NCBI GenBank assembly: GCA_037445735.1
Contig: JBBIJY010000031.1
Coordinates: 1-27,821, forward strand
Origin: Armatimonadota bacterium
GTDB lineage: Bacteria; Armatimonadota; Fimbriimonadia; Fimbriimonadales; GBS-DC
DNA: 27,821 nucleotides
Direction: 5' to 3'
The notes beneath the pieces were generated by a model that did no database searches, was not told the DNA's origin, and saw nothing but the letters and a program-made list of their open reading frames with translations. Positions 1-27,821 of this stretch are shown here, in pieces. The position numbers were made by a program, and so were the translations under genes. Within the stretch, counting starts at the first letter, position 1. Every line of letters begins with the position of its first letter.

Positions 1-29
1 TGGCTTTGGGTGTGGCAGACATCAGCGAT

Positions 30-410
30 TTTTCGAACAGCCTCAGGGGTTGGGAAGGTGTTCGAAAATTCCAACTCCTCACCCCAGAGGGGAGGGGGAG
101 TTTATCAGCCCCTCTCCCCCGCAGGCGGGGGAGAGGGTACGGGTGAGGGGGCTTCACTCAGGTCGATATTATGCCCCGAATTTTCGAACAGCCTCAGGGG
201 AAGGAGGGTGTTCGAAAATTCCTTCCTTAAACCCATTCCCACCACACCCACACAAAAAACAACCCACCCACATTCACCAACTTCACCCTGTTCCACAACA
301 CCCACATCCCCTGCTCACGAACCCGCGCCGCATGCAACTCCTGTGGAGGTTGGCTTTTGTGTTTCAGGGTGGACGGGAGCCACCAAAATGAGGAATTTTC
401 GCACACTCCC
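30..410. repeat. Chain of short inverted-repeat-bounded units (GAGGSTGTTCGAAAATTC-like ends), possible MITE remnants
   Basis: Ends at 30-45 (TTTTCGAACAGCCTC), 54-71 (GAAGGTGTTCGAAAATTC), 178-195 (GAATTTTCGAACAGCCTC), 204-222 (GAGGGTGTTCGAAAATTCC) and 392-410 (GGAATTTTCGCACACTCCC). Pair 54-71/178-195 matches 16/18 as inverted repeats; pair 204-222/392-410 matches 16/19. Confidence 0.55.
76..151. repeat. BoxC/REP-like palindromic repeat
   Basis: CCCTCTCCCCCGCAGGCGGGGGAGAGGG-TACGGGTGAGGGG hairpin plus tail; the same family recurs at 8 or more other sites in the window. Confidence 0.85.
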
Positions 411-419
411 TATACCCCC

Positions 420-447
420 TTGACAGCGCACCCATCGGGTATACTCT
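420..447 (+). promoter_or_regulatory. Putative sigma-70 promoter of rpsO-pnp
   Basis: TTGACA 420-425; -10 candidates TATACT 440-445 (14-bp spacer) or TACTCT 442-447 (16-bp spacer). Confidence 0.55.
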
Positions 448-451
448 TGGC

Positions 452-537
452 GCGTATCGGAGGGCGCCTACGCTGTCATTTTGGGCAGGGGGTACAGCGC
501 CCGTTGCCCCAAATGACAGTGTATCCCTCCGATACGC
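452..537 (+). promoter_or_regulatory. Long 5'-leader hairpin upstream of rpsO (candidate cis-regulatory RNA)
   Basis: GCGTATCGGAGGG 452-464 pairs perfectly with CCCTCCGATACGC 525-537; TACGCTGTCATTT 469-481 pairs with AAATGACAGTGTA 511-523 (one G-U); further GGGCA/TGCCC stem. Confidence 0.6.
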
Positions 538-575
538 AATCGGCAAAACGCATGCGACGACGGAGGTATCAAACT

Positions 576-851
576 ATGCCGTTAACACCAGAGGAGAAGC
601 AGCAGATTATTGAAGCGTATCGGCGTCACGAAGGCGACACAGGTTCGCCCGAAGTGCAGATCGCGCTGCTTACGGCGCGAATCAACTATCTGACCGAGCA
701 TCTGAAAAAGCACCGCAAGGACTTCCACTCGCGGCGCGGGCTGGTGATGCTCGTCAATCAGCGGCGCCAGCTGCTCAACTATCTGGCGAAGCAGGACATC
801 CAGCGCTATCGCGCCCTGGTGGAGAAGCTGGGGCTGCGAGCGCAATATTGA
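576..851 (+). CDS. rpsO: 30S ribosomal protein S15
   Basis: [12 protein letters not shown]...[13 protein letters not shown]...[10 protein letters not shown]-like S15 signature; GGAGGT RBS at 562-567; directly upstream of pnp. Confidence 0.98.
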
Positions 852-866
852 CAGGGAGGTTAAATC

Positions 867-3155
867 ATGATGGACTACGGTTTTGTATCCGCCGAGATTG
901 GCGGACGCACGCTCTCGCTGGAGACAGGGCTGCTGGCACGCCAGGCGACCAGCGCGGTCGTCGTGCGCTACGGCGACACGGTGGTGCTGGTCACCGCCAC
1001 GATGAGCGCGCACGCCCGTACCGATATCGACTTCTTCCCGCTGGTGGTCGACTTCGAGGAGCGTAAATACGCCGTCGGGAAGATCCCGGGCGGCTTTGTG
1101 AAGCGGGGCGGACGCCCCTCCGACGAATCGATTGTGCAGGGGCGACTGGTCGATCGCGCCATTCGCCCGCTCTTCCCGAAAGGGATGCGCAACGAGGTGC
1201 AGGTGGTGGTGCTACCCCTCTCGGTCGATTTTGACCATCCGCCCGCCGTGCTGGGGCTGATCGGCGCGTCGGCGGCGCTCACCATCTCGCCCATCCCATG
1301 GAACGGACCCTTAGGCGCGGTGCGTGTCGGCTATGTGGACGGCGAGCTCGTCATCAATCCCACCAGCGACCTCACCGAGCGCTCCGCGCTCGAACTGGTG
1401 GTCGCCAGCCGACCCGACCATGTGATGATGATCGAAGCGGACGCCGATCAAATCCCCGAAGAGCTGATGATGCAGGCGATAGACCTCGCGCACGCGGAGA
1501 ACCAGAAGGTGATTGCGCTGATAGAGGAGTTGCGCCAGCAGGTGGGCAAGCCGAAGGCGGAACTGACCTTCTATCTGGTCAGCTCCGAGCTGAAGCAGGC
1601 GGTGCGCGACTTCGCGGGCGAGAGCCTGCGCGAAGCCATTCTGAACCCCGATAAGGTCGCCCGTGAAGCGGGGCTGCAGCAGCTCAAAGAGGAGATTGTC
1701 ACGCAGATGAACACCCCGCCCGACCCCGAATCGCCACCCCCCTACGAGGGGCGCGAGCTGGAGCTTTCGATGGCGGTCGATGAGGTCATCAAGGAGCAGG
1801 TGCGCCAGATGATCCTGGAGGAGGGTCGACGCCCTGATGGGCGCGCTCCGCACGAGATTCGCGAAATCCGCTGCGCCGTCGGCTTGCTACCCCGCACGCA
1901 TGGCAGCGGACTGTTCCAGCGCGGGCAAACCCAGGTGCTGACCACCTGCACGCTCGGCGCCCTGCAGGAAGCCCAGATTCTCGACGCGCTCACCGAAGAG
2001 GAGACCAAACGCTACATGCACTTCTACAACTTCCCGCCGTTCAGCGTCGGTGAAGTGCGCCCGATGCGTGGTCCGGGACGGCGCGAGATCGGGCACGGCA
2101 TGCTCGCCGAGCGCGCGCTGGCGCGCATGATCCCCTCCGAAGAGGAGTTCCCCTATGCCATCCTGCTCTACTCGGAGGTGCTGGAATCGAACGGTTCCAC
2201 CTCGATGGCAAGCGTGTGCGGCAGCACGCTGGCGCTGATGGACGCGGGTGTGCCCATCAAGGCGCCTGTCGCCGGCATCGCCACCGGACTGGTGTTCGAA
2301 AGCGAAGACCGCTATGTGCTGCTGACCGACATCCAGGGCATGGAGGACGCCTGTGGCGACATGGATTTCAAGGTGGCGGGCACGGAACAGGGCATCACCG
2401 CCATCCAGTTAGACCTCAAGATTCCCGGACTACCGCGCAATCTGATTGCCGAGACCCTGCAACGGGCGCGAGAGGCACGCCTGTTCATCCTGCAGAAGAT
2501 GCTGGAGGTCATCCCGGCGCCGCGACCCGAAATCTCGCCACGCGCCCCGCGAATCTTCATCATGGAGATTAATCCCGATAAGATTGGCGATGTGATCGGT
2601 CCGGGCGGGCGTACCATCAAGAAGATTACCGCCGAGACAGGTGCGCAGATCCAGATCGAGCAGACGGGCAAAATCTTTATCGCGGCGCCCGATGGCGAGT
2701 CGGGCGAGCGGGCTCGCCAGATGATCGAAGCGCTGACCAAAGAGGTGGCGGTCGGCGAGGTCTATCTGGGGCGTGTGACACGCCTGATGTCGCGCGGCGC
2801 GTTCGTGGAGGTGCTGCCCGGTAAGGAAGGTCTTGTTGAACTCCGCGATTTGACCGATCGGCGCATCAGTCGCCCTGACGAGGTGGTTAAGGTGGGCGAC
2901 ATGCTGCGCGTGCGCGTGAAGGAGATCGACAGCCTCGGGCGGGTCAATCTGACCGCGCGGGGGCTGGAACAGCCCCTCGAAACGCTCAGGAGCGGTGGTG
3001 GGAGCGAACCCCAGCGCGCCGCCACCGGCGGTCCGCCACCCGCGCGCCCACAGCGACCCGCGCCACCACGACCACCGCGCGAGGAACCGCGCAGGGAACG
3101 CAAACCGGAACCACCCGAAGACCTGCCCAAACCCCAGTTCCGACCGAAACGGTAA
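867..3155 (+). CDS. pnp: Polyribonucleotide nucleotidyltransferase (PNPase)
   Basis: Two RNase PH domains (GKIPGGFVKR, RREIGHG, ESNGSTSMASVC, DMDFKVAGT), KH domain (IGPGGRTIK), S1 domain and Pro/Arg-rich tail; RBS GGAGGT. Confidence 0.98.
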   Translation: MMDYGFVSAEIGGRTLSLETGLLARQATSAVVVRYGDTVVLVTATMSAHARTDIDFFPLVVDFEERKYAVGKIPGGFVKRGGRPSDESIVQGRLVDRAIRPLFPKGMRNEVQVVVLPLSVDFDHPPAVLGLIGASAALTISPIPWNGPLGAVRVGYVDGELVINPTSDLTERSALELVVASRPDHVMMIEADADQIPEELMMQAIDLAHAENQKVIALIEELRQQVGKPKAELTFYLVSSELKQAVRDFAGESLREAILNPDKVAREAGLQQLKEEIVTQMNTPPDPESPPPYEGRELELSMAVDEVIKEQVRQMILEEGRRPDGRAPHEIREIRCAVGLLPRTHGSGLFQRGQTQVLTTCTLGALQEAQILDALTEEETKRYMHFYNFPPFSVGEVRPMRGPGRREIGHGMLAERALARMIPSEEEFPYAILLYSEVLESNGSTSMASVCGSTLALMDAGVPIKAPVAGIATGLVFESEDRYVLLTDIQGMEDACGDMDFKVAGTEQGITAIQLDLKIPGLPRNLIAETLQRAREARLFILQKMLEVIPAPRPEISPRAPRIFIMEINPDKIGDVIGPGGRTIKKITAETGAQIQIEQTGKIFIAAPDGESGERARQMIEALTKEVAVGEVYLGRVTRLMSRGAFVEVLPGKEGLVELRDLTDRRISRPDEVVKVGDMLRVRVKEIDSLGRVNLTARGLEQPLETLRSGGGSEPQRAATGGPPPARPQRPAPPRPPREEPRRERKPEPPEDLPKPQFRPKR

Positions 3156-3165
3156 ACCGCCAGCA

Positions 3166-3250
3166 CCCTCTCCCCGCTGGGGAGCGGGTACGGGCGAAGG
3201 GCAACCCCCTCTCCCACAGCGTGGGAGAGGGGGCAAGGGGGTGAGGGGCA
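3166..3250. repeat. BoxC/REP-like repeat pair
   Basis: CCCTCTCCCCGCTGGGGAGCGGG and CCCCCTCTCCCACAGCGTGGGAGAGGGGG...GGTGAGGGG between pnp and glpX. Confidence 0.8.
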
Positions 3251-3282
3251 ATAAGCAACGATGCGAGGAGGTGAAGATAAAC

Positions 3283-4245
3283 ATGGATCGCAATCTCGGC
3301 ATGGACTTTGTTCGGGCGACGGAGGCGGCAGCGCTCAGCGCGGGGCGCTGGGTGGGCAAGGGCGACCGCCACGCCGTCGATCAGGCTGCCTGCGAAGCGA
3401 TGCGCCGCGCCCTCAACGATGTCGATATGCGCGGCGTCGTCGTGATTGGCGAAGGCGAGCGCGATGAAGCACCCATGCTCTATATCGGTGAGGAACTCGG
3501 CACGGGCAACGGCTACCGCGTGCAGATTGCCGTCGACCCCGTTGAAGGCACCAATCTGGTCGCCAACGGCATGCCCGGCGCCATCAGCGTGATTGCTGCC
3601 GCGATTGAGGGCGAGGGACGACTCCTGCACGCTCCCGACATCTATATGGATAAGCTCGTGGTGGGTCCCGCCGCCAAAGGCGCCGTGGACATCACGCTGC
3701 CGCCCCGCATGAATCTCAAAGTGATTGCCAAAAGTCTGGGCAAGGAGATTCAGGATTTGACGGTTGGCATGCTGGATCGCCCGCGCCATGAGCAGCTGGT
3801 TCGTGAGATTCGCTCGGCGGGCGCGCGCATTCGGCTGGTCTCCGATGGCGACCTCTCGCTGGCGCTGGAGGCGCTCGACCCCAACGGCGAGATCGATGTG
3901 CTGATGGGTATTGGTGGCGCGCCGGAAGGCGTGCTGTCGGCTGCCGCCGCGCTCTGTATGGGTGGCGAGATGCAGGCGCGGCTCGTGTTCCGCAACGAGC
4001 AGGAGCGCGAGCGTGCCCGCCAGCTGCTCGGCACCGACGATGTGGAGCGCGTGCTGACCCTTGAAGACCTGGCGTGGGGCAATGTGGTGTTCGTGGCGAC
4101 GGGCATCACGGGCGGCAACCTGCTCGGCGGCGTGCGCTACACCGGCTGGGGCGCCATCACCCACTCGGTCGTGATGCGCTCACGCAGCGGCACCATCCGC
4201 TGGCTCACCACCCACCACCACTTCCATCACGACCCACGCTATTGA
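3283..4245 (+). CDS. glpX: Class II fructose-1,6-bisphosphatase (FBPase/SBPase)
   Basis: RATEAAA, VVIGEGERDEAPMLYIGE, AVDPVEGT, APDIYMDKL, DRPRH, GIGGAPEGV motifs; start MDRNLG after GAGGAGGTG RBS. Confidence 0.96.
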   Translation: MDRNLGMDFVRATEAAALSAGRWVGKGDRHAVDQAACEAMRRALNDVDMRGVVVIGEGERDEAPMLYIGEELGTGNGYRVQIAVDPVEGTNLVANGMPGAISVIAAAIEGEGRLLHAPDIYMDKLVVGPAAKGAVDITLPPRMNLKVIAKSLGKEIQDLTVGMLDRPRHEQLVREIRSAGARIRLVSDGDLSLALEALDPNGEIDVLMGIGGAPEGVLSAAAALCMGGEMQARLVFRNEQERERARQLLGTDDVERVLTLEDLAWGNVVFVATGITGGNLLGGVRYTGWGAITHSVVMRSRSGTIRWLTTHHHFHHDPRY

Positions 4246-4252
4246 GAGAATA

Positions 4253-4326
4253 ACCCCTCACCCGGTACCCTCTCCCCCGCTGGGGGCGAGGGGCTTGGTT
4301 TCTCCCTCTCCCCTCTGGGGAGAAGG
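4253..4326. repeat. BoxC/REP-like composite repeat
   Basis: CCCCTCACCCGGTACCCTCTCCCCCGCTGGGGGCGAGGGG-CTTGGTTTCT-CCCTCTCCCCTCTGGGGAGAAGG; same linker as the copies at 22.9 kb and 26.3 kb. Confidence 0.85.
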
Positions 4327-4373
4327 CTGAATGCGTTCTCGCTCACTGGAGGGGAGCGGGTACTCTCGAATCG

Positions 4374-5072
4374 ATGCGGGCGCGCACGGGATTCACCCTG
4401 ATAGAGCTGCTGGTCGTGATCGCGATTATCGCCATTCTGGCGGCGTTGCTGTTTCCTGTGCTGGCGCAGGCGCGGGAGAGCGCGCGCCAGAGCGTATGCG
4501 GGCAGCACCTGAGCCAGATCGGGCAGGCGCTATGGCTCTACCTGCAGGATTACGACGACCGCCTGCCCGATCGGCGCGATTTGAAGCTGAGCCTGCCTGG
4601 CGGCTATCGCCCCTGGAGCGGCTGGCCGCCGTCCGACCCGCGCTGTGGCTGGGCGGCGCTGGTGCTGATGCCCTACGCGCACGAGATGGCTCTCTGGTCG
4701 TGCCCCAGTGTTCGCGGCAGCGCGCTGGGCGAAGCCGTGCAGGTGAAACAGCTCATCGACGCAAGTGCGCCTGAGCGCGCCACCCGCTACTGGATGTGGC
4801 GCTTTGACCGCCCCGACGATCCTGTTCCGCCCGACAACTTCTGGGGCAAGACGCCCGACCAGGCGGTTGCCGACCTGCAGGCGAACCCCAGCTCGCAGTA
4901 CGAGCCGCCCGCTGGCGTCAGCGATGTGGAGCTGGTCGTTGACCCCTACTTCCCGCGCACCATCAGCAGCATCCCTGCGGAGCTGCGAGGCAAAGCGGTG
5001 CATCGGGGCGGGCGCAATCGCCTCTTTCTGGACGGGCATATCCGCTGGCGACGCGACATCCGCACCGATTGA
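4374..5072 (+). CDS. Prepilin-type N-terminal cleavage/methylation protein with C-terminal H-X9-DG motif (DUF1559-like)
   Basis: [34 protein letters not shown]-terminus; [13 protein letters not shown] at the C-terminus. Confidence 0.92.
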
Positions 5073-5079
5073 ACGCCGT

Positions 5080-5787
5080 CTAACGCTGGAACAGCCCCAG
5101 CTGCGCCGCCAGCCCGATGGCGCCGAACACCACCGCCAGCGCAATCACCACAAAGCCGCCCAGCACCGAGCCGCGCACAATCGCAATCACGCCACACAGA
5201 AAGGCGAGCGGCGCCAGGCACGGCGGGCACAGACCACCCAGCACCGATAGCAGAAGCCCCATCACCACCCAGCCCGTGCCGTTGCTGCTGGCGGCGGTCG
5301 GCGGCAGCACCACATGCGCGGGTGGCGTGCCGGCGGGCGGCAGTGAAGTGCCTCCCGATGGATAGGGCGAGCCAGCGGGCGATGGCGAGGGGCTGCCAGA
5401 AGGGTAAGGCGTGCCCACGGGCGATGGGGGCAGCTGACCCAGCGCGCGGCGCAAGCCGTCCGCCGCCACCTGCGCCGCCGTCAGCGTCGGATCCAGACGC
5501 GCCGCCTGCTCATACGCCCGTATCGCCTCCGGATAGCGACCCTGCTGATGCAAAAACGCGCCCCAGTTGTAAAATGCATAGGCATCGCCCGGATTACAGC
5601 GCAGCGCGTCCAGAAAGTGGCGTTCGGCGCGAGCTATATCGCCCTGCGACGCCAGTGCAATCGCCAGACAGAGATGCAGATGCCCATCCTGCGGGTTCAT
5701 CCGCAACGCCCGCTCCAGCAGCGGGATCGCGTCCGCATAGCGCCGCTGATAGAACAGCTCGCGCCCTATCTCGCCCGGATCACGCAT
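5080..5787 (-). CDS. TPR-repeat protein with Pro-rich linker and C-terminal membrane helices
   Basis: About 3 TPRs (YADAIPLLERAL, AERHFLDAL, YPEAIRAYEQAA), Pro/Ser linker and two or three hydrophobic segments; starts 5 nt after the metK stop. Confidence 0.8.
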   Translation of the reverse strand: MRDPGEIGRELFYQRRYADAIPLLERALRMNPQDGHLHLCLAIALASQGDIARAERHFLDALRCNPGDAYAFYNWGAFLHQQGRYPEAIRAYEQAARLDPTLTAAQVAADGLRRALGQLPPSPVGTPYPSGSPSPSPAGSPYPSGGTSLPPAGTPPAHVVLPPTAASSNGTGWVVMGLLLSVLGGLCPPCLAPLAFLCGVIAIVRGSVLGGFVVIALAVVFGAIGLAAQLGLFQR

Positions 5788-5792
5788 TCATC

Positions 5793-6929
5793 TCACAGCA
5801 GGTCGGCGAACACGGGCACCGAATCGCGCTGCTCCCACCGAAAGGCAGGGTTGCCAAAGTGCCCGTTCTTCGCCGTCGGCAAATATTGCGGCTTCTGCAA
5901 ATCGAGGAACTGGATAATCCCGCGCGGGCTGAGATCGAAGTTGTCCCGAATGCGACGCTCAATCTTTTCGGGGTCGACGCGGTGCGTGCCGAAGGTCTCA
6001 ATCATGAGGGAGACGGGCTGCGCCACACCAATCGCGTAGGAGATTTGCAGCTCCACCTTCTCGCACAGCCCCGCCGCCACGATGTTCTTGGCGAGATAGC
6101 GTGCCATATAGGTGGCGGAACGGTCCACTTTGGTGGGGTCTTTGCCCGAAAACGCGCCGCCCCCGTGTCGGCAATAGCCACCGTAGGTGTCCACAATAAT
6201 CTTGCGCCCCGTGACGCCCGTGTCCGCCTGTGGACCGCCAATCACGAACACCCCCGTCGGGTTCACATAGTAGTGCTTCACATTGATGTCCACCCGATCG
6301 GCGAATCGGCTCAGCACGGGCTGAATCACGAACTCGATCACGCGCTCGCGCACCTCTGTGTGGGTGATGTCGGGGTCGTGCTGAGCGGAAATGACCACCG
6401 TCTCGATGGCTTTGGGCACGCCCTTCTCGTAGACGACGGTGACCTGCGATTTGCCGTCCGGGCGGAAGCCCAGGTCGGGTCGGGCGCGGCGCACCTCCGC
6501 TAACTGGCGCGTGAGCGCATGGGCAATCGTGATGGGCAGCGGCATCAGTTCAGGCGTCTCGGTGCAGGCGAAGCCGAACATCATGCCCTGATCGCCCGCG
6601 CCGCCGACATCCACGCCCTGCCCGATGTTGGGCGACTGCTCCTGAATGGCGACCATCACGCCACAGGTGTCGCCCTCGAAGCCGTACTCGCTTCTGGTGT
6701 AGCCGACCTCATTAATCACGCGCCGCACCACATCGGGGATTTCAACATAGGCGTGCGTGGTAATCTCGCCTGCCACAACCGCCAGCCCGCGTGTGAGCAA
6801 TGTCTCCACCGCCACGCGCGACTGCGAATCCTGCGCCAGGCACTCATCCAGCACCGCATCGCTGATCTGATCCGCCAGCTTATCCGGGTGACCTTCCGTC
6901 ACGCTCTCCGAAGTGAATAGCTGTACCAT
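5793..6929 (-). CDS. metK: S-adenosylmethionine synthetase
   Basis: [51 protein letters not shown] before MVQLF. Confidence 0.98.
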
Positions 6930-7009
6930 GCGTCTCCTCCTCAGGCTCAAAATGCTTACCCCGAAAGTATACCCCGCCTGTGGGCAGGAGGCGGTTCCGC
7001 GGCGCCTCA

Positions 7010-8110
7010 TCAGAACCGCTCTGGCGCGAACGGTTCAATCGGCAACGGGGTGGAGCCGTTCAGCACAAGGTCAGCAATAGCCACGGCGGTTGCAGGCGCC
7101 AGCAGGATGCCGTGATAGGCGTGCCCACTCGCCAGGTAGAGACCTTCCAGACCGCTCAGCGCACCAATCAGCGGGTTCGAATCGGGGGTGCCCGGTCGCA
7201 AGCCAACCGTGTACCCCGTCATCGTGGCGCTCAGCAGCATCGGGCACAGCTGAGCCAGTGCCTCCAGTAGCTGGCGCGCTCCCGCTGCCGTGGCTCGTAC
7301 ATCGAAACCTGCCTGCTCGCGCGTTGCGCCCATTAGCACCGTGCCGTCCCCGCGTGGTACCAGATAGCCCGAAGGCGACACCACGATGTGGTGCAGCAGG
7401 TACGGCGCATCGCTCAGCACCAGAATCTGCCCTCGCACGGGTTCAATCGGCAGGTGAACGCCGAGTGTCTGCAGCAGGGTGCCTGTCCATGCGCCCGCCG
7501 CTATCACCACCGCGTCGCCCGATAGCACCCCGTTCGCCGTGCGCACGCCCCGCACACGCCCGCCCTCCTGCACGAAGCCCAGCACGGGCTGACCTCTGTG
7601 GAACTCCGCGCCCGCCTGGATCACCGCAGCGTGCAGGGCGCGCATCAGTCGCTCCGTGTGCACGCGCCCTTCGTTCGGCAGCCAGAGCGCGAGCCGACAG
7701 GTTTCGGGCAGCGCTGGCTCCCGCTCGCGCGCCGTGCGGGCATTTAGCAGCTCTGCCTGCGGCTCGTGGCGAGCCACCCACTCGCAAAGCGTCTGCAGGC
7801 GCCGGGCGTCCGAATCGGTGAGCGCAACACGCAGCGTGCCACAGCGACGCCAGCCGATGTCGATGCCGACCGCCGCCTGCAGGCGTTGCGCCCATTCGGG
7901 ATAAAGGTTCAGGCTGTGCAGCATGAAGGGCAGTGCGGGGGTTTCGCCCTCGGTCAGGCTGAAGGGATTGACCATCCCGGCGGAGGCGCGGGAGGTCTGC
8001 CCGCCGCTGGCAAGGCTCTCCAGCAGCGCGACGGTCGCCCCGCGCGTGCGCAACTCCAGCGCGACCGATGCGCCAATCACGCCCGCGCCCACCACCAGCA
8101 CCCGCATCAC
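7010..8110 (-). CDS. thiO: Glycine oxidase ThiO / FAD-dependent D-amino-acid oxidase family
   Basis: GAGVIG Rossmann motif, [31 protein letters not shown]; immediately downstream of thiS. Start is GTG 8110 or ATG 8107. Confidence 0.88.
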
Positions 8111-8311
8111 CTATCCCCCCGCCACCATCTGCACAATTTCCAGCGTGTCGCCCTCGCGCAGAACAATCTCGCCGTACCGCTCGCGCGGCACAATCTGGGC
8201 GTTATGCTCCACCACGACCATGCGGGGATCCAGCCCGCGCTCCTGAAGCAGTTGCAGAAGGGTGATGGCTTCGGGCAGGTCGCGCTCCTTGCCGTTGATG
8301 CGCACTCGCAT
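8111..8311 (-). CDS. thiS: Sulfur carrier protein ThiS
   Basis: 66 aa, MRVRINGKER...VVVEHNAQIV...GDTLEIVQMVAGG with C-terminal GG. Confidence 0.93.
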   Translation of the reverse strand: MRVRINGKERDLPEAITLLQLLQERGLDPRMVVVEHNAQIVPRERYGEIVLREGDTLEIVQMVAGG

Positions 8312-8479
8312 AGCATGGGGATTATACCGAAAGCACCTCCGCTCATCCCGCTCCTGCAATCGTCCCCGTGCCCAGCCTGCTTGCAACGGTCGTTGCCCGC
8401 CGAAGCCCGTTTCATCGGCTGGCGCATTGCTGCGTCGATGCCCGTGTTCGTTGTGGAGCCGTTTGATTAGCAACGGCTT

Positions 8480-9673
<1,194 letters not shown>

Positions 9674-9750
9674 AGACTTTCACCTCGTTCGAGTAAGACA
9701 CCTGTTGAGCGCAGGGGCAGTGGCGAACTCGCCCGCTGTGATCCGCTCAC

Positions 9751-12393
9751 TCAGCAATGGACTATGCCCGAATCGGTGTCCAAAAGATCACTGCGCTTTT
9801 CGATTTTCGGTATCCACACCGTGAAGATGGAGCCACCTTCAGCAGGGCAGTCGACGCGCACTTCGCCGTGATGCGCCTGCACAATCTTTTGGACGATACT
9901 CAGCCCCAGTCCGGTTCCGCGCGTGCGGGTGGTGTAGAAGGGCGTGAAGATTTTTTCCCGGATTTCGGGTGGGATGCCCGTGCCGGTGTCCTGCACCTGC
10001 AGGTAGATTTTGCCGCTGGCTTCGCCGGCTCGCAGGGTGAGCTGTCCGCCGTTGGGCATCGCCTGGACAGCGTTCTGGATGAGGTTACGCAGCACCTGTT
10101 CGATGCGGGCGGGGTCGAGCCATGCAGTGGGTTCGCCCTCCACCTCCAGTGTTGTGGCGATGCCCGTCTCCTTGAAGTAGGGGGCGAGCGCGGCGAGCAG
10201 CCGCTCCAGCATCGGGCGCAGAGCGACCAGCCGCCAGCTCGGCACGAGGGGGCGGGCAAACTCCAGAAACTCATCGGCGATTTCGTTCAGGCGGGCGACC
10301 TCCTGACGGATGATGTCCACATAGGTATGCACGGGTTCGGGCAGGTTCTCTTCCTGGGCGAGCAGGTCGGCAGCGCCCTTGAGGGCGGTGAGCGGATTGC
10401 GCAGCTCGTGGGCGATGGTGGCGGTCATCTGCCCGATTTCAGCAAGGCGCTCCATCTGGCTCAGGCGCGTCTCCAGGCGGTGATACTCGGTGATGTCTTC
10501 GAAGACCACCACTGCACCGCCAGGCTCATCGGAGCCACGCATCAGCAGGGGCGTGATGGTGAAGTTGAGGATTTGCGGGCTATCCCCGGCGCCAGGTGCG
10601 GGGGCGAGCGGGAGGCGATAGAGCGTGTGGGCGCCACCGCCTTTCAACACCGCATCGAGCGCGTGCTGAAGGCTCTGCAGGGAGTCGTCGGGCAAGCGCC
10701 CTTTCAGCCGACGGCACAGCTCCGTGTAGGGCTTGCCGACCAGCTCGCGCCCGCGAATGCCCATGATGGCTCGCGCCGCGCGGTTCCATGTGGTGATGAC
10801 ACCCGCCGCGTTCAGCGTGAACATGCCCGCGCCGAGACTGCGCAGAATGTTGTTGCGGAACGCGGCGAGGTTCTGAATCTCGCGATAGCGCTGCTCCATC
10901 TCGCGATAGAGGCGCGCGTTCTCGATGGCGATCCCCGCTTGCGCCACGAACACGCTCAGCAGGTCGACCTGCTCCATCGTGAACAGCCCGCTGCGGTCCT
11001 CATTATCAGCCAGCACGACCCCGATACAGCTGCCGTGAACCACAATCGGCAGCACGCAATAGCGGTTCGCGCCGATGGTGCGCCCGAAGCCCCGAATGGG
11101 TTGAAGCTCGCTGCGCGCGTCGTGAATCACCAGCGGCATCTTCTTCCTGGCGACGATGCCAATCACGCCCTGACCCTTGCGGAAACCGCGTGGGGGGAAC
11201 ATTTCGCGGCTGTAGCCGCGCAACAGATGCGGCTGATAGGTGCGCGACGATTCGCTTTGCAAAAACAGTGCATAGCGCGAGAAGCCGACCACCTGCTCGA
11301 TCTGGCGCCCGACCAGCTCCAGCAGCGTTTCGATGTCCAGCACCGCGCTGACCACCTGCGAGAGGTTAACCAGCGTGGTCAGCTCCTGCACGCGCCGATG
11401 GAGGTCGGCATAGAGGCGGGCGTTCTCGATGGCGAGCGCAATCAGGCTGGCGAAGATGGAGAAGGCGTGCACATCCTCGCTGGTGAACGGCGGCGCGGGC
11501 TGAAGGCGGCGGATGGTCAGCACGCCGAACACCTCGCCCTGCCGATTGCGCAGCGGCACGCAGATCGAACTGCTGATTTCGGGGCGCGGCACCACGCCCG
11601 CCAGCTCTGGATGCTGGCTCGGATCGCTGACGAGGATGGTCTCGCCCGTCAGTGCGACCCGTCCCGCGATGCCCTCGCCGAGCGGAATGCGTACATGCGA
11701 CACAATCTCGGGTGCCAGTCCGTAGCTGGCGGCAATCGTGAGCGCGTTCTCGTCGGGCTGGAGCAGCATCAGCGTGCAGGCTTGCGCGTCCATCGCGTGC
11801 GCGGCGCGCTCCGTCACCAGCTGCAGGAAGCGTTCCAGCCCCTGCTGGGAAGAGGCTAACGCCGTCTCGTACAGCGTGGCAACGGTCAGCAACCGCCGTT
11901 CCGACTGGCGCCGCAGCGCGTCGATCTCGCGATGGAGCTGCTCCTGACGGCTCAAAAGGCGCACCAGCTCCACGACGGCATCCCAGACGCCATCGCTCGC
12001 CTGCTCGCGCGGGATGCAGAGCGCGTAGAACAGACCATGCGCAGCGAGCGGCTCAACACGCCAGCAATAGCGCGAATCGGAAGATGGAGTGAACTTCTTG
12101 CCCGTACCCTCTCCCCCGCTGGGGGAGAGGGTTTTAGCAACGCCCTCTCCCCCGCTGGGGGCTTCGGAAGTCGCTTCCGCGAATATCTCCGTTAGCTGAG
12201 TTCGCACTTCGGCAACTGGCAGCACGGGCGCCTGCATGAGAACGAGAGGGGGCGCGCTAGGGTTCCGCAGGATGAGACCGTTCCATGCGCCAGTGCGCTC
12301 GGCGATCTGGCGCAGCAGGTTCGCCAGGTCTTCGGTGCCGACCCCGCTTGTGGCAGTGCGCATCAGCTCGGTGAGCCAGCTCAGTTGCGCCAT
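9751..12393 (-). CDS. Multi-sensor histidine kinase (GAF-GAF-PAS-HisKA-HATPase)
   Basis: Two GAF domains ending in AIENARLY, a PAS domain (ITTWNRAARAIMG), H-box IAHELRNPL, N-box NLIQNAVQAM, DTGTGI and GTGLGL; GGAGG RBS. Confidence 0.93.
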   Translation of the reverse strand: MAQLSWLTELMRTATSGVGTEDLANLLRQIAERTGAWNGLILRNPSAPPLVLMQAPVLPVAEVRTQLTEIFAEATSEAPSGGEGVAKTLSPSGGEGTGKKFTPSSDSRYCWRVEPLAAHGLFYALCIPREQASDGVWDAVVELVRLLSRQEQLHREIDALRRQSERRLLTVATLYETALASSQQGLERFLQLVTERAAHAMDAQACTLMLLQPDENALTIAASYGLAPEIVSHVRIPLGEGIAGRVALTGETILVSDPSQHPELAGVVPRPEISSSICVPLRNRQGEVFGVLTIRRLQPAPPFTSEDVHAFSIFASLIALAIENARLYADLHRRVQELTTLVNLSQVVSAVLDIETLLELVGRQIEQVVGFSRYALFLQSESSRTYQPHLLRGYSREMFPPRGFRKGQGVIGIVARKKMPLVIHDARSELQPIRGFGRTIGANRYCVLPIVVHGSCIGVVLADNEDRSGLFTMEQVDLLSVFVAQAGIAIENARLYREMEQRYREIQNLAAFRNNILRSLGAGMFTLNAAGVITTWNRAARAIMGIRGRELVGKPYTELCRRLKGRLPDDSLQSLQHALDAVLKGGGAHTLYRLPLAPAPGAGDSPQILNFTITPLLMRGSDEPGGAVVVFEDITEYHRLETRLSQMERLAEIGQMTATIAHELRNPLTALKGAADLLAQEENLPEPVHTYVDIIRQEVARLNEIADEFLEFARPLVPSWRLVALRPMLERLLAALAPYFKETGIATTLEVEGEPTAWLDPARIEQVLRNLIQNAVQAMPNGGQLTLRAGEASGKIYLQVQDTGTGIPPEIREKIFTPFYTTRTRGTGLGLSIVQKIVQAHHGEVRVDCPAEGGSIFTVWIPKIEKRSDLLDTDSGIVHC
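12101..12161. repeat. BoxC/REP-like repeat inside the kinase ORF (in frame)
   Basis: CCCGTACCCTCTCCCCCGCTGGGGGAGAGGG plus a second partial copy; reads as [20 protein letters not shown] on the minus strand. Confidence 0.85.
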
Positions 12394-12418
12394 CACCGCC
12401 TCCTATAATACCCCCTGC

Positions 12419-12865
12419 CTACGGCAGCTCCAGGTCGTGGAAGCGGTCGGCAGAGGGGTCTAAGTGGCGCAGCAGCACGCGGTAAGCCTGTTCGATCTGG
12501 GCATGAATCTGCTCGGCTTTGGCGCGTTCGGGGGAGCCTTCGGGGAAGCGGTTCGGGTCGCTTTTGGCGGCGAGCGTGCGATAGGTGCGGCGGACGGTAG
12601 GCAGGTCGGCGTGTTCGGGCAGTCCCAGCACGCGATAGGCACGACGAATGGGGTCAACTGGCTCGGTGGGCGATGGGCGCACGGGCTGTGCTGGCGGCGC
12701 GGGCTTGCTGACACCGGGCTGGCTCAGGTCGCGCTCCAGCTCGCGCACGGCGTCGGCACGGGCGCGAGCTTCGGCTTCGTCCTCGCGACCCAGCGCCTCC
12801 AGCCGCGCCCACTGCTCCTCAATAAAGGCGCGCATCAGGCGAGTAATCCGTTTGCCCAGCGCCAT
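12419..12865 (-). CDS. J-domain-like protein (C-terminal DnaJ fold, HPD replaced by DPN)
   Basis: RAYRVLGL...VRRTYRTLAAKSDPNRFP...IEQAYRVL matches J-domain helices I-III; start overlaps the stop of the upstream gene. Confidence 0.75.
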   Translation of the reverse strand: MALGKRITRLMRAFIEEQWARLEALGREDEAEARARADAVRELERDLSQPGVSKPAPPAQPVRPSPTEPVDPIRRAYRVLGLPEHADLPTVRRTYRTLAAKSDPNRFPEGSPERAKAEQIHAQIEQAYRVLLRHLDPSADRFHDLELP

Positions 12866-13725
12866 CACAGCTCACCTCGCAGTCCCAGCGCCACCAATTG
12901 AAGTGTACCCTGCTGACCGCGCAGCACCAGCGTCGCACTGAAATGCCTGTCGAGCCGCTGCTGGAGCGCGAGCCGCCAGCTGAGGCGCTGGCTCGCCGTC
13001 TGATAGGTGAGCAGCAGTTCGGGCTGGAGCGCCATCGCCAGCGGCTGCCAGCGCAGGGCGAGCCAGTGCGTGTCGATGACCCGATTGCCGCCGCTGTAGA
13101 GCCATTCCAGTTGCAGGCGGTGGCTGCCGAACTCGCGGGCGATGTCCGCGCCGTACAGTTGCTGGTAGCCCTCACTGTCGCGCGGCTGTTCAGGTAGCGC
13201 CCACGTCGCGAAAGCATGCGGGTCGGTGCCAAAATGGCGCCCGATCCCCACCGAAACGCCGCCGTTCGCTGTGCCCACCCGCACATAGAAGCCCTGCTGA
13301 CGCTCCCTGCCATTAAACAGGTACGCCACGCGCATCGGCAGATCGCCGATGGCGAAGCGCGTGGGCGATTGGACTGCCAGCACGCTCTCGCTCAGCAGCA
13401 GCCCTGCGCCGAACGGCACATAGAATCGCCCGAACCGCCAGCCCTCCAGCCGCTCCAGATAGACCTCATCGAGCGCGGTGCGCGTGCGATCGTGCGGGAT
13501 GTTCTGCAGTCGCTGGGCGATATACGCGCCGTAGCCCGATTCGTGATAGAGCTGGAGATAGACCACCGAGTGGCGGGCGAGGTCATCGTACCAGCGCAGT
13601 TGCGTCGTGCGCTCGTCCGCCCGTACCTGGCTGTGCAGGCGTGCGCCGAAGAACACCAGCGGCTGCTGGGCGCACCCGACACCGAGCAGGATCAGCCACC
13701 CGACACCAGCCAGCCATCGCCCCAT
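12865..13725 (-). CDS. Hypothetical exported protein (possible lipoprotein or beta-rich outer-membrane protein)
   Basis: MGRWLAGVGWLILLGVGC signal peptide with lipobox-like end; alternating beta-strand patterns; translationally coupled to the J-like gene. Confidence 0.65.
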   Translation of the reverse strand: MGRWLAGVGWLILLGVGCAQQPLVFFGARLHSQVRADERTTQLRWYDDLARHSVVYLQLYHESGYGAYIAQRLQNIPHDRTRTALDEVYLERLEGWRFGRFYVPFGAGLLLSESVLAVQSPTRFAIGDLPMRVAYLFNGRERQQGFYVRVGTANGGVSVGIGRHFGTDPHAFATWALPEQPRDSEGYQQLYGADIAREFGSHRLQLEWLYSGGNRVIDTHWLALRWQPLAMALQPELLLTYQTASQRLSWRLALQQRLDRHFSATLVLRGQQGTLQLVALGLRGEL

Positions 13726-13774
13726 CAGGAATATCTTACCATACTCATGGTACAATTCTCATGGTGAGCTGGCG

Positions 13775-14575
13775 ATGAGCAGCCCATTTGCGGGCATGAA
13801 CCCCTATCTGGCGGATCCGCGCCTGTGGGCGGGGGTGCATCAGCGGTTCATCACCTATCTGGCGGAGCAGATCAACGCGCAGCTCCTGCCTCACTATGTG
13901 GCGGATATCGACGAGCGGGTTTATGTGGAGAAGTCGGGTCATTCGCGTGTGATTGCGCCTGACATCACGGTGACGCGCATGACGCCTGAAGCAGGCGAGA
14001 CGGCATCTGTGGCGCTTGCCGACCCGCCGTTGCTGGTGCAGCTTGAGCCGCTGCCTGTGCGTGAACCCTACATCCAGATACTCTCACTGCGGGGCGGCAC
14101 GCGCGAGGTGGTGACGGTGCTGGAGGTGTTGAGCCATGCCAACAAAACGCCAGGCTCCGAAGGGCGTGCGCTCTATCTCGGCAAGCAGGCAGAGCTGCTC
14201 AATAGCCGTGTCAGCCTTGTTGAAATCGACCTGTTGCATGCAGGTGAGCATACGGTTGCCGTACCACTGAGCGCGCTGGCAAACCAGCCTGCATGGGACT
14301 ATATTATCTCGCTGCATCGGGGTGGGGCGCCGCGCTGGCATTTTGAAGTGTGGCTGGTGCGTCTCCCGGAGCGATTGCCCCGCATCGCGGTGCCGCTCAG
14401 TGGCAACGATGCAGACATCAGCGTCGATCTGTAGAGGGTGCTGGAGCGAGTCTATGTGGAAGGTCGATACGAGCGGCTGCTGGACTATAGCCAGCCGCCA
14501 TCGGTTCCTCTATCGGACGAGTCGCGGTACTGGCTCCAGCGTCATTTGACAACCAGTCAGCCCCCCAAATCGTAG
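13775..14575 (+). pseudogene. DUF4058 family protein interrupted by an in-frame TAG at 14432-14434
   Basis: MSSPFAGMNPYL...EVLSHANK...SLVEIDLL are family motifs. After the TAG the frame continues RVLERVYVEGRYERLLDYSQPP, resembling the family C-terminus, to a TAG at 14573-14575. Confidence 0.75.
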
Positions 14576-14630
14576 CTGGAGCCGCTGGCTCGCATCATCG
14601 GCAGGATGCGAATGCTACATCGAGGCAACC

Positions 14631-15437
14631 TCAGTTGCTCTCGCGGCTCTCGGTGCTGGTTTGCCCGCTTTGCAGTTTGCGTTCGAGGTCTTCCAGCTCC
14701 TGGAGCACATCGGCGTCGGCGACGGCAGCTGGTTGAACCGCGGGCGCGGTCTCGGCTTCGGCGGGGCGCAGACCCAGCCGCTGCTCCATCTGCTTGAGTT
14801 CCTCTTCGGCTTCCTGATCGATCTGGGCATCTTGCAGGGCGGCGATACGCCCCTGCAGGCTCTGGGCAGCCATCTCCTGACGCGCAGAGGCTTCCGCTTC
14901 CGCCCGCTGGATGCGCTGCTCCGCGGTCGCCCAGCTGGATTCCAGCGCCTCGACCGAGATGCCCTCTAACGCCTTGTTGATGGCGGTTTGAATCTGTGCC
15001 TGTTTCCAGCGGGCTTTGAGGGCGAGCGCCTGCGCGGTCTTCACGCGCACCTCCTCTTCCTGGCGGCGGATCGCCTGCTTGACCGATTCGACGGTCTCGA
15101 TGGCTTGCTGGAGGGAGACGCGCAGCGATGCGAGCGCGCCTTCCTGCGCTTTCTTCTCGCGGATAATCTGCAGGGCGAGGTCGCGATTGCCCTGCTGGAG
15201 CGCCAGCTCCGCTTTGCGCTCCAGATCGCGCACGGTCTTCTCCAGCTTGTCCACCTCCGCCTGAAGCAGGTTCTTCTGCGTGATGGCTTGAATCGCACGC
15301 TCGCGATTGCGGGCTAAGGTCTCCTGCATCTCGCGCCGCGCCTGATCGAGCAGGATTTCGGGGTCTTCTAACTGCTCCACCTTGCCCGTCACCCACGCGA
15401 CGAGATAGCGCCATAATCGTGCCAGTGCTTTCAGCAT
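14631..15437 (-). CDS. pspA: PspA/IM30 (Vipp1) family protein
   Basis: Amphipathic N-helix, EDPEILLDQARREMQE, ALQQGNRDLA, coiled coil, C-terminal extension. Confidence 0.9.
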   Translation of the reverse strand: MLKALARLWRYLVAWVTGKVEQLEDPEILLDQARREMQETLARNRERAIQAITQKNLLQAEVDKLEKTVRDLERKAELALQQGNRDLALQIIREKKAQEGALASLRVSLQQAIETVESVKQAIRRQEEEVRVKTAQALALKARWKQAQIQTAINKALEGISVEALESSWATAEQRIQRAEAEASARQEMAAQSLQGRIAALQDAQIDQEAEEELKQMEQRLGLRPAEAETAPAVQPAAVADADVLQELEDLERKLQSGQTSTESRESN

Positions 15438-15467
15438 TCTGTTCCCCCTGTTGCTGATGCTGGGCGA

Positions 15468-15497
15468 AGTATACCCCGCGTGTGGCGCACGAATCAA
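15468..15497 (-). promoter_or_regulatory. Putative sigma-70 promoter of pspA
   Basis: Minus strand TTGATT-N18-TATACT, 30 nt upstream of the ATG. Confidence 0.55.
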
Positions 15498-15534
15498 GGG
15501 GTAAAGAATTTTTGGTGCAGGTACACTTTGGGCG

Positions 15535-17364
15535 ATGGTGGGGTTGCTGGTCGGGCTGGCGGTCGGCGGGCTGGCGGTCGGTGTGGGGATGTACCTGCTC
15601 GGTCGGCTGCCGCTGAGCGCTGGCGAGCGGATAGCGTACGGTGGTGCGCTGGGGCTGGGGTTGCTGGCTTATGCCGTCGCGCTGCTCGCTGCTCTGCACT
15701 GGCTGTCGGGGCTGTGGCTGCTGCTCGCCCTGCTGATTGCGGGCGGATTGTGGGGCTGGGCGCGATCCCTCCGCCCATGGGGGCAAGCGGGCTTGAGCAG
15801 TCCGCCGGATTCACCGCGCTGGATATGGCTGGTGTGGGCGCTGGTGGGCGCACTGATGCTGACGGCACTTGCGCTCTGCCTGCTACCTCCCGACGGCAAC
15901 GAGTGGGACGCGCTCGCCTACCATCTTGCCTTCCCCAAACTCTACCTGCAGGCGGGCGGCATGGTGCCGATCCCCTTCATGCATCAGAGCTATTTTCCGC
16001 CGCTGATGGATATGCTGTTTCTGCTGGGTCTGTGGCTGGATGGCGAGCCGTGCGCGAAGGTGTTCCACTGGCTGATGGCGCTGCTGATGGTGGTAGGCAC
16101 GGCGGCGTTCGTGAATCGGGTGGGCGGTCAGGGCGTCTGGGGCGCACTGCTGCTCGCGGGCACGCCTGTGATCGTGTGGCAGGCGTTCAGCGCGTATATT
16201 GACCTGTCGACCGCGCTCTATGTGGGGCTGGGCGCGTTCGCGCTCTGGTGCGCCGTCTCCACCCGCGACGGGCGCTGGCTCTGGCTGGCGGGTGTGATGA
16301 TGGGCTTCGCGCTGGCGACCAAATACACCGCCCTGCTCTCGGGGGGCTTATGGGTCGTCGTCGGGCTGGCATGGTGCGCGTGGGCGCGATGGCAGGCGGG
16401 TCTGCGCACGCTCGCACTAACCGCCGTTATCGCGATGCTGATGGGTGCGCCCTTCTATATTCGCAACTGGCTCTGGACGGGCAACCCTGTCTATCCGTTC
16501 GCCTATGAGATTTTTGGCGGGCGCAACTGGAGTCGGGCGCAGGCGCAGGCGTATCGGAACGACCAGCTGCGGTTCGGCATGGGGCGCGAGCCGTCCCAGC
16601 TGCTGATGCTGCCGTGGAACCTGACGGCGCACCCGCTCCACTTCGCGGACCCTATCGGGGCGTCGGTGGGCGAGCGGGTCTATCTGCTGCCGTCGGCGGG
16701 TATGGGCTATCTGGCGACGCTGGGGCTGATGGCAGGGATTGGCGTCGCGCCCGGCACAGGCTGGCTGCTCGCCCTCGCAGGGCTGAACACGCTCGGCTGG
16801 TTCTACCTCATGCAGCAGGTACGCTACCTGATACTCGTTTTCCCCCTGCTAACGGCAGCGGGCACGAGCCGACTCAGAGCGAGCAACGGTGCACGCTGGT
16901 TGAGGGCGCTCTATGCCATTCTGCTCGGCGTGCAGGCGCTCTACACGCTGTGGCTGTTCAGTAATGCCTATCTCACCATGGTGCCGCTGGCGCTGCGCGA
17001 CCGTGAGGCTTATCTGGAGCGGCGCCTGCAAATCTACCCTGCGATTCGCTATCTGAACACGCAGACACCGCCCGATGCAGGTGTGATTCTGCTGGACGAA
17101 ACGCGCGGATACTACCTGGATCGCCGCTATCTGTGGGGCAACGCGGGGCACCACCGGCTCATCCCGTACGAACAGTTTCGCACGGCGGGTGAGCTGACCG
17201 ACTGGCTGCGCCAGCACGGTTTTCGCTATGTGCTGATTAACACGCGCTTCACCCCGCGGGGCACGTCGGAGCCGTGGCGCAGGCTTTATATGGATGCCAT
17301 CGCGGAGGGCAGGCTGCAGCCGGTGTTCGCCGAGCGCGGTGTGGAGGTCTATGCGCTGGAATAG
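15535..17364 (+). CDS. Polytopic membrane glycosyltransferase-like protein (GT-C / ArnT-PMT-like)
   Basis: More than 10 TM segments; WDALAYHL..PKLYL, YID, ATKYT, PFYIRNWLWTGNPVYPF and RY motifs typical of GT-C-like proteins. Confidence 0.8.
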   Translation: MVGLLVGLAVGGLAVGVGMYLLGRLPLSAGERIAYGGALGLGLLAYAVALLAALHWLSGLWLLLALLIAGGLWGWARSLRPWGQAGLSSPPDSPRWIWLVWALVGALMLTALALCLLPPDGNEWDALAYHLAFPKLYLQAGGMVPIPFMHQSYFPPLMDMLFLLGLWLDGEPCAKVFHWLMALLMVVGTAAFVNRVGGQGVWGALLLAGTPVIVWQAFSAYIDLSTALYVGLGAFALWCAVSTRDGRWLWLAGVMMGFALATKYTALLSGGLWVVVGLAWCAWARWQAGLRTLALTAVIAMLMGAPFYIRNWLWTGNPVYPFAYEIFGGRNWSRAQAQAYRNDQLRFGMGREPSQLLMLPWNLTAHPLHFADPIGASVGERVYLLPSAGMGYLATLGLMAGIGVAPGTGWLLALAGLNTLGWFYLMQQVRYLILVFPLLTAAGTSRLRASNGARWLRALYAILLGVQALYTLWLFSNAYLTMVPLALRDREAYLERRLQIYPAIRYLNTQTPPDAGVILLDETRGYYLDRRYLWGNAGHHRLIPYEQFRTAGELTDWLRQHGFRYVLINTRFTPRGTSEPWRRLYMDAIAEGRLQPVFAERGVEVYALE

Positions 17365-17379
17365 AGTATTTGCAGGAAT

Positions 17380-17422
17380 CCCCTCTCCCCCGCGTTCGGG
17401 GGAGAGGGTACGGGTGAGGGGG
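17380..17422. repeat. BoxC/REP-like repeat
   Basis: CCCCTCTCCCCCGCGTTCGGGGGAGAGGGTACGGGTGAGGGGG between the two glycosyltransferase genes. Confidence 0.85.
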
Positions 17423-17434
17423 CATAAGACCATC

Positions 17435-18766
17435 ATGAGGGCGACTCTGTGGCTGTGGGCGCTCATCGTTGCTGTGCGACTGGGCTATGCGCTGTTCGCC
17501 GTGCAGCTTGACCCGTTCCTGCAGCGCGACCCGCTGCATGGCGACGCCGCTGTGCATGACCGCATCGCCTGGACGCTGGTCAGCGAGGGGCGCTATGTGT
17601 ACGAGAAGGGATTGCAGGTGGCGCCCGGCTACATCTGGCTGATGGCGGGCGTTTATGCGATAGCGGGTCATCAGCCGCAGGCGGTGCGCTTCGTAAATGC
17701 CCTGCTGGGGCTGCTGACCCTGCTGGGGTTGTGGGCGATGTGCCGACGGCTCTTCGGCGAGCGTGTGGCGAACTGGACCCTGGCGCTCGCCGCTCTCCAT
17801 CCGCACCTGCTTCTGATCAGCGGCTGGCTCTACACCGAGAACCTGATGCTGCCGCTGCTGGTGTGGAGCCTCACGCTGATGGTTCAGATACGGGGCGATG
17901 ACTCGGTGCGGCGCTGGGCGGTGGTGGGCATACTGCTGGGGCTGCTCGCGCTCACGCGGGCGAGCTTTCTGCCTTTTATCGGGCTGATGGCGCTGTGGGC
18001 GTGGCGATTCGGGCATCCCGGCTGGCGCGGCGCGGCAACCCTGCTTATCGCCGCCAGCCTGACCGTTGCGCCCTATATTGCCTATCTGCACGCCCGATTC
18101 GGGCATTTCATCCCGATTGGGCTGGGCGGCTATGTGTTCCTGTGGGCGAACAACCCTGAAGCGGACGGCGGCTTCCAGCCCGGACTGCCGAAGACCATCG
18201 TGATTGGCGGCAAGCCAGTGGATGTTCAGCAGGCGATTGCGGCGCGCGATCCTGTGGAGCGCGACCGCAGGGCGCTGCGACTGGCGCTGCAGTGGGTTCG
18301 GGAGAATCCGGGCGCGTTTGCGCGGCTGCTGTGGTGCAAGACTCGCCTGAGCCTGTCCGCGCTCGGCTTGCAGGACCCGCGCCATCGCCAGCAGGTGTGG
18401 GCGCTGGGCGCAGATGTCGTTTACTGGCTCTTTTTGCTGGTGGCGCTTTACGGGTGGGTGCGGCTTGTCATAACCGCTGTTCCCGCACCCCAGAGGGGCG
18501 AGGGAGCATCGAAAACCCTCTCCCCCTTTGGGGGAGAGGGTACGGGTGAGGGGGCAGGCTCTCTCACGCAGGCAGGCAAACCCCTCACCCCAGAGGGGAG
18601 AGGGGGTTCCACCACCTCCGCGCTGCTCTGGCTGATGGGATTGCTCGCCATCTGGGTCTGGCTGATTATCTGGCTGTATGCCGGGGGCGTTCGTCCGATG
18701 CTGGCGTTGCAGCCCTATCTGGCGCTGGGCTTCGTGCTGGCGTTGCTGAAGCCGTCGCGGGCTTGA
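17435..18766 (+). CDS. Glycosyltransferase family 39 / PMT-like membrane protein
   Basis: GDA..HD, PGY, TENL, LALTR and NNP motifs; multiple TM helices. Confidence 0.8.
   Translation: MRATLWLWALIVAVRLGYALFAVQLDPFLQRDPLHGDAAVHDRIAWTLVSEGRYVYEKGLQVAPGYIWLMAGVYAIAGHQPQAVRFVNALLGLLTLLGLWAMCRRLFGERVANWTLALAALHPHLLLISGWLYTENLMLPLLVWSLTLMVQIRGDDSVRRWAVVGILLGLLALTRASFLPFIGLMALWAWRFGHPGWRGAATLLIAASLTVAPYIAYLHARFGHFIPIGLGGYVFLWANNPEADGGFQPGLPKTIVIGGKPVDVQQAIAARDPVERDRRALRLALQWVRENPGAFARLLWCKTRLSLSALGLQDPRHRQQVWALGADVVYWLFLLVALYGWVRLVITAVPAPQRGEGASKTLSPFGGEGTGEGAGSLTQAGKPLTPEGRGGSTTSALLWLMGLLAIWVWLIIWLYAGGVRPMLALQPYLALGFVLALLKPSRA
18482..18606. repeat. BoxC/REP-like composite repeat inside the glycosyltransferase ORF (in frame)
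   Basis: Three palindromic units (CACCCCAGAGGGGCG; CCCTCTCCCCCTTTGGGGGAGAGGGTACGGGTGAGGGG; CCCCTCACCCCAGAGGGGAGAGGGG) with the ORF open through them. Confidence 0.85.
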
Positions 18767-18767
18767 A

Positions 18768-18793
18768 GGGGGCGCACAGCCGTGCGCCCCTAC
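18768..18793 (-). repeat. GTAG-type REP hairpin between convergent genes
   Basis: GGGGCGCACAGCCGTGCGCCCCTAC; the reverse complement begins GTAGGGGCGCAC. Related to the copies at 25925-26029. Confidence 0.7.
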
Positions 18794-19653
18794 TTCATCT
18801 GGAACAGTGTCTGCGCCGCGTGCAGCACCTCGCGTGCGCGCGCCATGAACTGCTCCGCCTCCTCCAGACCGATGCCCAGCACATTCAGCACGCGCGTGTC
18901 GAACGGCTCCGGCGGCGCCTCCGGGTTCATCATGTAGCCGATCTGGTTCGCGCAGTAGTCGGCGAACTCGATCAGGGCGCAGTTAGGGTCGTTCTGGTCG
19001 AGGCTCTGGTGATGGAACCGCACCATTTTGGCGATTCGGGGTGGCAGGTTCCAGCGTTCCACCAGCAGGGCGCCTATTTCTTCATGGGTGAAGCCGAACA
19101 GCTCGCGTTCCGCCTCGTGCACGGGCATGCGGTAGTGATGCACCAGGTCGCTCAGCTCGCCCATCCAGTCGGTGAGCGCGGTGCTGATGACCAGCTTGCC
19201 CACATCGTGCAGGAGTCCAGCGGTGAACGCCTCGCTGCGGGCGTCCACATCGAAGGCGCGGGCGCCCGCCTGTGCCACCAGCCCGACCGCCAGCGAGTGC
19301 GACCACAGCCCGCTCACATGGAGGGTGTAGCCCACCAGCGCCCGCCGAAACAGCGGATAGGTCGCCGCCACCAGCGCCAGATTCTTGATGGTGCTGATGC
19401 CCAGCACCACCACCGCCTCTTCAATCGTGGCAATCTGGCGCATCATGCCGTAGTAAGCCGAGTTGGCGATGCGCAACAGGCGCACCGTGAAGCCCTGATC
19501 GCGCCCGATAATCAGCGCCAGCTGCTGGGCTGACATATCCGGATTGTCCGCCGCCTGATAGACCTGCATCACGACCACAGGCAGACTCGGCAGGTCCTTC
19601 AAACGCTGAATCACCTCTTCTGCCGATGCAACGGGTCGAGTGTGTGTCGCCAT
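18790..19653 (-). CDS. HDOD domain signal-transduction protein
   Basis: LPSLP, D..FTVRLLRIANSAYYG, LWSHSL, AGLLHDVGKL, THEEIGALL..WNLP, HH; GGAGG RBS. Confidence 0.92.
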   Translation of the reverse strand: MATHTRPVASAEEVIQRLKDLPSLPVVVMQVYQAADNPDMSAQQLALIIGRDQGFTVRLLRIANSAYYGMMRQIATIEEAVVVLGISTIKNLALVAATYPLFRRALVGYTLHVSGLWSHSLAVGLVAQAGARAFDVDARSEAFTAGLLHDVGKLVISTALTDWMGELSDLVHHYRMPVHEAERELFGFTHEEIGALLVERWNLPPRIAKMVRFHHQSLDQNDPNCALIEFADYCANQIGYMMNPEAPPEPFDTRVLNVLGIGLEEAEQFMARAREVLHAAQTLFQMK

Positions 19654-19735
19654 CGTCCTATCCTCCGTGCCGCTGTGGGGATGTTTCCACATCCGTGTGC
19701 CGTTCTCCAACGATTTTCGGGTACACTCTGGGGGG

Positions 19736-20578
19736 ATGCGCTGGCGCGTGGCTCAGTGGTGTGCGTTTGAAGCGTCGCACTTCTACCGCCTGCCCCACCT
19801 GAGCATCGAAGAGAACGAGCAACTGTTCGGGAAGGCAGCGCGGCACCACGGGCACAACTACCGGGTCTGCATCCAGATGCTCATTCAGCCCCATCCAGAG
19901 CGCCACCTCTGCCCCCGCGAACTGGAGCACCAGCTGCAAACGCACATCGACCGCCAGTTCGACCATCGCTGCCTGAACCTCGAACACCCCTATTTTCAGC
20001 ACCATCTGCCGACCACCGAGAACATGGCGGTCTATCTCTACCACGACCTTCAGCCGATGCTGCCGTACCCGCTGGAGGCGGTGGAGGTGCATGAATCGGA
20101 GTGGCTCTCGTCGGCGTATCGGGGCGAGCGTCGGCGCCATCCCGACGGCGAGGAGGTACCCATGGTCTATCTCACCCGCAGCTATCACTTTTCGGCGTCG
20201 CACCGGCTCTATCATCCGAACCTGAGCGAGCAGGAGAACACCGCGCTGTTCGGCAAATGCAGCCATCCGTATGGGCACGGGCACGACTACCGCCTCGAAA
20301 TCACCGTTCGCGGCGAGCCAGACCCCATCACCGGCATGATTATCAGCCTGGCGGAGCTGGACGCACTGGTCCATCGCGAGGTGCTGGAACGGCTCGACCA
20401 CCGCTTCCTGAACGAGGAGGTCGCCGAGTTCCAGCAGGTGATCCCGACCACCGAGAATATCGTGCAGTTCATCTATCGGCGACTGGCGCCGCATCTGAGC
20501 GGGCGCGCACAGCTCCACAGCGTGCGCCTTTACGAGACCCCACGCAGCTGCTTCGAAATGGTTAACAGCGAACCATGA
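19736..20578 (+). CDS. queD: Tandem-domain 6-pyruvoyl-tetrahydropterin / 6-carboxy-tetrahydropterin synthase
   Basis: Two T-fold repeats, each with ASH...HGH(N/D)Y...DH...PTTEN...E motifs. Confidence 0.85.
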   Translation: MRWRVAQWCAFEASHFYRLPHLSIEENEQLFGKAARHHGHNYRVCIQMLIQPHPERHLCPRELEHQLQTHIDRQFDHRCLNLEHPYFQHHLPTTENMAVYLYHDLQPMLPYPLEAVEVHESEWLSSAYRGERRRHPDGEEVPMVYLTRSYHFSASHRLYHPNLSEQENTALFGKCSHPYGHGHDYRLEITVRGEPDPITGMIISLAELDALVHREVLERLDHRFLNEEVAEFQQVIPTTENIVQFIYRRLAPHLSGRAQLHSVRLYETPRSCFEMVNSEP

Positions 20579-20660
20579 AAGGTGAGATTGCCCCGCCATC
20601 ATGGAACAATCCCGCTGCTGCGGTTCGTATACCGATAGTGCCTGTGTCGATTCGGAGGCG

Positions 20661-21509
20661 ATGATGCAGACTTTGCCGGTCAACCGTTCGAGCCAGCTTC
20701 AGGCGGCGCAGGTGCTGATGTGTGCGCCCAGCGCGTACGATCTGCTCTATGAGATCAACGCCTGGATGCATCTCAGCAACCGTCCCGATAAGCGGCTGGC
20801 GTGGCAGCAGTGGGAACAGCTCTATCAGGTGCTGACCAGCGAGGTCGGTGTCCCGGTGGCGCTGATTGAGCAGGCGCAGGAGGCGCCCGATATGGTGTTC
20901 ACGGCGAACGCGGGTCTGCCCCTGCCGGGCAAACGCATCGTGCTGTCGCGCTTCCGCCACCCCGAACGACAGGTGGAGGAACCCTATTTTGAGCAGTTCT
21001 TCCGCTCGCACGGCTTCACGGTGCATCTGCTGCCGCCCGACTGCGCCTTTGAGGGTGAGGGCGACGCCTTCTATCTCGGCGACTTCATCGTGGCTGGCTA
21101 CCGCAAACGCACCGACATCTGCGCCCATCGCCACCTCAGCGAACTCACAGGTCTCGAAACGCTCAGCCTCGAACTGGTGGACGACCGCTGGTATCACCTT
21201 GACACCTGCTTCTTGCCGCTGGGTGGACGGCTGGTCGCCTATTACCCCGAAGCGTTCGACTGGTACGCTCGCCGCGTGATTCAGGAACATTTTGAGGTGA
21301 TCCCTGTCAGCCCCGAAGAGGCGTTGCGATTCGCGTGCAACTCGGTGGTCATCGGCAAGCATGTGGTGATGCCCGCAGGCTGCCCCATCCTGCGCTTTCA
21401 TCTGGAGGAGCGCGGCTTCCGCGTGCATGAGGTGCCGATGAGCGAGTTCATCAAATCGGGCGGCGCGTGCAAGTGCCTCACGCTCTACCTGCCCGAGCCC
21501 ATCGGCTAA
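20661..21509 (+). CDS. Amidinotransferase/pentein-fold enzyme (dimethylargininase or ArgZ-like arginine dihydrolase domain)
   Basis: LMC.P, INAWM, PDMVFTANAG, FRHPERQ.E, FEGEGD, YHLDTCF, EFIKSGGACKCLTL; GGAGG RBS before ATG 20661. Confidence 0.88.
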   Translation: MMQTLPVNRSSQLQAAQVLMCAPSAYDLLYEINAWMHLSNRPDKRLAWQQWEQLYQVLTSEVGVPVALIEQAQEAPDMVFTANAGLPLPGKRIVLSRFRHPERQVEEPYFEQFFRSHGFTVHLLPPDCAFEGEGDAFYLGDFIVAGYRKRTDICAHRHLSELTGLETLSLELVDDRWYHLDTCFLPLGGRLVAYYPEAFDWYARRVIQEHFEVIPVSPEEALRFACNSVVIGKHVVMPAGCPILRFHLEERGFRVHEVPMSEFIKSGGACKCLTLYLPEPIG

Positions 21510-22516
21510 CGACGCTCATACCACGCCTGCACGAACTGCCTGTATTCGACCTGCTCCTGCAGGATGCGCTGCCACCAGTCGCGATTCTGCACATACCACA
21601 GCACCGTCTCGCGCAGCGCGTCCTCAAAATCCGCCTGCGGCTGCCAGCCCAGCGCACGGATGCGACGGGTGTCCAGCGCGTAGCGACGGTCGTGCCCCGG
21701 ACGGTCCGTCACGAACTGGATCAGCGTCTCGGGCTTGCCGAGAATGGTCAGAATGCGGCGGGTGATTTCGAGGTTCGTGCGCTCGTTGTTCGCCGCGATG
21801 TTGTAGATGGAGCCGACCTGACCCCTGTGCAGCACAAGATCGAGCGCACGCACATGGTCATCCACATAGAGCCAGTCGCGCACCTGCTGCCCGTCGCCAT
21901 AGAGGGGCAGCGGCTGATCCTGAAGGGCGCGCGTGACGAAGAAGGGGATCAGCTTTTCGGGGTACTGGCGCGGTCCGAAGGTGTTGCTGGGGCGCACGAT
22001 CAGCACGGGCAGCCCGTAGGTTCGGTGATAGGCTTGCGCCAGCAGGTCGGCGCCCGCCTTGCTGGCGGCGTAGGGACTGCTCGGACGCAGGGGCGAATCC
22101 TCCGTGCAGGCGCCTTCCCCAACGGGACCATACACCTCGTCGGTGCTGACATGCAGAAACCGTTCGACGCCCGCCTGCCGCGCCGCCTCCAGCACCATGA
22201 AGGTGCCATACACATCGGTGGTGATGAAGGCGTCGGGGTTCAGGATGGAGCGGTCGACATGCGTTTCGGCAGCTAAGTGTGCCACGAGTTGCACGCCCTG
22301 CATCGCGGTCTGCACCGCCTGACGGTCGCGCACATCGGCATGGATGAACTCAAAGCGCGGGTCGCCCTCCGCTTCCTTCAAATTCTCGCGGTTGCCCGCG
22401 TAGGTGAGCGCATCCAGCACACGCACCCGATAGTCGGGATAGTGGCGCAGCAGATAGAGGGTCAGATGGCTGCCGATGAAGCCTGCGCCGCCCGTGATCA
22501 GCACCGTTTGCCCCAT
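21506..22516 (-). CDS. rfbB: dTDP-glucose 4,6-dehydratase
   Basis: ITGGAGFIGSH, DALTYAGN, AAETHVDRSI, VSTDEVYG, YAASK, QYPEKLIP, DRPGHDRRYA. Confidence 0.96.
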   Translation of the reverse strand: MGQTVLITGGAGFIGSHLTLYLLRHYPDYRVRVLDALTYAGNRENLKEAEGDPRFEFIHADVRDRQAVQTAMQGVQLVAHLAAETHVDRSILNPDAFITTDVYGTFMVLEAARQAGVERFLHVSTDEVYGPVGEGACTEDSPLRPSSPYAASKAGADLLAQAYHRTYGLPVLIVRPSNTFGPRQYPEKLIPFFVTRALQDQPLPLYGDGQQVRDWLYVDDHVRALDLVLHRGQVGSIYNIAANNERTNLEITRRILTILGKPETLIQFVTDRPGHDRRYALDTRRIRALGWQPQADFEDALRETVLWYVQNRDWWQRILQEQVEYRQFVQAWYERR

Positions 22517-22551
22517 GTTTTGAGCATACCCGACAGCGAAGGGGCGGCGTG

Positions 22552-22567
22552 TGGCACAAAAGTTGCT
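22552..22567 (+). promoter_or_regulatory. Sigma-54 (-24/-12) promoter
   Basis: TGGCAC-AAAAG-TTGCT with canonical spacing (GG 22553-54, GC 22565-66); predicted +1 at G22578. Confidence 0.8.
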
Positions 22568-22577
22568 GCAAGGGAAG

Positions 22578-22701
22578 GTAGGGGAGCAAAGCCTGCCCTC
22601 GCAAGGAGGTTGCCACTCTCGACAACCTCAGCGCGAGGTGAATCTACGGGCAATCGTAGCATGAAGAAAATGCCGGGGCACCGCCCCGGCATTTTCTTTT
22701 T
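22578..22701 (+). ncRNA. Candidate sigma-54-dependent small RNA (~124 nt, four stem-loops)
   Basis: Lies between the sigma-54 promoter and the terminator. Stems: GTAGG/CCTGC; CCTCGC/GCGAGG enclosing GAGGTTG/CAACCTC; CTACGG-GCAA-TCGTAG; terminator stem. No credible ORF. Confidence 0.65.
22664..22701 (+). terminator. Rho-independent terminator (potentially bidirectional)
   Basis: Perfect 16-bp stem AAGAAAATGCCGGGGC-acc-GCCCCGGCATTTTCTT followed by TTT. Confidence 0.85.
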
Positions 22702-22726
22702 GCGAGCGCCAGAGGGAGCCGCTAAG

Positions 22727-22969
22727 CCCCTCTCCCCCACGGGCGGAGAGGGACTTAATTGTTCCCTCTCCCCTCTGGGGAGAGGGCTGGGGTGAGGGGT
22801 TTTCTGCAAGCATGCGGGATATAGCCCCCTCACCCGTACCCTCTCCCCCGCTGGGGGAGAGGGGCTGATTTGTCCCCTCACCCGTACCCTCTCCCCCGCT
22901 GGGGGAGAGGGCTTGGTTTCTCCCTCTCCCCTCTGGGGAGAGGGGCGGGGTGAGGGGCATCCTGTCCTC
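22727..22969. repeat. Cluster of about 5 BoxC/REP-like palindromes; 22825-22969 is the left copy of a ~145-bp direct repeat
   Basis: Multiple CCCTCTCCCC...GGGGAGAGGG units; 22825-22969 nearly identical to 26267-26410. Confidence 0.9.
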
Positions 22970-23084
22970 CAGGTGGAGTGATCCTGCCCCGGATTGGATT
23001 GTTCGAACAGTCAGGGATCCCCACTGCTGCCCGTGCTGCGATGAGTGCTGCGGCAGAAGGTAGGCGGATGGGCCATCTCTGACC

Positions 23085-23113
23085 GAGCAGGGGGCTGGAA
23101 TAGCCCCCTGCTC
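23085..23113 (-). terminator. GC-rich hairpin downstream of the TA / MTase remnant (no U-tract)
   Basis: Perfect 12-bp stem GAGCAGGGGGCT-ggaat-AGCCCCCTGCTC, 13 nt past the remnant stop codon. Confidence 0.4.
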
Positions 23114-23126
23114 CCTGGTGACGCCA

Positions 23127-23342
23127 TCACATCTCCAGCTCCGGCTGGCGGGTCTCCACCTGAACCCGCTCCGCTGACTGCACACCCGCCAGCAACGCCG
23201 CCGCAGGGATTGCAAACCCCTTGCCTTCAAGCAACTCCCCAACCATGCGTATCTGCAGCCGCGCCAGCCGAACCCTCCCCAGCGGCGTCGTGTAATACCC
23301 CGCCCGCTCCGCCTCCCGAACCATCTCCCGCGTCGGCAACTC
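23127..23342 (-). pseudogene. Duplicated 3' fragment (71 codons plus stop) of the adjacent MTase-endonuclease gene
   Basis: 216 bp colinear with 24218-24433 (about 16 mismatches by hand count); encodes ...TTPLGRVRLARLQI...RQPELEM. Confidence 0.88.
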
Positions 23343-23346
23343 CTGT

Positions 23347-23838
23347 CTATTCTGCGTCTTTGAGCAGCAGTTCTCTCTCAAAAATCCCGAAGCCGCGCTC
23401 CTGCAGCCGATCCAGAGTTTTGGCTAAATCCCGAATCAGACCCAGCGAGGCTGCATCCTTCAATACCAGTCCCGTGCTGATATGCCGAATCCCAAGTGCA
23501 TCGCAGAGGTGGCGCGCCTTTCTATCGTCCACAATCGCCACATCTGCCTGCCCACAGAGCATCAGGGCAATCACTTCACCTTCGCCAGTGCCTTGCAGGG
23601 ACGGCGGAACGCGTGTCGAGTCGGCTGGCGCCACGATTCTGATCCATCCCTCCCTGACCGCTCGGCGCACAGCGTTCGCTCCTGCCCTCCCGGCACCACG
23701 CACCACCACATCCTCGTAGACCGCTGGAGGGATGATCACTATCGGATAGAGGCGAGCCAGCAGACGCAGCCTGCGAATTTTTGCCAGCCCAATCAGCGGG
23801 CTGGCGTCAACGGCGACGGTCAGCGGTCTTTCACTCAT
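23347..23838 (-). CDS. PIN-domain (VapC-like, DUF3368-type) toxin
   Basis: VAVDASPLI, IPPAVYED, GTGEGEVIAL, IVDDRKAR, STGLVL..A...GLI acidic PIN motifs; ATGA overlap with the upstream gene. Confidence 0.88.
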   Translation of the reverse strand: MSERPLTVAVDASPLIGLAKIRRLRLLARLYPIVIIPPAVYEDVVVRGAGRAGANAVRRAVREGWIRIVAPADSTRVPPSLQGTGEGEVIALMLCGQADVAIVDDRKARHLCDALGIRHISTGLVLKDAASLGLIRDLAKTLDRLQERGFGIFERELLLKDAE

Positions 23839-24131
23839 TCATCCGTCGAACCTGAAACCGCACGCTGATGCCGAATCCACTCCAGCACCGCACTTTCACG
23901 CGCGAGGTCTTCTGCCGTGTAGCGCACCACCCCCATCCGCGCCTGCGTCATCCGCTCAATCAGCTCGGCGCGACTGACGCCCAGCAGCTGCGCCCCCTCC
24001 GATTGCGAGAGAAAACCTTCCTCCACCAGCTTCAAAATCAAAATCTCACGCGCCTCCCGCTCGCCAATCGGCACGCTGGCAGGAAGCTCCAGATGAATCG
24101 TTATCGCGCGTTTGGTTTCTGCCTGTGCCAT
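23835..24131 (-). CDS. UPF0175-family putative antitoxin (HTH)
   Basis: 98 aa, KLVEEGFLSQSEGAQLLGVSRAELIE pattern; coupled to the PIN gene; own GGTATAAT -10 at 24149-24156. Confidence 0.85.
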   Translation of the reverse strand: MAQAETKRAITIHLELPASVPIGEREAREILILKLVEEGFLSQSEGAQLLGVSRAELIERMTQARMGVVRYTAEDLARESAVLEWIRHQRAVSGSTDE

Positions 24132-24217
24132 GCGCTCTCACCAAGAGAATTATACCCCTGAAGGTGTTCACATCTCCAGCTCTCTGAACCGCGGAAGCCC
24201 CGCTTCCGCACTCCATA

Positions 24218-25894
24218 TCACATCTCCAGCTCCGGCTGGCGGGTCTCTGCCCGAACCCGCTCCGCTGACTGCACACCCGCCAGCAACGCCGCCGCAGGGA
24301 TTGCAAACCCCTTGCCTTCAAGCAACTCCCCGACTGTGCGTATCTGCAGCCGCGCCAGCCGAACCCTCCCCAGCGGCGTCGTGTAAAACCCCGCCTGCTC
24401 CGCCTCGCGCACCATGTCGCGGGTGGGCGGCTCCAGCGTTACAAAAAGCCCCAGCGTTGCCTGCTCCCGCTCCAGCACGCCCCGAAAGTCGCGAATGTCC
24501 TTGACCCCCACGCGCCCGCTCTTGACCTGAATCACCACCTTTTTGGGGTGTTCGCGCGGGTTGTCGGTGAAGTAGAGCATCCCGTCAATCCCCGTGTCGG
24601 CGCCTTTTTTCTGCTGGTAGGGGAACGCCCGCGGAATCAGTCCAATCGCCCACTTCTGGAACTCGTCGCGGTCTTGAAGCGCCAGCGCCCGCGCGTCGGC
24701 GACGGTGGTCGGCTCGCCAATCACGCGATAGTCTTTGCCTTCCTTGAGGTCAAACATATCGCTGAGGCGGTACTTGATGAGCGCAATCGCGAGGTGGGTG
24801 ATGTCGATACCAATCCACTGGCGTTTGAGTTTGTGGGCGGCGACGATTGCGGTTCCGCAACCGCAGAAGGGGTCTAACACGGTATCGCCCTCGTTGCTGG
24901 ATGCCTGGATGATACGCTCCAGCAGGGCGAGCGGCTTCTGCGTGGGGTAGCCGAGACGCTCGCGGGCGTGCGCGCCAATGGGCTGAATATCCGTGATGAC
25001 ATCCTGAATCGGGTTGCCCGCGCTCATCTCCAGGTAGCGTTTATACCGCGGCACGCGCCCTTTCTTGGGCCAGACGATGTAGCCAGCGGCTTCGAGGGCG
25101 TCCAGTTTCTCCTGCACGCTCATTTGCTGGGCGCGCTCCCTGCCCACCACTTGTTCCACCAGCGGTTGGGGCACTGCCCAGTGCCGACCGACCTGAGTCG
25201 GGTCTACCCCCTTCCACGGCATGCCTGAGTCGCCTTTCGTTGTGCCCGCGCCAGTCAGAGTCACCAGGTGGTACCTGCCGCGCTCGTCCTGAAAGCGATA
25301 ACATTTCTCTATGTAATTCGGGTCGAGTGCCTCGTAGACGCGATTCCATGTATAGTTTTCGCTTTTGGAGTAGAACAGCAGCACATCGTGAATGGGTCCC
25401 CAGCGTTTTGCGCCGCCGTGCGCGCCCGTCCGCTTCCATACAATCTCGTTGCGAAAGTTGCGCGCCCCGAAAATCACATCCAGCATCACCTTCAGGTAGT
25501 GGCTTGCCGTCGGGTCGCAGTGCAAATACAAACTCCCCGTCGGCTTCAGCACCCGGTGCAGTTCCACCAGCCGCGGCGCCATCATCACGAGGTACGCTGT
25601 GAGGTCGTTGCGTCCTAAGGTGCGCACAAACCCCTGCACCAGTTCCACCAGCGCGGGCAGCGTACAGGTTTCGCAGAAGTCCACATAGGCGCGCTCGCTC
25701 CACTGCCAGGTGTCGGTGAAGGCTTTGATTTGCGCCTGCGCGGGTTCGCCCGACTGCTCCCGAAAGAGCAGGTTGTAGTCGCGCTGGCTGTTGAACGGGG
25801 GGTCGAGGTAGATGAGGTCTACGCTTTCGTCCCCGATATGTTTGCGCAGGACCTCCAGATTGTCACCATAGTAGAGCGTGTTAGCAGGGTGCAT
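24218..25894 (-). CDS. Beta-class N6A/N4C DNA methyltransferase fused to a C-terminal Mrr-like PD-(D/E)xK nuclease domain
   Basis: LYYGDNL, DLIYLDPPFNS (motif IV), YPTQKP, VLDPFCGCGT (motif I); C-terminus ADTGIDG...VVIQVKSG...IRDFRGVL. Confidence 0.92.
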   Translation of the reverse strand: MHPANTLYYGDNLEVLRKHIGDESVDLIYLDPPFNSQRDYNLLFREQSGEPAQAQIKAFTDTWQWSERAYVDFCETCTLPALVELVQGFVRTLGRNDLTAYLVMMAPRLVELHRVLKPTGSLYLHCDPTASHYLKVMLDVIFGARNFRNEIVWKRTGAHGGAKRWGPIHDVLLFYSKSENYTWNRVYEALDPNYIEKCYRFQDERGRYHLVTLTGAGTTKGDSGMPWKGVDPTQVGRHWAVPQPLVEQVVGRERAQQMSVQEKLDALEAAGYIVWPKKGRVPRYKRYLEMSAGNPIQDVITDIQPIGAHARERLGYPTQKPLALLERIIQASSNEGDTVLDPFCGCGTAIVAAHKLKRQWIGIDITHLAIALIKYRLSDMFDLKEGKDYRVIGEPTTVADARALALQDRDEFQKWAIGLIPRAFPYQQKKGADTGIDGMLYFTDNPREHPKKVVIQVKSGRVGVKDIRDFRGVLEREQATLGLFVTLEPPTRDMVREAEQAGFYTTPLGRVRLARLQIRTVGELLEGKGFAIPAAALLAGVQSAERVRAETRQPELEM

Positions 25895-25924
25895 GGCGAT
25901 AGAGATTGTACCTGATGGGTTCTG

Positions 25925-26029
25925 GTAGGGGCGTACGGCTGTGCGCCCGTGCGACGGCTGTGCGCCGTGCGATGGCTGTGCGCTTGTGTTGTGGATATGC
26001 GTGTAGGGGCGCAGTGAACACGCCCTTAC
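25925..26029 (+). repeat. GTAG-type REP elements with an internal 18-19-bp tandem expansion
   Basis: GTAGGGGCGTACGGCTGTGCGCCC (25925-25948), tandem A(C/T)GGCTGTGCGC(C)CGTGCG units to 25983, GTAGGGGCGCAGTGAACACGCCCTTAC (26003-26029). Confidence 0.75.
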
Positions 26030-26031
26030 CC

Positions 26032-26137
26032 GTTTCAATCCCCTGCGCAGGGGCGGTCCTTCGGGACACTTGCTCTACCACGACGGGAGGTTGTACGTTC
26101 TGTTTCAATCCCCTGCGCAGGGGCGGTCCTTCGGGAC
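26032..26137 (-). CRISPR. CRISPR mini-array: 2 identical 36-bp repeats and one 34-bp spacer
   Basis: Repeat on the minus strand GTCCCGAAGGACCGCCCCTGCGCAGGGGATTGAAAC, with internal CCCCTGCGCAGGGG palindrome and ATTGAAAC 3' end; copies at 26032-26067 and 26102-26137. Confidence 0.85.
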
Positions 26138-26246
26138 CCTGCGCGCCTATTATACCCCATTCTGAACCCGAAAATCAAGTCCCGATTCCGAACCTCCCCT
26201 CGAATCGCCAAAATTTGACTCATGAGTCAGGGGGGTTCCGAATCGG
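26138..26246 (-). promoter_or_regulatory. Putative CRISPR leader and promoter
   Basis: Minus strand TTGATT (26173-26178)-N18-TATAAT (26149-26154), 11 nt before the first repeat; inverted repeat 26182-26198/26230-26246. Confidence 0.6.
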
Positions 26247-26266
26247 TTTTAATGGGGGTGGTCAGT

Positions 26267-26410
26267 CCCCCTCACCCGTACCCTCTCCCCCGCTGGGGGA
26301 GAGGAGCTGATTTGTCCCCTCACCCGTACCCTCTCCCCCGCTGGGGGAGAGGGCTTGGTTTCTCCCTCTCCCCTCTGGGGAGAGGGTTGGGTGAGGGGCA
26401 TCCTCTCCTC
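26267..26410. repeat. BoxC/REP-like triple composite; right copy of the ~145-bp direct repeat
   Basis: About 4 substitutions and 1 indel versus 22825-22969. Confidence 0.9.
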
Positions 26411-26441
26411 TGGTTGGTTTTTTTGAACACCCCCAAACCCC

Positions 26442-26469
26442 TTGACAATCCCGAGGGCTGTGCTATAAT
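26442..26469 (+). promoter_or_regulatory. Consensus sigma-70 promoter of the WD40 gene
   Basis: TTGACA 26442-26447, 16-bp spacer, extended -10 TGcTATAAT ending at 26469. Confidence 0.75.
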
Positions 26470-26498
26470 AGAGGTGTCAGCCAGCGAGGAGGGAAAGG

Positions 26499-27810
26499 AT
26501 GATGCGCAACGGTGAGCGAGTGTTGAGCGCTGTGGTGCGAGTGGCGTGCTGGCGTGTGGCGGTGTGGGTCATCGCGCCCCTGTTGCTGACCGCATTCGGG
26601 CAAGCACAGAACCGCCCTGATATTGTCTGGATGCGCGGTGGGCATACCTGGCATGTTTATTCCGTGTCGTTTTCGCCCGATGGACAATATCTGGCAAGTG
26701 GGAGTGGGGATGGCACCGTCAAGCTCTGGCGGGTAAGCGATGGTTTAGGTTTACTGGTGCGCACACTCACGGGGCATACGGGTTGGGTATATTCCGTAGC
26801 GTTTTCGCCGGATGGACAGTATCTGGCAAGCGGCGGTGGGTACGGAGATCGCACTATTAAGTTGTGGCAGATGAGCGACGGTTCTTTAGTGCGCACACTC
26901 ACGGGGCATGCGGATGTCGTTTACTTCGTGGCGTTTTCTCCTGACGGACAGCACCTGGCAAGCGGGGGTGGATACTCTGATGGTACCATCAGGCTGTGGC
27001 GGGTGCGCGATGGTTCTTTAGTGCGCACACTCACGGGGCATACGGGGTCTGTTTATTGCGTGTCATTTTCGCCGGATGGTCAGTATGTGGCGAGCGGGAG
27101 CTGGGGATGGAACCATCAAGCTGTGGCGAGTGAGTGATGGCACGCTGATACGCACGCTTACGGGACATATGGATGTTGTTTACTCTGTGTCGTTTTCATC
27201 GGATGGACAGTATCTGGCAAGTGGAAGTGGCAATTTCACTGTCAAGCTGTGGCGGGTAAGTAACGGCACGCTGGTGCGCACGCTCACAGGACACACGGGA
27301 GCAGTTCTGTCAGTTTCATTTTCTCCCGATGGACAGTATCTCGCAAGTGGGGGTTATCAAGCAATCAAGCTGTGGCGTGTATCGGATGGCTCGCTGCTGC
27401 ACACGCTCACAGGGCATACCGACTATATTCATTCCGTATCGTTTTCACCTGATGGGCAATATCTGGGAAGCGGCAGCCGGGACAGCACCATCAAACTCTG
27501 GCGTGTCAGCGACGGTGCCCTACTGATAACTTACGATCAGGAGACCTGGGTGGGTGTTCTCAGTGTCCAGTTCTCTCCCGATGGGCGCTATTTTGCGTAT
27601 GGGCGCTATGATGCGACGCTGGTACTGGCGCGGAATCCGCTCTGGCCCGATGTGAATGATGACGGCTGTATTGATGACGCCGATTTGCTCGCGGTGCTGT
27701 TCGCGTTTGGGCAGACGGGTTCGGGTCTGCCCGAGGATGTGGATGGCGATGGTGTGGTGGACGAGTCGGACCTGCTGACGGTGCTGTTCAACTTTGGCAG
27801 CGGGTGTTAG
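26499..27810 (+). pseudogene. Secreted WD40 beta-propeller protein (8 repeats) with C-terminal dockerin/EF-hand-like domain; frameshifted near 27102-27106
   Basis: Signal peptide ending AFG/Q; repeats GH..V.SV.FSPDGQYLASG..D.T.KLW split across ORFs 26499-27137 and 27076-27810; C-terminus DVNDDGCIDDADLL...DVDGDGVVDESDLL. Confidence 0.85.
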
Positions 27811-27821
27811 CCCTCACCCCC

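Follow-up and report, generated by a model that had tools for sequence, protein, structure and literature searches.

A predicted sigma-54-dependent small RNA of one Fimbriimonadales family, with complementarity to two CU-rich sibling sRNAs

The window analyzed here is a 27,821-nucleotide stretch of DNA from a Fimbriimonadales (Armatimonadota) MAG (genome G000), and it raises the question of whether the sequence beside rfbB encodes a regulatory RNA and, if so, on what that RNA might act. The first-pass annotation had placed a small RNA driven by sigma-54 here, and we refer to the predicted RNA as S54. The divergent neighbor rfbB (dTDP-glucose 4,6-dehydratase; positions 21506 to 22516, minus strand; TIGR01181 score of 444.5 bits versus a cut-off of 365.1) has its start codon 36 bp from a predicted sigma-54 (-24/-12) promoter, TGGCACAAAAGTTGCT, at positions 22552 to 22567 of the plus strand. 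This promoter consists of TGGCAC (22552 to 22557), a 5-nt spacer, and TTGCT (22563 to 22567), which is the exact -24/-12 spacing that had been proposed. With the C of the -12 GC falling on 22566, the +1 would be near 22578, in agreement with the start predicted earlier. The promoter 16-mer alone is at chance level (1 match in the window versus 1.13 expected, with ≤1 mismatch), and it is conservation, not the 16-mer count, that places the box beyond chance: 15 of its 16 positions are invariant in 28 genomes, and the sole variable position is A or G. The extended S54 box is equal to that of 18 other perfect sigma-54 boxes in G000, and among these 19 boxes S54's alone has no ORF of at least 70 aa starting within 350 nt. 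A candidate minus-strand sigma-54 promoter within the conserved block was rejected on inspection, its GG-to-GC spacing being 2 bases too short.

The sigma factor on which the proposal depends is encoded in the genome. The rpoN gene product matches rpoN_sigma at 268.4 bits (E = 7.5e-80), slightly below the curated cut-off of 277.35, and the match is near full length (positions 9 to 433 of 434). The gene at positions 8480 to 9673 (minus strand) encodes a 397-aa sigma-54 enhancer-binding protein with a receiver, an AAA+ domain, and a lid, and with no DNA-binding HTH; NtrC/AtoC-type profiles match it only to about position 392 of 461. Its PF00158 score is 247 to 250 bits, and the four other matches in the genome score ≤34 bits and lie within long AAA+ proteins. 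G000 and each of 5 relatives checked have a single true sigma-54 activator. Because it is the only true enhancer-binding protein in the genome, the product of 8480 to 9673 is the probable activator of the S54 promoter. The adjoining gene (9751 to 12396, minus strand) encodes a GAF-GAF-PAS-HisKA-HATPase sensor kinase by Pfam and NCBIfam, which reaches no NCBIfam equivalog cut-off and is the presumed cognate kinase. The suggestion that S54 is the output of this kinase and activator, about 13 kb away, is thus sustained by elimination; the proximity itself is kept only within the same genus, and we rejected the idea of a conserved linkage between S54 and the activator gene.

The other sigma-54 boxes indicate the kind of regulon to which S54 may belong. 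Several extended-box sites in G000 sit upstream of PEP-CTERM and polysaccharide-export genes, and the 10 sigma-54-linked ORFs that we tested include 4 PEP-CTERM proteins, 1 Poly_export/SLBB protein, and 1 REC-PilZ protein. In having sigma-54 boxes before PEP-CTERM proteins and before a polysaccharide export protein, this set resembles the PrsK/PrsR PEP-CTERM/exosortase regulon (TIGR02915/TIGR02916). The activator scores 390.8 bits against PEP_resp_reg, below the equivalog cut-off of 502.6; the system differs from PrsK/PrsR in that the kinase scores 107 bits versus a cut-off of 300 and the activator has no HTH. We know of no sRNA member described for a PEP-CTERM sigma-54 regulon.

The predicted S54 RNA is 124 nt (22578 to 22701, plus strand), its 5' end being placed by the promoter geometry and its 3' end by the T-run of the terminator; the predicted length in relatives is 92 to 130 nt. 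The sequencing runs listed for positions 22480 to 22760 were four DNA runs from a single study, with no RNA run among them. The fold has a minimum free energy (MFE) of -62.5 kcal/mol (z = -6.15), a stability that none of 200 shuffles equaled. All four stem-loops described in the first-pass annotation appear in this fold, at 22578 to 22596, 22597 to 22638, 22644 to 22659, and 22663 to 22699, and they do not hold equally as general features. Stem 1 fails as a structural element, since only 70.8% of cells are paired and the stem is disrupted in g3, the largest genus. Stem 2 (22597 to 22638) has a variable apical part and a conserved base (22598 to 22602 with 22633 to 22637); it is paired in 97.9% of cells, with double changes (G-C/A-U, C-G/U-A) at 2 of 5 pairs. 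As had been noted, stem 2 sequesters most of an AAGGAGG (22603 to 22609), with 4 of the 7 bases paired. Stem 3 (22644 to 22659), which has the GCAA loop reported for it, is a feature of the window's genus only (found in G000 and G002, in part in G001, and in none of the other genera). The intrinsic terminator (22663 to 22701) has a 17-pair stem, namely the 16 Watson-Crick pairs seen earlier plus one G.U, followed by a T-run to 22701. Compensatory changes occur at 10 of 12 terminator pairs, many of the G.U pairs would read as A.C on the minus strand, and a hairpin is found at the equivalent place in 28 of 28 homologues, one of which is without a T-rich tail. An RNAalifold run on a promoter-inclusive alignment paired promoter DNA with RNA and was discarded, since the promoter is not transcribed.

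In 18 of 28 S54 homologues there is no ORF of at least 10 aa with an SD-like motif, two have no ORF of at least 10 aa whatsoever, and the rest are non-homologous; we therefore rejected a conserved small ORF, as none is shared among the 28 homologues, in line with the earlier statement that no plausible ORF lies between promoter and terminator. The Rfam 15 families gave 0 matches to the window at gathering level, and at E ≤ 10 on positions 22480 to 22760 there were only chance-level matches (best ≤21.9 bits versus gathering scores of 35 to 190), which is consistent with an unannotated RNA. Qrr, GlmY/GlmZ, CrcZ, and Pxr are sigma-54-dependent sRNAs, all proteobacterial, that have a -24/-12 promoter, an NtrC-family activator, no ORF, and an intrinsic terminator. 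S54 is like them in having a -24/-12 box, a predicted activator, no conserved ORF, and a predicted intrinsic terminator, but it has no homology to them by the same Rfam comparison, it occurs in Armatimonadota, and its presumed activator lacks a DNA-binding domain.

Comparison with relatives shows that the promoter, stem 2, and the terminator are conserved, the latter two with covariation. The promoter, the 5' block, and the plus-strand terminator are kept in 27 of 28 other family genomes, and the covariance model R1, which scores 82.2 bits at the window locus, scores 58 to 102 bits in 27 of these 28. Across all 228 genomes of the order, the promoter-plus-core pattern was found in 26/28 genomes of family f1, 1/1 of f4, 0/20 of f5, 0/3 of f2, and 2/175 of f3, and a reversed-pattern control gave 0 matches. 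The two f3 matches contain only the loose GAGCARARCC part and were treated as chance, as were two extra matches in G000 (C1:70419 and C1:73323, located 5' of DAHP synthase copies) that also have this part only. Weaker R1 matches were likewise rejected: G004:C8 (27.6 bits) looks like coding sequence and lacks a sigma-54 box, those in G076 and G127 also lack one, and those in f2 and at G031:C205 are antisense of CU-1 genes (see below). S54 was not detectable in G004, which keeps CU-1 and CU-2. Matches were also found in 27 public records of Fimbriimonadales/Armatimonadota. The 5' block is invariant across six genera, with a conserved run of 17 contiguous nt, while the rfbB protein is only 72 to 81% identical outside G002, which argues that the block is under selection. 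AAGGAGG is kept in an AAGG[A/G][A/G]G-like form in 27 of 28 homologues, the exception being G008. Based on the conserved promoter, block, and terminator, the covariation, the absence of a conserved ORF, the presence of rpoN, and the lack of an Rfam match, we conclude that the sequences support the proposed sigma-54-driven, self-terminated non-coding RNA and that S54 is a predicted sigma-54-dependent sRNA that is confined to a single Fimbriimonadales family, apart from a weak match in another.

The conservation could in principle belong to the other strand. S54 adjoins rfbB divergently in 27 of 28 loci, as it does in the window, the region resembles CU-1 over about 45 nt on the minus strand, and the minus strand also folds (z = -4.33); these features would fit a reading in which the functional strand were the minus strand, as a decayed third CU-type sRNA or an rfbB promoter or leader, and the sigma-54 box were coincidental. 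However, the minus strand has A.C mismatches where the plus strand has G.U, there is no U-run after its hairpin, and this hairpin is wholly lost in g3. The T-runs of the downstream terminators are on the plus strand only in most genomes, the sigma-54 box is invariant and its extended form is identical to boxes before protein genes, and the element is away from rfbB in G008 and G031. We assign S54 to the plus strand on the basis of the covariation and the G.U pairs, and we consider a functional minus strand extremely unlikely. A plus-strand transcript might instead serve protein genes downstream as a sigma-54-driven leader or attenuator, rather than being a free sRNA, and weak T-tracts at some g3 terminators make read-through possible there. 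Against this, the genes 3' of S54 change from genus to genus and several come with promoter-like boxes of their own, the terminator has a G+C-rich stem of 16 bp with a T-run, and in the window it is followed by repeats and then by a plus-strand ORF without a family. The leader explanation is scarcely credible.

If S54 is a stand-alone sRNA, its candidate partners are two CU-rich predicted sRNAs of about 70 nt, CU-1 (G000:C27:18937-19008, plus strand) and CU-2 (G000:C22:25623-25694, minus strand), both recognized by conservation and both unlinked to S54, on other contigs. The CU sRNAs are near-invariant over about 70 nt in 29 of 29 family genomes. Their terminator is 98.1% paired and shows covariation, and the G.U pairs and U-tail fix the strand. 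The CU family was found in 84 of 151 order genomes, and CU-1, CU-2, and the f4 homologue had no Rfam match at E ≤ 1 or E ≤ 0.1. CU promoters have sigma-70-like and ECF-like boxes, the latter so labeled by the ECF consensus; a GGAAC..CGTC pattern search for CU-2-type ECF sites gave 8 sites, of which a single one (C40) looks like the promoter of CU-2, and it pointed to no particular sigma factor. A genome search for complements of at least 10 nt to the CU seeds was uninformative, with many matches in coding sequence and a few at SD positions. From their sequences, the CU sRNAs appear to be an undescribed family with an anti-SD-like role. S54 occurs only in genomes that also carry the CU family: R2 matches are present in all 28 genomes that have a strong R1 match, and in G031, and the converse is untrue; families f2, f5, and f3 carry CU sRNAs without S54, which indicates that the CU sRNAs do not need S54.

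The complementarity between S54 and the CU sRNAs is extensive and is the chief pointer to function. The helix-A block (22580 to 22597, plus strand), which is also the loop and 3' arm of stem 1, is complementary to the CU-1 and CU-2 terminators in their loop and 5' arm, and in G000 it can form 18 uninterrupted bp with CU-1 (1 G.U) and 18 with CU-2 (2 G.U). Uninterrupted helices of 16 to 18 bp are found in 27 of 27 genome pairs for CU-1 and 18 of 18 for CU-2, compared with a maximum of 14 to 15 in 500 shuffles. The cofold gain is -13.7 kcal/mol for CU-1 and -12.6 kcal/mol for CU-2, versus -2.6±2.3 and -4.4±2.1 for shuffles. A second helix (helix B) could form between AAGGAGG and the CU-rich single-stranded seed of CU-1 and CU-2, and it is absent in G008. 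The invariant 5' ~32 nt of S54 thus hold two SD-like motifs, GGAG(A)GCAAAGCCUGCC and AAGGAGG. Since the CU target segment takes in 6 nt of the CU terminator stem, this stem would need to unpair. The 9 nt of the stem-1 loop in G000 are complementary to the 17-nt loop of the CU-1 and CU-2 terminators, and in g3, 11 nt of the S54 block pair wholly inside the CU terminator loop. CopA/CopT and RNAI/RNAII are cis-encoded plasmid antisense pairs that interact by loop-loop kissing, and the complementarity of the stem-1 loop to the CU terminator loop is similar; S54 and the CU sRNAs differ in being trans-encoded, on separate contigs, and stem 1 lacks conservation.

Of 11,468 seeded windows across the genome, those at CU-1 and CU-2 rank first and second among non-self sites, with the reservation that the third-best site is at -51.4 versus -51.7 for CU-2 and that the duplex-energy background is high in this G+C-rich genome. 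Such alternative sites (-51 to -47 kcal/mol, near CU-2) would fit a reading in which S54 acted on mRNAs or a protein through the same 5' block and its CU complementarity were a functionless trace of an inverted copy of a CU-type gene. Read in reverse complement, the whole block corresponds to the terminator region of the CU genes, as an inverted duplication predicts, and CU sRNAs are widespread without S54. In contrast, the invariance of the block set against the divergence of rfbB points to selection, and no site in the genome apart from CU-1 and CU-2 offers an extended contiguous complement of the block, the rest being loop-rich. Variants of the block also keep CU pairing (A/G changes face U, a C>U change faces G, and G.U pairs accommodate a 1-nt deletion), although these pairing-compatible substitutions represent about four events only. 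Furthermore, the block is SD-like, not anti-SD-like, and so would be a poor translational repressor. We regard the inverted-copy explanation as unlikely.

The two SD-like motifs could also be read as protein-binding sites, in which case S54 would be a CsrA decoy of the CsrB/RsmZ kind, with GGAGAGC and AAGGAGG, about 20 nt apart, binding one CsrA dimer. The genome does encode CsrA (92.8 bits), and one of the two GGA motifs is in the stem-1 loop of G000. However, the GGA motifs number only two, the 17-nt conserved run extends well past GGA, there is no Rfam CsrB/Rsm match even at E ≤ 10, and the hairpin that bears the first GGA is lost in g3. A CsrA decoy is therefore very unlikely.

Based on these comparisons, we lean somewhat toward S54 as a sigma-54-dependent RNA sponge, or anti-sRNA, of CU-1 and CU-2 within the PEP-CTERM/polysaccharide regulon. 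In this model, RNA polymerase with sigma-54 would transcribe S54 by way of the single DNA-binding-domain-less activator and the GAF/PAS kinase, and the intrinsic terminator would end the transcript, making S54 a stand-alone gene in which the invariant first ~32 nt carry the function. Once the two-component system is triggered, S54 would base-pair in vivo with CU-1 and CU-2, probably beginning as a loop-loop contact with the large CU terminator loop. The resulting duplex of 16 to 18 bp plus about 7 bp would mask the CU seed and may expose the CU sRNAs to degradation, and the presumed direction of control is that masking relieves mRNAs repressed by the CU sRNAs. Hfq is encoded in the genome, on G000:C18.

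A wider version of this model, to which we give slightly less than even weight, is a three-RNA module of the sparsely studied Armatimonadota in which one two-component system and sigma-54 would induce PEP-CTERM/exopolysaccharide genes together with a sponge that has two decoy SD motifs and a loop-loop contact, and this sponge would neutralize order-wide anti-SD siblings, one of which has an ECF-type promoter. If this is true, envelope-stress and surface-polysaccharide programs would be wired together at the RNA level. A feed-forward idea, in which CU sRNAs preferentially target sigma-54-regulon mRNAs, was set aside: CU complementarity was not enriched in 17 sigma-54-regulon translation-initiation regions versus 93 background regions (p = 0.17, 0.06, and 0.43), a weak test given the crude gene calls.

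Base-pairing sponges or anti-sRNAs have precedents in other bacteria, of the CrfA, QrrX, SroC, and AgvB type. According to one source (PMC12559287), CrfA of Caulobacter crescentus is an RNA sponge of four sibling sRNAs, SisA-D; it is separately transcribed and stress induced, it masks the siblings' mRNA-binding site in an organism that has Hfq, and its transcriptional regulation is described there as still to be determined. S54 is similar in being a separate sRNA gene with predicted pairing to a sibling-sRNA family in a genome that encodes Hfq. It differs in that it has no sequence or Rfam relationship to CrfA, belongs to another phylum, has a sigma-54 promoter, is a sequence-based prediction, and would pair also across its partners' terminator loop and arm. 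The same source describes QrrX as a sponge of the Qrr1-4 sRNAs of Vibrio cholerae, and a second source (bioRxiv 10.1101/2021.07.01.450815) describes the Vibrio Qrr siblings as sigma-54/LuxO-dependent. The likeness is that of a sponge acting on sibling sRNAs in a sigma-54-linked circuit, as predicted for S54, with the polarity reversed: in Vibrio the siblings are sigma-54-dependent, while here it is the presumed sponge, the promoters of its siblings being sigma-70-like and ECF-like.

In these accounts, control by sponges of sibling sRNAs has so far been shown in Proteobacteria (CrfA/Sis and QrrX/Qrr). If our model is correct, such control extends to a deep-branching, mostly uncultured phylum, where it would be tied to a sigma-54 "cell exterior" regulon in organisms with a single activator that lacks a DNA-binding domain. 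A literature search on phylum names plus sRNA found no description of regulatory RNAs of Armatimonadota. The predicted S54-CU contact is a specific sRNA-sRNA interaction that is new in the present analysis, and two RNA families absent from Rfam are involved, S54 and the CU-rich siblings, the latter present in more than half of the genomes sampled from the order. For the annotation of S54 and CU RNAs in MAGs, the covariance models and alignments could be used directly.

A perfect -24/-12 sigma-54 promoter, TGGCACAAAAGTTGCT, lies at 22552-22567 (+), 36 bp from the start codon of the divergent rfbB gene (21506-22516, -), which encodes dTDP-glucose 4,6-dehydratase (TIGR01181, 444.5 bits versus a cut-off of 365.1). 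Based on the position of the GC of the -12 element, transcription is predicted to start near 22578 and to yield a 124-nt RNA (22578-22701, +). This sequence folds into four hairpins, the fourth of which has a G+C-rich stem of 17 pairs and precedes a T-run, with a minimum free energy of -62.5 kcal/mol (z = -6.15) that was equaled by 0 of 200 shuffles. The first-pass annotation had proposed an unannotated sigma-54-driven small RNA here, and the promoter with its exact spacing, the predicted +1, the four-hairpin fold, and the terminator are all present in the window as it described them. An Rfam scan, which it had proposed as a check, detected no homology to any family, in line with an unannotated RNA. 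On its own, the promoter 16-mer does not reach significance in the 28-kb window (1 match versus 1.13 expected, with ≤1 mismatch), so the case depends on comparison with relatives. The source assembly of the window is 2.78 Mb with 62% G+C, and public records with the same element are titled Fimbriimonadales or Armatimonadota MAGs.

When 61 related genomes were searched at the DNA level, a step likewise proposed at first pass, the promoter plus the initial ~50 nt of the transcript proved to be present throughout the window's family (f1; 27 of 28 other genomes) except in G004, and the 32 genomes from four other families contained nothing comparable. The alignment of 28 homologues is invariant at 15 of 16 promoter positions and over a transcribed block, GG(A/G)GAGCAAAGCCTGCCCTC and then AAGG(A/G)GG, and variable in the remainder. 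A hairpin follows the box at a distance of 85 to 145 nt in every homologue, with a plus-strand T-rich tail in most. A covariance model of the RNA built without the promoter (R1) scores 58 to 102 bits in the window's genome (G000) and in 27 of the 28 others in the family, and among 122 genomes of other families it has only one further credible copy, at 30.9 bits in G031 (family f4). Across the order (all 228 genomes), a promoter-plus-core pattern had matches in G000 and 26/28 other f1 genomes, 1/1 in f4, and 2/175 in f3; it was absent from f2 (0/3) and f5 (0/20; the f5 tallies take in the unpublished G054, which has no match and supports nothing else reported here), and the reversed pattern, used as a control, matched none of the 228 genomes. 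The G031 homologue (G031:C6:10083-10239, -; L121) is divergent and low in G+C, has its own terminator and a TGGCAC-N5-TTGT box, and does not adjoin rfbB.

The divergent arrangement pointed out at first pass is kept in the family, in that the neighbor is rfbB in 27 of 28 loci. Because the rfbB proteins of family genomes are only 72 to 81% identical, G002 apart, the intergenic block is better conserved than the adjacent enzyme. The genes 3' of the terminator vary from genus to genus, and this variability argues against the possibility that the transcript is a leader of downstream genes, which we consider extremely improbable. Overall, the comparative evidence supports the first-pass interpretation, and the sequence is very probably a real sigma-54-dependent non-coding RNA gene. 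On the rfbB side, there is no obvious Shine-Dalgarno sequence (22517-22535, -, and the same place in relatives' loci L002-L026), and in most genomes the ATG is preceded, at 6 nt, by a conserved hexamer, TATGCT/TATCCT; both would fit a leaderless rfbB mRNA with a promoter abutting the sigma-54 box.

Base pairs counted on the alignment of 28 homologues bear out some of the four stems described at first pass, but not all of them. At the base of stem 2, 97.9% of cells are paired, and double changes of the G-C/A-U and C-G/U-A types occur; in the terminator, 10 of 12 pairs show double changes. In contrast, the paired share falls to only 70.8% in stem 1, where the two central pairs are broken in 18 to 20 of the 28 sequences, including all those of the largest genus (g3), and stem 3 with its GCAA loop is confined to the window's genus. 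Thus, only two of the four hairpins are family-wide, and the invariance of the 3' arm of "stem 1" must have a reason other than that stem. The plus strand is fixed by G·U pairs in stem 2 and the terminator, which would read A·C on the complementary strand.

Every genome of the family carries same-sense look-alikes of the conserved 5' block at two further loci, and, judged from sequence, both loci are predicted small RNA genes when read on the opposite strand. CU-1 (G000:C27:18937-19008, +), which is almost invariant in 29/29 family genomes, has an extended -10-like box and a predicted RNA of ~70 nt in which a single-stranded run, CCUUCCUUCCUU, is combined with a terminator hairpin (17-nt loop, U-tail). 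CU-2 (G000:C22:25623-25694, -) has the same loop, which includes UUUGCUCUCCUUU throughout the CU family, as well as a stem with compensatory changes and a run reading CACCUCUCUU. The putative CU-2 promoter of four genera is GGGAACTTTT-N-CGTCTA (L089-L107; G000:C22, about 25700-25726), which we take to resemble ECF-sigma promoters; G000 has only one other site like it, at C40 upstream of a lipoprotein-like ORF, and the CU-2 equivalent in genera g2 and g6 has a sigma-70-like promoter (TTGACA/TATACT or TTGCAT/TAATCT). The CU terminator is paired in 98.1% of cells, and its frequent G·U pairs fix the strand. A covariance model of the CU family (R2) has matches in 84 of the 151 genomes sampled from the order (f1, 28/28; f2, 3/3; f4, 1/1; f5, 14/20; f3, 37/98), with 1 to 3 copies per genome (relatives in L031-L060, L089-L108, and L123-L128). 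There was no Rfam match, and CU-1 and CU-2 appear to represent an undescribed family of ~70-nt CU-rich predicted sRNAs, whose single-stranded runs look like anti-Shine-Dalgarno seeds. The sigma-54 RNA is thus a trans-encoded antisense to an sRNA family that is older and more widespread. That the window element is instead a minus-strand CU pseudogene or an rfbB control region is highly improbable, being contradicted by its G·U pairs, its T-runs, and the invariant sigma-54 box.

Nucleotides 1 to 45 of the sigma-54 RNA were compared with the CU RNA of the same genome, leaving out the masked L103 and genomes for which one partner was not retrieved. The longest uninterrupted helix (22580-22597 in the window) is 16 to 18 bp in 27/27 pairs with CU-1 and 18/18 pairs with CU-2, while the maximum in 500 shuffles is 14 to 15 bp. 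A second predicted helix pairs AAGGAGG (22603-22609) with the CU-rich run. The cofold gain over separate folds is -13.7 kcal/mol with CU-1 and -12.6 kcal/mol with CU-2, compared with -2.6±2.3 and -4.4±2.1, respectively, for dinucleotide shuffles. In a seeded genome-wide scan with nt 1 to 36, the top non-self sites of 11,468 windows are CU-1 (-56.2) and CU-2 (-51.7), the latter by a small margin over a third, loop-rich site (-51.4). Pairing is kept where the A or G variant of the block faces a loop U (g3 versus other genera; G031) and where C>U in G008 faces G, and a one-base deletion in G007 is taken up by G·U pairs; with only about four such events to go on, this signal is no more than suggestive. 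A loop-loop start is plausible: the 9 nt that form the stem 1 loop in G000 are complementary to the CU terminator loop, and in g3 an 11-nt stretch pairs wholly inside it. The core of the G031 homologue, GGAGAGCAGAGCCTGCCAC, lengthens the complementarity into the CU-1 stem. Taken on sequence grounds, the sigma-54 RNA most likely acts by pairing with these two newly recognized sRNAs.

On balance, we lean toward a sigma-54-dependent sponge, or anti-sRNA, that would be produced together with a PEP-CTERM/polysaccharide regulon, would begin pairing with the CU RNAs as a loop-loop contact, and would titrate CU-1 and CU-2 through two decoy Shine-Dalgarno-like motifs. Counting against a sponge are the location of part of the CU target site inside a stem, the presence of CU RNAs without the sigma-54 RNA in G004 and in families f2, f3, and f5, the absence of the second helix in G008, and our failure to find a link between CU seeds and sigma-54-regulon mRNAs. 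A possible but unlikely alternative is that this RNA has other targets, its CU complementarity being left over from an inverted duplication. CsrA is encoded in the genome, but a CsrA decoy is very unlikely given that there are only two GGA motifs and no Rfam match. The closest functional parallels to the sigma-54 RNA are CrfA of Caulobacter, which sponges the sibling sRNAs SisA-D, and QrrX of Vibrio, which sponges Qrr siblings (PMC12559287); in the Vibrio system the siblings are sigma-54-dependent, whereas here it is the presumed sponge. Sigma-54-dependent sRNAs and sRNA sponges are known kinds, and this RNA adds a case from an unexplored phylum. A full-text literature search turned up no paper on sRNAs of Armatimonadota; three papers contain a name of the phylum as well as "sRNA", but judged by title none deals with the topic.

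The rpoN gene, whose absence the first-pass annotation had named as telling against its proposal, is encoded in G000 at full length (268.4 bits, E = 7.5e-80, slightly below the curated cut-off of 277.35). The sole genuine enhancer-binding protein of G000 (8480-9673, -; 397 aa) consists of receiver, sigma-54 AAA+, and lid domains without a helix-turn-helix, is matched by NtrC/AtoC-type profiles only to about position 392 of 461, and adjoins a GAF-GAF-PAS histidine kinase. Each of five other family genomes has exactly one such protein (395 to 410 aa), and its distance to the RNA gene is 13 kb or less only in the same-genus genome. The suggested link to this kinase and activator therefore holds by elimination and not by proximity. 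A single enhancer-independent activator would serve all sigma-54 promoters of these bacteria.

G000 has 19 perfect TGGCAC-N5-TTGCW sites, many sharing an extended form that contains AAGTTGCTGC, and a crude ORF finder places an ORF of at least 70 aa within 350 nt downstream of 18 of them, the window's site being the exception. A Pfam search covered 10 of the 17 distinct linked ORFs: four have a C-terminal PEP-CTERM motif (three above cut-off, one at 20.5 versus 20.7 bits), and there is one each of a Poly_export/SLBB polysaccharide exporter, a receiver-PilZ protein, a sigma-70-family factor, a DAHP synthase, a GH130 enzyme, and an ORF with no Pfam family. This set of ORFs agrees with the idea that the cell exterior is under sigma-54 control (PMC3162934). 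At G000:C1:70419 and C1:73323, 2.9 kb apart, a sigma-54 box and 5' leader occur in identical copies, followed by DAHP-synthase-like ORFs of 176 and 339 aa, respectively; the arrangement looks like a partial tandem duplication. Elsewhere in the window, a 606-aa ORF (24218-26038, -) fuses an N6/N4 DNA methylase domain to an Mrr-like restriction endonuclease domain, and directly 3' of the RNA's terminator is a cluster of G+C-rich palindromic repeats (22720-22960; CCCTCTCCCC..GGGGAGAGGG with GGGGTGAGGGG boxes), two of which scored as terminator-like.
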